Part shown: positions 1 through 64,000 of the stretch, piece by piece | Layout of the letters: each line of letters opens with the position of its first letter | How positions within the stretch are numbered: position 1 is the stretch's first letter | From: Sphingomonas sp. RT2P30 | GTDB taxonomy: Bacteria > Pseudomonadota > Alphaproteobacteria > Sphingomonadales > Sphingomonadaceae | Length of the DNA stretch: 64,000 nucleotides | Direction of reading: 5' to 3' | Assembly: GCF_036663795.1 (NCBI RefSeq) | Contig: NZ_JAXOJP010000007.1 | Coordinates: forward strand, 93,882 to 157,881 | Translations under genes and position numbers: made by a program | The notes under the pieces: generated by a model | What the model saw: only the letters and a program-made list of their open reading frames with translations | The model's database searches: none | What the model was told of the DNA's origin: nothing

Positions 1-683
1 ATGTCGCGAGCGCGTTCGCCGAGTGCGATGGCACGGTCGGATTCGACCAGCGCATCGCGGCCCAGCGCGCGCGAGCGCAGGCGGTGCTCGGCCTCGAGCC
101 GGGTCAGCGCGAGGCGCTGATCCTCGAGCCGGCTGCGGCTTTCCGCCAGCGCGCGGGTCGCGGTCGTCGCGCCGGCCTGCAACTGGCGGGTGCGGTCGAC
201 ATCGGCGCGGATTGCGGCGGTGCGCGCACGGATCACCGGCAGCGTGCTGGCGAGCACGGCGCGGACATGGACGAGATCGTCGACCGAGCCGGGCCGGACG
301 ACAGCGATCATTGCCGGGCGCCGCGCCAGGCCCTGCAACGCGGCGAGCAGCCGCGCCACCGGCCCCTGTTGCGCCGCGAGCCGCGTCCGCTGCTGCGCGA
401 GCAGCCGATCGACGATCGCGATCCGCGCCTGACTCGCGGCGATATCGGCTTCGGCCTGCTGGATGCGCGCGGCGACGGCTGCTTCCTGCGCGCGCGCCTG
501 CACCGCCGCGTCGCGCTCGCGCGCGGCGGCGGCTTCGAGCCGGGCGGAGCGCTGCGCCGCCGCCTGCGACTGCGCCCGGGCGGCTTCGAGCCGGCTGCGC
601 TGGTCATCGCCGGTCTGCGCCGCCGCCCAGGACACGAAACCAAGCGCGGCGACCAATGCCGCGCACCCGCTCAGCCAGTATCC
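1..683 (-). CDS. M23-family peptidase / murein hydrolase activator (EnvC/NlpD-like), N-terminal coiled-coil part. Partial: the 3' end lies beyond the window start.
   Basis: Manual minus-strand translation gives a GTG start at 683 preceded by an in-frame stop. The N-terminus is hydrophobic (VGRWGYWLSGCAALVAALGFVSWAAA), followed by a long Ala/Arg/Gln/Glu coiled coil. Position downstream of rlmH matches the conserved rsfS-rlmH-M23 peptidase synteny in alphaproteobacteria. Not in the ORF track because no stop lies in the window. Confidence 0.5.
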
Positions 684-698
684 CCACCTACCCACCGG

Positions 699-1121
699 CT
701 AACCTTCGCGATGATAGGGATGGTTGGCAAGAATGCTCGTCGCGCGCCACAATTGTTCGGCGAGCATCGCGCGGGCGAGCAGATGCGGCCAGGTCGCGCG
801 ACCGAACGAAAAGAGCAGGTCGGCCTGCTGACGCGCGGCATCGTCGAAGCCATCGGCCGCGCCGATCATGAAGCGAGTCTCGCGCACGCCGTCGTCGCGC
901 CAGCGGCCGAGCCGCTCGGCAAAGGCGGTCGAACCGAGCGTCTCGCCCTTTTCGTCGAGCATGACGATGCGGGTATGCGGCTCGACGACGGGAAGCCGCC
1001 CGCCCTGGTCGGGCAGTTCGGTGACCCGCGACGGCCACGCCACGCGCTTAAGATAACGATCGACGAGTTCGGCCTCGGGGCTACGCCCGATCCGCCCGCG
1101 CGCGACGATATGCAGCAGCAT
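699..1121 (-). CDS. rlmH: 23S rRNA (pseudouridine1915-N3)-methyltransferase RlmH
   Basis: 140-aa ORF with the SPOUT RlmH signature (MLLHIVARGRIG ... FMIGAADG). Conserved neighbour of rsfS. Confidence 0.9.
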   Translation of the reverse strand: MLLHIVARGRIGRSPEAELVDRYLKRVAWPSRVTELPDQGGRLPVVEPHTRIVMLDEKGETLGSTAFAERLGRWRDDGVRETRFMIGAADGFDDAARQQADLLFSFGRATWPHLLARAMLAEQLWRATSILANHPYHREG

Positions 1122-1148
1122 GGCCGGCGCGCTGACGCTGGGTCGGGC

Positions 1149-1598
1149 TCAGGCCTGGCCGGCAGCGGGGGCCGGGGCGGGCGGCGCATCGCCGAACGCC
1201 CACATCCGCTCGAGATTGTAGAAGCTGCGCACCTCGGGGCGGAACAGGTGGACGATGACGTCGCCGGCATCGATCAGCACCCAGTCGGCGGTCGGCAGCC
1301 CCTCGATCCGCGTCGAACGGCCGAGCTCGCCCTTGATCTTCTCGGCGAGCTTCGACGCCATCGAGGCGACCTGGCGCGTCGAGCGGCCGCTCGCGATCAC
1401 CATGTGATCGGCGATCGACGATTTGCCGGCGAGCGGGATCGAGATCGTATCGACCGCCTGGTCGTCGTCGAGCGACGACAGGACGAGACGATGCAGCGCA
1501 TCGACCTCATCGGGGGTGGAAGCGCGATACACGGGAGATGCTGATGCCAAGTCGGTTCCTAGGGTGTGAGGCCGGGAGCACCGAAGCGGTGCTGCCAA
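1149..1598 (-). CDS. rsfS: Ribosomal silencing factor RsfS (iojap family)
   Basis: 149-aa ORF with the RsfS/iojap core (DTISIPLAGKSSIADHMVIASGRSTRQV...VLIDAGDVIVHLF). The start may be later; the 5' end overlaps the nadD 3' end by ~40 nt. Confidence 0.8.
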   Translation of the reverse strand: MAAPLRCSRPHTLGTDLASASPVYRASTPDEVDALHRLVLSSLDDDQAVDTISIPLAGKSSIADHMVIASGRSTRQVASMASKLAEKIKGELGRSTRIEGLPTADWVLIDAGDVIVHLFRPEVRSFYNLERMWAFGDAPPAPAPAAGQA

Positions 1599-2170
1599 GC
1601 AGGATCGGCCGCGCGCAGCCGGGTTGCAGAAGTCGGGTCAGGGGAAAAGCGCAACAGCACGAGTGCCGGCAATCTCCACATCGTCCAGTTCTTCGCCTGG
1701 CGTGCGGGCCGGATGAAGCGCCGCAGCCAACCCATCGCGGGGGCCGCGTGGGCAGCACCGTCATAGCCCGGACGCGCGACAACCGCAATCGGCATCGCAC
1801 GCGCGATGCCGCGCCAGTCTTTCCACTGGTCGAACTGGGCGAGATTATCGGCCCCCATCAGCCAGATGAAGCGGTGATTGGGGTAGCGACGGGTGAGCGC
1901 GCGGACGGTGTCGATCGTGTAGCGCGTGCCGAGCCGGGACTCGATGTCGGTCGCGCGGATCGGCGCATGGCGCGCCATCCGCCGCGCCGAGGCGAGGCGG
2001 ATGGCGAGCGGCGCCATGTCGCGCGCCTTGTCCTTGAGCGGGTTGCCCGGCGACACCAGCCACCACACTTCGTCGAGACCGAGCGCGCGGATCGCGGCGA
2101 GACTGATCGCACGGTGGCCCTGATGTGCCGGGTTGAACGAGCCGCCGAGCAGGCCGATGCGGCGGGTCAT
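1559..2170 (-). CDS. nadD: Nicotinate-nucleotide adenylyltransferase NadD
   Basis: Starts MTRRIGLLGGSFNPAHQGH (nucleotidyltransferase HxGH motif). The ORF track's longer upstream extension is low complexity. Conserved nadD-rsfS-rlmH order. Confidence 0.85.
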   Translation of the reverse strand: MTRRIGLLGGSFNPAHQGHRAISLAAIRALGLDEVWWLVSPGNPLKDKARDMAPLAIRLASARRMARHAPIRATDIESRLGTRYTIDTVRALTRRYPNHRFIWLMGADNLAQFDQWKDWRGIARAMPIAVVARPGYDGAAHAAPAMGWLRRFIRPARQAKNWTMWRLPALVLLRFSPDPTSATRLRAADPAWQHRFGAPGLTP

Positions 2171-2448
2171 TCGCGCCGCCCTTGCTGGCGCGCATGATAT
2201 ACGCGCACCACCTGAATGCCGCCGCGAACGAGCCGATAGACCAGAATGTAATCGGTCTGTGGCACCCGCCATTTGCGGATGCCTGGCTCGATCTCTGGTC
2301 CGGCATGTGGATGATCCGCCAGGAAGCGCGCGGCCGCTATGGCAAGTCGGGCGACTTTCAAGGCGAAGTCGGGGTTCAGCGTCTCATAATAGGCGTCGAT
2401 GGCAGCGAGATCGACTCGCGCGGGCCATGTCCATTGAGCGCGACTCAT
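2167..2448 (-). CDS. parE: Type II toxin, RelE/ParE family
   Basis: 93-aa protein with the ParE-like C-terminus (DYILVYRLVRGGIQVVRVYHARQ). Overlaps the upstream antitoxin gene by 4 nt. Local GC (~58%) is lower than the surroundings. Confidence 0.75.
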   Translation of the reverse strand: MSRAQWTWPARVDLAAIDAYYETLNPDFALKVARLAIAAARFLADHPHAGPEIEPGIRKWRVPQTDYILVYRLVRGGIQVVRVYHARQQGRRE

Positions 2449-2699
2449 TCAGCGGCGGTTTGGTGCCTGAGTCCCTCGACCCACGCCTCCATCTCTTCCT
2501 GGCTATACACTTCGCCACAATCGGCGGCATCGATACCCTCCTGGATGAAGGCGCGAAACGCCGTTTCCTCGTCAACAAAACGTTCGATCGCCTTGGACAT
2601 GATCCAGGCACGCGATCGATCGAGTTTGGCGGCGAGCGCATCGAGCCGGTCGGACAGATCGGCATCGATGCGCGCCGTGATGACGGAGGTCTTGCTCAT
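2445..2699 (-). CDS. parD: Type II antitoxin, ribbon-helix-helix (ParD/CopG family)
   Basis: 84-aa protein with an N-terminal RHH (VITARIDADLSDRLDALAAKLDRSRAWIMSKAIERFV). Sits immediately upstream of the ParE-like toxin and overlaps it by 4 nt. A perfect 22-bp palindrome lies on its start. Confidence 0.75.
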   Translation of the reverse strand: MSKTSVITARIDADLSDRLDALAAKLDRSRAWIMSKAIERFVDEETAFRAFIQEGIDAADCGEVYSQEEMEAWVEGLRHQTAAE

Positions 2700-2700
2700 G

Positions 2701-2722
2701 TATTCAATGTATACATTGAATA
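2701..2722. promoter_or_regulatory. Perfect 22-bp palindrome TATTCAATGTATACATTGAATA at the parD start; candidate autoregulatory operator of the parDE module
   Basis: Read directly from the sequence. The first and last 11 nt are exact reverse complements. It lies 1 nt upstream of the parD initiation codon on the coding strand. Confidence 0.6.
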
Positions 2723-2736
2723 CAGCAGGCGCAAGA

Positions 2737-3774
2737 TCAGCCTTTGTGCCGCGACTGGGCGATCCATTTGCCGCGGTAGCTACCCTGCATGCCGAACATC
2801 CAGCCGGGATATTCCGGCGCCAGCCGACTGGCCTCGTCGAGCGCGCGCAGCTCGGCCTCGCTGAGGTCGATCGCGACGGCGGCGAGATTGTCGTCGAGCT
2901 GGTCGGGGCGTTTGGCGCCGATGATCACGCTGGTGACGACCGGCTGGTGGAGCAGCCACGCCAGCGCGATCTGCGCGACGCTGACGCCGTGCGCCTTCGC
3001 GATCGGGTCCATCGCGTCGAGCACGGCATTGCCGCGCGTCTCGTCGACCGGCGGGAAGGTGAAGGCCTCGCGCCGCCCCTTGCCCTCGCCGCCGCGATAC
3101 TTGCCCGAGAGATAGCCGCCGGCGAGCGGGCTCCACACCATCAGGCCGAGCCCCTCGGACTGCATCATCGGCACCAGCTCGCGCTCGAGATCGCGGCCGA
3201 CCAAAGTGTAATAGGACTGCACCGACTGAAAGCGCGTCGCATTGGTGCGCTCGGCGATGCCCAGCGCCTTGGCGATCTGCCACGCCGCCCAGTTCGACAC
3301 GCCGACATAGCGGACATGGCCCTGGCGCACGAGATCGTCGAGCGCGCGCACCGTCTCCTCGATCGGCGTCGCGGCATCCCAGCCATGGATCTGGTAGAGG
3401 TCGATATGGTCGGTGTTGAGGCGTTTCAGGCTGGCCTTGACCTGATCCATCAGATGGCCGCGCGTGGCGCCGGAATCGAGCGGCCCTTCGCCCATCGTGC
3501 CGAACGCCTTGGTCGCCAGCACGACATCCTCGCGGCGCAGGCCGAGATTGCGGATCGCCTGGCCGGTGATCTCTTCCGACTGGCCGGCCGAATAGACATT
3601 GGCGGTGTCGATGAAATTGACCCCGGCATCGATCGCACCCTTGAGCAGCGCATCGGCCTCATCCTGGCCGAGCCCGGCGATCGCCGCAAAGCGCCCCGCC
3701 GAGCCGAAGGTCATCGTGCCGAGGCACAGCTCCGAGACGAACAGGCCGGTGCGGCCGAGCGGATTGTAGCGCAT
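2737..3774 (-). CDS. Aldo/keto reductase family oxidoreductase
   Basis: Starts MRYNPLGRTGLFVSELCLGTMTFG (AKR N-terminal signature), with IDTANVY and GVSNW motifs. The ORF-track start at 3900 is an upstream extension. Confidence 0.85.
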   Translation of the reverse strand: MRYNPLGRTGLFVSELCLGTMTFGSAGRFAAIAGLGQDEADALLKGAIDAGVNFIDTANVYSAGQSEEITGQAIRNLGLRREDVVLATKAFGTMGEGPLDSGATRGHLMDQVKASLKRLNTDHIDLYQIHGWDAATPIEETVRALDDLVRQGHVRYVGVSNWAAWQIAKALGIAERTNATRFQSVQSYYTLVGRDLERELVPMMQSEGLGLMVWSPLAGGYLSGKYRGGEGKGRREAFTFPPVDETRGNAVLDAMDPIAKAHGVSVAQIALAWLLHQPVVTSVIIGAKRPDQLDDNLAAVAIDLSEAELRALDEASRLAPEYPGWMFGMQGSYRGKWIAQSRHKG

Positions 3775-3874
3775 ATGTAATCCTTGTCGGAAAGACGGCC
3801 CCCGCCGTGAGCGGGATATGTGGGGCAGCCTGTCGGGCGGCAATGCCAGGCGCGAAATATTCCGGCGACGACCG

Positions 3875-4219
3875 TCAGGGAAAGCGGTGCGTGACTTCAA
3901 TCAGGCCGTGAATCGCGGCGTTGAACGCTCCGAGATCTTCGGCGGGAATCCAATATTCCTCATGCGCTCGGCCGCCGGCCTGTTCGACACGGTAATTTGC
4001 GAGAAAATCTTTGCCGACCGCAAAGCGCGTGACGAAGCCAGCGCCGCTCGCCGGTACGTTCCAGTCGCGTGCGATCTTGATCGCATAGGCTTCGGTGGTG
4101 ACGGGGTAGAAAATCGGCTGCCCGGGAAGGCGCGGCGGGAAGCCGGTCATGCCGCATTCCTCGATCAAGGCCAGCTCCTTGGGTCCCACCGGCCGCCAAA
4201 GAGTGACGGTGTCGCTCAT
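3875..4219 (-). CDS. Conserved hypothetical protein; ATGA-coupled to the proA stop
   Basis: 114-aa ORF from MSDTVTLWRPVGPKELALIEE. Globular-looking composition. The 4-nt start/stop overlap with proA suggests co-translation. Family not recognised. Confidence 0.45.
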   Translation of the reverse strand: MSDTVTLWRPVGPKELALIEECGMTGFPPRLPGQPIFYPVTTEAYAIKIARDWNVPASGAGFVTRFAVGKDFLANYRVEQAGGRAHEEYWIPAEDLGAFNAAIHGLIEVTHRFP

Positions 4220-5490
4220 GGCCTGATCTGCCCCGTCCCCCGCGCGACCCATTTATAGGTCGTCAGCCCTTCGAGCGCGACCGGGCCGCGCGCGTGGAGG
4301 CGGCCAGTGGCGATGCCGATCTCGGCGCCGAGACCGAACTCGCCGCCATCGGCGAACTGCGTGGAGGCGTTCCACAGCACGATCGCCGAATCGACGGCCG
4401 CGAGGAAGCGCTCGGCGACAGCTTCGTCATCGGCGACGATCGCATCGGTATGATGCGAGCCATGCGCCGCGATATGCGCCAGCGCGCCGTCAAGGCCGTC
4501 GACGATCGCGACCGAGGCGATCGCGTCGAGATATTCGGTGTCCCAGTCCTGCGCGCTCGCTTCGCCGATCGCGGGGACGAGCGCGCGCGCGCCCGCATCG
4601 CCGCGCACCGTGCAGCCGGCGGCGGCGAGCGCGGCGATCAGCGTCGCTGCCTGTGGGTAGGCGCAGTCGATCAGCAGCGTTTCCATCGCGCCGCACACCC
4701 CGGTGCGACGCAGCTTGGCGTTGATCGCGATCGCCTCGGCCATGGCCGGGTCGGCCGAGGCGTGTACGAAGACATGGTTGATCCCGTCGAGATGCGCGAG
4801 CACCGGCACGCGCGCCTCGGCTTGGACGCGCGCGACGAGGCTCTTGCCGCCGCGCGGGATGATAAGGTCGATCGCCCCCTCGGCCGCGAGCATCGCGCCG
4901 ACCGCCGCGCGATCGGTGACGGGGATGAGTTGCACGGCATCGACCGGCAGCCCCGCCGCGGCGAGCCCGGTCGTCAGCGCGGCGTGGATCGCGCGGTTGC
5001 TCTCAATCGCTTCGGAGCCGCCGCGCAGGATGACGGCATTGCCCGAGCCGATGCACAGGGCTGCGGCGTCGGCAGTGACGTTGGGGCGGCTTTCATAGAT
5101 GATGCCGATCACCCCGATCGGCACGCGTACCCGGCGCAGCACCAGCCCGTTGGCGGGGCGCGTCTCGTCGATCACCATGCCGACCGGATCGGCCAGCGTC
5201 GCGACCGTCGCGACGCCGTCGGCCATCGCGGTAACGCGCCCGGCATCGAGCTTCAGCCGGTCGAGCATCGCCGGCGACAGCCCGGCCGCCGCGCCCTTGG
5301 CCATGTCGATGGCATTGGCGGCAAGGATCGCCGGGCCGGCTGTGCGGAGCGCGTCGGCAATCGACACCAGGGCGGTCGCCTTGGTGGCACTCGACAGGCC
5401 GGCAAGTGTGGTCGCGGCGATACGCGCACGCGCACCCATCGCGGCGATCAGCGCGGCAGCATCGGTCTGGTGGTCGAAAGCGGTGGCCAT
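4216..5490 (-). CDS. proA: Gamma-glutamyl phosphate reductase ProA
   Basis: 424-aa protein from MATAFDH, with aldehyde dehydrogenase-fold ProA motifs (GLVLRRVRVPIGVIGIIYESRPNVT; CGAMETLLI). The ORF-track start at 5649 is an extension. Confidence 0.9.
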   Translation of the reverse strand: MATAFDHQTDAAALIAAMGARARIAATTLAGLSSATKATALVSIADALRTAGPAILAANAIDMAKGAAAGLSPAMLDRLKLDAGRVTAMADGVATVATLADPVGMVIDETRPANGLVLRRVRVPIGVIGIIYESRPNVTADAAALCIGSGNAVILRGGSEAIESNRAIHAALTTGLAAAGLPVDAVQLIPVTDRAAVGAMLAAEGAIDLIIPRGGKSLVARVQAEARVPVLAHLDGINHVFVHASADPAMAEAIAINAKLRRTGVCGAMETLLIDCAYPQAATLIAALAAAGCTVRGDAGARALVPAIGEASAQDWDTEYLDAIASVAIVDGLDGALAHIAAHGSHHTDAIVADDEAVAERFLAAVDSAIVLWNASTQFADGGEFGLGAEIGIATGRLHARGPVALEGLTTYKWVARGTGQIRP

Positions 5491-5528
5491 GGCGGGCGCG
5501 AATATCATGCACCGCGCGTCGGCCAAAG

Positions 5529-5563
5529 CCCCTATCGCTTTCGCGCCCCCTATCGCTTTCACG
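5529..5563. repeat. Tandem direct repeat, two 17-18-bp units with core CCTATCGCTTTC at period 18
   Basis: Sequence cccctatcgctttcgcg + ccccctatcgctttcacg. It lies between the divergent proA start (5490) and the DUF3667 ATG (5571). Confidence 0.6.
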
Positions 5564-5570
5564 CAAGGTA

Positions 5571-6665
5571 ATGATATCGACCGCTTCGATGAGCGGGGGA
5601 ATCGAAGCAGCGGGCGATATCGCCACCGGGGCCTTGCTGGGCCGCGCAATCGAGCCGCGCGCCGGCGAGGCAGCGGGCGGCGCGCACGGGCATGGCTTGT
5701 GTCTCAATTGCGGCACGGCACTGATCGGCGATTATTGCCATGCCTGCGGCCAGGGCGGCCATGTCCACCGCTCACTCGCCTCGATCGGGCACGACCTGCT
5801 GCACGGCGCGTTCCATTTCGAGGGCAAGATCTGGCGCACGCTGCCGATGCTGGTGCTGCATCCCGGCGCGCTGACGCGGCGCTATATCGCTGGCGAGCGC
5901 GCGCGCTTCGTCTCGCCGCTGGCGCTGTTCCTGTTCTTCGTTTTCCTGATGTTCGCGACGATCCACAGCTTTGGTGGCGAGTTGGAAGAGGTCGATGCAA
6001 CGCCCGCGGCACGGGTCGAGCGCATGGCCAAGTTCGACAAGGTCATCGCGGCGTCCGAGGAGCAACTCAAACGCGCCGAACAGAGCCAGGCAAAGGGCGG
6101 CCCGGATGCCCCCGACGCCGACGACATCGCGACCCTGCGCGGCACGATCGACGGCCTGAAGAAGACCCGCGATACCTTCGCGACGAGCAAGGACGGCAAG
6201 GAGCGCGTGACCTTCAGCACCTATCTCACCGGCTGGGCACCGCTCGACAAGGGCATCGCCAAGGCCAATGCCAATCCGGGTCTGGCGCTCTACAAGCTGC
6301 AGTCGAGCGCCTATAAATATAGCTGGGCGCTGATCCCCATTTCGGTGCCGTTCGTCGCCTTGCTGTTTCTGTGGAAGCGGCGCTACAAATTGTACGACCA
6401 CACCATCTTCGTCACCTACAGTCTGTCGTTCATGCTGCTGCTGGTGACGGTTTTCACGCTCGGCCTGGAAATTCACGCGCCAGGATGGATCCTCGGCCTG
6501 ATGCTCGGCTTCGGCCCGCCGGTGCATCTCTTCGCGCAGCTGCGCGGTGCCTATCAGCTGCGCAAACGCTCCGCCTTGTGGCGCACCGTAGCGCTGAGCA
6601 TGTTCGGCTTCGTTGCGCTCATGCTGTTCATAACGCTGCTGCTCGCGCTCGGCCTGATGGGGTGA
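5571..6665 (+). CDS. DUF3667-like membrane protein with an N-terminal zinc-ribbon
   Basis: CLNCGTALIGDYCHACGQ zinc ribbon followed by about five hydrophobic helices. The start is chosen at MISTASMSGG; the upstream extension is Arg-rich. It lies 45 nt upstream of the Hsp70 gene on the same strand. Confidence 0.65.
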   Translation: MISTASMSGGIEAAGDIATGALLGRAIEPRAGEAAGGAHGHGLCLNCGTALIGDYCHACGQGGHVHRSLASIGHDLLHGAFHFEGKIWRTLPMLVLHPGALTRRYIAGERARFVSPLALFLFFVFLMFATIHSFGGELEEVDATPAARVERMAKFDKVIAASEEQLKRAEQSQAKGGPDAPDADDIATLRGTIDGLKKTRDTFATSKDGKERVTFSTYLTGWAPLDKGIAKANANPGLALYKLQSSAYKYSWALIPISVPFVALLFLWKRRYKLYDHTIFVTYSLSFMLLLVTVFTLGLEIHAPGWILGLMLGFGPPVHLFAQLRGAYQLRKRSALWRTVALSMFGFVALMLFITLLLALGLMG

Positions 6666-6709
6666 TCGCACCGCGCCCGGCTCGGGGCGCGGATCAGGGA
6701 TAATCGCAG

Positions 6710-8407
6710 ATGATCATCGGTATCGACCTTGGCACCACCAACAGTGCCGCCGCGGTGTGGCGCGACGGCGCGGCGCAGCTGATTCCCAACCGGTTGGGTC
6801 ATGTCCTGACGCCGTCCGCCGTCAGCGTCGATGCCGACGGCACGATCGTCGTCGGGCTCGCCGCGCGCGAGCGCCAGGCGCATGACGCCGCCAATACCGT
6901 CACCGCCTTCAAGCGATATATGGGGACGCGGCGCACCACCAAGCTCGGCCGTCACAGCTTCACCGCCGAGGAACTGTCGGCGATCGTGCTGCGCTCCCTG
7001 AAGGAGGATGCCGAGGCCTTTCTCGGCGAGCCGGTGACCGAGGCGGTGATCACCGTGCCGGCCTATTTCAACGACAAGCAGCGCAAGGCGACCCACCGCG
7101 CGGGCGAACTGGCGGGGCTGAAGGTCGAGCGGCTGATCAACGAGCCGACCGCTGCCGCGCTGGCCTATGGTATCCAGAATCTCGACAGCGAATCGCGCTT
7201 CTTCGTGTTCGATCTCGGCGGCGGCACCTTCGACGTGTCGATCGTCGAGATCTTCGAGGGCGTGATCGAGGTGCGCGCCTCGACCGGCGACAACCGGCTC
7301 GGCGGCGAGGATTTCAACGACCTGCTGATCAACCTGATGCGCGACCATGTCGGCGCGGCGTGGCAGGCCGACCGGCTTGATGACGCGCTGCACCAGAAGA
7401 TCCGCGAACAGGCCGAGCGCGCGCGGCGCACGCTGAGCAGTGCCGGGTCGGCGACGATGACGGTGACGTGGCGTGACGAGACGCACAGCATGGATGTCGA
7501 TACCGCCACGTTCGAGGCGGCGGCCGCGCCGATGCTCGAGCGGTTGCGCGAGCCGGTGCTGCGCGCGCTGCGTGACAGCGAGATCAAGCCCGACGCGCTG
7601 TCGGAGATCATCCTGATCGGCGGGGCGACGCGCATGCCGCTGGTGCGGCGCGCGGTCGCGCGGATGTTCGGGCGTTTTCCCAATGCCAGCATCAACCCCG
7701 ACGAGGCGGTCGCACTCGGTGCGGCGGTCCAGGCCGGGCTCAAGGCCCGCGATGTGGCGCTGAAGGAAGTCGTCGTGACCGATGTCTGCCCCTATTCGCT
7801 CGGCGTCGACATGTCGCGTCACCTGCCGGGCGGCGGCGTCGAGACGGGCATCTTCGCCCCGATCATCGAGCGCAACACCGTCATCCCGGCGAGCCGCATG
7901 CACAGCTTCGGCACGATGCATGACAATCAGGCGGTGGTCGAGTTCGGCATCTTTCAGGGCGAAGCGCGCGCCGTCGCCGACAATGTCGAGATCGGCCGGA
8001 CCAAGGTGCGCGTCCCGCGCGGTCCAGCCGGACAGGCCGTCGATGTGCGCTTCTCCTACGACGTCAGCGGCCTGCTCGAGGTCGATATTGTCGTGCAGCA
8101 GACCGGCGAAAAGACCACGTTGGTGATCAACGACGATGCCGCCGGCGACGACGCCGCACTGGCCGGGCGGCGTGCGGCGCTCGCCGCGCTCAAGACGCAT
8201 CCGCGCGACAGCGAGGCCAATCGCGCGGCGCTGGCGCGCGGCGATCGTGCCTATGAGAATGCGCTGGGCGACCAGCGCGCGATGATCGACATGTTGATCA
8301 GCGAGTTTCGCGTCGCGATCGACGGGCAGGACCCGCGCGTCATCGAACAGGCGCGCGCGCGTTTCCAGTCCGCGATCGACGCGATCGAGGGCGAAACCTT
8401 TTTGTGA
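6710..8407 (+). CDS. Hsp70-family chaperone, HscC-like (short-lid DnaK paralogue)
   Basis: IGIDLGTTNSAAAV, DLGGGTFDVSIV and EIILIGGATRMPLV Hsp70 ATPase motifs. At 565 aa the substrate-binding lid is shortened, as in HscC. Its stop overlaps the J-protein start (GTGA). Confidence 0.85.
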   Translation: MIIGIDLGTTNSAAAVWRDGAAQLIPNRLGHVLTPSAVSVDADGTIVVGLAARERQAHDAANTVTAFKRYMGTRRTTKLGRHSFTAEELSAIVLRSLKEDAEAFLGEPVTEAVITVPAYFNDKQRKATHRAGELAGLKVERLINEPTAAALAYGIQNLDSESRFFVFDLGGGTFDVSIVEIFEGVIEVRASTGDNRLGGEDFNDLLINLMRDHVGAAWQADRLDDALHQKIREQAERARRTLSSAGSATMTVTWRDETHSMDVDTATFEAAAAPMLERLREPVLRALRDSEIKPDALSEIILIGGATRMPLVRRAVARMFGRFPNASINPDEAVALGAAVQAGLKARDVALKEVVVTDVCPYSLGVDMSRHLPGGGVETGIFAPIIERNTVIPASRMHSFGTMHDNQAVVEFGIFQGEARAVADNVEIGRTKVRVPRGPAGQAVDVRFSYDVSGLLEVDIVVQQTGEKTTLVINDDAAGDDAALAGRRAALAALKTHPRDSEANRAALARGDRAYENALGDQRAMIDMLISEFRVAIDGQDPRVIEQARARFQSAIDAIEGETFL

Positions 8408-10677
8408 AGAGCGCCTGGGCGATCCTCGGCGTCGCGCGCGGCGCGGATCGCGATACGATCCGCAAGGCCTATGCGCGCAAGCTCAAACTGACCAACCCCG
8501 AGGACGATCCGGAAGGGTTCAAGCAACTGCGCGCCGCCTATGAGCAGGCGCTCGAGGCGCTGCGCTGGGCGCAGTTCGACTTCGACGACGAGGACGCCGG
8601 GCAGGAAGACGATGCGGCTGTAAGTGACGGGCCGGTCGATGATGCGCGTTGGACGGAACCGGCGCATGGGGAGGCAGCCGCGCCCGGCGGCATCCTCACC
8701 GTTGAAGAGCAGACGCGGATCGACGAACTCGCTGCCTTCAACGAGATTGCCCGGGGGCTGGCCGCGTTGCTCGAAGCACCCGAGCGCGATGACCGCGCGG
8801 TCGAGCGGCAATTCGCTGCCTTTCGCCAGGCGCCGGCACTGACCGAGATCGCCGTACGCGCATCCGCCGAGACCTGGCTTGCCGACCTGCTCGCCCGCAC
8901 CATCCCGCAAAGCGACGCGATCCTGCGTCAGGCGACCGATCTGTTCGGCTGGAACGACAGCCGGCGGCAATCCTGGTCGGTCATGCGCATCCTGGCGCGG
9001 CTCGACGAATGGCAGCTGATCGCCGCGCTCGGTCGGTCGGACCATCGGTTGCATCGTGGCTGGCTCGCCCTGCGCCGCCCGTTAAAGGGCGATCTGGCGT
9101 GGCGGCTGCGGACGCTCACGCCCGGCGTCGCAGACCAGGTGCGGGCGTTGCTCGCGCGCATCGATGGCGATGCGCCGGGGGTGGCCTATTCGCTCGACCC
9201 CGGCGCCGTGACGCGCTGGCGCGCCTGGCTTGCCGAGCCGCGCATCACTCCCGGCAAGCTGATCGCCGCGCCGATCGGGCTGGCGATCGTCTGGCTGTTC
9301 GCGCGGCTAGTTGCGCCGGGCGCGTGGCGCAATATGGCCCTGGGGCTGGGCGCGGGCGTCGCTTTGTTCCTGCCGGTGCTGCTGCTGGTCGGCGAGCGGC
9401 TGCGGCACCGGATCGTAACGCGCTCGCCATGGCGCGAACATGGCTGGATCGCCGCCTATGTTCTTGCGGCGGTGGTGGTGTTGCTGACCCCGCCGGGTAC
9501 GGTCGCGGCGATGGTCGTGGCGATGCTGGCGATGATCGCCGGGTTGTGGATCGGCTTGCAGCGCGATCCGGACGCGCCGATCGCAATGGGGCGCGGCAGG
9601 ACGATCTGGCTGACATTGCTCTACGTGGCGGGTGTCGCCGCCGTCGGTTTTCTGCGCATCGAGCCCTCATCGGCGCTGATTCTTGGCGTGGTGCTGCCGC
9701 TCTACCCGTTGATGCGGATCATCGCGTGGCAGGGGCTGACGCGCTGGCTGGGGGCGTGGCGGCCGCTGTGGCGCGATGTCGGCCTGACGCTCGCTGTCGT
9801 CGCTGCCGTGATCCTCACCGCAACCGGCGGCGCGGTGCGGACGCATTTCGGTACCGGTGTGATGGACGAACTGCTCGTTGCGGGCCTGGTCGGTGGCATC
9901 CTGATCCTGCCGCCGACATCGCTCCTGGGCGGCTTTGGCAGCGGTTGGGGCAAGCTGGTCCATTTCATCGTCGTGCGCGGGCTGACCGTGGCGCTGATCG
10001 CGACCATTTCCGGTGTGCTGTTGAACGATGATCGCGGTCGTACGGCGCTGGGCGACGACCTGTCGCCCAGTGCCACGGTCGAGCGCCGCGCAGATCGACT
10101 GCTCGGCGACATCCAGCGCAGCGAGCCGGGTTTCGCGCGAATCGCAGCCGGCAACCCGTCGCTCTTTGCGGCGATGCGCGCGACGGTGCATCGCGACGTG
10201 CGCGAACGGCGCAGCGAGAATGTCATCCGCGACCTGAATGCACAGATCGCCGAGCGCTTCGCCGTGTTGCTGCCGGCAGCGAGCGATGCCCAGCTGGCCG
10301 AGGAATTGCGCATCAGGCTGGCCGAACGCCAGGCGCTTCAGGCGCGCGACCCGGCGGCCTGCGCCGATGCGGACCGTTCGTCGCTGCCGCCGGCGCTCGC
10401 CGCGCGGCGCAAGGCGCTGGTGTTCGACGTGCTCGCCCACCCGCCCGCGACCCCGCCCGGCGGCGGTCACGCGCTGACGAGTCGTCGCCTGATCGAAGAG
10501 GCGATGCGCAAGGACGGGCTGAGCGTTCCCGAGCTCAATCGCCTGTTCGCTGACGATGCCGGCCCCGCCGCGCGCTGCCGCGCCGCGCTCGTCTATCTCG
10601 GCGCGCTCGCGGCGCACACCGACAGGGACATCGCCGCAACGCTTCGCGCCGAACGCAAGGCGGCGAAGCGGCCCTGA
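8404..10677 (+). CDS. J-domain (DnaJ-like) polytopic membrane protein, probable co-chaperone of the adjacent Hsp70
   Basis: N-terminal J domain ([45 protein letters not shown]; HPD degenerated to NPED) and about 7-8 predicted TM helices (residues ~280-530). A C-terminal soluble domain follows. GTG start overlaps the Hsp70 stop. Confidence 0.75.
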   Translation: MKSAWAILGVARGADRDTIRKAYARKLKLTNPEDDPEGFKQLRAAYEQALEALRWAQFDFDDEDAGQEDDAAVSDGPVDDARWTEPAHGEAAAPGGILTVEEQTRIDELAAFNEIARGLAALLEAPERDDRAVERQFAAFRQAPALTEIAVRASAETWLADLLARTIPQSDAILRQATDLFGWNDSRRQSWSVMRILARLDEWQLIAALGRSDHRLHRGWLALRRPLKGDLAWRLRTLTPGVADQVRALLARIDGDAPGVAYSLDPGAVTRWRAWLAEPRITPGKLIAAPIGLAIVWLFARLVAPGAWRNMALGLGAGVALFLPVLLLVGERLRHRIVTRSPWREHGWIAAYVLAAVVVLLTPPGTVAAMVVAMLAMIAGLWIGLQRDPDAPIAMGRGRTIWLTLLYVAGVAAVGFLRIEPSSALILGVVLPLYPLMRIIAWQGLTRWLGAWRPLWRDVGLTLAVVAAVILTATGGAVRTHFGTGVMDELLVAGLVGGILILPPTSLLGGFGSGWGKLVHFIVVRGLTVALIATISGVLLNDDRGRTALGDDLSPSATVERRADRLLGDIQRSEPGFARIAAGNPSLFAAMRATVHRDVRERRSENVIRDLNAQIAERFAVLLPAASDAQLAEELRIRLAERQALQARDPAACADADRSSLPPALAARRKALVFDVLAHPPATPPGGGHALTSRRLIEEAMRKDGLSVPELNRLFADDAGPAARCRAALVYLGALAAHTDRDIAATLRAERKAAKRP

Positions 10678-10708
10678 CGAACTACCCCCGCGTGGGCGAG
10701 GCGGACCC

Positions 10709-11077
10709 TCAGCGGCAGGGATAATGCGCGATGATGACCCGCGCGAAGCCATCCTTCACGCTCGCGGCGCGCTGCGCCGGGGGTAAAGCCGCGAACCATT
10801 TCAGCAGCTCGTCGGAGGTCATCTTGGTTCCTTCGGGCGCGCAGGCCAGCGGCGGCTGGCCGGCCGCCTTGCGCGCGGCCTTGTCGGCCTTCCAGGCGGT
10901 GGTCGCGTCCGCGATCTCGGCCTTGAGCACGCCGATATCGGACGACAGCATCGCCATCATCCCTTTCGCCTTGAGCGCACTGGCCTTGGCGAGGAACTGA
11001 TCGACCGTCATCGCCTGCGCCGCCAGCGGCATCATCGCCGCCGCTACTGCCGCCACCACCAATACCGAACGCCGCAT
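10709..11077 (-). CDS. Secreted hypothetical protein
   Basis: 122-aa protein from MRRSVLVVAAVAAAMMPLAAQA with a signal peptide. Ala/Lys-rich. The ORF-track start at 11344 is an upstream extension. Confidence 0.45.
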   Translation of the reverse strand: MRRSVLVVAAVAAAMMPLAAQAMTVDQFLAKASALKAKGMMAMLSSDIGVLKAEIADATTAWKADKAARKAAGQPPLACAPEGTKMTSDELLKWFAALPPAQRAASVKDGFARVIIAHYPCR

Positions 11078-11150
11078 GCAAAAAACCCTCCCGCCGTGAT
11101 CGACGAGGGGGCTAATGCCAACGGGATGTCCCGTCGATGAACGCGCGCGG

Positions 11151-13118
<1,968 letters not shown>

Positions 13119-13205
13119 CGGCTTTGCGCACCTTTCGTCACCACACAAGATAGGCGACGCAGGATTAATGGCAATGGAACGCGGCGCTATTTGGGCCGAT
13201 CGGCA

Positions 13206-14198
13206 TCACCGGCGCGGCGGTGCCGGGCGAAAATGCCAGATTCCGCGCTTGCTCGATGCCATGACCCCCGCCTGCGTCGCCGATGTGCCGCCTTCCAGCG
13301 CGTCGAGCAGCGACTCGACATTGCTCGCCGAATCGAACGCCGGGCGCGTGATCGCGGCGGCACAGCGGACCTGCTCGATCGCGCGGCGGGCGATGCGGCG
13401 GCGCAGATCGCGCGGCATGTCGGGCAAAGCGATCTCGACCGTGCCGCGTTCGGATACGCTTGCGTGGTCGCGCCAGAAACGATCGGCGAGCTCGGCCAGC
13501 GCGGCATCGGCCTCGGCGGCATGCGTCGCGGCGCGCGCGAGGTTGACCGGATCGAGCCAGGTCTGCTCGGTCAGCAGCTGGCGGACGCGGACGCGCTCGA
13601 AGCGGGTATCGCGGTTGCTCGGATCGTCGACGAACGGCACGCCGGCGGCCTCGACCAGCGCGCGCAGCGCCGCGCGGCGCCAGGCGAGCAGGGGGCGGAC
13701 CAGGGTGAGGGTACCGAGATCGCGTCGCGCGCGGATTCCCGCGAGGCCGGCTGGACCACTGCCACGGGCGAGGCGCATCAGGAAGGTCTCGGCCTGGTCG
13801 TCGGCATGATGCGCCGTGGCCAGGATCGTCGCACCGGCGTCGGTCGCCCAGCGTCTCAGCAGATCGTAGCGCAGCGCACGCGCCTCGGCCTGGATGTCGC
13901 TCGGGCCGATCGTGCGGTCGGCGGTGAGCGTGGCATGCGGAACATCGGCGTCGGCGCACCACGAAGCGACCATCGCCGCTTCCTCGGCCGCCGCGGCCCG
14001 CAGACCGTGGTCGACCGTCGCGGCGATCACCTGGCCGGGCAGGGCGGTCGCGGCGAGCGCGAGCAGCGCCATGCTGTCGGCGCCGCCCGAAACGGCCAGT
14101 GCCAGCCTCGCCTCCGGGGCGAGCGGCTGACCCAGCGCCCGGTCGAGATCGCGGCGAAACCGGGCGATCTCGTCGGCCGGGAGCGCGCGCGCGCGCAC
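13206..14198 (-). CDS. tilS: tRNA(Ile)-lysidine synthetase TilS
   Basis: PP-loop motif SGGADSMAL. Conserved position upstream of ftsH. Confidence 0.85.
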   Translation of the reverse strand: MRARALPADEIARFRRDLDRALGQPLAPEARLALAVSGGADSMALLALAATALPGQVIAATVDHGLRAAAAEEAAMVASWCADADVPHATLTADRTIGPSDIQAEARALRYDLLRRWATDAGATILATAHHADDQAETFLMRLARGSGPAGLAGIRARRDLGTLTLVRPLLAWRRAALRALVEAAGVPFVDDPSNRDTRFERVRVRQLLTEQTWLDPVNLARAATHAAEADAALAELADRFWRDHASVSERGTVEIALPDMPRDLRRRIARRAIEQVRCAAAITRPAFDSASNVESLLDALEGGTSATQAGVMASSKRGIWHFRPAPPRR

Positions 14199-14228
14199 CC
14201 GATCAACCGCGACCGGGCACCGTCCGCG

Positions 14229-15185
14229 TCATTTGCACTTCGCTCGTGCGCGGCCCTCGGTCAGGTCGGCCTTGATCTTCGCGGTCAGCTTCGGCCCATA
14301 TTTCAGCGCCTCGTCATAGACCTGGCAGATGTCCGCCGCGGGCTTGTTGAGCGCCTTCAGCGCCTCGGCGAGGTTCATCAGGCTGTCCGGCGCGCGGTCA
14401 CCGTCGGGGAACTTCTTGTAGCTCTTGTAGAAGGCCAGCGCCGCTGCGGCCGGCTTGCCGTCGTCGAGATAGGCGCGGCCGATCAGGTTCTGTGCGTAGC
14501 TGGCGCGCTTGTGCCGCGGATATTTGCTGACGATCTCCTCGAACTGCGCCTGCGCCTCGGGGTAAAGCTTCGCCTGGAAAAGCCGATAGCCGTAGAGATA
14601 GCCGTCCTCTGCCGGATCGCCGGTGGCGGGCTTCTCGATCGCCGCGATGCGCGCGCCGCGGCCCGGATCGCGCACCGCCGGCGTTGAGGGCTTGGTCGGC
14701 CCGGTCGAGGATGGCTTGGTGGGGCTCGGCGTGGCGCCGGGCTTCGGTGTCGGCCTGGCGACTGGCTCGGTCAGCCCCGTGCCGGCGGTCGCGGTCGCGC
14801 CGTCCTCCAGCGCCTTCAGCCGCGCATCGGTGATCCGCTTATAGGCGTTGAAGGCATCCTCGAGCACCTGGAGGCGGTGGGTCGTGGTCTCGACCTGGCC
14901 GGTAACGGTGGAAAGGCGCATTTCGAGCGCGTCGACGCGCGCGTTCAGGTCGGTCACGGGACTGCTCGACGGCGCGCCGGGGACGACCGTGTCGGAAACC
15001 CGCGGTGCGTTGTCGGGCAGAACATATTGCCCGCTGCCGCCCGGGAACACCTTGCGCTGGACCGCCCGCATCTCGCTTTCGAGCCGGTCGACGCGGCCTT
15101 CGATCGCGGTCTGCGCCTGTGCCGCGATCGGCATCAGGCTCAGCCCGGCGAGCAGCAATGCCCTGGTCATCACGTTACGCATCAT
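14229..15185 (-). CDS. ybgF: Tol-Pal system protein YbgF/CpoB
   Basis: Signal peptide, N-terminal coiled coil, a Pro/Thr-rich linker and C-terminal TPR repeats. Conserved ybgF-tilS-ftsH order. Confidence 0.8.
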   Translation of the reverse strand: MMRNVMTRALLLAGLSLMPIAAQAQTAIEGRVDRLESEMRAVQRKVFPGGSGQYVLPDNAPRVSDTVVPGAPSSSPVTDLNARVDALEMRLSTVTGQVETTTHRLQVLEDAFNAYKRITDARLKALEDGATATAGTGLTEPVARPTPKPGATPSPTKPSSTGPTKPSTPAVRDPGRGARIAAIEKPATGDPAEDGYLYGYRLFQAKLYPEAQAQFEEIVSKYPRHKRASYAQNLIGRAYLDDGKPAAAALAFYKSYKKFPDGDRAPDSLMNLAEALKALNKPAADICQVYDEALKYGPKLTAKIKADLTEGRARAKCK

Positions 15186-15238
15186 ACACCCCCCGGTGTC
15201 GGTTGATCGCCCGGTATAGTGTCATTGTAGCGTAACCC

Positions 15239-16213
15239 TCAAGGCGTTGGTGTCGCGGTAGCGACCGGCTTCGCCGGTGCCGGTGCAGCGGGCGCGGCGA
15301 TGTTGAGCGCTGGCACGCTGGTCGGAACGGGCTTCGGAGCCGCGGTGTGACGCGGCGTCGGGCGCGGCGTCGGTGACGTAGCGGCGCGGTCGGATGACGC
15401 GCTGGCGGCCGGCGTCGGGGTCGCGTCGGGTGAAGGAGTCGGGCGGGCTAGCAACGCGGCGGCGCTGATCGGCACGTCCTTGATTGCGACCTTGCCGCTA
15501 CCCAAAGCGGGTACCACGCTGCCATTGACCGTGACCTGCAGCTTGTCGGGCCGGCCGACATTGATCATCGGGTTCTGCGCGGTGGCGGGCACCTCGAAAT
15601 GGTCGCCCGGCTTGAGCGTGTTCTCGAACAGCGTCTTGCCCTTGGGCGAACCGTCGGCTTCGTAGACGCGCAGCCAGACTTCGTCATTGGCGGTCAGCAT
15701 GACCTGGCCGGTAACCGGCGTCGTCGGCGCTGCAGCGACGGCCTGCGACGGCGCGTCGCTCGGCACGACCAGCGGCGGCGGGCTGTTCTCCTGGCCGCGG
15801 AACAGGTTGGTGCCGAACCACAGCCCCGCGCCGATCAGCAACAGGACCGCGATGATGCCGCCGAACATGGCGACGCCGCGGCTCGGTACGCGCGACGGAT
15901 CGTTGATCTCATAGGCTTCATATTCGGTACGGCGCACCGTCGTTTCGTTGATGCCGCGCACCTCGCGCGCGATCGTCACCTCGTCGAGGCCGACCGCCCG
16001 CGCATAGGCCTTGGCGAAGCCGACGGCGTAGGTGATCGACGGCAGCTGGGCGAACTCGGAATTCTCGATCGCCTCGAGCTGGCGCAGCGGGATGCGCGTG
16101 CGGGCAGCGATCTCGGCCAGCGACAAGCCCTGCGCCTCGCGCGCCTCGCGCAGTTTCTCGCCGGCGGTCTTGGGGAACAGCGTCGCTTCTTCGCCGGCGG
16201 AAGGATCGGTCAT
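15239..16213 (-). CDS. Helix-turn-helix (XRE) domain protein, RodZ-like, with a TM segment and a Pro/Ala-rich tail
   Basis: N-terminal HTH (LREAREAQGLSLAEIAARTRIPLRQLEAIE), a single TM helix (GIIAVLLLIGAGLWF) and a DUF4115-like region with a Pro/Thr/Ala-rich C-terminus. Confidence 0.65.
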   Translation of the reverse strand: MTDPSAGEEATLFPKTAGEKLREAREAQGLSLAEIAARTRIPLRQLEAIENSEFAQLPSITYAVGFAKAYARAVGLDEVTIAREVRGINETTVRRTEYEAYEINDPSRVPSRGVAMFGGIIAVLLLIGAGLWFGTNLFRGQENSPPPLVVPSDAPSQAVAAAPTTPVTGQVMLTANDEVWLRVYEADGSPKGKTLFENTLKPGDHFEVPATAQNPMINVGRPDKLQVTVNGSVVPALGSGKVAIKDVPISAAALLARPTPSPDATPTPAASASSDRAATSPTPRPTPRHTAAPKPVPTSVPALNIAAPAAPAPAKPVATATPTP

Positions 16214-16321
16214 GTAAATCTCCGGCAGGTTGCTTGCGGCCCGTTATTCCCTGCGTCGCGCCACCGTCTCACAAAGCGCTGCCCCGGTGTCAACGGTCGC
16301 AATGCTCGCTCCGCCGCGCGA

Positions 16322-18589
16322 TCATGCCAGTTCGACACCGGTTTCGGCTGCCCAGCCCGCCAGCGCGGCGCGCATGTCGCGCGGCGGGTGGGCGAGAAGC
16401 TCCTGCATCCATGGCATCAGCGCGCCGCGATCGAGCGAGCGGACCATTGCCTTGATCGGCCCGACCGCCGCCGGGGTGATCGACAGACGGTCGATGCCCA
16501 GCCCGATCAGCGCCATTGCCTCGAGCGGACGCCCACCCATTTCGCCGCACACGCCGAGTTGCACATTGGCCGCGCGGCACGGCGCAACGACGCGGGCGAG
16601 GAAGCGCAGGATCGATGGGCTGAGCCAGTCGTACCGCTCGGCGAGCTTGGGGTTGGCACGGTCGGCGGCGAACAGGAACTGGGTCAGGTCGTTGGTGCCG
16701 ACCGATAGGAAATCGACATGCGGCAGCAGCAGGTCGAGCTGCTCGGCCAGCGCCGGCACTTCGAGCATCGCGCCATAGCGGATCTCGGCCGGCATCTTGC
16801 GGCCGCGCTCGACGAGATAGTGGCGCTGCGCCTCGAACAGCGCGCGCGCCTCGTCGAACTCCCAGGCTTCGGAGACCATCGGGAACATCACGTTGAGCGT
16901 GCGGCCCGCCGCCGCCTCGAGCAGCGCGCGGGCCTGGACCTTCATCAGACCGGCGCGATCGAGCGCGAGCCGCAAGGCGCGCCAGCCCATCGCCGGATTC
17001 TCGTCATTCTCGTCCTGCGACAGATAGGGCAGCGCCTTGTCGCCGCCGATATCGACCGTGCGGAACACCACCGGCCGATCACCCGCCGCGTCGAGCACAT
17101 CCTTGTAGAGCCGCTGCTGGCGCTCGCGCGCGGGCAGGGTGGCCGAGACGAGGAACTGGAATTCGGTGCGGAACAGCCCGATGCCGTCGGCACCCGCCAC
17201 GTCGAGCGCGGCGACGTCGTCGCGCAGCCCGGCATTGACCATCACGGTGACGCGGTGGCCGTCGCGGGTGATCGGTACGGCGCTTTTGAGCGCGGCATAG
17301 GCGGCGCGGCGCTTCTGGCGGACGGCGGCGCGCGCCTCGAACGCCTCGGCCATCGCGGCCGAGGGCCGGACGAAGACGTTGCCCTCGCCGGTATCGAGCA
17401 GCAGCAGGTCGCCCTCGGCGATCTGGCGGCGCACGCCCTTGACGCGGCCGAGCACCGGCACGCCCATGGCGCGCGCGACGATCGTGACGTGCGCGGTGAG
17501 CGAGCCTTCCTCGAGCACCACGCCCTTCAACCGCCGGCGATCATATTCGAGCAGTTCGGCCGGGCCGAGATTGCGCGCGATGAGGATCGTGTCCTGGCGC
17601 AGGCCGAGCTGTGCCGCGGTGCCCATCTGGCCCGAGACGATGCGCAGTAGACGGTTCGACAGATCCTCGAGATCGTGCATGCGGTCGGCGAGCAGCGGAT
17701 CGTCGATCTGGCGCATGCGGGTGCGGGTGCGCTGCTGGACGCGTTCGATCGCGGCTTCGGCGGTCAGCCCGGAATCGATCGCCTCGTTGATGCGCCGCGA
17801 CCAGCCCTCGTCATAGGCGAACATCTTGTACATCTCGAGCACCTCGTCGTGCTCGCCACCGACGCCGAACTCGGCCTGCTGGGCCATGCGGTCGATCTGT
17901 TCGCGCATCTTGGCGAAGGCGGCATAGAGCCGCTGGCGCTCGGCCTCGGTATCCTCGGCCACGGTATGCTCGATGGTGATGCGCGGCTGGTGATAGACGG
18001 CATAGCCGCTGCCCATGCCATCGACCAGCTTGAGCCCCGCGATGCGCATCGCGGCGGTCGATTGCGGACGCGCCGCGCTGGTGCCGCCGCCATCGGCGAG
18101 CTCGGCATTGGCGATCAGCTCGCTGAGCACCATCGCCACGGTCTGCAGCGCCTCGATCTCGACATCGCCATATTTGTACGACGCGACATGTTGCACGGCG
18201 AGCACGCCAATCACGCGCTCGCGACGGATGATCGGCACGCCGGCAAAGCTGTGGAACTTCTCCTCGCCGGTTTCAGGCTTGTAGGCGAAGTCGGGATGGC
18301 TGGTCGCCTCATCCAGATTGAGCACGTCACCATCCTTGGCGATCGTGCCGACCAGCCCCTCGCCCAGCGCGAGCTTGGTGACGTGGACCGCCTCCTGCGC
18401 CAGGCCGCGCGTGGCATAGAGTTCGAGCTCGCCGTCGCGCAGCAGGTAGATCGAGCACACCTCGCTGTGCATCGCTTCGCCGACGATCCCGACCACCGCG
18501 TTGAGCTTGGCCTGCGCCGTCGTGCGCGACGCCATCACGTCGTGCAGGCGGACGAGAATCTCGCGGGCGGAAGAGGCGGCGGACGGCAT
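16322..18589 (-). CDS. ptsP: Phosphoenolpyruvate-protein phosphotransferase PtsP (EI-Ntr) with an N-terminal GAF domain
   Basis: 755-aa protein: GAF domain plus PEP-utilising enzyme domains, including the GG*SH motif region and the TIM-barrel PEP-binding domain. Confidence 0.9.
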   Translation of the reverse strand: MPSAASSAREILVRLHDVMASRTTAQAKLNAVVGIVGEAMHSEVCSIYLLRDGELELYATRGLAQEAVHVTKLALGEGLVGTIAKDGDVLNLDEATSHPDFAYKPETGEEKFHSFAGVPIIRRERVIGVLAVQHVASYKYGDVEIEALQTVAMVLSELIANAELADGGGTSAARPQSTAAMRIAGLKLVDGMGSGYAVYHQPRITIEHTVAEDTEAERQRLYAAFAKMREQIDRMAQQAEFGVGGEHDEVLEMYKMFAYDEGWSRRINEAIDSGLTAEAAIERVQQRTRTRMRQIDDPLLADRMHDLEDLSNRLLRIVSGQMGTAAQLGLRQDTILIARNLGPAELLEYDRRRLKGVVLEEGSLTAHVTIVARAMGVPVLGRVKGVRRQIAEGDLLLLDTGEGNVFVRPSAAMAEAFEARAAVRQKRRAAYAALKSAVPITRDGHRVTVMVNAGLRDDVAALDVAGADGIGLFRTEFQFLVSATLPARERQQRLYKDVLDAAGDRPVVFRTVDIGGDKALPYLSQDENDENPAMGWRALRLALDRAGLMKVQARALLEAAAGRTLNVMFPMVSEAWEFDEARALFEAQRHYLVERGRKMPAEIRYGAMLEVPALAEQLDLLLPHVDFLSVGTNDLTQFLFAADRANPKLAERYDWLSPSILRFLARVVAPCRAANVQLGVCGEMGGRPLEAMALIGLGIDRLSITPAAVGPIKAMVRSLDRGALMPWMQELLAHPPRDMRAALAGWAAETGVELA

Positions 18590-19027
18590 GAGGCGGGGCT
18601 AACAGATGTTGCGCAGCATCGCTACGCCGTGAGGGTAGGGGGTGACAAAGAAATGCGCGTGCGGCGCGTGCCGCGCGCCGGGCGGGAGCAGTGATTGCCG
18701 GTGCGAATTCACCTGCTCCCCCCTGCTCGACCTGCAAAGCTTTTTTCCGGCAAGCTTCGCGGCCGGTGTGCCCGAATCTTTTCGACAATCAATCATGATC
18801 TTGGCCTGAAATCGGGGCCAGCCATTCTTCCAACTTAACAGGTGGGCGAGCAGGTGACCGACAGGTCGCATGCAGGGTGCGAGCAGGTCGAGCAGGCGCC
18901 TGCAACAAGCGCGGCGTGCCGGGTGTGCGGGCGAGCGGCAACGCGACGATCATACACGGGAAGGCGATGGGACATGGCGTCAGTCTGACGGCAGAGACGC
19001 CGCGATTGAATCAACGCGCCCACGCCG

Positions 19028-20050
19028 TCAGTTGAACAGCCTGTCCTGTGTAGAAGCAGGCGGGTTCAGCCCGAGATGCTTCCACCCGCCGGCATTGAGG
19101 CAACGGCCGCGTGCGGTGCGCGCGATCAGGCCGAGCTGGATGAGATAGGGCTCGATCACTTCCTCGACCGTGTCGCGCGGTTCGCTGAGCCCGGCGGCGA
19201 GCGTTTCCACGCCGACCGGGCCGCCGCGATAGATGTCCGCGATCATCGTCAGGTAACGGCGATCCATCGCATCGAGCCCGAGCCCGTCGACCTCGAGCCG
19301 GTTGAGCGCGGCATCGGCGGCGGCAGCATCGACCAGCTCATGCCCGGCGGCATGGGCGAAGTCGCGCACACGGCGCAACAACCGCCCGGCGATGCGCGGC
19401 GTGCCGCGTGCGCGGCGGGCAATCTCCTGCGCGCCGTCGGGCGAGATGGCGAGATCGAGCAGCGACGCGGCGCGCGACACGACGCGTTCGAGCTCATCGA
19501 CGGTGTAGAAATGCAGCCGCACCGGGATGCCGAAACGATCGCGCAGCGGCGTGGTCAGCAGCCCCTGGCGCGTCGTCGCGCCGATCAGCGTGAAGCGCGG
19601 CAGGTCGATCCGCACCGAGCGCGCCGACGGCCCCTCGCCGATCATCAGATCGAGCGCGCGATCCTCCATCGCCGGGTAGAGCACTTCCTCGACCGCCGGC
19701 TGGAGGCGGTGGATCTCGTCGATGAACAGCACATCGCCATCCTCGAGATTGGTCAGCAGCGCGGCGAGATCGCCCGACTTGGCGATCACCGGCCCCGAAG
19801 TGGCACGGAAGCCGACGCCCATCTCGCGCGCGACGATCTGCGCCAGCGTGGTCTTGCCGAGCCCGGGCGGGCCGAAGAACAGCACATGGTCGAGCGCATC
19901 GCCGCGCGCCTTGGCCGCCGCGATGAACACGCGCAGATTCTCGCGCGCCGCCTTCTGCCCGACGAAATCGTCGAGGCTCTTGGGGCGCAGCGCGGCATCG
20001 ACATCTTCGCTGCGGCGTGCGGGGGTGATGAGGCGGTCGGTGTCGGTCAT
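19028..20050 (-). CDS. ruvB: Holliday junction branch migration helicase RuvB
   Basis: AAA+ motifs ([22 protein letters not shown]) and the RuvB winged-helix C-terminus. Confidence 0.95.
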
Positions 20051-20349
20051 TCGTTGCGTCCAAGCGCGCGCGGTGCATTGCGACTATGATGCAAGATGCG
20101 GATGATCAGCACGCCTTGGTCTATCGGGCGATAATATATGCGATGGGAGCGATAGGCGAAGCCACGGATGTCCTCACCGAGATCGCTCTCGGCAGCACCC
20201 GCCGACGTCAAATCCGCAAGCATCGCGAGCGCCTCGCGTAGTCCGCTAATATAGGCACTTGCAACCGTCGGTCCAAAGATCGTCTTGCTGTAAATCCTGA
20301 TATCCCGGACATCATCACGCGCCGCCGGCGCCAGGCGAAGCTTAGGCAC
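20047..20349 (-). CDS. parE: Type II toxin, RelE/ParE family
   Basis: 100-aa ParE-like protein ([21 protein letters not shown]...[22 protein letters not shown]). Its stop overlaps the ruvB start by 4 nt. Local GC ~57%. Confidence 0.8.
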
Positions 20350-20587
20350 GTAACTCCGGATCCTCGGCGATCACCTCGTCGAACACTTCCAGGCCGTCGC
20401 GCTCGATCACGCCCGATGCGAGACCCTCGTCGATCATCGCGCGAATCCAGCGCCGGTCATTCTGCTCCTGATCGTGCCTGATCAAATCGCGCAGATAGTC
20501 GGCCGCGTCGGCATAGGTGCCTTCGGAAATCCGCGATTCGACCCAGCTTTGCAGCGCCGCCGGCATGGAGATGGTGAGTTGCGTCAT
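20342..20587 (-). CDS. parD: Type II antitoxin, ParD family (RHH/COG3609)
   Basis: 81-aa protein (MTQLTISMPAALQSWVESRISEGTYADAADYLRDLIR), typical of the ParD antitoxin family. Overlaps the downstream toxin by 8 nt. Confidence 0.75.
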   Translation of the reverse strand: MTQLTISMPAALQSWVESRISEGTYADAADYLRDLIRHDQEQNDRRWIRAMIDEGLASGVIERDGLEVFDEVIAEDPELRA

Positions 20588-20832
20588 ACCGCGAATATAA
20601 CCCGATGCGGGCGATGCGCCAATGCGCGCTTGCCTAGCCGGCGTGTAGCGCGGTTTGCGCGCGCGGTGGCGAAACGCTCAAGCTCGCGCCCCTTGGCGCG
20701 GGAAGCTCGGCCGATCTTCTGCGCCTTCTGCGCTACGAAATCGACGAGGGTCCTGGGGCGCGGCGCGGCGTTGAGGTTTTTGTTGCTGCCGGCGGAAATC
20801 ATGAGCCTTTCGGTGTCGGTCATTTCATCCAC
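20584..20832 (-). pseudogene. Decayed duplicate of the ruvB 5' end
   Basis: The 82-aa ORF starts [39 protein letters not shown]. RuvB starts [39 protein letters not shown] remnant Walker A (RLGKRALAH vs GLGKTTLAQ) follows, then the frame ends at the parD start. Confidence 0.5.
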
Positions 20833-21176
20833 CCATCTTCGTCATAGGGTGGACGGAATACGCGAGTAACGCCCTCTTCGGGCTGCAACATCAAAATCAC
20901 AGTCTCCGGCGCACCCCACCGTCGAGACATAACAAATGCCGCGAATTCATCTTCGACATTCATGTAGTTCACACCGGCACACCAAAGCTCGAATTGAGGG
21001 TGCTTACTCCCTCCCGCTCGGTCGGAAACCTCCAAGAGGGCAGCGCCGTGACAGTGATCCTTGAGCCATACCTGAATCTCGGCGACGGGGTCGCTCACGA
21101 TCACAAATTCACCATTAATAAGCTCATCGACGCACGGACAACTGGCGACTAGCGCAACGCCCGTCACTTTGCTCAC
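20820..21176 (-). CDS. Hypothetical protein (118 aa) in a low-GC segment between ruvA and the ruvB remnant
   Basis: ORF with ~52% GC against ~68% surroundings. Contains Cys/His (CPCVDE...HCHG) and no recognisable family. Start overlaps the ruvA stop. Confidence 0.45.
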
Positions 21177-21766
21177 TTCGCCGCCTTGCGCAGCGCCAGC
21201 CGCACCAGCGCATCGAGACTCGCGCCCGCGCCCAGTTCCTCCTCGGCCGCACCCACGGCGGCATTGGCTTCTGCCGGGCGGAAGCCGAGGTTGAGCAGCG
21301 CGGAGACCGCATCAGACGCGGCGCTGCTTGCCGCCGCGACCGGGGTGACCGAGCCGAGAATCACCCCGCCGGCCTTGTCCTTCAACTCGCGCACGATGCG
21401 TTCGGCGAGTTTGGGGCCGACGCCGTTGGCGCGGCCGATCATCGCCTTGTCCTGGGCGGCGATGGCGCGGGCTAGTTCGGTCGGTTCGAGCACCGAAAGG
21501 ATCGCCAGCGCAACGCGCGCGCCGACGCCCTGTACCGCAGTGAGCAGGCGGAACCAGTCGCGCTCGTCGGGCCGGGCGAAGCCGACGAGGCGGATGAAGT
21601 CCTCGGCGACGAGCATCTCGGTGAACAGCGTCGCCGCTTCGCCGACGGGGCCGATCGCCGCGAGCGTCTTGGCCGAAGCGCCGACGAGATATCCCACGCC
21701 GCCCACGTCTATCACGGCATGGTCGATGCCGGTCGATTCAAGCCTGCCCTTGAGATGCGCGATCAT
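21173..21766 (-). CDS. ruvA: Holliday junction DNA helicase RuvA
   Basis: Starts MIAHLKGRL. Has the OB fold, two HhH motifs ([17 protein letters not shown]; [14 protein letters not shown]) and a C-terminal RuvB-binding domain. Confidence 0.9.
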
Positions 21767-21784
21767 TTGCGCGTGCTAGCAGTT

Positions 21785-21916
21785 CCTCCCCGGTACGGGG
21801 AGGGGGACCGTGCGAAGCATGGTGGAGGGGGCGCGCCACCAGCGTAGCGCTTGCGGCGCTCCCCCTCCACCACGCGCTGAAGAAGCGCGCGGTCCCCCTC
21901 CCCGTTCCGAGGAGGA
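21785..21916. repeat. Cluster of G/C-rich palindromes (CCTCCCC/GGGGAGG family) in the ruvC-ruvA spacer
   Basis: A 7-bp stem (cctcccc ggtac ggggagg), then a 16-bp inverted repeat GGTGGAGGGGGCGCGC/GCGCTCCCCCTCCACC with one mismatch and a ~19-nt spacer, then a further gcggtccccctcccc motif. Read directly from the sequence. Confidence 0.55.
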
Positions 21917-21926
21917 ATTAGGAGGA

Positions 21927-22412
21927 TCAAGAAATGCGCCGCGCGCTCGCCAAATGATGCGCGTGGCAGATCGCCACCGCCAGCGCATCGGCGGCGTCGG
22001 GGCCGTCGATCTTCACGCCCGGCAGCAACCGCGCGACCATGGCGTGGACCTGGGCCTTTTCGGCATTGCCGGTGCCGACCACTGCCTTCTTGACCAGCCG
22101 GGCGGCATATTCGCCGGGCTCGATCCCGGCGCGTGCGACCGAGCACAGCACCACGCCGCGCGCCTGGCCGAGTTTGAGGGTCGATTGCGGGTTGGCGTTG
22201 ACGAACACTTCCTCGACCGCCGCCGCATCGGGCGCATGATCGACGAGCAGCGCGCCGAGCATCATGTCGAGATGCGCGAGCCGGCGGGCGAGCGGCGTGG
22301 CGCTGTCGGTCTTGAGCCGGCCATTGGCGAGATGCGACAGCCGGTTGCCCTCGGCGCGGATCAGCCCCCAGCCTGTCGTACCGAGGCCGGGGTCGAGGCC
22401 GAGGATGATCAT
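21927..22412 (-). CDS. ruvC: Crossover junction endodeoxyribonuclease RuvC
   Basis: Start [18 protein letters not shown] (RNase H-fold catalytic Asp). The longer 217-aa ORF-track version is a low-complexity extension. Confidence 0.9.
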
Positions 22413-22447
22413 GCGGCTTTCGGGAAGAACAAGAAGTAGGATCTGTT

Positions 22448-22605
22448 CGCGCGGAGGCGCGGAGGCGCGGAGCGGCCTCGCGTGCAGTGCGCGCGACCGT
22501 GAATATGAGAGACAATCTGGTCGGCTGCCACGGAATGGCAAGGCCTTGCTGACGCGAGACGGAGGCGCCGTGCGGAACACCTCCGCGCCTCCGCGCCTCC
22601 GCGCG
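22448..22605. mobile_element. MITE/REP-like palindromic element: 25-bp perfect terminal inverted repeats flanking a ~110-bp core
   Basis: Left arm cgcgcggaggcgcggaggcgcggag (22448-22472). Right arm ctccgcgcctccgcgcctccgcgcg (~22581-22605) is its exact reverse complement. Each arm holds three 8-bp GCGGAGGC-type repeats. No ORF lies inside. Located in the ruvC-yebC spacer. Confidence 0.5.
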
Positions 22606-22654
22606 AATCCAACTCTTCTTTCGACGCCGGCACAAAAGCGCGCGCGCTAAGGCA

Positions 22655-22693
22655 CTGCCCCACCCCAACCCCTCCCCTGAAGGGGAGGGGCTT
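22655..22693 (-). terminator. GC-rich hairpin (cccctcccct ga aggggagggg) directly downstream of yebC
   Basis: Perfect 10-bp stem with a 2-nt loop, 9 nt past the yebC stop. No strong T-tract on the minus strand, which is common for high-GC terminators. Confidence 0.4.
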
Positions 22694-22701
22694 GAAGAAG
22701 G

Positions 22702-23445
22702 TCAACCCAGCTTCTCCATCACGGCGTCGGAGACTTCGTAATTTCCCCACACGGTCTGCACGTCGTCGTCGTCGTCGAGCGTGTCGATCAGCTTGAACAG
22801 CAGCGCGGCGTCGGATTCACCGACATCGACCATCACCTGCGGGCGCCAGGCGAGTTTGGCGCCTTCGGCCTCGCCGAGCACCGGGGTCAGTGCCTTGGCG
22901 ACTTCGTGCAGGTCGCCCTGGGCGGTCCAGATTTCGTGGCCGTCCTCGCTCGACTGCACGTCCTCGGCACCCGCTTCGAGCGCGGCCTCGAACACCTTCT
23001 CGGCATCGCCGACGCTCGCGGGGTAAGTGATCAGCCCCATGCGGTCGAAGGCGTGGCTGACCGAGCCGCTGGCGCCGAGATTGCCGCCATTCTTCGACAC
23101 CGCGGTGCGCACATTGGTCGCGGTGCGGTTGCGATTGTCGGTCAGTGCCTCGATGATGAGCGACACGCCGCCCGGGCCGAAGCCCTCATAGCGAATTTCC
23201 TCGTAATTCTCGGCGTCGCCGCGCGTCGCCTTGTCGATCGAGCGCTGGATATTGTCCTTCGGCATCGACGCCGCCTTGGCGGTGTTGACCGCCGCGCGCA
23301 GCCGCGGGTTCATGTCCGGATCGGGCAGCCCCATCTTCGCCGCGACGGTGATTTCGCGGCTCAGCTTGGAGAACATGCCCGAGCGCTTTTTGTCCTGCGC
23401 GCCCTTGCGGTGCATGATGTTCTTGAACTTGGAATGGCCTGCCAT
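22702..23445 (-). CDS. yebC: YebC/PmpR family DNA-binding transcriptional regulator
   Basis: [16 protein letters not shown]-terminus, full length 247 aa. Conserved neighbour of ruvC. Confidence 0.9.
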
Positions 23446-23509
23446 CGCGGTATCGCGTCTTTCGTTTTCTGGAGATCGGGGGCGCTCTAGCGCTTTCGTC
23501 GGTCCTTGC

Positions 23510-24178
23510 TCAACCCGCCGCAGCGTTGCGTGTCATCATCGCGGCGAAACCGGCGGTCATTTCCGCGATCGTGCGTGCCGCCACCGGATTGGCGGCGATG
23601 CGCGCGTCGTAGGCGGCGACCTGGTCGCGTTCGGCGACCATCGCCCCGGCGCCGGTCAGGGGATCGACGATCCGCGTCAGCGTCAGGATCGGCACCAGCG
23701 CGCAATCCGCCGCCGTCAGCGTAGCGCCAGCGGCGAACAGGCCGTCGCGGTTCAGCAGCCGGTCGAGCGCATCGAGCCCCTTGCCGAGCTGGCTTCGCGC
23801 CGCCGCGACGAGCTCGGGCGCGCCGGGCATGCGGAACACCAGGTGCATCATCAACGGGCGCAGCCCGGCGGCGACCTCGGCGAGGGTGATGGCGACGATC
23901 TCGCGCACCCGCGCCCGCGCCAGCGGCGTATCGGGCATCAGCACTGCCCCGGGGAGCGTCTCGTCGAGATAGCAGGCGATCGCCTCCGACTCGCAGAGAT
24001 GCAAACCGTCATCGAGCACCAGCACCGGGACACGCCCCATCGGGCTGATCGCGAGGAACTCGGGCGAGGTCAGCTTGCCGCCAAGCGGCGGATGCACATC
24101 GAGTTCGGCGCCCTTGGCACGCGCCGTCATCAGCACGCGCTGAACGAACGGCGACGCGGTCGAGCCCAGCAGATGCAT
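23510..24178 (-). CDS. Glutathione S-transferase family protein
   Basis: N-terminal thioredoxin-like GST motif (SPFVQRV...[10 protein letters not shown]) and a C-terminal helical domain. Confidence 0.8.
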
Positions 24179-24191
24179 CCCCATACCCCTT

Positions 24192-24431
24192 CTAGGCCAG
24201 GCCGAGCGCCGCCTTGTACGTCTCGAGCAGCGCCTCCGCCTCGTCGCGGTGATGCTTTTCCATCCGCCGCAAGCGGACGATGGTGCGCATCGTCTTCACG
24301 TCATAGCCGGTCGACTTGGCTTCGGCATAGACGTCACGAATGTCGTCGGCCATGCCCTTCTTCTCTTCCTCGAGCCGCTCGATGCGTTCGATGAACAGGC
24401 GGAGTTGTTCGGCGGCGATCACGTCGCTCAT
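24192..24431 (-). CDS. gapR: DUF2312 nucleoid-associated protein (GapR-like)
   Basis: 79-aa protein ([49 protein letters not shown]) that closely resembles Caulobacter GapR/DUF2312. Confidence 0.7.
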
Positions 24432-24483
24432 GGGCGAATCCTTGAAGCTGAATTTGAATCGGGAGCGCGGCCCTTAGTCCCGC

Positions 24484-24777
24484 TCACCCGTTCTTCGCAA
24501 CGCTGATCCGCATTGCCTCGAGCTGTTCCGGCGTTGCCTCGGGCTGGCGCGCCTTGAACGCGGCATAGGGTTCGCCATAGATCAGCTCACGCGCGGCCGC
24601 CTTGTCGAGCGCGCCGTCCGACGCTTCCTCGACCCAGTCAGCCAGGCAATTGCGGCAGAAGCCGGCGAGACCCATCAGGTCGATATTCTTCGCGTCCTCG
24701 CGGTGGCGCAAATGGGTGACCAGCCGGCGGAAGGCGTTTGCGGCGACATGGTCGTCGAGTGCGTCGAGCGATGACAT
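24484..24777 (-). CDS. DUF1244 domain protein
   Basis: 97-aa protein with FRRLVTHLRHREDAKNIDLMGLAGFCRNCLADW. Widely conserved small alphaproteobacterial protein. Confidence 0.65.
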   Translation of the reverse strand: MSSLDALDDHVAANAFRRLVTHLRHREDAKNIDLMGLAGFCRNCLADWVEEASDGALDKAAARELIYGEPYAAFKARQPEATPEQLEAMRISVAKNG

Positions 24778-24846
24778 TTCTATGCTCCAAGGTTGATTGC
24801 CGGCAGATAGGGGCTAGGACCGGCTCGGTACAAGCGAGAGGACCGC

Positions 24847-26301
24847 ATGACCAAGGCCATCAGCCCGCGCTCGAGGAAAGTCCGCATCCTCGCCACGCTG
24901 GGCCCCGCGAGCAGCAGCGTCGAGATGATCGCCAAGCTCTATGAGGCAGGCGCCGATGCGTTCCGCGTCAACATGAGCCACGGCGACCAGGAATCGAAGG
25001 TCGCGGTGATCGCGGCGATTCGCAGCCTCGAAAAGAAATATGGCCGTCCGACGACGATCCTCGCCGACCTGCAGGGCCCCAAGCTGCGCGTCGGCAAGTT
25101 CGAGGGCGGCAAGACCGAGTTGAAGACCGGCGCGACCTTCGTGCTCGACCGCGACAAAACGCCGGGCGACGCGACGCGCGTCGAACTGCCGCATCGCGAG
25201 ATCTTCGAGGCGATCGAGCCGGGCGCGCGCCTGCTGCTCGACGACGGCAAGCTGGTGCTGCGCGTCACCGAGCACGACATGGACCGCATCACCACCCTGG
25301 TGGTGGTCGGCGGCGCGTTGTCGAACAACAAGGGGCTCAACGTCCCCGATGTCGTCCTGCCGATGGCGGCGCTGACGCCGAAGGACCGCAGCGACCTCGC
25401 CTTCGCGGTCGACCAGGGTGTCGACTGGATCGCGCTGTCGTTCGTCCAGCGGCCCGAGGATCTCGCCGAGGCGCGCAAGCTGATCGGCGGCAAGGCGGCG
25501 CTGCTCGCCAAGATCGAGAAGCCGGCGGCGATCGAGCGGCTCGAGGAAATCGTCGAGATGTGCGACGGCGTGATGGTCGCGCGCGGCGATCTCGGCGTCG
25601 AGCTGCCACCCGAATCCGTCCCCCCGCTGCAGAAGCGCATCGTCGAGGTATCGCGCCGGCTCGGCCGCCCGGTGGTGGTGGCGACGCAGATGCTCGAATC
25701 GATGATCCTGTCGCCCTCGCCGACGCGCGCCGAAGTCTCCGACGTGGCGACCGCGGTCTATGACGGTGCCGATGCGATCATGCTGTCGGCGGAGAGCGCG
25801 GCGGGCGCCTGGCCGATCGAGTCGGTCGCGATGATGAATTCGATCGGCGAAGCGGTCGAGCTCGACCCGATGCACGGCGAACGGATTCACTTCACCGTCA
25901 TCCGCTCCGACCCGACCACCGCCGACGCGCTGGCCGAGGCGGCGAAGAACATCGCCGCGACGGTCGATGCGGCGGCGATCATCTGCTTCACCAGCTCGGG
26001 CTCGACCGCGCGCCGCGTCGCGCGCGAACGCCCCTCGGTACCGTTGATGGTGCTGACGCCGCGCCTCGACACCGCGCGGCGCATCGGCCTGTTATGGGGC
26101 ACGCACGCGGTGCATACGCGCGACGTCGATTCGTTCGAGGACATGGTCGCCAAGGCCAAGCGCATGGCGCTGCGTCACAAGATCGCCAAGGCCGGCGACC
26201 GCGTGATCCTGATCGCCGGCGTGCCGTTCAAAACGCCGGGATCGACCAACGTGCTGCACGTCGTGCGCATCGTCGGCGACGAGTTGAAGGGTTATAGCTG
26301 A
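24847..26301 (+). CDS. pyk: Pyruvate kinase
   Basis: 484-aa protein with the PK barrel, including the NMSHG and MVARGDLGVE motifs. Confidence 0.95.
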   Translation: MTKAISPRSRKVRILATLGPASSSVEMIAKLYEAGADAFRVNMSHGDQESKVAVIAAIRSLEKKYGRPTTILADLQGPKLRVGKFEGGKTELKTGATFVLDRDKTPGDATRVELPHREIFEAIEPGARLLLDDGKLVLRVTEHDMDRITTLVVVGGALSNNKGLNVPDVVLPMAALTPKDRSDLAFAVDQGVDWIALSFVQRPEDLAEARKLIGGKAALLAKIEKPAAIERLEEIVEMCDGVMVARGDLGVELPPESVPPLQKRIVEVSRRLGRPVVVATQMLESMILSPSPTRAEVSDVATAVYDGADAIMLSAESAAGAWPIESVAMMNSIGEAVELDPMHGERIHFTVIRSDPTTADALAEAAKNIAATVDAAAIICFTSSGSTARRVARERPSVPLMVLTPRLDTARRIGLLWGTHAVHTRDVDSFEDMVAKAKRMALRHKIAKAGDRVILIAGVPFKTPGSTNVLHVVRIVGDELKGYS

Positions 26302-26329
26302 AGCGCGAGCGGGTGCGGAGTAGCGGAAG

Positions 26330-26653
26330 ATGCGTGAAGAGGATCTAGCCAGGCTTAACGCTCTCGATGAAGCGGCAACGCCGGGTCCATGGTTCGTCCG
26401 GCGGCTCGACGACAATGCGTGCATGTGCGCGGTCGCGGTTTCGACCAAGGCCGATGGCGATGACGCGTTCGTCGATGAATGGCGTGGCGAAGAGATGGTT
26501 GCAGCATGCTTGATTCAAGACCCCCCTTACGTGGTGCCCGAAGCGCGCTGGGATGAGAATGCGGCGCTGATTGCCGCAATGCGTAATGCTTTGCCCGAAT
26601 TGCTTCGGCTCGCGAGGCTCGGCCTTGTGGATGCCGGACGCCAACAACCCTGA
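26330..26653 (+). CDS. Hypothetical protein (107 aa)
   Basis: ORF immediately downstream of pyk (MREEDLARLNALDEAATPGPWFVRRLDDN...). Family not recognised. Confidence 0.4.
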   Translation: MREEDLARLNALDEAATPGPWFVRRLDDNACMCAVAVSTKADGDDAFVDEWRGEEMVAACLIQDPPYVVPEARWDENAALIAAMRNALPELLRLARLGLVDAGRQQP

Positions 26654-26765
26654 CTTCCCCGGCGAAGGCCGGCCCAGTTGGGATGGCCACAAAAACGGGC
26701 GCAACGCTACTCACTTTCGTCCCCCAACTGGATCCCGGCCTTCGCCGGGAAAGGGAGAAGGGGCG

Positions 26766-27380
26766 TTAGACGGCGAAACCCAGCACTTTCAGTTCGGCCC
26801 TGAGCGCCGGCTCATCCGTGAACAGGATGGCGTGCATCCCCAGCGCTGCGGCGCCGGCGATGTTGTCGGCATTGTCGTCGACGAAGACCGATTCGTCCGG
26901 GCGCAGGCCGAAGCGATCGAGCGCGAGATGGTAGATTGCGGCGTCGGGCTTGATCAGCTTCTCGTCGCCCGACACGACGATGTCGCGGAAGCGATCGAAC
27001 ATTTCGAGATATTTGGCGCGGAACGGCGGGAAGAATTCGCCCGAGAAATTGGTGATCGCGAACAGCGGCACGCCGGTCGAATCGAGCTCGGCCAGCAGTT
27101 CGGGCATGCCCGGTATGGCGGCGCGGTTGGTCTCGTTGAAGCGCGGGCCGAACTGCGCGATCAGATCGGCATGCGCGGGATGTTGCGCGATCAGCTCCGC
27201 CGAGGTCTCGGCAAAGGGCCGGCCCATGTCGTGCTGGAAATGCCATTCGGGCGTGACGACGTCGCGCACGAACGCGTCAAGCGCCTCACCCTCGGGGATG
27301 AGGCGCTCATAAAGGAAACGGATTTCCCAATCGATCAGCACACGGCCGACATCGAAGATGACGGCACGACGTGCGGACAC
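26766..27380 (-). CDS. HAD-superfamily hydrolase (haloacid dehalogenase-like)
   Basis: Motif I (VIFDVGRVLIDW, DxG), motif II (ITNFS) and motif IV (DDNADNI). Confidence 0.8.
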   Translation of the reverse strand: MSARRAVIFDVGRVLIDWEIRFLYERLIPEGEALDAFVRDVVTPEWHFQHDMGRPFAETSAELIAQHPAHADLIAQFGPRFNETNRAAIPGMPELLAELDSTGVPLFAITNFSGEFFPPFRAKYLEMFDRFRDIVVSGDEKLIKPDAAIYHLALDRFGLRPDESVFVDDNADNIAGAAALGMHAILFTDEPALRAELKVLGFAV

Positions 27381-27383
27381 GGC

Positions 27384-27509
27384 TCAGCCCTGGCGGGCCT
27401 TGAACCGGCGGTTGGTCTTGTTGATCACATAGGTGCGGCCACGGCGGCGAATCACGCGGTTGTCGCGATGCCGGTCCTTGAGCGACTTCAGTGAATTGCG
27501 GATCTTCAT
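27384..27509 (-). CDS. rpmJ: 50S ribosomal protein bL36 (RpmJ)
   Basis: 41-aa [41 protein letters not shown]. The ORF track embeds it in a spurious longer ORF. Confidence 0.85.
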
Positions 27510-27657
27510 GATCTCGTTCGCTTCTGATTCTTGGTGTCGGAAAAGAGGCGCTCGCCTATAGTCGCCGGCGTGCCGAGTCAAGGCGCGGAGCACGGGAACC
27601 CGATGGGCCCGGTCGAGCGTTATGCAGGCGAAACAAGCGTTCGGAAGGATCGTTGCG

Positions 27658-28269
27658 ATGCGTGCTCTATCGATGGTGCTGGTGGCGGGTGCGGCGATGT
27701 CGCTTGGCGCGTGCGCGACCACGCCGACGCGAACCCCGGTCGAGGTGTCGCGTTTCCATCTCGGCGCGCCGCTCGAAACGGGCACGCTGAGCGCCGAGGC
27801 GGCGACGACCGGCTGGGCGACGAGCCTCGAATCGCAGGTCTATACCGGCGCCGTTTCGAACGAGCTGATCCGTTATGGTTATGTCGCACCGGCGGCCGGC
27901 GCGACGAGCCAGTATCTCGCCGTGGTCGGCGTGACGCGCACCACGCGCCCCGGTCCGCCGCGCCGCTCGCCGGTCACGATCGGCATCGGCGGCGGCACTT
28001 CGACGGGCGGCTATGGCGGTGGTGTCGGCATCGGCGGCTCTGTGTCCTTCCCGATCGGCAAGCCGCGCTATCGCGAGATCGTGCTGACCGACCTGTCGGT
28101 GCAGATCCGGCGGCGCAGCGACGGCACGGTGATCTGGGAAGGCCATGCCCAGACCGCCGCCGACACCGCTTCGCCCGATGCGCAGGCCAATGTCGAGGCG
28201 GCGAAATTGGCCGCGGCGATCTTCAAGGACTTCCCCGGGGAATCCGGCCGCACTATCACGGTCAAATGA
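27658..28269 (+). CDS. Lipoprotein (DUF4136-like)
   Basis: Signal peptide with lipobox ([19 protein letters not shown]), a Gly-rich central segment and a C-terminal conserved region. Its stop overlaps the next gene start (ATGA). Confidence 0.55.
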
Positions 28270-29384
28270 GCATCGAGATCAACGCCGCCTTCGACAGCGG
28301 CAACATTCGCGTCCTCGGCATCGATGGCGACCGGATCGACCTGGAAATCGTCACGGACCATCTGTCCGATTTCTACCAATGGTTCCATTTCCGCGTCGCC
28401 GGGGCGAAGGGCCGGACGTTGACGCTGCGCATCGTCAACGCCGGCGGCTCGGCCTATCCGTTCGGCTGGCCGGGCTACAAGACGCGCGTCTCGACCGACC
28501 GCACCGAATGGCGGATGACCGATACCAGCTATGCCGATGGCGTGCTCGAATGGCGCTGGACGGTCGATACCGAACTCGTGTGGTTCGCCTATTTTGCGCC
28601 GTACACGATGGAGCGCCACGACGCGCTGGTCGCGGCGACCGCGCTGCAGCCGGGGGTGACGCACCGCCAGCTCGGCACCTCGCTCGACGGACGGGCGATC
28701 GATTGCTTCACGATCGGCTCGGGGCCCAAGCCGGTATGGCTCTATGCCCGCCAGCATCCCGGCGAGAGCATGGCCGAATGGTGGATGGAGGGCGCGCTCG
28801 AGCGTCTGACCGATGGCGACGATGCGACGACGAAGGCGCTGCGTGAAAAGTGCACTTTCCATGTCGTGCCCAACATGAACCCCGATGGCAGCTTTCGCGG
28901 CCATCTGCGGACCAATGCGGCGGGGATCAACCTCAACCGCGAATGGCATACACCGAGCGCGGAGAAGAGCCCCGAGGTGCTGTGCGTGCGGAACGCGATG
29001 GACGCGACCGGCGTCGCGCTGGCGATGGACGTGCATGGCGACGAGGCGATCCCGGCCAATTTCCTCGCCGGCTTCGAGGGGATCCCCCGCTGGACGGATG
29101 CCTTGGGCGAGAAGTTCTACGATTTCGGCCGGCGGCTGGCGGCGCGCACGCCCGATTTCCAGACTGAAAAGGGCTATGACAAGTCGGCACCGGGCAAGGC
29201 CAATCTTTCCATGTCGACCAACCAGCTGGCCGAGCGCTTCGGCGCCGTGGCGATGACGCTGGAGATGCCGTTCAAGGACCATGACGCGAATGCCGATGCC
29301 GAATTCGGCTGGTCGCCGGAGCGGAGCAAGGCGCTGGCGCATGCGTGCCTGGAGACGATTGCGGAAGTGATCGACGGGATCTAA
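28266..29384 (+). CDS. M14-family zinc carboxypeptidase-like protein
   Basis: 372-aa protein starting [16 protein letters not shown]. Has the HPGES zinc-ligand motif, NPDG and a downstream His. The ORF track merges it into a longer artefact. Confidence 0.7.
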
Positions 29385-29388
29385 TTCG

Positions 29389-29452
29389 CGTCACCCGAGC
29401 GAAAGCTGGGGTCTCCCGTTACAACGCGACCCCAGCTTTCGCTGGGGTGACG
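29389..29452 (+). terminator. 25-bp near-perfect inverted repeat (one mismatch) with a 14-nt loop, 5 nt after the M14 gene stop
   Basis: Left arm cgtcacccgagcgaaagctggggtc. Right arm gaccccagctttcgctggggtgacg. No T-tract follows; probable high-GC terminator or protein-binding palindrome. Confidence 0.45.
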
Positions 29453-29466
29453 GCAAGGAAAATTGC

Positions 29467-30153
29467 ATGCCCACCCTCGTCCTGATCCGCCACGGCCAGT
29501 CGGCCTGGAACCTCGAGAACCGCTTCACCGGCTGGTGGGACGTCGATGTGACCGAGAAGGGTGCGGACGAGGCGCGGGCGGCCGGCGCGTTGATGGCGGA
29601 GAAGGGGCTCGATTTCGACCAGTGCTTCACCTCGCTGCAGACCCGCGCGATCAAGACGCTCAACCTCGCACTGGAGGAAATGCACCGGCTGTGGCTGCCG
29701 GTCGAGAAGGACTGGCGGCTCAACGAGCGCCATTATGGCGGGCTGACCGGGCTCGACAAGGCCGAGACCGCGGCGGAATATGGCGACGAGCAGGTGCATG
29801 TCTGGCGCCGCAGCTTCGACATTCCGCCGCCGCCGATGGAGGCGGGCAGTGCCTATGACCTGTCGCAGGACCGGCGTTACGCCGGTATCGCTATCCCGTC
29901 GACCGAGAGCCTGAAGGATACGATCGCGCGCGTGCTGCCCTATTGGGAAGCGCGCATCGCGCCCGCGCTGCGCACCGGGCAGCGCGTGCTGATCTCGGCG
30001 CACGGCAATTCGCTGCGTGCGCTGGTCAAGCATCTGTCGAACATTCCTGACGATGCGATCACCACGCTCGAGATTCCGACCGGGCAGCCGATGGTCTATC
30101 AGCTCGACGAGGATTTGAACGCGACCGATCGTTACTATCTAAGCGAGCGCTGA
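29467..30153 (+). CDS. gpmA: 2,3-bisphosphoglycerate-dependent phosphoglycerate mutase
   Basis: Starts [18 protein letters not shown] (RHG catalytic His), 228 aa. Confidence 0.95.
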
Positions 30154-30184
30154 GCGCGGCCTCCGGTCGCGTCGGGAGAAGGGC

Positions 30185-30852
30185 GTGACGGGGCGAACGA
30201 CACCGGCGATCCACGATGCGACCCGCGCGGTGCTGCCGTGGCGGATCGTCGCTGGCATCCTGCTGCATTTCTGCGTGCCGGCCTATCTGCTCGCCTGCCT
30301 CGCGGCGGGATTTCTCGTGGAGCCGCAGCCTAGCTCACTGGGCGATGTGGTGGCGCGGATGATGCTGACCGGCGGCTATTTCCTGCCCGCCTATGCCGCA
30401 CTGATCGGGGTCAGCGCGATCGGCGCGCGGATGCTCGACCCGCTGCTTCGGCGGCGGCGCGCGCATCGCCTGGCGCGCGATCCCGGTGCGATTGCCGCGA
30501 CGTCGCAGCGGCGGGTGGCGGACGCCGTGCGGACACTGCGCGGATTGTCGGCACAGGCGCGATCGACCGGCTGTCCTGGGACCATCATGACGAGCGCTTT
30601 CGCCTGCTGGGGAGCGATCTCGGCACCGCGACCGACGCCTTTGCCGCCGCCTTCGCCTCGGCCGCGCAGGCGCGGCGGCCCGAGTTGATCGAGCTTGCCG
30701 CTGAGAGCTGTGACCGCATCGCCGCCGCCGTCGCCGCACTGGCAGTGGAGCGCGGCAAGCTCGACGAGGGAGATGCGCGGACGGTCGCGGGCTATATCGC
30801 CGCGCGCTATCCCGGTGGCGCAGAACCGCTGTCGACGGGGCCAACCGATTGA
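30185..30852 (+). pseudogene. Membrane protein gene with a probable -1 frameshift: TM-rich N-terminal part in frame 2 (to 30688), soluble C-terminal part in frame 1 (30334-30852)
   Basis: Frame 2 opens at MTGRTTPAIHDATRAVLPWRIVAGILLHF and degenerates into a PRPTPLPPP tail. Frame 1 is open with no start codon and reads as protein (IVGTGAIDRLSWDHHDERFRLLGSDLG...ARYPGGAEPL). A single-base deletion near 30480-30550 would join them. Confidence 0.35.
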
Positions 30853-30997
30853 GTGCATTACGCGCGATTGCGTGAGACGCACGCCGATTCCGCTAGACCG
30901 TCATTTCGCGCAAGCGTAAATTGCCCGACGATCACGCAAGACGTGATTGCGAAGACCCGGGGGCAAACCGGTCTTCATTTCAAGGACCAACTTTCCG

Positions 30998-33004
30998 ATG
31001 GCAACTATCTATACGGCCGGCACCATTGCGGTGGTGGCAGTCATCTTTGTCGTCCTCTTCATGGCATCACGATGCGTGCGCTATGTCGGTAACAACCGCG
31101 TGGCGATCGTCGAGAAATTGTGGAGTCGCAACGGCTCGATCGCCGGCGGGCTGATCGCGCTTAACAAGGAAGCAGGTTTCCAGCCCGATGTACTGCGCGG
31201 CGGCTATCATTTTTTCTTCCCGTTCCAGTATCGGCTGCACATCCAGTCGCTGGTCACCATCCCGCAAGGCCAGGTCGGTTATGTCTTCGCGCGCGACGGA
31301 CTTCCGCTCGAGCCGACGCAGACGCTCGCCAGCAATGTCCGCACCGCCGAGTTTCTCGATGCGCGGCGCTTTCTCACCGAGGGCGGGCAGAAGGGTCCGC
31401 AGCGCGCGATCCTGCGCGAGGGTACCTACGCGCTCAACCTCGCGCAGTTCGTCGTCATCACCGGCGACCGCATGTACGGCCTGATGCTCGAGGGCGAGGA
31501 CGCGCAGCTGTTCGCCGAGATGAAGGACGTCATCGACCAGCGCAACGGCTTCATGGCGGTGGTGATCAAGAATGCCGACGATATGATCGGCGTGGTCACG
31601 GTGCATGACGGCCCGGCGCTGACCGCCGACCACATCATCGCGCCGCAGGTCGGCACCGACCAGGACGATACGGCGACCTTCCACAACAGCTTCCAGGATC
31701 CCGAGAAGTTCCTCGCCGCCGGCGGACGCCGCGGGCGGCAGTTGCAGGTGCTGGTCGAGGGCAGCTATTTCATCAACCGGCTGTTCGCGACGGTCGAGAT
31801 GGTCGCCAAGACGATCATCGAGGTCGGCCATGTCGGCGTGGTGATCTCGTACACCGGTGACAGCGGTACCGACTCGACGGGCGAGGAATATCGCCATGGC
31901 GAGTTGGTCGAGCGCGGGACGCGCGGCGTGTGGCGCGAGCCGTTGCTGCCGGGCAAATATGCCTTCAACACCTATGCCGGCAAAATCATCGTCGTGCCGA
32001 CGACCAACTTCATCCTGAAATGGGATGAGGGCACGACCGGCCAGCACAAGCTCGACGAGAATCTGTCCGAGGTCTCGCTGATCACCAAGGACGCGTTCGA
32101 GCCGACGCTGCCGCTTTCGGTCGTCGTGCATATCGATTACCGCAAGGCGCCGCTCGTCATCCAGCGCTTCGGCGACATCAAGAAGCTGGTCGAGCAGACG
32201 CTCGACCCGATGGTCTCGGCCTATTTCAAGAACGTCGCGCAGAAGAAGACGCTGATCCAGCTGTTGCAGGACCGCAGCGACCTGCAGGAGCAGGCCGGTG
32301 AGGAAATGCGCACCAAGTTCAGCAACTATAATCTCGAAATGCAGGAGGTGCTGATCGGCACGCCGCGCGCCGCGCCGGGCAATGACCAGATCGAGCAGGT
32401 ACTCGCCCAGCTGCGCCAGCGCCAGATCGCCGAAGAGAAGGTCGCGACCTACGAAAAGCAGAAGATCGCCGCCGAGGGCGAGAAGAGCCTGAGAGAGGCC
32501 GAGGCGCGGGCGCATCAGCAGACCGCGATAACCGAATCCGAGTTGTCGATCACGGTGCAGGAGAACCAGGGCAAGGCGGCGGCGCGGCGTGCGACGCAGG
32601 AGGCCGAGCAGACCCGCACCGCGGCACGCGCTGAAGGCGACCGCATCCGCCTGCTGGGCGAGGGCGAGGCGGCCAAGATCGTCGCATTGGCCTCGGCCGA
32701 CGCCGAGCGCGTCAGCAAGGTCGGTACCGCCACCGCCGAGACGATCGCCAAGCAGGTCGCGGCGTCGGGCGGCGCGCAGTTCCAGCTCACCCGCCAGGTG
32801 GTCGAGCGGATCGCCGAGGCGCTGGAGACGTCGGGGGTCGACATCGTCCCGCGCGTCCAGATCAATGGCGGTGGCGGCGCATCCGGCGAAGGCTCGCTAG
32901 TCAATGCGCTGATGGGGCTGGTGCTGGCCGACAAGGGGCTGGCGCTGGCCGGGCCGGTCGCCAATGACGCGGCCGACGACGTCGAGCCGGTCGCGGCCGA
33001 GTGA
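30998..33004 (+). CDS. Flotillin/SPFH (band-7) family protein, YqiK-like
   Basis: N-terminal TM helix, SPFH domain, and a long Glu/Ala/Gln-rich coiled coil (EAEARAHQQTAITESE...). Confidence 0.85.
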   Translation: MATIYTAGTIAVVAVIFVVLFMASRCVRYVGNNRVAIVEKLWSRNGSIAGGLIALNKEAGFQPDVLRGGYHFFFPFQYRLHIQSLVTIPQGQVGYVFARDGLPLEPTQTLASNVRTAEFLDARRFLTEGGQKGPQRAILREGTYALNLAQFVVITGDRMYGLMLEGEDAQLFAEMKDVIDQRNGFMAVVIKNADDMIGVVTVHDGPALTADHIIAPQVGTDQDDTATFHNSFQDPEKFLAAGGRRGRQLQVLVEGSYFINRLFATVEMVAKTIIEVGHVGVVISYTGDSGTDSTGEEYRHGELVERGTRGVWREPLLPGKYAFNTYAGKIIVVPTTNFILKWDEGTTGQHKLDENLSEVSLITKDAFEPTLPLSVVVHIDYRKAPLVIQRFGDIKKLVEQTLDPMVSAYFKNVAQKKTLIQLLQDRSDLQEQAGEEMRTKFSNYNLEMQEVLIGTPRAAPGNDQIEQVLAQLRQRQIAEEKVATYEKQKIAAEGEKSLREAEARAHQQTAITESELSITVQENQGKAAARRATQEAEQTRTAARAEGDRIRLLGEGEAAKIVALASADAERVSKVGTATAETIAKQVAASGGAQFQLTRQVVERIAEALETSGVDIVPRVQINGGGGASGEGSLVNALMGLVLADKGLALAGPVANDAADDVEPVAAE

Positions 33005-33008
33005 GGCC

Positions 33009-33044
33009 AGGGGGCGGTCGCTGCGGCGGCCGCCCCCTTTTTTT
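33009..33044 (+). terminator. Rho-independent terminator of the flotillin gene
   Basis: GC hairpin gggggcgg...ccgccccc followed by TTTTTTT, 5 nt after the stop. Confidence 0.8.
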
Positions 33045-33052
33045 GCGTTGCG

Positions 33053-34033
33053 CTACGCGGCGTGCCGCTCGATCAGCGCGGCGACGGCGTCGGGCTGGTC
33101 GGCGACGACATAATGGCCCGCGCCGGCGACGGTCGCCTCGGTGACATGCGCGAAGCCGCTCGCGCGCAGCGCGGTGGCGATGCGCGGGGCGAGCGCCGCG
33201 AGCGGCGAGGCGTCGCCGGCGGCGAGCAACAGCGGCACGTCGATCGGCGCCTGTTGCTCGAAGCCGAAACGGGCATTGGCCGGAAAGGCGCGGTACATCG
33301 CGCAGGCGGCATGAAGCTGCTCGGGCGTGGCATAGGCCTTGAGGCTCTCGGCGATCATCGTCGCGTCGAAATTGCCGGCGCTGAGCAGATATTCGAGCAG
33401 CGGCGCGTGGCGGCCGGCAAGCAGCGTCTCGGGGAGCTCTGGGGTTTGCAGGAAACCGACCGGCCAGGCGGCGGGGCCGGCAAGGCTGTCGTCCCAGCCA
33501 TCGATGCCGGGTACCGCGCAGTCGAGCAGGGTCACGCCGCGCGTTGCCTGCGGGAACTGCCGCGTAAAGGCGTGCGCGACCTGCCCGCCAATGCCGTGGC
33601 CAACGACATGGACGCGGTCGAGCTTGAGCGCATGGGCGAGGTGCTGAATATCGCCCGCCATCGTTGCGGCGTCGAATTTGGGCGAGCCAGCGGTCGAGCC
33701 GCCGATGCCGCGCAGATCGGGCGCGATGACGGTGAAGCGCGTCGCGAGGCGATCGATGATCGGGCGCCACGCGCTCCAGTCCTGCGGTACGTCATGAATG
33801 AGGATCAGTGCGGGGCCACGTCCGGCGCGGGCGAAGTGGAGCACCGCGCCGTGGACGCGCGCCGTACCGAAGCTCAATCCCTTGTCGCGCCGTCGCGCGG
33901 CGATGCGCGGCGCGACGGCGCGGGCGATGGCATAGCCCGACCCGGCAACGGCCATGCCGAGCGCCGCGATCCGCAGCAGCGCGCGGTGGCCCGAACTGTC
34001 CTGCACGGCGGCATTTTCAACTTCTTGCGTCAT
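33053..34033 (-). CDS. Alpha/beta-fold hydrolase
   Basis: Start MTQEVENAA. Nucleophile elbow GHGIGG and the HDVPQDW region. The ORF-track start at 34120 is an extension. Confidence 0.8.
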   Translation of the reverse strand: MTQEVENAAVQDSSGHRALLRIAALGMAVAGSGYAIARAVAPRIAARRRDKGLSFGTARVHGAVLHFARAGRGPALILIHDVPQDWSAWRPIIDRLATRFTVIAPDLRGIGGSTAGSPKFDAATMAGDIQHLAHALKLDRVHVVGHGIGGQVAHAFTRQFPQATRGVTLLDCAVPGIDGWDDSLAGPAAWPVGFLQTPELPETLLAGRHAPLLEYLLSAGNFDATMIAESLKAYATPEQLHAACAMYRAFPANARFGFEQQAPIDVPLLLAAGDASPLAALAPRIATALRASGFAHVTEATVAGAGHYVVADQPDAVAALIERHAA

Positions 34034-34107
34034 GAACGCGTCTCTACACGCCGCATCGGCGCCACGCCAGTTGCCCTCCTCGCTTGTGCCCGCTAACGCC
34101 CTCGAAC

Positions 34108-34590
34108 ATGACGCAACCACTGGTCGGCATCATCATGGGCAGCACCTCCGATTGGGAGACGATGCACCACAGCGCCGATATATTGGCGGAGCTCGGCGTG
34201 CCGTGCGAAACCAAGGTCGTCTCGGCGCACCGCACCCCGGCGCGGCTCTACGAATATGCCAGCCATGCCGAGCGGCGTGGGATCAAGGTGATCATTGCCG
34301 GGGCCGGCGGCGCGGCGCATCTGCCGGGCATGACCGCGTCGATGACGCATCTGCCGGTGCTCGGCGTGCCGGTCGAGAGCAAGGCGATGAAGGGCATGGA
34401 TAGCCTGATGTCGATCGTGCAGATGCCTGCCGGCATCCCCGTCGGCACGCTGGCAATCGGCAAGCCCGGCGCGAAGAATGCCGGCCTGCTCGCCGCTGCA
34501 ATCCTGAGCCTCGGCGATGCGTTGCTCGCCGAGCGGCTCAAGGCGTGGCGCGCGGCGCAGACCGAGGCGGTCCCGGTCGACCCGCAATGA
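34108..34590 (+). CDS. purE: N5-carboxyaminoimidazole ribonucleotide mutase PurE
   Basis: [14 protein letters not shown] and [10 protein letters not shown] motifs. Confidence 0.9.
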
Positions 34591-35654
34591 CGCCGCTGCC
34601 CCCCGGTTCGACGATCGGCATTCTGGGCGGCGGGCAGCTCGGCCGGATGCTGGCGAGCGCGGCGGCGGAACTGGGCTACCACACCCGCGTGCTGGCGCCC
34701 GATGCCGAGAGCGTCGCGGCGCAGACCGCGTCCAGCTTTACGCGCGCCGATTATCACAGCCGCATCGTGCTCGACGAGATGGTCAGCGCGGCGGATGTGG
34801 TGACCTATGAATTCGAGAATATCGATCTCGCGCCCGTAGATTATCTGTCGACCAAGGTACCGGTCCACCCGGCGCCCGCAGCGCTCGCCATCGCGCAGGA
34901 CCGTGCGAGCGAGAAGGCGTTCGTCGGCAAGCTTGGCGGGCGAACGGCGCCGTGGCGCAAGGTGACGAGCATCGCCGAACTGCGCGACGCGTTGGCCGAG
35001 ATCGGCGCGCCGGCGATCCTCAAAACGCTGCGACTCGGCTATGACGGCAAAGGCCAGGTGCGCATCGCCGATGCGGCCGATGCGGACGCGGCATGGGAGG
35101 CGATCGGCGGCCGGCCGGCGATCCTCGAGGGCTTCGTGACCTTCAGCCATGAATTCTCGATCATCCTCGCGCGCGGTGCGGACGGTGAAATGGTCAGCTA
35201 TCCCCCGCCATGGAACGAGCATGTCGATGGCGTGCTGGCGCGCTCGACCGTGCCGGCGCCGGCGCCGATCGCGGCATGCTGGACCGAGGCCGCCGCGCTG
35301 ACCGGGCGGATCGCCGACACGCTCGCTTATGTCGGCGTGCTCGCGTGCGAGTTCTTCGCGAGCGAGGACGGCCCGGTGTTCAACGAGATGGCGCCGCGTG
35401 TCCATAATAGCGGGCACTGGACGATCGAGGGCGCGGTGACCTCGCAGTTCGAGAACCATATCCGCGCGATCTGCGGCCTGCCGCTCGGCGACACCGGGCT
35501 GAGCGCGCCGGCGGTGACGATGGATAATCTGATCGGCGAGCAGGCCGCGCGCTGGCACGAGATTCTTGCCGAGCCGGGGGCGCATCTGCACCTTTATGGC
35601 AAGGAGATGCGCGCCGGGCGCAAGATGGGGCATGTCACGCGGCTGGCGCGATAG
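34587..35654 (+). CDS. purK: N5-carboxyaminoimidazole ribonucleotide synthase PurK
   Basis: ATP-grasp protein ([10 protein letters not shown]), ATGA-coupled to purE. Confidence 0.9.
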
Positions 35655-36995
35655 TCAGAAAGTCGCGGTCAGGTTGAAGCAGACATAGCGCGTCGCGGTG
35701 GCGGCATTGGCGTTGGGCGCGTCGCGCAGGAAGCGGCCCTTGGCGAGCAGCACGCCATCCGCCTCGAAGCGCAGCCGCTTGGGCAAAAGCCAGTAGCGCA
35801 TCCGCAGATCGATCTGCTGGCCGGCGAAGCGTCCCGAAGCGCCGCTCGGATCGCGCACGCCGGTCGTCGAGAAGGCGTCGCGACGATCGGCGAGCCACAG
35901 CGCGCGATAGCCGATAAAGGCATCGAACCGCGCAGATGGTGTGACCTCGAGCCTGACCCCGGGCGACAACACGTTGCTGCGGCCGATGGCATTGTAGAGC
36001 CCCGCCGGGCCGAGGTCCGCGCGGCGCATGCCGAACAGCGGATCGAAGCGGTGATAGCTCGGCCCGGCGCCGCCGCTCGCGCGGTCGACTTCGACCAAGA
36101 GGCGCGGTTTCCATGGTGCCGCGACGCTGTAACCGACCAGCGCGCGAAGGAAATTGGCATCGACCGGCAGGGTCGCGGCGCCGGCAGCGGCCGAGGCGCT
36201 GATCCGACCCCATTGATAGATGCCCTCGACACCCCAATCGACATGCCCGGGGCGCGGATCGACGACGATACGGCCGCCCAGGCTGTTGAGCGACCGGTCG
36301 CGGGTCGGCCGACCGGGGGCGTCGCGCTCGCCGAAATGGAGAAAGCTCGCCTCAACCAATAGCGGATGACCCTTGGCCTGACGCGCAACGAAACCGCCCC
36401 ACAGCACGCTGGCGAAACTCTCCTTGTCGAGCGCGATATGGTTGTTACGCAAGGAAGGGCCGTCGTCGGGCAAGCGCGTCAGCGGCAGCACATAGATGGC
36501 GGTCGCCTTGATGCCCGAGGTCGATTGGATATCGCCGCGCAGCCCGGTGAAACCGTTGGTGGTGTTGCGATAATCGTCAGCGGCGACGAGCCGCCGCGAG
36601 CCGAGATCGAGCGTGAAGCGCCCTGCGCGCACGCTCGTCGCCGTGCCCGGTCCGAGGATGCCCCCGAGATCGGCCTGGAGATAGGCCTGCACCGGCTCGA
36701 TCGCATTGACCTCATTGGTGGTCAGCGGCGTGCCGGGATCGGCGTTCCACACGCGACTGTCATGGATTTCGGTGACCAGCCGCAGATTGTGGTGGCGCAG
36801 CGTGAGCAACAATTGGGTGCGCAGGTTGAGGAGTTGGTCGGCGCTATTGAAGCCCGACCGCGCCTGGCCGTCGATCGCCTCGTAGCGAAGGCGAACGCTG
36901 CCCGACGCTGAGAGGCCCTCGGGCAGCTCGTCGGCCCGCGCCGGCACGGCCGCGAGACATAGCATCGACAATCCGATTGCAAACCCGGCGTTCAT
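35655..36995 (-). CDS. Alginate-export (AlgE-like) family outer-membrane beta-barrel protein
   Basis: Signal peptide (MNAGFAIGLSMLCLAAVPARA) and alternating beta-strand pattern with a C-terminal Phe. The ORF-track start at 37322 is an Arg/Pro-rich extension. Confidence 0.65.
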   Translation of the reverse strand: MNAGFAIGLSMLCLAAVPARADELPEGLSASGSVRLRYEAIDGQARSGFNSADQLLNLRTQLLLTLRHHNLRLVTEIHDSRVWNADPGTPLTTNEVNAIEPVQAYLQADLGGILGPGTATSVRAGRFTLDLGSRRLVAADDYRNTTNGFTGLRGDIQSTSGIKATAIYVLPLTRLPDDGPSLRNNHIALDKESFASVLWGGFVARQAKGHPLLVEASFLHFGERDAPGRPTRDRSLNSLGGRIVVDPRPGHVDWGVEGIYQWGRISASAAAGAATLPVDANFLRALVGYSVAAPWKPRLLVEVDRASGGAGPSYHRFDPLFGMRRADLGPAGLYNAIGRSNVLSPGVRLEVTPSARFDAFIGYRALWLADRRDAFSTTGVRDPSGASGRFAGQQIDLRMRYWLLPKRLRFEADGVLLAKGRFLRDAPNANAATATRYVCFNLTATF

Positions 36996-37156
36996 ACAGC
37001 CCCCGATGACCGGGGTGGCCATAGCCGCGCGAGCGCATGGGAACAATCGGCGGATCGCTCTGGGCTGTGGTCGGCCAGCGTTCCAAATGCGCGGCGAGCT
37101 TCCTATCTGTTCCGACTGCGGTCGGCCGGGCGGGTCGTCATGGGAGACGGAACAGG

Positions 37157-37753
37157 ATGACGGACGGAGCGCCGGCGAAGGAAGGGCAGCCGCTATCGCC
37201 GGATTTCTTCGCGCGCGATGTCGAGACGGTAGCGCGCGCGCTGATCGGGACGACGCTGCTGGTCGACGGGGTCGGCGGCACGATCGTCGAGACCGAGGCC
37301 TATGACGCGAGCGACCCGGCATCGCATTGCTTTGGCGGGCGGACGGCGCGCAATGCCAGCATGTTTGGCCCGCCGGGCCATTCCTATGTCTATCGCAGCT
37401 ACGGCCTGCACTGGTGCCTAAATTTCGTATGCGTGCCCGCCAGCGGCGTGCTGATCCGGGCGATCGAACCGACGATCGGCATCGACCGCATGATCGCGCG
37501 TCGCGGGATGGACGAGCTGCGCCGGTTATGCGCCGGACCGGGCCGCCTGTGTCAGGCGTTCGGCATCGATAGCGGGTTCGACGGACGATCGCTCGATGCG
37601 CCGCCCTTTGCGCTGGCGCATGGTGGACGCGCCGTCGCGGTCGGCGCCGGGCCGCGAATCGGGATCAGCAAGGCGGCCGATACGCCGTGGCGCTTCTGGC
37701 GCGAAGGATCGCGCTTTCTGAGCCGTCCCGCGGCGGCTCCGGTCCGCCGCTGA
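37157..37753 (+). CDS. mpg: DNA-3-methyladenine glycosylase (Mpg/AAG family)
   Basis: FFARDVETVARALIGTTL...GGTIVETEAYDASDPASHCF...GHSYVYRSYGLHWCLN. The real start is at MTDGAP. Confidence 0.85.
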   Translation: MTDGAPAKEGQPLSPDFFARDVETVARALIGTTLLVDGVGGTIVETEAYDASDPASHCFGGRTARNASMFGPPGHSYVYRSYGLHWCLNFVCVPASGVLIRAIEPTIGIDRMIARRGMDELRRLCAGPGRLCQAFGIDSGFDGRSLDAPPFALAHGGRAVAVGAGPRIGISKAADTPWRFWREGSRFLSRPAAAPVRR

Positions 37754-37834
37754 GACCTCTGTCACACCAGCCATCAACAGCGAGCGCGACAGATTCCGCT
37801 TGTCTTCCTGACATGCGTAAGTTATTTCTTACGC

Positions 37835-38164
37835 ATGAATGGCGCTGCTGACCCCTTCCTGAACGGCGACCACTTGCTAGCGGCGCTCGCAGCGCTTGCC
37901 AGCCCGCAGCGACTGCGGATCGTCGCCGCCCTCCACGCTCAGGGTCGCAACTATATCAGCCAGTTGGCGCGCGAACTGGGGATCAGCCGGCCGCTGCTGC
38001 ATCTCCACCTGCAAAAGCTCGAGGCGGTGGGCCTGGTCAGCAGCACCCTCGAATTGTCGCTCGACGGCAAGGCGCTCAACTATTTCGCCGTCACCCCCTT
38101 CGCACTCGCGCTCACGCCGCAATCGATCGCCGAGGCGGCCAGGTCGCTCACCGCAAAGGCTTGA
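37835..38164 (+). CDS. ArsR-family (winged-helix) transcriptional regulator
   Basis: RLRIVAALHAQGRNYISQLARELGISRPLLHLHLQKLEAVGLV HTH region. Confidence 0.8.
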   Translation: MNGAADPFLNGDHLLAALAALASPQRLRIVAALHAQGRNYISQLARELGISRPLLHLHLQKLEAVGLVSSTLELSLDGKALNYFAVTPFALALTPQSIAEAARSLTAKA

Positions 38165-38178
38165 AAGAGGAATTTCCC

Positions 38179-38436
38179 ATGTCCGAACACGTCTATTTTC
38201 TCAGCATCTTCGTCCCGCTCGGCGCGATCCTCGCGATCTTCGGCATGAAATATTACGCGGTGATCGCGCAGGCGCGGGCACGCCTCGCCAGCGACGAGGC
38301 CTATCGCACGCTCGCCGAGCAATGCGCATCGGGTCAGTCCGCTACGGCCGCCAAACTCGCGGCGATCGAAGCCGCGACGTCGCAGATCGGTCAGCGCCTG
38401 GCCACGGTCGAGGCGATCCTGAAGGACGTCGGCTAG
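38179..38436 (+). CDS. Small membrane/coiled-coil protein (85 aa)
   Basis: ATG preceded by AAGAGGA Shine-Dalgarno 8 nt upstream. One TM helix (VYFLSIFVPLGAILAIFG), then a helical region. Starts 15 nt after the ArsR stop. Confidence 0.5.
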   Translation: MSEHVYFLSIFVPLGAILAIFGMKYYAVIAQARARLASDEAYRTLAEQCASGQSATAAKLAAIEAATSQIGQRLATVEAILKDVG

Positions 38437-38475
38437 CCGACCGACATTAATGCACCGAATCAAGGAAAGACACGC

Positions 38476-38931
38476 ATGACCTTCAACCCGATGGCCATCT
38501 TTCGCCGCGACGAGCGCCATGACGGCGTGCGCCGGATCAATATCTACGCATTGCGCCTGCTCTACATCCTGATGTTCTTCATGCTGGGCAACACGGTGTG
38601 GACGCATATCCTGACGCATCGCGGCGCGTGGCAAGCCGAAGATGCGATGGCGTGGTCGGTCTGGGCGGCTTTCGCGACGCTGGCCGGCCTGGGCATCCTC
38701 CATCCGCTCAAGATGCTGCCGGTCGTGCTGCTGGAGATCTTTTATAAGGCGCTGTGGCTGATCCTGGTCGCCTATCCGCTGTGGTCGCAGGGCCGGCTCG
38801 TCGGCGCGCCCGAAGAATATCAGACGATGGTCTTCATCGGCATCCTCTTCCCGATCGTGGCGGTGCCCTGGGGCTATGTCTTCAACCACTATGTCTACAC
38901 GCGATCCGCCGGGTCCCGCGCAACGGCGTGA
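38476..38931 (+). CDS. Hypothetical integral membrane protein (151 aa, about 4 TM)
   Basis: AAGGAAAG RBS before the ATG; four hydrophobic helices. Confidence 0.5.
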   Translation: MTFNPMAIFRRDERHDGVRRINIYALRLLYILMFFMLGNTVWTHILTHRGAWQAEDAMAWSVWAAFATLAGLGILHPLKMLPVVLLEIFYKALWLILVAYPLWSQGRLVGAPEEYQTMVFIGILFPIVAVPWGYVFNHYVYTRSAGSRATA

Positions 38932-38961
38932 TGCACGCCGCCGCGCCGGGGCGAACGCGGA

Positions 38962-40500
38962 TCAGGCAGCGACCGTCGCCTCGCGCTGCACGGCAACGGG
39001 CTTGCCGTCATAAACGAACTCGGCGCCATCGAGGTCGATCGCCGGGATCTCGCCCTTCTCGCGCCAATAGTCCTGATTGTGCATCCATTCGGGTTTGTCG
39101 CCGCGCCGCGGCATGCGATCGAGCCCGCGGCGCAGATAGCCGGGGTTGAAGGTGTTCTCGTCGATCCATGGCAGCAAGGGCATGCCGGCGTCCTCGGGCC
39201 GCAGCGCCACCTCGACGCGGTGCGCGCCGCGCGCGGCCATGTGGTTGAGCAACCGGCAGACGAAATCGCCGAGCATGTCGACGCGCAACGTCCAGCTCGC
39301 GCGGAAATAGCCCATCACCCAGACGAGATTGGGCACGCCGGTGAACATCATCCCGCGATAGTTGACGGTGTCGTGCCAGTCGACCGGGCGACCATCGACG
39401 TCGAACGGGATCTCTCCCATCACCGACAGGCGGAAGCCGGTGGCGGCGACGATCAGGTCGGCCTCGATCTCCTCGCCCGATCTGGTCAGCACGCCCTTTT
39501 CGGTGAAGCGCGCGATCTCATCGGTGACGACGGAGACCTTGCCCGCGCGCGCCGCCTGGAAGATGTCGCCTTCGGGGCAGAAAGCGAGCCGTTGCTGCCA
39601 TGGCCGGTAGCGCGGGGTGAAATGCGGCTCGAAGACGAAATCCTCGCCGCCATAGGCGCGGATCAGCGCTTTGAGATCCTCGAACACCGCATCGGGTTCC
39701 TCGATGCAGCGGCGGGTCATCGCGTCCTGGTCGAACATGATCTGCTCGCGCACGACGCGGTGGATCGTCGGTTCGTCGATACCGATCTGGCGCAAGCGGT
39801 CGGCCAGTTCGTTGCGGTTGGGGGCGCAGTAGAAATAGGTCGGCGAGCGCTGCAGCATCGTCACATGCGCGGCCTTGTCGGCAAAGGCCGGCACCACCGT
39901 TGCGGCGGTCGCGCCCGAGCCGATCACCAGTACGCGCTTGCCGGCATAATCGGTCGCCGGATCCCACAGCTGGGCATGGACGAAGGTCCCGCGATAGTCC
40001 GACAGGCCCGGCCAGTCGGGGATGTAGGGCTTTTCGTGATCATAATAGCCCTGGCACATCCACAGGAAGTTGCAGGTGAAGGTGACGGTCGCGCCGTCAG
40101 CGCTGCGGCGTGCCTCGACCGTCCAGCGGTTGGTCGCGCTCGACCAACGGCAGGCGGTGATGCGGTGGCCGTAGCGGATATGCGGCGCGATGCCGTTTTC
40201 GTCGATCACCTCGCCGATATATTTGAGGATCTCCTCGCCGCTCGCGACCGGCGCGCCGACCCACGGCTTGAAGCGATAACCGAAGGTATAGAGATCGGAA
40301 TCGGAGCGGACGCCGGGATATTTGTGCGTCTCCCACGTGCCGCCGAAGCTGTCCTTCGCCTCGATGATGGCATAGCTGCGCCCCGGACATTGCTCCTGCA
40401 GGTGCCAGGCCGAGCCGATTCCGGAAATGCCGGCGCCGACGATGAGTATATCGACATCGGTCGTTCCCGGGGCGTCAATCACCATCTCCGTCTGCGACAC
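38962..40500 (-). CDS. Flavin-containing (Baeyer-Villiger/EthA-type) monooxygenase
   Basis: FAD motif ILIVGAGISGIG, FxGxxxHxxxY/W region and NADP motif VLVIGSGATA. Confidence 0.85.
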   Translation of the reverse strand: MSQTEMVIDAPGTTDVDILIVGAGISGIGSAWHLQEQCPGRSYAIIEAKDSFGGTWETHKYPGVRSDSDLYTFGYRFKPWVGAPVASGEEILKYIGEVIDENGIAPHIRYGHRITACRWSSATNRWTVEARRSADGATVTFTCNFLWMCQGYYDHEKPYIPDWPGLSDYRGTFVHAQLWDPATDYAGKRVLVIGSGATAATVVPAFADKAAHVTMLQRSPTYFYCAPNRNELADRLRQIGIDEPTIHRVVREQIMFDQDAMTRRCIEEPDAVFEDLKALIRAYGGEDFVFEPHFTPRYRPWQQRLAFCPEGDIFQAARAGKVSVVTDEIARFTEKGVLTRSGEEIEADLIVAATGFRLSVMGEIPFDVDGRPVDWHDTVNYRGMMFTGVPNLVWVMGYFRASWTLRVDMLGDFVCRLLNHMAARGAHRVEVALRPEDAGMPLLPWIDENTFNPGYLRRGLDRMPRRGDKPEWMHNQDYWREKGEIPAIDLDGAEFVYDGKPVAVQREATVAA

Positions 40501-40536
40501 CGTCTCTCTCCTCGCGTCTGATTGCGCTTGCCGGCT

Positions 40537-41487
40537 TCACGATATCCCGGTCTGCGCGGCATTGATATCGGTCAAGCGGGTTGGCGGCGGCGATACCGTC
40601 AACTCGCCATGTTCGGCAAGGGCCGCCGCCAGCGGCGGGGCGATCGCGATGCTGGCTGTCGGCCCGGCGATCGTATCGGTCGCGCGGATGCGGGCGATGC
40701 CGCCTTCGGCCAGCGCGCGCAGATCGTCGGGGCGCGCGAGACAATGGGTGGCGCAGGCCTCGATCGATGCGGCGCCCGCCGCCTGGAGCAGCGCGGCGCA
40801 GCGGAGCAGCGTTGCGCCGCTGGAGATCACGTCATCGACCAGCACGACATGGCGGCCGCGGACACAGTGGATGCCGTCGATCGTCAGCTCGACCTCCCGG
40901 TCGCCGAGGCGGCGCTTGGTACCGACCAGCACCGCGAGGCCGAGCGGCGCGGCGACCGATTCGACCCAGGGGCGCGATTCGGCGTCGGGGCCGACCAGGA
41001 TGGCGTCGTGCGGGAGATCGCCGCGCAGCGTCTCGGCGAGGGTCGTTGCCGCCGACACGGTGATGGCGGTGATGCCGGGCACCACCTCGGCCAGCGTGTG
41101 CACGCGGTGGAGGTGCGGATCGACCGTGACCAGCGCATCGACATGGCCGGCGAGCAACCTGCCGATGACGCGCTGGCTGACGGCCTCGCCGGGGTGGAAG
41201 GCCGCGTCCTGGCGCATGTAACCGAGATAGGGCGCGACGAGCACGATGTGCGACGCGCCGCGATCACGCAGCGCCGACACCGCGAGCAGCAGCTCGACCA
41301 GCCTGTCGTTGGGATGATCGAGCGAGCGATAGAGGATTGCGGTCGGCGTGGTCGGGGCGACGGTGACGAGCGATTCGCCGTCGGGGAAGCGGCGGGTGTC
41401 GATCGGTCGGCAGGCGATGCCGAGCAGATCGGCGAGACGCTGTGCCGCCGAGAGAGATTCGGCAAAGGCGTGGAGCGTTGCGGTCAT
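40537..41487 (-). CDS. Ribose-phosphate pyrophosphokinase-like protein (PRPP synthetase homologue)
   Basis: PRTase-type fold with the PRPP-binding loop VVLVDDVISSGATL. Overlaps the upstream thymidine-phosphorylase-like gene by 4 nt. Confidence 0.75.
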   Translation of the reverse strand: MTATLHAFAESLSAAQRLADLLGIACRPIDTRRFPDGESLVTVAPTTPTAILYRSLDHPNDRLVELLLAVSALRDRGASHIVLVAPYLGYMRQDAAFHPGEAVSQRVIGRLLAGHVDALVTVDPHLHRVHTLAEVVPGITAITVSAATTLAETLRGDLPHDAILVGPDAESRPWVESVAAPLGLAVLVGTKRRLGDREVELTIDGIHCVRGRHVVLVDDVISSGATLLRCAALLQAAGAASIEACATHCLARPDDLRALAEGGIARIRATDTIAGPTASIAIAPPLAAALAEHGELTVSPPPTRLTDINAAQTGIS

Positions 41488-42968
41488 GCCAGCAGCCGAT
41501 AGCCATTATTCTCGGCGGCGAGATCGGTGGCGAAGGCCAGCCCGGCGTCGGATTCGGCATGGATGCGGTAGAGCGGATCGCCGCGACGCACAGGGTCGCC
41601 GATCTTGCGCAGCAGGTCGATCCCCGCGCCCTTGTCCATCGGCGCGCCAGCGAGTCGCGCGATGCGCGCGATCAGGTGGCAGTCGATCGCGACGACCGAG
41701 CCGTCGATATTCGCCGGTATCTCGTGACGCAGCGCGCCCGGCGCGTGGACGACCGGCTGCGCGCCCTGCGCGGCGACGATGCGTTCCATCGCGGCGAGCG
41801 CCTTGCCCGAGGCGAGCAGGTCGAGCGCGCGGGCGTAACCGCGGCCGCCGGTGAGATCGGGATCGAAATCGAGCACGCGGCCGGCGAGCATCAGCGCCCG
41901 CTCGCGCAGGTCGGCCGGCGCGTCGGCATCGTTGCGCAGTACCGCCATGACGTCGCGCGCCTCGAGCACCGGGCCGATCCCGCGGCCGACGGGCTGGGTG
42001 CCGTCGGTCAGGATCACGTCGATCGTCAGCCCGACCTTGTGCGCGACATATTCGAACAGCTTGCGCAGCCGCACCGCCTCGCTCTGGCTGCGGAACTTGG
42101 CGCTGGGGCCGACGGGGATGTCGATGACCATGTGCGTCGAGCCGGCGGCGAGTTTCTTCGACAGGATCGAGGCGACCATCTGTTCGGGCGTGTCGATGCT
42201 CAGCGGGCGTTCGACCGAGATCAGCACGTCGTCGGCCGGCGACAGGTTCATCCGCCCGCCCCAGGCCAGCACGGCCTTTTCCTGCGCGACGATCGCGCGG
42301 ATGCGCTCCGCGGTGAGATCGACATTGGCGAGCACCTCCATCGTATCGGCCGTGCCCGAGGGCGAGGTAATCGCACGCGACGAGGTCTTGGGCATGATCA
42401 GGCCGTGCGCGGCGACGATCGGCACGACGATCATCGACGTGCGATTGCCGGGCACCCCGCCGATGCAATGTTTGTCGACTACCAGCGGCGCATGCCAGTC
42501 GAGCCGGCTGCCGACATCGGCCATTGCGCGGGTCAGCGCGAGCGTCTCCTGCGTCGTCATGAAACCGGCACAGGCGACGAGGAAGGCGCCAATCTCCATC
42601 GGCGAATAACGCCAAGCGGCGATATCGACGATGATCGCGCCGATCTCGCTATCGCTGAGCACGTCGCCGCCGATCTTGCGGCGCACCGCCTCGAGGCTGC
42701 GTGGCGGCCTGGCCTGGGCGATGCCAACGCTCGCGCCCTCGGGCAGGTCGAGCCGGCGAAAGGCCTGTTCGCCAAGGCCGATCTCGCCCGCCCCGACGAT
42801 CGCCGGATCGTCGCTGATCGCCAGCGTTGCGAGGATGGCGCGGTCGTCGCCGGCGATCTCGATCTTGCGCAGCGCGAGGAATTGCTCGGGGCCATAGCCA
42901 TCGGACGAACGCAGCAGGAACGCCGTGTTCTCGGGGTGCGTATCGATCGCGACGCGCCTGATCTTCAT
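41484..42968 (-). CDS. Thymidine phosphorylase family protein (putative nucleoside/AMP phosphorylase)
   Basis: Pyrimidine-nucleoside phosphorylase motifs (DKHCIGGVPGNRTS; TSSRAITSPSGTADTME). The real start is MKIRRVAID. Confidence 0.8.
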   Translation of the reverse strand: MKIRRVAIDTHPENTAFLLRSSDGYGPEQFLALRKIEIAGDDRAILATLAISDDPAIVGAGEIGLGEQAFRRLDLPEGASVGIAQARPPRSLEAVRRKIGGDVLSDSEIGAIIVDIAAWRYSPMEIGAFLVACAGFMTTQETLALTRAMADVGSRLDWHAPLVVDKHCIGGVPGNRTSMIVVPIVAAHGLIMPKTSSRAITSPSGTADTMEVLANVDLTAERIRAIVAQEKAVLAWGGRMNLSPADDVLISVERPLSIDTPEQMVASILSKKLAAGSTHMVIDIPVGPSAKFRSQSEAVRLRKLFEYVAHKVGLTIDVILTDGTQPVGRGIGPVLEARDVMAVLRNDADAPADLRERALMLAGRVLDFDPDLTGGRGYARALDLLASGKALAAMERIVAAQGAQPVVHAPGALRHEIPANIDGSVVAIDCHLIARIARLAGAPMDKGAGIDLLRKIGDPVRRGDPLYRIHAESDAGLAFATDLAAENNGYRLLA

Positions 42969-42990
42969 CCTGGTCACCGCCGGCCGCGCC

Positions 42991-44598
42991 TCACGGATGA
43001 TGGCGCCGCGCCTTCTGCTCGGCGCGGGCATCGATATAGCTGGCGAGCACGGCGCGCATCTCGGCCACGGCCTTTTCGCGTGCCCGGGCATCCTCGATCC
43101 GCGACAGCTCGCGTTTCAGGCTGGTGGCGAAATCGGCATAGCTGTTCTCCCAGTCGCGCCCGACGACCTGCTGCAGCTGCGGGTCGGCGGTCTTGATCCG
43201 CGTCGCGCGGGTCGCGGGCTGCAGGCGGTAGACCTCGCCGATCTCGGGGACGAGGATCGCCGCGGCGAGGTCCTGCGACGTGGCGAGCCCGCGCAGCGCC
43301 TCGATCGCGCCGGCCTCGCCATGCGACAGGAACAGGCTGCCGGTAATCGGGCGCCGGGCGGCGATCCAAGCGAGCAGGCCCTGCTGGTCGGCATGCGCGG
43401 AATAGCTTTCGATGCGGCGGATCGTCGCGCGCACGACGATGTCCTCGCCCCAGATGCGCACGCGTTCGGCACCGTCGAGGATCACGCGGCCGAGCGACCC
43501 TTCGGCCTGGAAGCCGACGAACAGGATCGTGGCCTCGCGCTTGTAGAGATTGTGGATCAGGTGGTGGCGGATGCGCCCGGCCTCGCACATGCCCGACGCC
43601 GCCATGATGATCGCGCCCGACACGCTGTTGAGGCGGATCGATTCGGCGGTCGCGTCGACGAAGTGGAAGGCGGTGTTGTGGAAGATGTTGCCGCCCTCCA
43701 TGTCCTTGAGCGTGTCGGCATAGCGGGCGAAGACGCGCGTCGCCTGGTTGGCGAGCGGTGAATCGACGAACACCGGCACCGCCGGGATGCGCTTGGCGTC
43801 GAGCAGCGCGGCGAGGTCGAGCAGCAGCTCCTGCGTCCGCTCGAGCGCGAAGACGGGGATGATCAGGTTGCCGCCGCGCGCGAGCGCCGCCTTGACCTCG
43901 GTTTCCAGCAGCGTCCGGCGGTCGGCGAGGGTGAGGTCCTCGCGCGTGCGATCGCCATAGGTCGATTCGCAGATGACATGGTCGAAACCGGCCGGGCTTT
44001 CCGGATCGGGATAAAAGGCCTTGTTCTCGGGGCCGATATCGCCCGAGCACAGCAGATGCGTGTCGTCGACGATCATCTCGACCGAGGCCGAGCCGAGGAT
44101 ATGCCCGGCATTCCACAGCCGCGCGCGGAACCCCGGCACGGGCTCGAACCATGTTTCCAACGGGATGGCGCGGGTCTGTTTCCACGCGGCGATGGCATCC
44201 TGTTCGGTGTAGATCGGCTCGATCGCGGGCTGGTCGGCGCGGTCCTTGCGGCGATTGCGGCGGGCGGCATCGCCTTCCTGGATGCGGCCGGCATCGGCGA
44301 GCATGAATTCGAGCAGCGCGGCGGTCTGTTCGGTGCACCAGATGTCGCCGGCAAAGCCCTCGGCGACGAGCCGGGGGAGCAACCCGCTATGGTCGATATG
44401 GGCATGGGTGAGGATGACGGCATCGACCTTCTCCGCGTCGAACGCGAATGGCGCCCGATTGAGCGTCTCAAGCGTGCGCGAGCCCTGGAACAGCCCGCAA
44501 TCGACCAGCACGCGCTTGCCGGCGTGGCAGAATTCCATGCACGAGCCGGTCACGGTGCGGGCCGCGCCGTGAAAGGCGAGGGTCAAGCCGTCGGTCAT
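42991..44598 (-). CDS. MBL-fold metallo-hydrolase of the beta-CASP (RNA-metabolising) type
   Basis: HxHxDH motif (LTHAHIDHSG) and beta-CASP C-terminal motifs. The real start is MTDGLTLAFHGAA. Confidence 0.8.
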   Translation of the reverse strand: MTDGLTLAFHGAARTVTGSCMEFCHAGKRVLVDCGLFQGSRTLETLNRAPFAFDAEKVDAVILTHAHIDHSGLLPRLVAEGFAGDIWCTEQTAALLEFMLADAGRIQEGDAARRNRRKDRADQPAIEPIYTEQDAIAAWKQTRAIPLETWFEPVPGFRARLWNAGHILGSASVEMIVDDTHLLCSGDIGPENKAFYPDPESPAGFDHVICESTYGDRTREDLTLADRRTLLETEVKAALARGGNLIIPVFALERTQELLLDLAALLDAKRIPAVPVFVDSPLANQATRVFARYADTLKDMEGGNIFHNTAFHFVDATAESIRLNSVSGAIIMAASGMCEAGRIRHHLIHNLYKREATILFVGFQAEGSLGRVILDGAERVRIWGEDIVVRATIRRIESYSAHADQQGLLAWIAARRPITGSLFLSHGEAGAIEALRGLATSQDLAAAILVPEIGEVYRLQPATRATRIKTADPQLQQVVGRDWENSYADFATSLKRELSRIEDARAREKAVAEMRAVLASYIDARAEQKARRHHP

Positions 44599-44910
44599 GC
44601 GGCGACCGACGATAATGAAGACCGACGGCGCCGTGCGGCGCGTGACGCAGTATCGTGATCGGCCATGCCTGCACTCTCCCAATAGCCCGAACCTAGGCGG
44701 CCCGGACGGCGCGCATCATGCGTAGAAACCCGGACCTCGGGCCAGGGCCGGGGCCGGCGCGGGTAACGGCACGGTGCGAGCGCAGAGGCTCGACCTTGGT
44801 GGAAACCGCAAAGGCGGCGATAGGCATGTGGCTCTAAAACGGGCGGGCAGCGTTACCGTCGTCGCGCACGCGACGCGCATCACCGATGGCAAACGACGAA
44901 GGGACACAGC

Positions 44911-46200
44911 GTGGTCGAACGAGCGAAGCTGGATTTCTACAAACAGGTGCTGCGGCCCGACCCGTCGCGCACCGTCGTGCGGCCGTTCGAACTGGGATAT
45001 CCGGCTGGGTTCGACACGGGACCGTCGCGCAACCAGCAGATCGTCGACCGCATCCTGACGCTCGACGACGCCGAACTGGCGCGTCAGTTCATCGGCGTCA
45101 GCGAATCGCTCGACGAACATCATCGCGATGTCGACGCGATGCTGATGCGGCGCTTCGACCAGATCGCCGGAGGGCTGTCGAACGTCGCCGACATCAATCC
45201 CGACCAGCGTCGGCTGATCGGCGCCTATCTCAGCGAGGAATATGCCTATGAGGCAGCAGCGCTGTTCAACCCGAGCATCGTGCTGCATCCTGACCAGTCG
45301 GGGCTGACGGCGGGCGCGCTGCGATTCGTCATGTCGCTGCGCGGCATCGGCGAGGGGCATGTCTCGTCGGTCACATTCCGCACGGGCACCTGGACGCCGG
45401 GCGGCGAGTTGCTGGTCGAGGCGGCCGGCGAGAGCTCGGTGGCACCGATCGTCGCCGCGGACACGGGCGATGGCGATGCCGTGATCAACCTGCATTGCGG
45501 CGGCAGTCAGTCGATTTCCGAGACGGTGTTGTATCCGCTGTTGCCGAGCCAGAGGCAGGGCATCGAGGATGTGCGGCTGGTGCGTTTCGTCGAGGATGAC
45601 GGCAGCGTCGTCTATCACGGCACCTATACCGCGTTCAGCGGCGCCGCAGTGCGATCGGAACTGCTCAGCGGGACCGATTTCCGCTCGTTCGAAATGCGCG
45701 CGCTGACCGGCAGCGCCGCGAGCGGCAAGGGCATGGCGCTGTTCCCGCGCAAGGTCGGCGGGCGCTATGCAATGCTCGGCCGGCAGGACAATGAGAATAT
45801 CTGGCTGCATCTGTCGGACGACGTGCTGCACTGGGAGGGCGGCGAGAAGATCGTCAAGCCGTGCTACCCGTGGGAATTCGTCCAGATGGGCAATTGCGGC
45901 TCGCCGACCGAGATCGACGAGGGCTGGCTGGTGATGACGCATGGCGTCGGCACGGTGCGCAATTACTGCGTCGGGGCCTGTCTGCTCGACAAGGATGACC
46001 CGACCAAGCTGCTCGCGCGCACGCCGCGCCCGGTGCTTGCGCCGAGTCCGCACGAACGCGACGGTTATGTCCCCAACGTCGTCTATAGCTGCGGCGCGCT
46101 GGTCGCGGGGAGGACGATGCTGCTACCCTATGCCGTTGCCGACAGCTTCACGGCATTCGCGACGGCTTCGATCGATAACCTGCTGTCGGTCATGGAGTAG
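44911..46200 (+). CDS. Glycoside hydrolase family 130-like protein (putative beta-mannoside phosphorylase/glycosidase)
   Basis: C-terminal GH130-type signature (YVPNVVYSCGALV...LLPYAVADSFTAFATASIDNLL). GTG start; the N-terminus is uncertain. Confidence 0.65.
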   Translation: MVERAKLDFYKQVLRPDPSRTVVRPFELGYPAGFDTGPSRNQQIVDRILTLDDAELARQFIGVSESLDEHHRDVDAMLMRRFDQIAGGLSNVADINPDQRRLIGAYLSEEYAYEAAALFNPSIVLHPDQSGLTAGALRFVMSLRGIGEGHVSSVTFRTGTWTPGGELLVEAAGESSVAPIVAADTGDGDAVINLHCGGSQSISETVLYPLLPSQRQGIEDVRLVRFVEDDGSVVYHGTYTAFSGAAVRSELLSGTDFRSFEMRALTGSAASGKGMALFPRKVGGRYAMLGRQDNENIWLHLSDDVLHWEGGEKIVKPCYPWEFVQMGNCGSPTEIDEGWLVMTHGVGTVRNYCVGACLLDKDDPTKLLARTPRPVLAPSPHERDGYVPNVVYSCGALVAGRTMLLPYAVADSFTAFATASIDNLLSVME

Positions 46201-46207
46201 CGCAAGC

Positions 46208-48025
46208 CTAGCCTCGCATACGCCGCGCAATCCACGCATCGCCCTGCGCCTGCAGGATCTCCAGCGGCAACCGGCCGCCGGCCAGCACCGCGTCGTGATA
46301 ATCCTTGATGTCGTATTTCGCGCCGAGCAGTTTCTGCGCCTTGTCGCGGATCGCGACGAAGGTCGAGTGGCCGAGCTTGTAGCTGCACGCCTGGCCGGGA
46401 TTGACGCAGTAGCGGTCGATCTCGCGGGTCGCGAAGCCGGGGGTTTCGCCCTGCGCGGTGACGAACAGGTCGATCGCGCGCTCGCGGCTCCAGCGATAAT
46501 GGTGCAAGCCGGTGTCGATGATGCAGCGGTGTGCGCGGAAAAGCTGCTCCTTGAGATAACCGAGCTGGCCGAGCGGATCGTCGTCATACATGCCGATCTC
46601 GTCGGCGAGCTGCTCGGCATAAAGCGCCCAACCTTCGGCATAGCCCGAAAAGCCGCTTGCCTTGCGGATCAGCGGCAGGTCGTTGTTGGAAAGTGCGAGG
46701 CCGCCCTCGAACTGATGGCCCGGCAACCCCTCGTGATAGATCACGGTCGGCAGCATGAATTTGGGCCATTCGCCCGAATCCTGGAAGTTGAAATAAACAT
46801 AGCCCGGGCGCGACCCGTCGAGCGACGGGCCCTGCGAAAAGGCCGAGGCGGCGCCGGCCTCGGTTTCCGGCGGCACGCGGCGCACCTCGAACTTGTAGGG
46901 CGGGATGCGCTTGAACACGCGCGGCAGGCGCTCGCGGATCGCGACCAGCCGCGCGTTGCAATAGGCGATCGCCTCGGCCTTGCCGGCATCGGTGTTGGGG
47001 AAGACCTGGCCGGGAAGATCGTGGATCGCCTTCAGCCGGTCGCCGACGCTGCCCGACGTCATGCCCTGCTTGCGCATGATGCCGTCCATCCGCGCGGTGA
47101 TCGCGGCGGCTTGGTCGAGGCCGAATCTGTGGACCTCCTGCGGGGGCAACCGGGTGGTCGTCGCGTTGCGCAGCTCCATGCGGTAAAAGGCGTCGCCGTC
47201 CTTGAGCTTCCACACGCCCGCGTCATGCGTGGCATGGCCGCGCGCCGCCGTCACCGCGTCGAACTGGCGGGTCAGCGCGGGGAGGATCTGCGCGTCGTGG
47301 AGCGCGGCGGCCCGGGTCGCGTAGCTGTCGGGCAGGCCCCTGGCGCGGGCGTGCGCGGCAAAGGACTGGATCAGGCGCGCGTCGGTTGCCGGGACCTTGA
47401 GCTTGCCGAGTTGGGTCAGCGTCAGGTCGAGCAGGAAATCGGCCGGCAGGACGTTCGCCGCCGCGTCGCGGGTGAAGCGCGTCGTGTTGGCGTCGAGCTG
47501 GCCGGCAAAGGCGGCAAGCCGCGACAGCCACGCCTCGGCATCGCCGGCGCTGTTGAGCGGGTGCTTGGTGTCGAGAAAGTCGGGGGTCGACTGATAGGCG
47601 CCGTTCTGCTGGCTGATGACATAGGGCGCGCCGGCATAGGCGAAATGGTCGGCGGCCGCGGCTGCGCGCCGGGCATAGAGCACCACGTCATAGTCGAGCC
47701 GGTCGGCGGGCGAGAGCGCCTTGCGATCGACCGCGAGCAGGCGCTTGATCTGGCTGGCGGTGAGCGCGCGGGAGGCGGCGCGGCCGGCCTCGCTGGCGTC
47801 GCTGAGCTTGCTGCGCAGATCGGCATTTTTGCCGGTGTCGAGGCCGAGAAGGGTCGCACTCTCGGGCCGCTGGCTCACCCCTTCGAAGAACAGCGTATCG
47901 AACAGCGTGGCGAGTTTCGGGTCGTGCGCCGGGGTCGCCGCGAGCGCTGCGGTGGGAAGCGTGAGCACGGCCCCGGCCGCCGCGCCGGAGCGGAGGATGG
48001 TGCGGCGGTCGATCGGCGTACTCAT
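46208..48025 (-). CDS. DUF885 family protein with a Tat signal
   Basis: Twin-arginine signal (DRRTILRSGAAAGAV). HExxH-like YHEGLPGHQFE region typical of DUF885. Confidence 0.8.
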   Translation of the reverse strand: MSTPIDRRTILRSGAAAGAVLTLPTAALAATPAHDPKLATLFDTLFFEGVSQRPESATLLGLDTGKNADLRSKLSDASEAGRAASRALTASQIKRLLAVDRKALSPADRLDYDVVLYARRAAAAADHFAYAGAPYVISQQNGAYQSTPDFLDTKHPLNSAGDAEAWLSRLAAFAGQLDANTTRFTRDAAANVLPADFLLDLTLTQLGKLKVPATDARLIQSFAAHARARGLPDSYATRAAALHDAQILPALTRQFDAVTAARGHATHDAGVWKLKDGDAFYRMELRNATTTRLPPQEVHRFGLDQAAAITARMDGIMRKQGMTSGSVGDRLKAIHDLPGQVFPNTDAGKAEAIAYCNARLVAIRERLPRVFKRIPPYKFEVRRVPPETEAGAASAFSQGPSLDGSRPGYVYFNFQDSGEWPKFMLPTVIYHEGLPGHQFEGGLALSNNDLPLIRKASGFSGYAEGWALYAEQLADEIGMYDDDPLGQLGYLKEQLFRAHRCIIDTGLHHYRWSRERAIDLFVTAQGETPGFATREIDRYCVNPGQACSYKLGHSTFVAIRDKAQKLLGAKYDIKDYHDAVLAGGRLPLEILQAQGDAWIARRMRG

Positions 48026-48079
48026 CGACGCAAGTTCCTCGGAGAAATTACCCTTCCCCCGGCGCAGGGAAGATTGTGC

Positions 48080-49987
48080 TCACCTGACCACGGGCAGGTC
48101 GATATAGCTTTCATCCGGTCCTGCAACCGTAACCTGTTGCGTCGCCTTCACATAATCCGCCGGCTTGGCAAAGAAGATGTTGGGCACGAACTTCTGCGGG
48201 TTGCGGTCGTAGAGCGGGAACCAGCTCGACTGGACCTGCACCATGATGCGGTGGCCGGGCAGGAAGACATGGTCCGACGCGGGCAGCGCGAACTGGTATT
48301 TGAGCGGCACGCCCGCGGCGAGCGGCTTGGCCTCGGCGAGGCTTTCGCGGTAGCGGCCGCGGAAGATGTCCATTGCGATGGCGAACTGATAGCCGCCCAT
48401 CGCACGATCGCCCGGCACCTGGTCGGGATAGACATCGATCAGCTTGACCACCCAGTCGCTGTCGGTGCCGCTGGTCGCGGCGGTGAGATGGATGACGGGC
48501 GTGCCGGCGATCTTGACCGGCGCGGTCAGCACCTCGCCGGTGAAGGTCAGCACGTCGGGGCGGCTCGACACGGGGCGCTGGTCGCTGGTCAGCCACGCCG
48601 TCCAGTGATCGCCGTCATAGCCGATCGGTGCGACCGGGCGCGAGACGAAGGTGACCGGCTTGGCGGGGTCGGAGACATAGTCGGCGGTCTGCGCCGCACC
48701 GCCTGCCGCGTCGAAACCGACCGTGCCGCCGGGCTTGAGGTAGAGCGGCGTGCCGCTGCGCGCCTCGGGCCAGCCCGGCAGCCGGCGCCATTCGTTGGTG
48801 CCGCTCTCGAACACAGTGACCGGTGCCACGTCCATCGCGGCGCCTTTGAGATAATGCGCGAGGAATGGCGCGAGGACATGGTGGCGCCACCATTTGGCGG
48901 TGTCCTGATCCCATTTGATCGCGCCGAGATTGCTGCCATTGGCGATTTCCTGACCGTGATACCACGGCCCCATCGACAGGAAGACCATGTCGCCGGCGCT
49001 GTCCTTGGGCTTGAGCGCGGCATAGACTGCGGTCGCGCCGTAGATATCCTCCTGGTCCCATTGCGAGGCGACGAGCATCATCGGCACCTTGAGCGGCTCC
49101 TTCGCCAGCACGCGGTCCATCGCCTGTTCCGACCAGAAGCTGTCATAGGCGGGGTGGGCGACGACCTTGCGCCACGTGCCGACCTGTTCGAGGCCGTGCT
49201 GGCGGCCGAGTTCGCCGGCCGATCCGGCATTCATATACTGGTCGTAATCGTCGGCGTAGTTCGACGTCCAGACGCTGGAATTGTCGCGGGTTGCGACCTG
49301 TTCCCAGACATAGGGCATGTTCATCTGGCGGAAGGCGCCATTGTGGAACCAGTCGTCGCCGCGCCAGCCATCGACCATCGGGTTCATCGGCACCGAGACC
49401 TTGAGCGCCGGGTGCGGGTTGATCGTCGCCATCAGCGGCAGGAAGCCGTCATAGGAAATGCCCATGATGCCGACCTTGCCGTTCGATTCGGGCAGGTGCT
49501 TCACCAGCCAGTCGATCGTGTCCCAGGTATCGGTGGAGTCGTCGGTTTTCGTCGGGTTGAGCGCGGTGCCGGCGCGCGGCGGGTTCATCATGTAGATGCC
49601 GCCCGAGCCATATTTGCCGCGCACGTCCTGGACGACGCGGATGTACCCGCCCTCGGTGATCACGTCATAGGCATTGTCATAGCCGTCGAGGATCGAGCCG
49701 AGATCGCCGCTATGCTGGTTCGCGGTCAGCCCCTCGGCATTATAGGGTGTGCGGGTGAAGATCACCGGCGCATCGTGCGCTCCCCTGGGGATCAGGATGA
49801 CGGTGTGGAGCTTGACCCCGTCGCGCATCGCGATGTCGACGGCGCGGCGCTCATAGTTCCAGCCGGGCGTCGCGGTGGTGACCGTGGCGGGGCGCTCGTC
49901 GGCGGCCTTGTCCGCGGCGGATTGGGCATGAGCGAGGGCCGGTGCCAACAGCATGGCGGACGCGGCAAGCATGGCGCGATAGTGCAT
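48080..49987 (-). CDS. CocE/NonD family hydrolase (X-Pro dipeptidyl-peptidase S15-like)
   Basis: Signal peptide, GxSYxG nucleophile motif (GISYDG), and a C-terminal beta-sandwich domain. Confidence 0.85.
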   Translation of the reverse strand: MHYRAMLAASAMLLAPALAHAQSAADKAADERPATVTTATPGWNYERRAVDIAMRDGVKLHTVILIPRGAHDAPVIFTRTPYNAEGLTANQHSGDLGSILDGYDNAYDVITEGGYIRVVQDVRGKYGSGGIYMMNPPRAGTALNPTKTDDSTDTWDTIDWLVKHLPESNGKVGIMGISYDGFLPLMATINPHPALKVSVPMNPMVDGWRGDDWFHNGAFRQMNMPYVWEQVATRDNSSVWTSNYADDYDQYMNAGSAGELGRQHGLEQVGTWRKVVAHPAYDSFWSEQAMDRVLAKEPLKVPMMLVASQWDQEDIYGATAVYAALKPKDSAGDMVFLSMGPWYHGQEIANGSNLGAIKWDQDTAKWWRHHVLAPFLAHYLKGAAMDVAPVTVFESGTNEWRRLPGWPEARSGTPLYLKPGGTVGFDAAGGAAQTADYVSDPAKPVTFVSRPVAPIGYDGDHWTAWLTSDQRPVSSRPDVLTFTGEVLTAPVKIAGTPVIHLTAATSGTDSDWVVKLIDVYPDQVPGDRAMGGYQFAIAMDIFRGRYRESLAEAKPLAAGVPLKYQFALPASDHVFLPGHRIMVQVQSSWFPLYDRNPQKFVPNIFFAKPADYVKATQQVTVAGPDESYIDLPVVR

Positions 49988-50085
49988 CGTCTGTTCCCCG
50001 TTTCGTCATGCCGAGCTTGCCTCGGCGCAATTGTGACGGCGACAGGTGTGCGGCAGCACGGACCCCGGAACAAGTCCAGGGTGCC

Positions 50086-50131
50086 GAAAAAGAAACGGCC
50101 CGCACTCCCCGTTGGGAGGCGGGCCGCTTTC
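50086..50131 (-). terminator. Rho-independent terminator of the M16-peptidase/small-ORF transcript
   Basis: Plus-strand stem cggcccgcactcccc / ggggagGcgggccg with a gtt loop. On the minus strand the hairpin is followed by TTTCTTTTTC. Confidence 0.7.
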
Positions 50132-50149
50132 ATCACCGGGTGATGGGTC

Positions 50150-50449
50150 TCAGGCGCGCGTACCCGTCATCGGGAAGCTGCCAAAGGCGCCGGCCTTGAC
50201 CGAGCCGGTCAGCGTGTCGCCGTCGATCGTCGCGCTGCAATCGAGCGTCATCGGCATCGGCACGGTGATCGACATGCTCCAGCTGATCGTGTTGCCGTCG
50301 ACCGTGCCGTTGGTGATGTCGGCGGTGCCCATCGCGCCGATCTGCTGCCCGGTCCAGCTGTTGCCGTCGCTCTTGACCGTGAGCGTCGCCTTCTGGTCGC
50401 CCATCGGCGACTTCACAACGGTCTCATAGGTTCCATCGACACCTGACAT
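50150..50449 (-). CDS. Small hypothetical protein (99 aa)
   Basis: Start MSGVDGTYET, preceded by an AGGAGAG Shine-Dalgarno sequence. It lies 17 nt downstream of the M16 peptidase gene. Gly/Thr/Ser-rich beta-type composition, no signal peptide. Confidence 0.5.
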   Translation of the reverse strand: MSGVDGTYETVVKSPMGDQKATLTVKSDGNSWTGQQIGAMGTADITNGTVDGNTISWSMSITVPMPMTLDCSATIDGDTLTGSVKAGAFGSFPMTGTRA

Positions 50450-50465
50450 CGCTCTCTCCTGAAAA

Positions 50466-53312
50466 TCAGTGCCGATCCGCAACGGATTCGGCGGCTACCA
50501 CCTCAACCGGCAGACCGAGGCTGTCAAGCTGCGGCCGCACCTTGCTCGCGTCGCCGACGACGATCCACACCAGTTTCGACGGATCGATGACGCGCCGCGC
50601 TGCCGCGTCGAGCTCGGGCCGGGTGAAACGGCCGAGGCGCGATGCGAGCGTCTGGTAATAGTCGTCGGGGCGCCCGAGGAGATCGTTGGCCTGCATCGCA
50701 CCGAGCACGGCATTGCCGGTTTCGAAACTGCCGGAAAGCTGGCGTGTCGCGCCGGCGATGGTGCGATCGAACTCGTCGGCCGTGATGCCCTGATCGGTCA
50801 GGAAGTGTTTGAGATCGTCCTGCAGCGACGCGATCGCCGGACCGGTCTTGTCAGCCTGCACCGGCGCATTGATCTGATAGGGTGCGACGAATTCGAGCGC
50901 CGAGAAGCGCCCGCCCGCGCCGTAGGACCAGTGCCGTGCCTCGCGCAGATCCATGTTGATCCGCGACAGGAAATCGCCGCCGAGCACGACGTTCGCGGTG
51001 CTGTAGGGCAGCAGATCGTCGGTGCCCTTGAGGCCCGTCAGCGCCGCCGCGACGATGATCGACTGCGGCGAATCCGGACGATCGATCAGCACGATCTTCG
51101 GCGTCGCCTGGACCGGGGCAGCGGCGAAGTCCTTCACGCCGGCCACGCCGGTCGCGGTCCAGTCACCGAAATGCGCCTGCATCGCCGCCTTGATCTCGGC
51201 GAGCGGACGATCGCTGACGACGAAGATCTTCGCCTTGTCGGGGCGAAGCCACGCGCCGGCGAAGGCGGACAGTTCGTCGCGCGTCATCGTCTTGACCGCG
51301 GCGGGGTCGCCGGTGCCGGCGGCAAGCTTGGTATAGGGTGAGTTGGGGCCGTAAAGCAGCGGCGGGACGGCGCGGCCGGCCAGCGCATTGGGGTTGGTCT
51401 TTTCCTGCGCGATCGCGGCGAGCAACTGGCCGCGCACACGCTCCATCTCGGCCGCCGGGAAGGTCGGGCGGCGCGTTACATCGGCGAAGATGTCGAGCGC
51501 CGGGGCAAGGTTGACGCTCGGCACCGACAGGCTGATCGAGGTGCGGTCGGCGCTGGCGCCGATGCCAAGCCCCATGCCGAGCCGCTCACGCGCGGCGCCC
51601 AGCGCATTGGAATCGAGCGTCGGCGTGCCTTCGTTGATCATCGACAGGGTAAAGGTCTGGGTGCCGAGGCGGGTTGCCGGATCCGCGGCGCCGCCGGCAT
51701 CGAAGCTGATCACCGCGCGTGTCATCGGCACGGCGGCACGCTGGGCGTAGACCAGCTCGATGCCGTTCGACAGGCGCGTGCGCTCGACCTTCGGGAAGGA
51801 CAGCGCCTCGACCTTGCCGACATCGAGCTTGACCGGCGGCGCATCGGGCGCGGCGGCAGCTGCGGCCGCCGGCGCCTTGGCCGGGGCGGCGGCCTGGGCA
51901 TAGGCGGCGCGTGCGCCGGGCGCGACGGTCAACGCATAGACCGGGCGCGACAGCCATTTGTTGGCGGCGGCGGTGACGCGCGCCGGGGTCTCGGCGGCGA
52001 GGATCGCGAGTTCTTTCTTATAGTGATCGGGGTCGTTGGAGAACAACGCGCCCTGCGCCAGCGCGACCGCCTTGCCGCCAAAGCCCCCCACAGACTCCAG
52101 CCCGGCGATGCGCCGCGCGGCATCGCTGGTGGCGATGCGCTGGACCTCGTCAGCCGTGGGACCGGTTTTCAGGAAATCGGCAAGAATCTCGTCGATGCGC
52201 TTGTTGACCAACGCCGGATCGATGCCCGGCTTCACATTGACGGTAATCTCGAAGATGCCGAGCTGCGAGAAGCTCTGGTTGCTGGCCCGCGCCGACACCG
52301 CGAGCTTCTCCTTCTTGACCAGCGCCTGGTAGAGCCGCGCGCTCGACAGGCCGCCGAGCGCCGATGCGGCGACGTCGAGCGCGACCGATTCCTGGTCGTT
52401 GAGGCCCGGCACCGCCCACATGCGATAGAGCCGGGTGGTGGCGACGCGATCGGTGATCGTCTCGACCTTGGGCGCGGCCAGCGTCGGCACCGGGGCGACG
52501 GGGAGATGCACCTGCGGCCCGCGCGCGATGCCGCCGAAATATTTCTCGACCAGCGGACGCGCGGTCGCGACATCGATATCGCCGGCGAGCACGAGGACCG
52601 CATTGTTGGGGCCATAATGATCGGTGAACCAGGCCTTCACGTCGGTCAGGCTGGCGGCGTCGAGGTCGCTCATCGAGCCGATCGTGGTGTGGCCATAAGG
52701 GTGCGTCGCCGGGAAGAGCGATTCGACCTGCTTGTATTCGACCAGCCCATAAGGCTCGTTGTCGCCCTGGCGCTTCTCGTTCTGCACCACGCCGCGCTGC
52801 TCGTCGACGAGCGCCTGCGTCATTGCCGGCAGCAGATGCCCCATGCGATCGGCTTCGAGAAACAGCGCCGCGCCGAGCCCGGGTGTCGGCACGGTCTCGA
52901 AATAGTTGGTGCGGTCGAAATAGGTCGTGCCGTTATAGTCGGTCGCGCCGAGCTGCTTGAGATAGGTGAAATAGTCGCCTGGCGCGTTCTGGCTGCCGTT
53001 GAACATGAGATGCTCGAACAGATGCGCGAAGCCGGTCTTGCCCGCCGGCTCCATCTTCGAGCCGACATTGTACCACACGCTTACCGCGACGATCGGCGCC
53101 TTGCGATCGGTATGGACGATGACGCGCAGCCCGTTGGGCAGGGTGAATTGCTGATAGGGGATAGCAACCTGCGCAACCAGCGAAGCGACCGAAGCGGCGG
53201 GCTTGGCAACCGGTGTCGGCGTGGCGGGGCGGCCTGAGGCCGGCACGGCGAGCACCGCCAGCGCGACCCCGGACAGCAGCGCGGCGGACTGCACGAACAG
53301 CTTGCGATTCAT
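50466..53312 (-). CDS. M16-family (pitrilysin/insulinase-like) zinc peptidase, two-domain secreted form
   Basis: Signal peptide, inverted zinc motif HLFEHLMFNG (HxxEH), and duplicated M16 N- and C-domains. 948 aa. Confidence 0.9.
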   Translation of the reverse strand: MNRKLFVQSAALLSGVALAVLAVPASGRPATPTPVAKPAASVASLVAQVAIPYQQFTLPNGLRVIVHTDRKAPIVAVSVWYNVGSKMEPAGKTGFAHLFEHLMFNGSQNAPGDYFTYLKQLGATDYNGTTYFDRTNYFETVPTPGLGAALFLEADRMGHLLPAMTQALVDEQRGVVQNEKRQGDNEPYGLVEYKQVESLFPATHPYGHTTIGSMSDLDAASLTDVKAWFTDHYGPNNAVLVLAGDIDVATARPLVEKYFGGIARGPQVHLPVAPVPTLAAPKVETITDRVATTRLYRMWAVPGLNDQESVALDVAASALGGLSSARLYQALVKKEKLAVSARASNQSFSQLGIFEITVNVKPGIDPALVNKRIDEILADFLKTGPTADEVQRIATSDAARRIAGLESVGGFGGKAVALAQGALFSNDPDHYKKELAILAAETPARVTAAANKWLSRPVYALTVAPGARAAYAQAAAPAKAPAAAAAAAPDAPPVKLDVGKVEALSFPKVERTRLSNGIELVYAQRAAVPMTRAVISFDAGGAADPATRLGTQTFTLSMINEGTPTLDSNALGAARERLGMGLGIGASADRTSISLSVPSVNLAPALDIFADVTRRPTFPAAEMERVRGQLLAAIAQEKTNPNALAGRAVPPLLYGPNSPYTKLAAGTGDPAAVKTMTRDELSAFAGAWLRPDKAKIFVVSDRPLAEIKAAMQAHFGDWTATGVAGVKDFAAAPVQATPKIVLIDRPDSPQSIIVAAALTGLKGTDDLLPYSTANVVLGGDFLSRINMDLREARHWSYGAGGRFSALEFVAPYQINAPVQADKTGPAIASLQDDLKHFLTDQGITADEFDRTIAGATRQLSGSFETGNAVLGAMQANDLLGRPDDYYQTLASRLGRFTRPELDAAARRVIDPSKLVWIVVGDASKVRPQLDSLGLPVEVVAAESVADRH

Positions 53313-53372
53313 CGACTTTCCCCAATCTTGACGTGTTGCATCATGTTATAGCGCGGGCCATTGCCGGCGCAA

Positions 53373-55508
53373 TCATGGCCGATAGACGCGCTCGACATGC
53401 TGTTTGAGCTGGCTGGGGTAGAACCATACCGGCTTGAGCTGGTGCGCCACGAACAACTTTGCCTGATCGGTATAATGTTTCGAGTCTGGCCGCGTCATCG
53501 CCGCGCCGAACGGCTGGATCGAGCGCGAGCTGACATGGCCCGCCTTGTCCCAGTCGACGAACATGATGAAGCTGTCGCCATGGTTGACGACGAGCCGCCC
53601 GTCGGGCGCCTCGTCCCAGGTCGATGCCGCGCGCAGCACCTCGGGCGCGCCGTCCATCGGTAGATCGACCTTGCCCTGCCGCAGGCGCAGCACCTCGCCG
53701 AGCGGCGGATCGAGCCGGCCGAAATGATCGGTGAGATAGGCGGCGGCCTTGGCGAGTTCTTCTTGCGGGTCGAGCTCGGCATTGCGGCGGTAATGCCATT
53801 TCTGCCCGGCGCGCATCAGGATCACCGCCAGCGACTGCGCCGGGTTGTGGCCGTCGAAATTCCAGTTCCACTGTGCGAGCAGCTGCTGGGCGTGCGCGAC
53901 CTGCTCGTTGTCCTTCGGCGGAGCGGCGGCGAGATCAGCGAACCATTTGCCGCCCCAGCCCTGCTTGCTGACCCCGGTATCGAACTTGATGCGGGTTAGA
54001 TCCTCGGCGCTGATCCGCGGGTTGGCGCCCATCAGCTCGAGCGCGCGCGTGCCGCGATTGGTGGTGTCGGTCTCGACGCCGAGCAGCGGGTCCTGCGGTG
54101 GGATCTCCGATCCGGTCCCGGCCGCCTGATAGGGCGTGTTGTTGGCGTTGATCAGGAAACCCGACGCCGGATTGACGTTCCGCGGCACCCGCGCCCAGGC
54201 CACGGTACCGGGGGCGAAGTCGCGCGACCTGTCGCCGGGCAGCACCCTGGCATAGTCGAAGCCCGGCCTCCGGTTGGGGAAGGACGCGTTGTAGAAATAG
54301 GCGATGTTGCCCTTGGCGTCGCCGTAGAGGAAGTTGGTCGCCGGCACGCCCTGGATCGCCAGCGCCTGTTGCCATTCGGTGAAAGTGCGGGCGCGATTGA
54401 GGCGGTAATATTCCTCGACCATCCTGAGCTGGTCGGCGCCGCCATAGCGGATCGCAAAGGCGCCGCTCTTGTTGACGATCACCGGCCCCTGTACCGCGCG
54501 GTACACCGTCTTTGGGACGGGCAGGACGAACGGCCCCCACAGCTTGACGTGCAACCACACGGTGGTCTTTTCGAGCGGACGCATCGCGCCGTCGAAGCGG
54601 TAGCTGGTGCCATCGGCACCCAGCGCGAGTTTGTAGACGTCGATGAGATCGGGCCGGTTGACGGTATTGGTCCAGCCCAGCGTCAGATTGTGCCCCATCA
54701 ACGGATAGGGTGCGCCGGTGAAGGTTGCGCCGGCGAAGTTCCACCCGGCCTGCGAGTGCACCACCAGCTCGTACCAGGCGACGCCGCCACGCCACGGCTG
54801 ATGCGAGTTCGACACCAGCCGCGTATGGCCATCGGCCGAACGACGCGGCGCGACGACGAAGGCGTTCGAGCCATTCTCCTGGCCGTTGGGCCCGACCGGC
54901 GTGACGTCGGGCGCATCGGGTTGCGGGCCGGCATTCTCGCGCGGCAGCGCCTCATCGCCGACCAGCGCGGCAAGCGTCGCGTCGAGCCCGAAGAAGAAAG
55001 GCGAGCGCAACACGAAACCGGTCGCGATATCCTCGCCATTGACCGGGAAGAGCTTCGCCAGCCGGATCTCGTCGGGGTGGCGCGCGGCAAAGCGATTGAG
55101 CCCGGAGGCATAGCCGTCGAGCAAGGCACGGACATCGGCCGGCTGCTTCATGTAATCGCGCCGCGCGGTGGCGCGCGCGCCGACGAGATGCAGCGCGAAA
55201 TCGCTCTTCGCACCATCCGCGCCGGTCATCGCGCCGAGCCGCCCGCGCGACATCGCCAGCCCTTCCTGCAAGGTCGCGAAATCATCCTCGGCATGGGCAT
55301 AGGCGATGCCATAGGCGACATCGGGGTCGGTCTTGCCGAAGATGTGCGGCACGCCGAAATTGTCACGCGCGATGGTCACGTCATAATGATGTGTCGGCGG
55401 CGGGGTCGCGGCGCGGGCGGTCAGCGGCTCCCACGTGGCAAGGAAGATCGCGACCAGCAGCAGCAGGACCACGACGAAAATGCCAGCACGCCGCAAAATC
55501 TTCCGCAT
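53373..55508 (-). CDS. Penicillin-acylase family protein (Ntn-hydrolase; possible acyl-homoserine-lactone acylase)
   Basis: Start MRKILRRAGIFVVVLLLL (signal anchor). Internal Ser (SNAFVVAP) typical of the Ntn beta-subunit N-terminus of PvdQ/QuiP/PGA-like enzymes. Confidence 0.8.
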   Translation of the reverse strand: MRKILRRAGIFVVVLLLLVAIFLATWEPLTARAATPPPTHHYDVTIARDNFGVPHIFGKTDPDVAYGIAYAHAEDDFATLQEGLAMSRGRLGAMTGADGAKSDFALHLVGARATARRDYMKQPADVRALLDGYASGLNRFAARHPDEIRLAKLFPVNGEDIATGFVLRSPFFFGLDATLAALVGDEALPRENAGPQPDAPDVTPVGPNGQENGSNAFVVAPRRSADGHTRLVSNSHQPWRGGVAWYELVVHSQAGWNFAGATFTGAPYPLMGHNLTLGWTNTVNRPDLIDVYKLALGADGTSYRFDGAMRPLEKTTVWLHVKLWGPFVLPVPKTVYRAVQGPVIVNKSGAFAIRYGGADQLRMVEEYYRLNRARTFTEWQQALAIQGVPATNFLYGDAKGNIAYFYNASFPNRRPGFDYARVLPGDRSRDFAPGTVAWARVPRNVNPASGFLINANNTPYQAAGTGSEIPPQDPLLGVETDTTNRGTRALELMGANPRISAEDLTRIKFDTGVSKQGWGGKWFADLAAAPPKDNEQVAHAQQLLAQWNWNFDGHNPAQSLAVILMRAGQKWHYRRNAELDPQEELAKAAAYLTDHFGRLDPPLGEVLRLRQGKVDLPMDGAPEVLRAASTWDEAPDGRLVVNHGDSFIMFVDWDKAGHVSSRSIQPFGAAMTRPDSKHYTDQAKLFVAHQLKPVWFYPSQLKQHVERVYRP

Positions 55509-55727
55509 CTCATCCCCACCTATTTGCTCTTGTGCCGTCGGTCTTATCCGCGCGGCCCGGAAAGCGCGACCCGGCAATCGACCAGGCGCCCGTCTCCATG
55601 CAGCGCGCCGCACGACGCGTCGCCATCATCATTAGGTATATTGACGCATTGCGATTACCGATGATCGCGCCCCTTGTGTTGCCAAATTACAACACTATCT
55701 GCGCTGAGACCAAGGACAGGGACGCTC

Positions 55728-58310
<2,583 letters not shown>

Positions 58311-58315
58311 GAAAA

Positions 58316-58343
58316 GGGGGCGGCTTCCGCGTGGAAGCCGCCC
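58316..58343. terminator. Bidirectional GC-rich hairpin between convergent clpB and the TonB-dependent receptor gene
   Basis: ggggcggcttcc gcgt ggaagccgcccc, a perfect 12-bp stem. It sits 6 nt after the clpB stop. The minus-strand side is followed by CTTTTC. Confidence 0.7.
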
Positions 58344-58371
58344 CGATCCTGTCAGGCCTTCAGGCCACGGG

Positions 58372-61281
58372 TCAGAACTTGAAGTTCGCGCCCGCGCGGA
58401 AGAAGCGCCCGACGATCCCGGACTGGGTCCAGGTCGGGTTGTAGTTGTTGCCGGCGTAGTTGGCCGGGTTGAGCGGCGCACTGGCGTCGAACAGGTTGAT
58501 CACGTTCACGTAAAAGCTGAACTTGCTGTTGACCTTGACCTCACCGACCAGATCGAGGTCGAAAAAGCCCTTGGTGCTGCAGAAGGTGTCACCCGCCCCA
58601 TAGAGCGAATCCGCGCAGCTGGTAGCGCCGTGGCCGCTCTGGTCCTCGGCCACCGAGCGGTAGCCGCTGACATAATAAGCGGTGCCGGTCAGCGTGAACG
58701 GCCCGGTCTGCAGGCTGTTCTGCCAGTTGGCACGCCAGCGTGGCGTCCCTGCCCCCGACGACAGCACGTACGGCGCCTGGGTGCCGACATAATGGTCATA
58801 GGGGTCGTTGGCCGAGGGCTTGAAATCGTAGTTGAGGATTTCGGTGCCTTCGAGCCGGGTGGTGAAGCGTGTGTTCCCGCCGAATTTGAAGTCGCCCTGG
58901 ATCGAGACATCGATACCGGACGTCTTCAGCGCCGCAGCGTTTTCGTAAGGCGAATTGACGATCAACACCCGGCGTACCGCGTTCGGGAACTGAGGATCCG
59001 GATCGTCGACCGTGACGGTATAGCCAGCCGGCAGGGCCGTGCCGGCGTAATAGGCTGACAGCGCAGCGCCCGCCAGCGGTCCGCCCGAGATGACGTCGGT
59101 CTTCTTGATGTTGTAATAGTCGACCGTCATGCTGAGCCAGCGCGTCGGCTGGAAGATCGCACCGGCGGTAAAGCTGCGCGACTTCTCGGGCTTCAGGTTG
59201 GGGTTGGACGCGTTGTTGAAGCCGATCGAATAGGCCTGAACGTAGGAATTGCCGCCGGTGCAGCCATCGGCCGTGGCGGTGCCACCATGGGCGAGGATCA
59301 GGTTACAGTTGGGCGACGAGGTCGTGTAGCCGATCACCGCGCCGTTCTGCGATTCGGCGAAGCTCGGTGCGCGGAAGCCCTTGGAGAAGGTACCGCGCAG
59401 CGCCAGTTCGCGGATCGGGGTGAACTTGAACCCGACCTTCGGCGAGAAGCGGCTATAGCCGTCCGAATAGTGATCGTAGCGGCCTGAACCGTTGATCTCG
59501 AGCTGGTCGAAGATCGGTGCGTTCACCTCGAAGAAACCCGCCGTCACCGTCCGGGCACCCGAGGCGGTGACCGCATTGAGGCCGAGGAAGGCGTTGTTCA
59601 CATTGGCATTCGGATTGTTGAGCTTTTCGCGCCGCACCGAGCCGCCGACCGCGACCTGCAGCGGACCGCCGGGCAGCTGGAACAGATCCTTGGTGACGAC
59701 GGCCTGCGCCATGTACAGCTCGGTCCGGGCCTTGGTGACCACGTCGGGCGAGATCGAATCGCGCACCGCCTGGCTGTTGAGCGACGGATTGATGAAGTTG
59801 TAGCTGCCGGTGTTGATCGCATTGGTCAGGCCGGCGATATTGATATAGCCCTTGTTGGTGCCGGTCAGGTCGCTGCGCGCATAGGTCGCATCGAACGAAT
59901 AGCCCCAGCCGTCACCGAACTTGCCCGAAATGCCGCCCGCGATACGGTAGACATTGTTGTCGGTCTCGGCCGACGCCGGAATGTCGCCGAACGCATAGTT
60001 GATCTGTGCGGCCAGGCCCCGCGCCGCATAGGGGTTCTGCGGGTTGAGCGTGCCGTTGCTGAGCAGCGCCGGCAACACGACGTTGGTCGAGTTGATCGGG
60101 TTGCGCTGGCGGATTGTCGACGGGGTGGTCGTCGAGAACACCTTGCTGTGATAATAGGTGCCGGTCAGATAGGCCTGTGCATTGTCGCCGACCTGCACCG
60201 TCGCGTGACCGGTGAAGCCATAGCGCGTCTGCTCGGGCGCGATCGTGCCGTAGGTCGCCTGGTTCTGCTCGCAATAGGCGCCGCCATTGCCGCCATTTTC
60301 CAGCGTGACCGGGTCGAACTTGGCGATCGTGCCGGCGGCGCAACCGGCCGGGTTGAGCACCTGGCTGAGCGTGTCGGGCAGGGCGACGCCGCTGAACGGG
60401 TTGCCCGGCGTGGTCTGCGTTGCAGGGCGAACGACCGCGCTGATCGTGCCGACGCGACCGCCGAACGCACCGAATGCGCCGACATTGTTGTCGAAGCCGC
60501 CGATCGAGCTCAGGTCGGTGGTGTTGTAGGGGAAACCACGATCGGCGACGCCGATCAGGCCGTCATGCTCATATTCGCCGTTGAGGTAGACGTTGAAGCC
60601 CTGCTCCTTCAGGTCGCCATAGCCCGCGGTCAGCGTCGCACGCTGCTCGCCGCCATCGCCGCGCTGCGAGATGCCGCCTTCGACGGTGCCCTCGATGCCC
60701 TTGATTTCCTTGCGCTGGATGATGTTGACCACGCCGCCGATCGCATCGGCGCCATAGGTCGACGACGCGCCGTCCTTGAGCACTTCGATCCGCTCGATCG
60801 TGCTCTTCGGAATCGAGTTAAGATCGACGAAGGAACGCTGGCCGTCATCGGCATAGGGATAGTTGGTGGTACGGATGCCGTCGATCAGCACCAGCGTCGA
60901 GTTGACGGTCAGGCCGCGCAGCGAAACGCCGGCGGCGCCCGAGCCGAAGCCGTTGGCGAAGGCGGTCGGGACCGAGCCCGAATTGTCCGCCGAAATCGAG
61001 TGAATCGCGTCGGCGATGTTGGTGATGCCGGCCTTTTGCAGATTCTCCGCGGTCAGCACCGTGACGGGCGACGGCGTTTCCTTGTCGGTGCGGCGAAACA
61101 GCGTACCGGTCACGACGATATCGGGGGTGGTGTCGGCGGCCTGGTCGACGGGTGCGGCCGGTGCTGGTGCGGTTTGGTCCTGGGCGAAGGCAGGTACCGC
61201 GATCAGCGCCAAAGCGAGCCCGAGCGGCGCCGCGCTGGCGCGCAAATGCGCCTGGCGGGAACGGTGCAGCGATGTTGTCAT
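58372..61281 (-). CDS. TonB-dependent outer-membrane receptor
   Basis: Signal peptide, TonB box (DIVVTG), plug domain and 22-strand barrel with a terminal F. About 970 aa. Confidence 0.9.
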   Translation of the reverse strand: MTTSLHRSRQAHLRASAAPLGLALALIAVPAFAQDQTAPAPAAPVDQAADTTPDIVVTGTLFRRTDKETPSPVTVLTAENLQKAGITNIADAIHSISADNSGSVPTAFANGFGSGAAGVSLRGLTVNSTLVLIDGIRTTNYPYADDGQRSFVDLNSIPKSTIERIEVLKDGASSTYGADAIGGVVNIIQRKEIKGIEGTVEGGISQRGDGGEQRATLTAGYGDLKEQGFNVYLNGEYEHDGLIGVADRGFPYNTTDLSSIGGFDNNVGAFGAFGGRVGTISAVVRPATQTTPGNPFSGVALPDTLSQVLNPAGCAAGTIAKFDPVTLENGGNGGAYCEQNQATYGTIAPEQTRYGFTGHATVQVGDNAQAYLTGTYYHSKVFSTTTPSTIRQRNPINSTNVVLPALLSNGTLNPQNPYAARGLAAQINYAFGDIPASAETDNNVYRIAGGISGKFGDGWGYSFDATYARSDLTGTNKGYINIAGLTNAINTGSYNFINPSLNSQAVRDSISPDVVTKARTELYMAQAVVTKDLFQLPGGPLQVAVGGSVRREKLNNPNANVNNAFLGLNAVTASGARTVTAGFFEVNAPIFDQLEINGSGRYDHYSDGYSRFSPKVGFKFTPIRELALRGTFSKGFRAPSFAESQNGAVIGYTTSSPNCNLILAHGGTATADGCTGGNSYVQAYSIGFNNASNPNLKPEKSRSFTAGAIFQPTRWLSMTVDYYNIKKTDVISGGPLAGAALSAYYAGTALPAGYTVTVDDPDPQFPNAVRRVLIVNSPYENAAALKTSGIDVSIQGDFKFGGNTRFTTRLEGTEILNYDFKPSANDPYDHYVGTQAPYVLSSGAGTPRWRANWQNSLQTGPFTLTGTAYYVSGYRSVAEDQSGHGATSCADSLYGAGDTFCSTKGFFDLDLVGEVKVNSKFSFYVNVINLFDASAPLNPANYAGNNYNPTWTQSGIVGRFFRAGANFKF

Positions 61282-61554
61282 TAGGGGAGTCCTCAAGATT
61301 TACACGTGCCAGGCGAATACATCTCGCCGAGCTGGCACCCTCGGCGCCCCCTACCCCGGTCGCCTTGTGCAAAGTATCGCTGTTGATTGTAAACCGGCCA
61401 CGCAGCCTGCCGGTAGGTTTTGTCTCACACTGTCACCGGGTTGCAACAGTATTCTGTCACGTTACCGTTCCTATCCGGGCTGGTCGGGCCCGGAAATCGC
61501 CACCCCGGCAATGAGGGCCGTGCGCGTCGCTGGTCGCCGCCAGTGTCGGCTGCA

Positions 61555-62433
61555 TCACCCGATCCGGCTAAATGCCTTGTCCAGCAACTTCGCCAGGCGC
61601 AGGCCGCCGCGTTCAACCTGAAGGCGGGCCGCCGGCACCAGGCTGGCGATCGTCGCATCGTCCAGCGCGACACGCGCCGGGTTGGGCCCGCACGGATCGC
61701 CGTGCAGTGCGGTAGCATAGACAACGTCGTGCGCCACCTGCCAGCTTTCGCGGCTCCAGTCGGTCACCGTGCCGGCGGCGATGCGCGCCCGGGTTGCCGC
61801 CGGGTAGCGTCGCACCAGCGTTGGACCCGTGGTGATCGCGCGCTCGGCGAGCGGGCCGTCCCACACCGAATGGAGGTTGAAGCGCTGAGGTGCATAGACG
61901 CCATAGCTCGCGCCGATATCGTTGCCGCCCTTGTCGGCCTTCTCGCCGGCATGGAGCGGCTGGTGCAGGTCGCCGACGAAGTGGATCAGGAACACCAGCG
62001 CCTGGACCTTGTCCTTGCGCGGCGCGTGGCGGTCGCGCAGCGTGGCGACGTCGCGCTCGATCTGCGCCGACACGCAATTGCCGTCCTTGCATGGCTCGGC
62101 CAGCGCAAAGGACTGGCAGACATTCACGTCCTGGAAGTGCCAGCCATAGGCATAGCCGAAGCGCGGCTTGCCATCGCCGGTCTTCAGTTTCTTGACACAA
62201 TCGGCCCAGGTGCTGGCGCGCTCGATCGTCGTAGCGGGGCATTCGGGCGTGCCGAGCGATGCCGAGGTTGCCAGCAGGCGGCGGACTGCAAGACGCGTCG
62301 CCGGGGTAACGTTGGCCATGGCGATCTCGCCGACCGTCTCATGGCCATATTCCCAATAGGCCGAAGCGGGAGCGGACAGGCCGATCGTGGCGACGAAGGC
62401 ACCGATCGTGGCGGCGGTTACAATGCGACTCAT
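61555..62433 (-). CDS. S1/P1 family nuclease (secreted)
   Basis: Signal peptide then the mature N-terminal W (AYWEYGHETVGEIA). His and Asp zinc ligands (HFVGDLHQPLH) are present. Confidence 0.85.
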   Translation of the reverse strand: MSRIVTAATIGAFVATIGLSAPASAYWEYGHETVGEIAMANVTPATRLAVRRLLATSASLGTPECPATTIERASTWADCVKKLKTGDGKPRFGYAYGWHFQDVNVCQSFALAEPCKDGNCVSAQIERDVATLRDRHAPRKDKVQALVFLIHFVGDLHQPLHAGEKADKGGNDIGASYGVYAPQRFNLHSVWDGPLAERAITTGPTLVRRYPAATRARIAAGTVTDWSRESWQVAHDVVYATALHGDPCGPNPARVALDDATIASLVPAARLQVERGGLRLAKLLDKAFSRIG

Positions 62434-62461
62434 CGGGGCGGCTATAAGGCGCCCGCTGCGC

Positions 62462-64000
62462 TTAGGCTACGGCGCGCAGCGCGACCGCGGGACGCGTCAC
62501 GACCGGCCGGAATACCAGCGACAGCAGCAACGGCTCGGGCTTCGCCATCGCCGGCGGCGACACGAAAACGAGGCTGTTTTCGTGGCATTGCCACAGATCG
62601 TCGGCGATGCGCGTCATCGCGTCGTGAACGGGCACGGCGGCGATCGGGCGCGGCGGTGGCCCCTTGATGCGCTGGAAATCGCTGACGCGGTAGAATGCGA
62701 TCTCGTCGAGCTGGATCACGCTGGCGATGAGGCCGATCTGGACGCCGACGCTGAATTGCGCATCGCCCACGGGGATGGTCAGCGCGTGATATCCCTCATG
62801 CGTGGCATAGGCGTCGAAACTGCCGGTCATCTGGCGCATCGCGTCGACCATCAGCACCGGCACGGGCAGCGCGGCGACGTTGAAGTCGCCGCTGCGCAGG
62901 TCGAGTTCGAGGCAATTGCCGGCGAACAGCGACAGGCTGAGCGGCAGGCCATGGCGCTGCAGCTCGCCGGGCAGGAACATGCGGTCGACCGAGCGCAGAT
63001 AGGGCAGCCCGCGCCGCCTGAGCCCGGCGCCGGCACTCGCGTCGTCGACCAGCCCGAGCAGGTCGTCGGTGCCGAGATTGACGTCGTGCTCGAAGGTGCC
63101 GAACAGCGCTATCTCTTCGGCCTGGGGCAGGAAAAGCAGGCGCGCAAGGATCGCCATCGCCATGCGGCGGCGGCCCTCGGCATCGTCGGACACGGGCGGG
63201 CGGTGGACTGCCGCTGGCGCGGTCCGCGTGAAGGCGATGATGCCGGCCTGGATTGCGTCGCGGGTCTCGGCTTGCGCCGGCGAGACGCGGTTGGCACGGT
63301 GAACCGCGCGGCCATTTTCGGCATAGTCGATCACCGAGCCCGCCCCCGAGGTAGCGATTTGTTCGACGATCGCGATCTGACGGCTGAGCGCGGCGAGCGC
63401 GCGATGGTCATAATGGCGCGAATCGAACAGGCCGCGCTTGGCGACGGCGAGCGGGCCGGAATCGCGCAGCAGCAGATAGCGACCCTCGACCGTCACGCCG
63501 AGTGTCTCTTCGAGCAGCGGGGTGATGAGCCGTTGGACGCTGCCATGATAGCCGAGATCGACCAGCATCACGACGTCGCCGCGCTCAACCTGGCCTTCGC
63601 GCACGACATGCGTGACGAGGCGTTTGGCAAAGGCGGCACTGCGTCCGAGGATCTGGCCGACCCGGTCGGGCCGGAGCACGTTGCTGCGGAAAGCGCGGCC
63701 AGTGGCGCCGATCTTGCGCGCCTCGACCTCGGACAGGCCGAGCTGCGGCGCGAGCGCGTCGAGCCGGTCGGTTTCCTCGCTATCGAGATAGTCGTGGATC
63801 GCACTTTCGTCGGTAAAGCTGGCGCGGCGCGCGGTGAAGCGGCTGATCGCGACCGCCGTGCCGTTGCCGCCCAGCGCTTCGAAGACGCGGTGGGGCAGGA
63901 AGCCGTCACGCAGCACGAACACCGGCTTGACCGGGCGCCCGGTCGCGGCGGCGAGGGCGGTCGCCTCGTCGCCGATCCAGCGTGCGAAGGCGTCGAACAG
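62462..64000 (-). CDS. Hypothetical protein. Partial: the 5' end lies beyond the window end.
   Basis: The reading frame stays open upstream of the listed GTG at 63922 to the window end (…LFDAFARWIGDEATALAAATGRPVKPVFVLRDGFLP…). Family not recognised. Confidence 0.45.
   Translation of the reverse strand: MFDAFARWIGDEATALAAATGRPVKPVFVLRDGFLPHRVFEALGGNGTAVAISRFTARRASFTDESAIHDYLDSEETDRLDALAPQLGLSEVEARKIGATGRAFRSNVLRPDRVGQILGRSAAFAKRLVTHVVREGQVERGDVVMLVDLGYHGSVQRLITPLLEETLGVTVEGRYLLLRDSGPLAVAKRGLFDSRHYDHRALAALSRQIAIVEQIATSGAGSVIDYAENGRAVHRANRVSPAQAETRDAIQAGIIAFTRTAPAAVHRPPVSDDAEGRRRMAMAILARLLFLPQAEEIALFGTFEHDVNLGTDDLLGLVDDASAGAGLRRRGLPYLRSVDRMFLPGELQRHGLPLSLSLFAGNCLELDLRSGDFNVAALPVPVLMVDAMRQMTGSFDAYATHEGYHALTIPVGDAQFSVGVQIGLIASVIQLDEIAFYRVSDFQRIKGPPPRPIAAVPVHDAMTRIADDLWQCHENSLVFVSPPAMAKPEPLLLSLVFRPVVTRPAVALRAVA

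Follow-up and report, generated by a model that had tools for sequence, protein, structure and literature searches.

A ParD/ParE cassette and a ruvB remnant at a variable ruvA|ruvB junction in Sphingomonas sp. RT2P30

The DNA inserted between ruvA and ruvB of Sphingomonas sp. RT2P30 is composite in structure and exemplifies a common pattern; it is not a one-off. Our preferred reading, which we hold to be probable, is that the ruvA|ruvB junction is a cassette hotspot across the Sphingomonas lineage. The RT2P30 locus would be a composite of two alleles, joined via a scar in the form of a ruvB 5' stub. The locus lies in a stretch of 64,000 nucleotides that was analysed as a whole (the window). 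ORF layout, sequence, and Pfam matches give the minus-strand order as ruvA, orf118, a decayed ruvB 5' stub, parD, parE, and ruvB. The features are as follows.

21173..21766, minus strand: ruvA, 197 aa (Pfam RuvA_N, HHH_5, RuvA_C)
20820..21176, minus strand: orf118, 118-aa protein (hypothetical protein U1839_09790, Sphingomonas sp. RT2P30); the GTG start overlaps the ruvA TGA
20722..20823, minus strand: ruvB 5' stub, a pseudogene fragment that duplicates ruvB nt 1-103, with 78% nucleotide identity to the ruvB 5' end of the clade
20623..20721, minus strand: filler of ~100 nt between the stub and the parD promoter, with no homolog in any locus
20594..20622, minus strand: parD promoter-like site, TTGGCG-17 nt-TATATT, then 6 nt to the parD ATG (sigma-70-like scan, locus alignment)
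20342..20587, minus strand: parD, 81-aa ParD-family (ribbon-helix-helix) antitoxin candidate (TIGR02606, Pfam, and PDB matches)
20047..20349, minus strand: parE, 100-aa ParE/RelE-superfamily toxin (Pfam ParE_toxin), with a GTG start and a TGA stop inside the ruvB ATGA
19028..20050, minus strand: ruvB, 340 aa, intact (Pfam RuvB_N, E=2e-79; AAA_lid_4; RuvB_C)

Adjoining reading frames overlap by 4 nt at ruvA/orf118, stub/parD, and parE/ruvB, and by 8 nt at parD/parE. The stub overlaps orf118 by 4 nt when read from its ATG, or by 13 nt with an upstream GTG as the start. Between ruvA and ruvB, the minus strand has no predicted terminator. Overall, island GC is 0.596, against 0.69-0.70 in ruvA and ruvB, with minima of 0.525-0.58 in 200-nt sliding windows. 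Values of GC3 are 0.59 for orf118, 0.78 for parD, and 0.61 for parE, compared with 0.85-0.88 in host genes. Judged by GC3, the composition of the island is foreign. An earlier note on this DNA had described a lower-GC insert, carrying an intact ParD/ParE module on the same strand as ruvA and ruvB; layout, sequence, and Pfam agree with this, and the sliding GC and codon usage check that it proposed places both GC and GC3 of the island below those of the flanking genes. Its figure of 52-57% GC fits the minima, not the mean. A search of Rfam over 18.5-23.6 kb returned nothing real, and no repeat or Rfam signal was found at the insert itself.

The RT2P30 junction was compared with 80 reference loci found with RuvA (81 including the window). 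Cargo ORFs were chosen by cross-locus clustering with GC3. Counting one locus per GTDB species representative, without phylogeny correction, ruvA and ruvB overlap in 6/74 Sphingomonas-group species loci and are separated by less than 100 nt in 10/74. Hence, the expectation that ruvA and ruvB are normally adjacent fails in this genus. Spacing varies between -4 nt and over 4 kb. ParDE pairs occupy the junction in 10 reference loci (74 counted), as well as in the window, and HicAB or another toxin-antitoxin-like pair does so in ~11/74. Since gaps reach more than 4 kb, and ParDE is found in 10 other species, we regard the junction as a hotspot at which insertion is not unusual. Cargo includes HicB-like/HicA (6-8 loci), a DUF5397 and Cas2/VapD-like pair (3 loci), GFA (11 loci), and 2-hydroxyacid dehydrogenase (11 loci). 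RcnB, DUF4337, a ParA-like ATPase, GH10, an epimerase, and glycosyltransferases also occur. Identities of 70-98% for RuvA and 84-99% for RuvB show that the flanks are conserved. The intervening cargo, by contrast, is unrelated even in close relatives. RuvA of the window is 98% identical to that of locus L001, and RuvB is 98-99% identical to those of L001 and L006. Even so, three or more distinct cargo sets occur among the nearest relatives, whose RuvA is 94-98% identical. Of the 81 loci, RT2P30 alone has the four-ORF arrangement, which is thus not universal.

The start of ruvB lies in a context, [AGT]TGACCGAC, that is kept across loci. In RT2P30, the start ATGACC holds an embedded TGA, which is the stop of the ORF upstream. 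Where ruvA and ruvB overlap, the equivalent [AG]TGACC is the ruvA stop. In ~40 loci, the same motif is the stop for ParE, HicA, orf118, GFA, or other ORFs. On this comparison, the parE/ruvB ATGA overlap re-uses the TGA of the conserved ruvB start, which is also the ancestral ruvA stop and the putative ancestral site of ruvA/ruvB coupling. The ruvA TGA stop of RT2P30 sits inside a GTGA that also provides the orf118 start. In all ParDE loci, the ORF adjoining ruvB upstream has its stop at the ruvB start, so that the two overlap by 4 or 8 nt. That ORF is parE, except in L024 and L034, where one further ORF is found.

The module has the layout of a type II toxin-antitoxin operon: antitoxin then toxin, on the same strand, with an 8-nt overlap and a predicted promoter of its own. 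ParE is a clear family member. It matches Pfam ParE_toxin (PF05016) with E=1.7e-14 and 54.6 bits (cutoff 23), over model positions 1-88 of 89, and PDB chains 7YCS (E=1e-9), 3KXE_A ParE1 (4e-8), and 7R5A (7e-8). By the same kind of comparison, assignment of ParD to its family is borderline. The matches are to TIGR02606 (E=2.7e-11, 43.3 bits, cutoff 46.2), Pfam ParD_antitoxin (PF03693; E=0.0024, 18.7 bits, cutoff 21), and PDB 3KXE_C ParD1 (E=0.003). Compared with L033, L062, and L047, dN/dS is 0.10-0.21 for parD and 0.14-0.36 for parE, with synonymous sites near saturation. These ratios indicate that both genes are kept by purifying selection. Between genomes, dS is 0.9-2.8 for parDE, against 0.42-0.71 for ruvA and ruvB; this excess may reflect either old alleles or exchange. 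Most likely, the ParDE pair is an intact chromosomal module, selfish or addictive in nature, that contributes to retention of the cassette. A dedicated role in repair is improbable.

The predicted parD promoter is one of two sigma-70-like sites observed in 5.2 kb, where 0.6 are expected. The pattern TTGG-N17/18-TATAnn-N6-ATG is kept in 9/9 aligned parDE loci, and the remaining spacer is not conserved. Because the promoter-like site ends 6 nt before the ATG, the parD mRNA is probably leaderless. We propose that ruvB is covered by read-through transcripts from ruvA together with transcripts from the parD promoter. Translation of RuvB would be coupled to the end of ParE translation, at the site that serves for coupling to RuvA in species where the genes overlap. 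The earlier note had made ruvB translation dependent on reading through the toxin-antitoxin module. Since parD has its own conserved, predicted promoter, and the ATGA is the likely ancestral coupling site, ruvB should not rely solely on such read-through.

The same note had treated the insert as a single island of ~1.1 kb. Instead, the two halves have different relatives and are better described as two cassettes, joined by a putative recombination scar. The parD-parE-ruvB segment forms one aligned block with L033, L062, and L047, and homology to L047, L001, and L006 begins at the parD -35 region. Conversely, orf118 and the stub form one collinear block with orf118-ruvB of L046 (64% over 462 nt). 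The orf118 protein is a member of an uncharacterised conserved family, with a predicted ferredoxin-like fold (AF2 with a 60-sequence alignment). Near-invariant family residues are retained and the fold prediction is confident. The family comprises 330 clusters and is without a Pfam family; in three Sphingomonas loci, a member immediately precedes ruvB. PADLOC defence-system models gave no match to orf118, ParD, or ParE at E<=1e-3, and nothing for seven unknown cargo proteins. Look-ups by exact sequence returned no record for ParE, ParD, or orf118.

The stub and the real ruvB share the opening ATGACCGACACCGA, and the stub ATG overlaps the stop of orf118. Read from 20823, it encodes MTDTERL..., where RuvB has MTDTDRL.... 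In blastn searches, the stub matches the strain's own ruvB with E=9e-17 and that of L006 with E=2e-18; it is closest to the clade's own ruvB rather than to a foreign one. Indels are present, and dN/dS is ~1.0 (36 codons); the stub is therefore a pseudogene fragment. Its reading frame stays open through the filler and stops within the parD ATGA at 20584-20587. No ruvB or ruvA stub was found in the 80 other loci, once weak matches from two mis-framed queries (L011 and L079) were discarded. One further candidate did not stand, namely extension of the stub to ruvB nt ~215, with a Walker-A-like GGCTAGGCAAG and a microhomology junction at CTGGCGCA/TTGGCG. It was rejected as not significant, its score being reached by 271/2000 shuffles and 8/140 genomic controls. 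No blastn match runs past stub nt ~103, and likeness of the filler to ruvB nt 105-215 is not significant.

To us, the stub looks like a recombination scar. On the reading that we prefer, small gene cassettes would be gained, swapped, and lost between the conserved core genes ruvA and ruvB. One RT2P30 cassette would be orf118, still joined to ~103 nt from the start of a ruvB. The other would be the type II toxin-antitoxin module parD-parE, which brings a promoter of its own and the implied leaderless mRNA. One crossover in ruvB (or ruvA) homology, and another that was illegitimate, could have joined the two and left the stub. Alternatively, a circular fragment, with a copy of the ruvB 5' end, may have integrated by a single crossover. 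In either event, the upstream ruvB copy would then have decayed neutrally.

A different reading gives the toxin-antitoxin cassettes a regulatory role, and we think it unlikely. Here, an autoregulated parD promoter would have replaced a LexA-controlled, ruvB-proximal promoter in toxin-antitoxin alleles. Degradation of the antitoxin under stress would derepress parDE-ruvB, tying RuvB output to toxin-antitoxin state. ParE toxins poison gyrase, the putative target here, and damage DNA, so a link to the Holliday-junction motor could be adaptive. In Caulobacter, the GTTCN7GTTC box motif and SOS induction of ruvCAB are documented (PMC9578287). Among Sphingomonas loci without a toxin-antitoxin pair, 21/53 have an exact GAAC-N7-GAAC box 16-23 or 62-77 nt upstream of ruvB, compared with 0/21 loci that have such a pair (Fisher p=3e-4, no phylogeny correction). 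An example is the GAACAGGTAGGGAAC box upstream of ruvB in S. pruni NBRC 15498 (L004). Indeed, ~24/49 exact LexA boxes in 939 kb occupy the ruvB-upstream position. The overlap of the upstream ORF with the ruvB start, in all ParDE loci, also fits. However, this exclusivity may be trivial, because a cassette running into the ruvB start would leave a proximal promoter no space. Moreover, non-toxin cargo (GFA, orf118) has the same overlap; hence, coupling is not specific to toxin-antitoxin pairs. Some loci (L005, L012, L033, and L036) keep an exact LexA box upstream of ruvA instead. In RT2P30, no exact alphaproteobacterial LexA box (GTTC-N7-GTTC, either strand) occurs in 14.7 kb around the locus, and the ruv operon does not class as LexA-regulated. 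Because of this, the SOS label that the earlier note had attached to the operon is unproven and lacks support in this strain. The only nearby LexA-like site with one mismatch, at 21782-21796 upstream of ruvA, was rejected, since it falls within one arm of a palindromic repeat.

The broadest form of this idea is that the junction is a dedicated site of cassette exchange, with two mutually exclusive modules for ruvB control. One would be a leaderless, LexA-boxed promoter, and the other a leaderless, autoregulated toxin-antitoxin promoter with the toxin coupled to RuvB. We regard this as doubtful. If true, toxin-antitoxin cassettes have repeatedly taken over stress control of the Holliday-junction motor, and the RT2P30 stub is a preserved intermediate in an allele swap.

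Two other explanations fare worse. It is very unlikely that orf118 and the toxin-antitoxin pair are relics without present function, tolerated since read-through expresses ruvB. The islet does contain a pseudogene stub and ~100 nt of orphan filler, and ParD scores under the curated cutoffs. Yet parD and parE are full length, in canonical order, and under purifying selection, with a predicted promoter that is conserved; orf118 keeps its family residues and confident predicted fold. Least probable is acquisition of the whole 1.1-kb segment in one step, as a foreign island delivered by a site-specific integrative element targeting the ruvB 5' end, with the ATGACCGACACCGA copies att-like: a direct repeat of the ruvB start does flank stub-parDE, and GC is lower throughout, but the island and its borders lack any integrase, transposase, or tRNA (its ORF content is limited to orf118, the stub, parD, and parE), its halves resemble different loci, the stub is nearest the clade's own ruvB, and BLAST found neither parDE among plasmids nor orf118 among phage records. 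Four small ORFs between core genes constitute neither an integrase-mobilised island nor an integron cassette, and attC-like sites have no room because gene overlaps are 4 nt.

The RT2P30 ParDE pair itself is ordinary. It resembles alphaproteobacterial chromosomal pairs, such as ParD1-ParE1 of Caulobacter crescentus (PDB 3KXE), in its antitoxin-then-toxin order, overlap, protein sizes (81 and 100 aa), ParE_toxin domain, match to TIGR02606 ('antidote_CC2985'), and sequence matches to 3KXE chains A and C. Unlike that pair, it lies between ruvA and ruvB, with the toxin stop inside the ruvB start context and a promoter geometry that implies a leaderless parD mRNA. At horizontal-transfer hotspots flanked by core genes, the contents are replaced through homologous recombination in those flanking genes. 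Similarities of the ruvA|ruvB junction to such hotspots are conserved flanks, unrelated cargo, no integrases, and a stub as the presumed recombination scar. It differs from hotspots in general in its position within an operon, where the genes on either side encode two subunits of a single machine. Its cargo is also mostly tiny (0.3-1.5 kb) and usually fused into the translational coupling signals of the operon.

We found no paper on genes, or toxin-antitoxin modules, between ruvA and ruvB. To that extent, the earlier suggestion that a toxin-antitoxin pair within a repair (SOS) operon is new for ruvAB stands, but there is a precedent in the E. coli dinB-yafN-yafO-yafP operon, where a type II pair lies inside an SOS DNA-repair operon (PMC2814082, PMC3105422). 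Both cases place such a pair in a repair or damage-tolerance operon of varying gene content, with co-transcription inferred for RT2P30. Unlike RT2P30 ParE, YafO is an mRNA interferase, of another toxin family. Furthermore, yafNO lies downstream of the repair gene, which is not translationally coupled behind the toxin as predicted for RT2P30, and the LexA box of the dinB operon has been demonstrated, whereas none was found in the RT2P30 window. In Streptococcus pyogenes, SpyCI phage-like chromosomal islands sit in the mutL 5' end (PMC4129442) and likewise separate a DNA-repair gene from upstream transcription signals. These islands are large, bear an integrase, excise dynamically, and switch repair on and off. 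The RT2P30 insert has no integrase or sign of excision, and the downstream gene should stay expressible.

Taken together, toxin-antitoxin modules and other mini-cassettes have landed repeatedly, across the genus, in a conserved operon for a two-subunit repair machine, with cargo spliced into the coupling signal. The analysis also flags orf118 as an uncharacterised small-protein family. The ruvB stub would be a rare preserved scar, indicating that cassettes stack by recombination anchored in a flanking core gene. Finally, toxin-antitoxin cassettes and the ruvB-proximal LexA box never occur together, raising the hypothesis that some lineages may have swapped SOS control of ruvB for control by a toxin-antitoxin promoter.

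Across the genus, the ruvA-ruvB junction is an insertion hotspot, and the insertion described here is a composite allele of it. All genes of the locus are on the minus strand, in the order below, where the first two are assigned from recognised motifs.

22702-23445, minus: presumed yebC-like gene
about 21927-22400, minus: presumed ruvC
21173-21766, minus: ruvA
20820-21176, minus: orf118, an ORF of 118 amino acids
20823, minus: ruvB-like start of the stub, a decayed copy of the ruvB 5' end
20342-20587, minus: parD
20047-20349, minus: parE
19028-20050, minus: ruvB

The junctions are GTGA (ruvA/orf118), GTGCCTAA (parD/parE) and ATGA (orf118/stub, stub ORF/parD, and parE/ruvB). The GC content of the island is 0.596, compared to 0.69-0.70 for ruvA and ruvB. 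Similarly, GC3 is 0.59 for orf118, 0.78 for parD and 0.61 for parE, against 0.85-0.88 for flanking genes. The ORF map, junctions, GC and GC3 values, and ParE and ParD matches all agree with the layout described in the earlier note. Overall, its observation stands and its interpretation does so only in part. Note that a nested palindromic element of 135 nt lies between ruvC and ruvA (21783-21917). Its 32-nt outer arms are 91% complementary and its 28-nt inner arms 86%. The element occurs once in the window. Since a related copy is positioned elsewhere in L033, a locus from another genome, it is perhaps a REP- or MITE-like mobile hairpin. The element generates chance Rfam miRNA matches and, in one arm, the single near-match to an SOS (LexA) box around this locus, a spurious hit with one mismatch that we rejected.

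A RuvA-based scan, with one genome per species, yielded 80 Sphingomonas-group loci; gap counts rest on the 74 with ruvB inside the retrieved flank. The two genes were said to be normally adjacent. Instead, a 4-nt overlap occurs in only 6 of the 74 (L023, L049, L060, L065, L070 and L076), and the junction is a hotspot with varied cargo. Four further loci have gaps below 100 nt; of the remaining gaps, the shortest is 168 nt and the longest exceeds 4 kb. In another four, ruvB was not found within 6 kb. Cargo was typed by cross-locus clustering and Pfam. ParD/ParE is present in 10 loci and the window, HicB-like/HicA in 6 full and 2 partial pairs, a DUF5397 plus Cas2/VapD-like pair in 3 loci, GFA in 11, and a 2-hydroxyacid dehydrogenase, on the opposite strand, in 11. 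Various loci encode RcnB-like, DUF4337, ParA-like ATPase, GH10, epimerase, glycosyltransferase and several unknown proteins. The DUF5397 module (L019, L037 and L058, about 6596-7092) is likely a toxin-antitoxin pair; a gene for a DUF5397 protein of 62-72 aa precedes one for a Cas2/VapD-like protein (about 93 aa).

Cargo varies even among the nearest relatives. Compared to the window, L001 and L006 have flanks of about 90% nucleotide identity and RuvB proteins 98-99% identical. Their ParDE allele differs, with amino-acid identities of 56% (ParD) and 33-36% (ParE). L002 and L005, though also close relatives, have GFA-based cargo. The four ORFs are not universal in relatives; neither the 80-locus set nor a homolog search yielded a second case of the arrangement. 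Our literature search found no description of a ruvA-ruvB hotspot and, as the earlier note supposed, no paper on a toxin-antitoxin pair at this junction. However, E. coli dinB-yafNOP contains such a pair inside a repair operon and is a precedent (PMC2814082, PMC3105422). The ParDE module is a known type of system in an unusual yet recurrent context.

The ruvB start is [AGT]TGACCGAC in almost every locus. Wherever ruvA and ruvB overlap, ruvA ends at the TGA within ruvB ATG-ACC. In-frame upstream ORFs, including ParE, HicA, orf118 and GFA, terminate at the same TGA in about 40 loci. This reuse across cargo types marks the parE/ruvB overlap as the ancestral coupling site. We infer that the overlap derives from the ruvA/ruvB coupling signal and is not an island-specific trait.

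The island is made up of two cassettes, and the stub looks like a recombination scar. Together, orf118 and the stub form one block with orf118-ruvB of L046 (64% over 462 nt), where the stop codon of orf118 overlaps the ATG of ruvB, as at the window stub. Conversely, parD-parE-ruvB form one alignment block with L033, L062 and L047, and homology of the window to L047, L001 and L006 starts at the parD -35 region. The stub corresponds to ruvB nt 1-103, has its best match in the ruvB of this same clade (78%), and shows a dN/dS of about 1.0. No stub-ruvB alignment extends past nt ~103. For the ~100 nt that follow, no homolog was detected, and their resemblance to ruvB nt 105-215 failed a shuffle test. 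Two hotspot alleles may have recombined, through one illegitimate joint and one homologous crossover within a flanking ruv gene. Alternatively, a circular fragment with a ruvB 5' copy may have integrated by single crossover. The anatomy fits either event, and either cassette may have arrived second. No integrase or att site was found at the island, and no plasmid or phage copy of the cassettes.

ParE matches Pfam ParE_toxin far over cutoff, and also solved ParE structures. ParD scores slightly under the TIGR02606 and PF03693 cutoffs and weakly matches Caulobacter ParD1. Both genes are full length, with dN/dS of 0.10-0.36 against the three nearest alleles. Judged from sequence, the insertion carries a credible ParDE module. 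At synonymous sites, parDE has diverged more (0.9-2.8) than ruvA and ruvB (0.42-0.71) in the same genome pairs, so the alleles predate species splits or were exchanged. L001 and L006 pair a window-like ParD with a ParE from a different subtype, a hint of module shuffling. This chimeric-looking ParDE is at the same site (6635-7175), and its L014/L024/L066-like ParE has 33-34% aa identity to window ParE.

Near the island, a single strong sigma-70-like site stands out, TTGGCG-17-TATATT (20622-20594). The arrangement TTGG-N17/18-TATAnn, exactly 6 nt, then ATG, is conserved in 9 of 9 aligned parDE loci, among which the remaining parD spacer varies. The conserved motif and spacing suggest a functional parD promoter and a leaderless parD mRNA. 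The ruvA-ruvB interval has no predicted minus-strand terminator, and ParDE is probably co-expressed with ruvB. The lack of a terminator fits the proposed dependence of ruvB on island read-through; given the putative parD promoter, ruvB would not depend on read-through alone. A second sigma-70-like match within parE (TGGACC-16-TATATT, 20248-20275, minus) may act as an internal promoter for ruvB or be a chance match.

The gene orf118 is real but without assigned function; its product and the hypothetical protein U1839_09790 of Sphingomonas sp. RT2P30 are 100% identical. Among 1.84 billion cluster representatives, a profile search recovered 330 clusters (E<=1e-3), with the motif MSxVTGV...GGxKHPQ...NYF.EDEF...PENVVL..QPE.G.TRV.RP. 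None of Pfam, PHROG, NCBIfam and PADLOC has a model of the family. In Mesorhizobium (L081, 3787-4001), the homolog and an adjoining MmcB-like DNA-repair gene are divergently transcribed; their common spacer includes the palindrome GTTCACGGTTTGAAC, which differs from the canonical direct-repeat LexA box. Other homologs lie within a phage-like replication module. In L084 and L085 (4001-4312), the family member is among small same-strand ORFs, with ribonucleotide reductase on one side and helicase and 5'-3' exonuclease genes on the other. This layout is reminiscent of the early or replication region of a phage; hence, the family appears common to phages and bacterial chromosomes. The L045 (4877-5245) and L046 (7029-7382) homologs are directly 5' of ruvB and overlap it through the same ATGA. 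An exact LexA box in L045 (4790) is 87 nt upstream of the orf118-ruvB pair, so DNA damage may induce members of the family in some species.

In Alphaproteobacteria the SOS box reads GTTCN7GTTC, and Caulobacter ruvCAB is SOS-induced (PMC9578287). While the window locus had been called an SOS operon, no exact box occurs in the surrounding 14.7 kb, and this strain shows no evident SOS control. Related loci contain 49 exact boxes in 939 kb, about 24 of them 16-23 or 62-77 nt upstream of ruvB. These come from 21 loci, in which the box (GAAC-N7-GAAC) is ruvB-proximal, inside the ruvA-ruvB gap, and followed by an [AG]TG start. It is 16-23 nt upstream in L002-L004, L007, L008, L021, L022, L027, L040, L042, L050, L051, L053, L057, L064 and L079, and 62-77 nt upstream in L054, L059, L061, L074 and L077. 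The usual layout is CTCGACA-N17-TAGGGAAC-N4-6-start, with GTGACA also seen in place of CTCGACA. This conserved promoter-like layout suggests that ruvB has its own SOS-controlled promoter, probably leaderless, in many Sphingomonas species. In four loci a box precedes ruvA, and in three it precedes the last cargo gene, one of these being the L045 orf118 homolog. The ruvB-proximal box is in 0 of 21 toxin-antitoxin loci versus 21 of 53 others (Fisher p=3e-4, phylogeny ignored). Though unproven, the most interesting reading, and a testable one, is that, in some lineages, LexA control of ruvB may have given way to toxin-antitoxin promoters.

Follow-up and report, generated by a model that had tools for sequence, protein, structure and literature searches.

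The window, a stretch of 64,000 nucleotides from Sphingomonas sp. RT2P30, carries ruvA and ruvB on the minus strand (Table 1). RuvB is the AAA+ motor acting on Holliday junctions, ruvB is a DNA-repair gene, and the ruvA-ruvB junction is normally found in a tight operon. In RT2P30, a gap of 1.1 kb separates the two genes. It holds only ORF118, ORF82, parD and parE, which accounts for all open reading frames, and no integrase, recombinase or transposase gene was found in it. The RuvB protein is full length, contains three Pfam domains and is 98-99% identical to its nearest relatives. In type II ParDE systems, the toxin belongs to Pfam PF05016 (ParE_toxin), and NCBIfam TIGR02606 is a ParD family named for Caulobacter CC2985. 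The ParD protein of RT2P30 matched TIGR02606 with an E value of 2.7e-11 and 43.3 bits, below the cut-off of 46.2, and Pfam ParD_antitoxin with an E value of 0.0024.

ORF118 is an orphan gene with a GC content of 52-57%, compared to 68-74% in its flanks. Homologues were found only in loci L046 (64%) and L045 (36%) and as proteins P0004 and P0005. Searches in NCBIfam and PADLOC gave nothing for ORF118 or for ORF82. An AlphaFold2 model of ORF118 from an alignment of three sequences had a pLDDT of 45 and was unusable. Exact-sequence look-ups with ORF118 and ParE (first residue V or M) returned no record, and metagenome scans with either protein yielded zero confirmed relatives. From the family matches and the gene order, a ParDE toxin-antitoxin cassette beside the cargo gene ORF118 is predicted.

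Table 1. Features of the ruvA-ruvB region in the window, listed from ruvB to ruvA.
Feature	Position	Strand	Remarks
ruvB, intact	19028-20050	-	Pfam RuvB_N/AAA_lid_4/RuvB_C, E 2e-79
Parent copy of the repeat (ruvB 5′ end)	19948..20050	-	downstream repeat member; 101/103 identical to L006
parE, toxin gene	20047..20349	-	Pfam ParE_toxin, E 1.7e-14; TGA overlaps ruvB ATG (ATGA)
parD, antitoxin gene	20342..20587	-	overlaps parE by 8 nt
ORF82, 82-aa ORF of the preliminary description	20584..20832	-	composite non-coding frame: ruvB′, spacer and parDE promoter
parDE promoter region	20588..20646	-	encodes the ORF82 tail "RLGKRALAH...VIFAV"
Orphan spacer, segment b, 73 nt	20647..20719	-	between ruvB′ and parDE promoter; read through by ORF82
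ruvB′, dead copy of ruvB nt 1 to ~104 (codons 1-35)	20720..20823	-	own ATG at 20821-20823
ORF118, orphan cargo gene	20820..21176	-	spans exactly the interval between ruvA stop (GTGA overlap) and ruvB′ ATG (ATGA overlap)
ruvA, left border of the variable region	21173..21766	-	Pfam RuvA_N/HHH_5/RuvA_C

ORF82 had been described as a decayed duplicate of the ruvB 5′ end. The ORF and both peptide strings quoted for it are present as claimed, and its resemblance to the start of ruvB was confirmed. The RuvB-like part begins with MTDTERL... at the ruvB′ ATG. From there, ruvB′ is collinear with positions 19948-20050 and identical in 79 of 103 nucleotides, free of gaps. The local alignment to the ruvB 5′ end scored 91, while 300 shuffles reached 19.6 ± 2.5 and a maximum of 29. 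An nhmmer profile, built from 210 nt of ruvB 5′ ends of about 70 Sphingomonas species, matched 20822-20722 at model positions 2-102 (E 2.8e-9). A tblastn search of the whole window with RuvB residues 1-90 recovered 20823-20716 (E 1.4e-7). BLASTP of ORF82 against RuvB gave 18/36 identities (E 1e-9), covering residues 1-36 only. An independent repeat search identified a direct repeat of 103 nt with 78% identity (family D1, 19949-20051 and 20722-20824), the copies of which bracket spacer, promoter and parDE. The intact gene does lie downstream; the distance, given earlier as 500 nt, is 534 nt from the ORF end to the ruvB start and 773 nt from start to start.

By every method used, the similarity to ruvB ends at nt ~102-112, i.e. 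at about codon 35, and clear microhomology is absent from the joint between ruvB′ and the spacer near nt 103-112. The changes in ruvB′ are spread evenly over the codon positions (9/7/8) with an excess of GC>AT. Invariant RuvB residues are gone, e.g. AALRP has become AAPRP. Judged from its sequence, ruvB′ is a genuine decayed copy of the ruvB start, an ordinary recombination scar and not a working gene.

The segment next to the scar, the spacer at 20647-20719, resembles neither ruvB nor the ruvA 3′ end nor the rest of the window, and among 83 related loci it was matched only in L081, the sister genome GCA_965191945.1. Searches with the spacer by blastn-short and tblastx, covering all loci and the window, yielded chance-level matches only, and the cargo segment including the spacer had zero matches in the plasmid collection. 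An origin from the ruvA 3′ end was rejected, with a ruvA 3′-end profile finding no match even at E<=100. The spacer is homologous to the same position in L081 and diverged by ~27%, the neutral rate.

The parDE promoter follows. A consensus scan located a -35 box TTGGCG at 20617-20622, a 17-nt spacing and a -10 box TATATT at 20594-20599, with 6 nt to the parD ATG; a leaderless parD transcript is predicted. Three CGCAT repeats in the promoter region are a candidate operator. The spacing of -35 box, -10 box and ATG is the same in the parDE cassettes of L033, L062, L047 and L081, i.e. in five cassettes including that of the window. In L033, L062 and L047, the promoter comes directly after the ruvA stop codon. 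The promoter block differs from L081 in 4 of 59 nt, compared to ~28% directly upstream, with a sharp switch at ~20647.

ORF82 is a frame that runs by chance across ruvB′, spacer and promoter, and is not a gene. This composite structure did not bear out its earlier interpretation as a RuvB frame in degeneration. A Pfam search of ORF82 at E<=0.1 returned zero families, while real RuvB scores E 2.3e-79; the P-loop domain RuvB_N (PF05496) is not detectable. In Rfam, no RNA family was found in the remnant, and the only weak, sub-threshold matches fell on a palindromic element at 21732-21900. In GenBank, ORF82 is annotated from the ATG at 20823 as CDS U1839_09785 of Sphingomonas sp. RT2P30, a hypothetical protein of 79 aa (P0001). 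Only two proteins of this kind occur among 5.8 billion.

The sister genome shows the order ruvA, a different ORF, remnant, spacer, parD, parE and ruvB, with the same overlaps. Its ruvB′-spacer junction is identical to that of RT2P30. Among the 83 related loci, a second ruvB 5′ copy is found only in these two. At 5-6 positions (26, 48, 52, 62, 71 and 103), both remnants carry the same derived substitution, while ~1.2 would be expected from independent remnants (Poisson estimate, P about 0.001-0.007). Both are also nearest to the ruvB 5′ ends of their own clade, comprising the window, L081, L001 and L006. On this ground, an origin farther afield, e.g. from S. psychrolutea (L046), which has an ORF118 relative, was ruled out. 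The remnant thus arose once, according to these sequences, in the common ancestor of RT2P30 and GCA_965191945.1.

Its subsequent evolution was neutral. Between the two genomes, ORF82 has a dN of 0.26, a dS of 0.27 and a dN/dS of 0.95. The flanking genes show a dS of 0.15-0.34 and a dN/dS of 0.03-0.14, with 0.027 for the real ruvB. A dN/dS of 0.95, together with a divergence of ORF82 equal to the synonymous divergence of its flanks, identifies a neutral pseudogene fragment. Since its separation from ruvB, the remnant in the window has accumulated 24 changes and that in L081 15, a difference of about twofold. The dS of parD and parE against L081 is just 0.04-0.075, compared to 0.15-0.34 in their surroundings. 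The present parDE allele was therefore exchanged after the origin of the remnant, which has blurred the history. In order, the scar came first, before the two Sphingomonas species split, the upstream cargo was then replaced, and the exchange of the parDE allele was the last step.

The gap between ruvA and ruvB is a hotspot for the exchange of cargo modules in Sphingomonas. Across 75 loci, it ranges from -7 to 4049 nt. ParDE is present in 12 loci and a HicB-like/HicA pair in 6-8; further cargo comprises a 2-hydroxyacid dehydrogenase, GFA, GH10 and a ParA-like protein. In the closest species, L001 and L006, the gap contains another parDE and lacks a remnant. In six more distant loci, ruvA and ruvB overlap. 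The literature searched held no relevant description of such a hotspot between ruvA and ruvB. ParDE of the same type as in RT2P30, without a remnant, lies between ruvA and ruvB in the more distant L033, L062 and L047, with a nucleotide identity of ~77-79%, similar to that of the flanking genes. Relatives of ORF118 occupy the gap as well and are flush with the start of the real ruvB in every case (L045, L046, L082 and L083); in L046, L082 and L083, they follow hicB-like/hicA.

We infer the type and the direction of the recombination event from this arrangement. The earlier view of the remnant as a relic of recombination at a cassette boundary agrees with the repetition of the initial ~104 nt of ruvB, in direct orientation, on either side of spacer, promoter and parDE. 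A small DNA molecule would have carried the spacer, the promoter, parDE and the first ~105 nt of ruvB, and its ruvB 5′ homology would have mediated recombination into the chromosome. The molecule may have been a circularised fragment that entered by a single crossover, or the recombination may have been one-ended, homologous at one joint and illegitimate at the other. Either way, the module would come to lie before an intact ruvB, with the homology segment left as a direct repeat. The upstream repeat, with no promoter-to-stop gene behind it, would have decayed at the neutral rate ever since. Later, its upstream neighbour would have been swapped, so that RT2P30 now has ORF118 and the sister genome another gene. 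On this account, the insert would begin on its left at ~20720, where the remnant ends. Such an event is given about even chances. Comparison of orthologous loci, which had been proposed as a way to locate the insertion junction, provided the sister genome with the same junction and no state before the event: no relative has ruvA-ORF118-ruvB minus parDE, and none has the spacer elsewhere. The direction of the event consequently rests on parsimony. Against an insertion of parDE count the remnant-free cassettes of L033, L062 and L047, with which parDE could be the older resident. In addition, a donor of their type would bring ruvA 3′ sequence rather than the spacer, and a ruvA 3′ trace is absent. 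The later exchange of the parDE allele and the unequal number of changes in the two remnants also count against it.

The reverse direction is possible, though we consider it rather unlikely. In this case, parDE was resident, and an incoming ruvA-[cargo]-ruvB(1-~105) segment from a close relative was joined homologously in ruvA and illegitimately just upstream of the parDE promoter. The remnant would then be the ruvB start of the donor and would delimit the upstream module, rather than parDE, on its right. As a variant, spacer, parDE and ruvB 1-105 were duplicated in tandem, and the first parDE was subsequently replaced via ruvA and ruvB′ arms. The overlap of the ORF118 stop with the remnant ATG matches that of the homologues with the real ruvB ATG, so that ORF118 and ruvB′ look like one unit; relatives abutting the real ruvB fit the insertion of parDE equally well. 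The presence of the same type of parDE with its promoter between ruvA and ruvB in L033, L062 and L047, at flank-like identity, also favors a resident cassette. The different gene flush with the remnant in the sister genome points the same way; it demonstrates that upstream modules have been swapped up to ruvB′, their border on the right. However, both an illegitimate and a homologous joint are needed, while a single crossover is enough for the insertion of parDE. A recipient of the ruvA-parDE type also predicts the ruvA 3′ end upstream of the promoter, where the ruvA 3′ profile was negative. Finally, the remnant is nearest to ruvB of its own clade and not to that of the only species known with ORF118 relatives. 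The preliminary description had the event install parDE. This is plausible as the expected product of recombination via ruvB 5′ homology, but ORF118 plus ruvB′ could equally be the unit that moved. Its statement that the remnant marks a boundary of the acquired segment holds for an inner border, where two cargo modules meet; the island itself is bounded by the ruvA stop at 21173 and the ruvB start at 20050.

A longer remnant, in which ruvB is retained from nt 1 as far as nt ~210, Walker A codons included, is improbable. The junction would then fall on TGGCG, a microhomology that ruvB (GCTGGCGCAG) shares with the -35 box of parDE. Its main argument is a 27-nt match, in which GGCTAGGCAAGCGCGCATTGGCGCAT and GGCTCGGCAAGACCACGCTGGCGCAG of ruvB agree in 20 of 27 positions, displaced by 3 nt from the main diagonal. 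This value was reached in 4-5 of 1000 dinucleotide shuffles, and the length of 27 nt was picked post hoc, once the match had been seen. The motif is identical in RT2P30 and L081, which is explained by its place in the low-divergence promoter/parDE block. Its 3′ half (TTGGCGCA) forms the -35 region of the parDE promoter and is kept at equal spacing in the remnant-free cassettes of L033, L062 and L047, to whose promoters the last 8-10 nt of the motif are homologous. The 80 nt from nt 104 to the motif are at random level against ruvB in both genomes. They diverge between the genomes only at the neutral rate, and faster decay can therefore not explain the gap. The ORF82 segment past nt 103 scored 23 against ruvB, compared to 17.3 ± 2.6 for shuffles, 21 of 500 of which reached it.

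The string itself, taken earlier as a retained Walker A motif, was compared at the homologous position with GxxxxGK[ST], represented in RuvB by GPPGLGKT. ORF82 has ATRRLGKRA, in which the leading glycines and the Thr/Ser after Lys are absent. A tblastn search of the window with RuvB residues 53-74 found other AAA+ genes at ~56.2 and 57.5 kb, not ORF82. The 210-node ruvB profile against a target of 260 nt did not match the motif even at E<=100; its power here is low, with the profile ending inside the motif. The string lies beyond the non-homologous segment of 73 nt, half of it is the parDE -35 box, and it is, as far as the alignments tell, not retained RuvB sequence.

A function of ORF82 appears very unlikely. 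It could encode a small truncated RuvB protein, or a translated bridge from ORF118 to parD, independent of its sequence, in the chain ruvA-GTGA-ORF118-ATGA-ORF82-ATGA-parD-parE-ATGA-ruvB. The frame is open in both genomes with one 3-nt indel as the sole length difference, its start and stop each overlap a neighbouring gene, and the initiation context of ruvB itself is kept. However, openness was ruled out by simulation as a sign of function: a frame of 45 codons placed arbitrarily in the window is open in 55% of cases, and under neutral substitution ORF82 stays open in 55-81% of the runs. The ATGA overlaps arise automatically from the ATG-ACN starts of ruvB and parD. The dN/dS of 0.95, the loss of RuvB-invariant residues and the lack of any detected domain also speak against a function, and coupling to ORF82 is not needed, because the promoter of parD ends 6 nt before its ATG. 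Along similar lines, the gap may be a dedicated slot, a speculation to which little credence is given. Modules would be swapped via ruvA and ruvB 5′ arms and stitched in by overlapping stop and start codons, with ribosomes passed on to ruvB. The dead ruvB start and the spacer in RT2P30 would act as the bridge mentioned above, and ruvB would be partly under the autoregulated parDE promoter.

Chance similarity, excluded by alignment and shuffles, nhmmer, direct repeat and tblastn, and the duplication of an att site by a site-specific integrative element supplying a replacement ruvB 5′ end are both highly improbable: integrative islands are known to target 5′ ends of repair genes, e.g. SpyCI at mutL according to the abstract of PMC4129442, but the 1.1-kb gap lacks integrase, recombinase and transposase, the repeat of 104 nt begins exactly at the start codon and recurs at no locus among the 83 beyond RT2P30 and L081, and the segment is unmatched in the plasmid collection.

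The account as a whole, in which ORF82 combines a ruvB′ scar of single origin with spacer and promoter in an exchange hotspot, is considered probable. As in chromosomal type II ParDE systems, the antitoxin gene of RT2P30 comes first, overlaps the toxin gene and has its own predicted promoter directly upstream. Unlike in these systems, the remnant is not part of the toxin-antitoxin module and overlaps its promoter only, and ParD scores slightly below curated cut-offs.

In E. coli, conjugation assays set up to detect one-ended, homology-facilitated illegitimate recombination yielded single crossovers of a truncated circle in 56 of 60 cases, and 109-950 bp of the homologous locus were duplicated in sequenced clones (PMC3240628). 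The locus in RT2P30 resembles these products, with a short direct repeat of the target gene flanking the insert and the downstream copy residing in the intact gene; the repeat comprises ~104 nt here. In contrast to the assays, the event in RT2P30 is natural, ancient and deduced from sequence, its upstream copy has diverged by 23%, and a candidate donor was not found among the loci and plasmids searched. Displacement arrays are described at T6SS effector-immunity, Rhs and CDI loci. New modules arrive there by anchoring on a conserved flank and displace parts of older ones, and gene fragments and orphan immunity genes stay behind (PMC5361080). Common features are a hotspot bounded by conserved genes, swaps by flank homology, a fragment of a conserved gene stranded at a module boundary, and a gene without partner, i.e. 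ORF118 without the hicBA that accompanies its relatives. However, the anchor is the 5′ end of the housekeeping gene ruvB instead of the 5′ part of a toxin gene, and a single stranded fragment occurs, in two genomes only. The cargo consists of toxin-antitoxin and assorted metabolic genes rather than secreted effectors; an antitoxin or immunity role of ORF118 is hypothetical.

The annotation of U1839_09785 and its counterpart in GCA_965191945.1 should be changed from hypothetical protein to ruvB 5′ pseudogene fragment, fused in frame to the spacer and the parDE promoter. For specialists, nothing in this finding is unexpected. The scar dates and orders the events in a small island. The ruvA-ruvB junction is a recurrent cargo site in Sphingomonas with toxin-antitoxin modules as its commonest load, and it could serve to study how an essential repair operon accepts cargo while ruvB is not silenced.

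ORF82, an 82-aa open reading frame between ORF118 and parD, contains a real duplicate of the ruvB 5′ end, yet it is ruvB-derived only in its first ~104 nt. From its ATG, 103 nt align with ruvB without gaps (79/103 identical), with a local score of 91 against 19.6 ± 2.5 in shuffles. An independent repeat search identified 19949-20051 / 20722-20824 (78%) as the largest direct repeat in the region. BLASTP of ORF82 against RuvB gave 18/36 identities (E 1e-9). The remnant was also matched by tblastn with RuvB 1-90 against all 64 kb (E 1.4e-7) and by nhmmer with a profile built on the 5′-terminal 210 nt of ruvB in related species (E 2.8e-9). All methods end the similarity at nt 102-112. Past nt 103 the comparison with ruvB is at chance level (local score 23 versus 17.3 ± 2.6, equalled in 21/500 shuffles). 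The preliminary description of a decayed ruvB 5′ duplicate applies to the first third of the frame; the remainder is not recognisably RuvB. Where the ruvB-derived part ends, a 9-nt tandem repeat (GCGCAGAAG GCGCAGAAG, 20713-20730) arises from four clustered substitutions (20717-20720) relative to the sister genome GCA_965191945.1; it resembles the product of a templated or slippage-type mutation.

Features of the ruvC to ruvB region, positions in the window
Feature	Position	Strand	Remark
ruvC		minus	first in order, before palindromic element and ruvA
Inverted-repeat element	21783-21917		between ruvC and ruvA
ruvA	21173-21766	minus	
ORF118	20820-21176	minus	between ruvA and ORF82
ORF82	20584-20832	minus	RuvB-like part from ATG at 20823
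ruvB remnant	20720-20823	minus	copy of ruvB nt 1 to ~104
Spacer	20647-20719	minus	between remnant and parDE promoter
parDE promoter	20588-20646		last 59 nt of ORF82
parD	20342-20587	minus	
parE	20047-20349	minus	
ruvB	19028-20050	minus	

The spacer resembles neither ruvB, the ruvA 3′ end, 83 related loci nor the rest of the window. The parDE promoter (TTGGCG, 17 nt, TATATT, 6 nt, parD ATG) has a -35/-10/ATG architecture that aligns in same-type parDE cassettes of three related loci (L033, L062, L047), where it lies directly 3′ of the stop codon of ruvA and a ruvB remnant is lacking. In all five same-type cassettes, that at 20588-20630 of the window included, the -10 box ends 6 nt 5′ of the parD ATG and a Shine-Dalgarno sequence is absent, an arrangement from which a leaderless parD transcript is predicted. 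Across the -35 box and promoter spacer lie three copies of CGCAT (ATGCG on the plus strand, at 20605, 20614 and 20622), which could form a ParD operator.

A retained Walker-A-like motif, RLGKRALAH, had been reported within ORF82. It is encoded by CGGCTAGGCAAGCGCGCATTGGCGCAT, the 3′ part of which is the parDE -35 region. Neither the ruvB profile nor tblastn with RuvB 53-74 detected the motif, although the latter did match two AAA+ genes elsewhere in the window. A near-diagonal 27-mer test against ruvB gave 20/27, equalled in 4/1000 shuffles, which is suggestive, but the length of the compared segment was picked afterwards. Hyper-decayed ruvB is ruled out as the source of the 80 nt between nt 104 and the motif, because between the two carrier genomes these 80 nt have diverged at no more than the neutral rate. 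The resemblance is most likely coincidental, and a genuine Walker-A relic is improbable.

Among 5.8 billion proteins searched, the only other ORF82-type protein is P0002 (78 aa, 58% identical), encoded at locus L081 of GCA_965191945.1. The order there is ruvA, a different 180-aa ORF, remnant, parD, parE and ruvB, with overlaps as in the window. Both genomes have the remnant-spacer junction and the spacer, and 5-6 derived substitutions that set the remnants apart from ruvB are identical in the two, where ~1.2 are expected by chance (Poisson estimate, P ~0.001-0.007). These shared sequences indicate that the scar arose once, before the two lineages split. No other of the 83 related loci has a second ruvB 5′ copy. 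Per ~103 nt, the remnant differs from ruvB by 24 changes in the window (20722-20823) versus 15 in L081 (8001-8108), and its GC content is 61% versus 69%, the greater GC loss being in the window. The L081 copy may have been partly refreshed when cargo was swapped, or the difference may be due to chance.

Between the two genomes, ORF82 shows a dN of 0.26 and a dS of 0.27 (dN/dS 0.95), versus a dS of 0.15-0.34 and a dN/dS of 0.03-0.14 in flanking genes. Differences between remnant and ruvB fall evenly on the three codon positions (9/7/8), GC>AT changes are in excess, and residues invariant in ~70 Sphingomonas RuvB proteins are lost. Frame openness is uninformative, since 55% of 45-codon segments taken arbitrarily from the GC-rich window are open and the ORF82 frame stays open in 55-81% of neutral simulations. 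The ATGA overlaps are automatic because ruvB and parD both start ATG-ACN. ORF82 is no gene but a pseudogene fragment; the feature is very probably an inert recombination scar, and the frame is an annotation artefact across scar, spacer and promoter. Its 79-aa version and ORF118 are annotated in Sphingomonas sp. RT2P30 as hypothetical proteins (U1839_09785 and U1839_09790).

The island has a mosaic history. Mismatches between window and L081 amount to ~28% over 20823-20647 and ~2% from 20646 onwards, across parDE and into the start of ruvB. The dS values of parD (0.075) and parE (0.041) are well under those of the surroundings (0.15-0.34), which indicates a recent exchange of the promoter-parDE cassette between the two lineages, later than the formation of the scar. 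The block (20047-20646 versus L081 8175-8774) has a synonymous divergence 3-5 times lower than surrounding genes, with a sharp switch at ~20647. Window, L081 and two further loci (L001, L006) are about equidistant (ruvA dS 0.24-0.35); the latter two carry different parDE (56%/35% protein identity) without remnant. Upstream of the remnant, ORF118 and the 180-aa ORF are unrelated, each exactly spanning ruvA stop to remnant ATG; thus the upstream cargo was replaced at least once, with the remnant as right-hand border. The 180-aa ORF (L081 7462-8004) has a signal-peptide-like N-terminus, runs from a GTG in the ruvA stop to a TGA in the remnant ATG, and has no family match.

ORF118, a member of a very small orphan family, has no Pfam, NCBIfam or PADLOC match; its AlphaFold2 model is unusable (pLDDT 45). 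In L046 of S. psychrolutea (6615-7382), L082 (147-914) and L083 (1-521), its relative stands third in a hicB-like/hicA/ORF117 module and abuts the real ruvB start. The window lacks hicBA, and ORF118 directly follows ruvA. The junction lies within AAGTGA, a sequence that ruvA and hicA have in common at their 3′ ends, so a microhomology-mediated deletion may have fused ruvA to ORF118.

Spacer, promoter and parDE lie between two direct copies of ruvB nt 1-~104, the upstream one dead and neutral. Insertion of parDE through ruvB homology accounts for this with roughly even probability. A small circular molecule carrying spacer, promoter, parDE and ruvB(1-~105) could have undergone a single crossover with the chromosome, which would create the bracketing repeat in one step and leave ruvB intact. 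A linear fragment anchored in ruvB would give the same outcome by one-ended homologous plus illegitimate recombination. In E. coli assays designed to detect that process, single crossovers made up 56/60 events, and the clones that were sequenced carried a duplication of 109-950 bp of the homologous locus (PMC3240628). T6SS/Rhs displacement arrays are typically recognised by stranded gene fragments, and by genes lacking a partner, where modules meet (PMC5361080); similarly, the ruvB fragment is stranded at a module boundary here. The proposal of a relic of parDE installation fits these observations. The mirror event, in which upstream cargo and a donor ruvB start landed before a resident parDE, is a less likely alternative. 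In its favour, ORF118 and remnant resemble one unit, same-type parDE occupies the ruvA-ruvB site of distant species without a scar, and neither before-state nor donor was found; against it, a ruvA 3′ trace is absent upstream of the parDE promoter. Other routes, among them tandem duplication then replacement, take the remaining probability.

Stop/start overlaps occur at every junction from ruvA to ruvB (GTGA, ATGA, ATGA, 8-nt, ATGA). The nested element between ruvC and ruvA (outer arms 32 nt, 91% complementary, 71 nt apart; inner arms 28 nt, 3 nt apart) is probably a REP/MITE-like repeat; a related copy occupies the equivalent place in L033, and Rfam gave spurious sub-threshold miRNA-family matches only.

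In Sphingomonas, the interval between ruvA and ruvB is a hotspot for cargo. With ruvA at ~6001-6600 in each of L001-L080 and the window gap at 20051-21172, gap length in 75 loci of Sphingomonas and relatives lies between -7 nt, where the genes overlap, and 4049 nt. The most frequent load consists of toxin-antitoxin modules, namely ParD/ParE of at least two types (12 loci) and HicB-like (DUF7387) plus HicA (6-8 loci). A 2-hydroxyacid dehydrogenase encoded on the opposite strand occurs in 11 loci and a GFA-family protein in 9, and a GH10 glycosidase and ParA-like ATPase also recur. By mechanical ORF calls, the longest predicted ORF adjoining ruvB ends at the TGA within the ruvB ATGA start in ~25 loci. 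No description of this hotspot was found in the literature. Scars of this type are well known, and the present one is a new but unremarkable example; of greater interest is the cargo hotspot between ruvA and ruvB, a by-product of the analysis.
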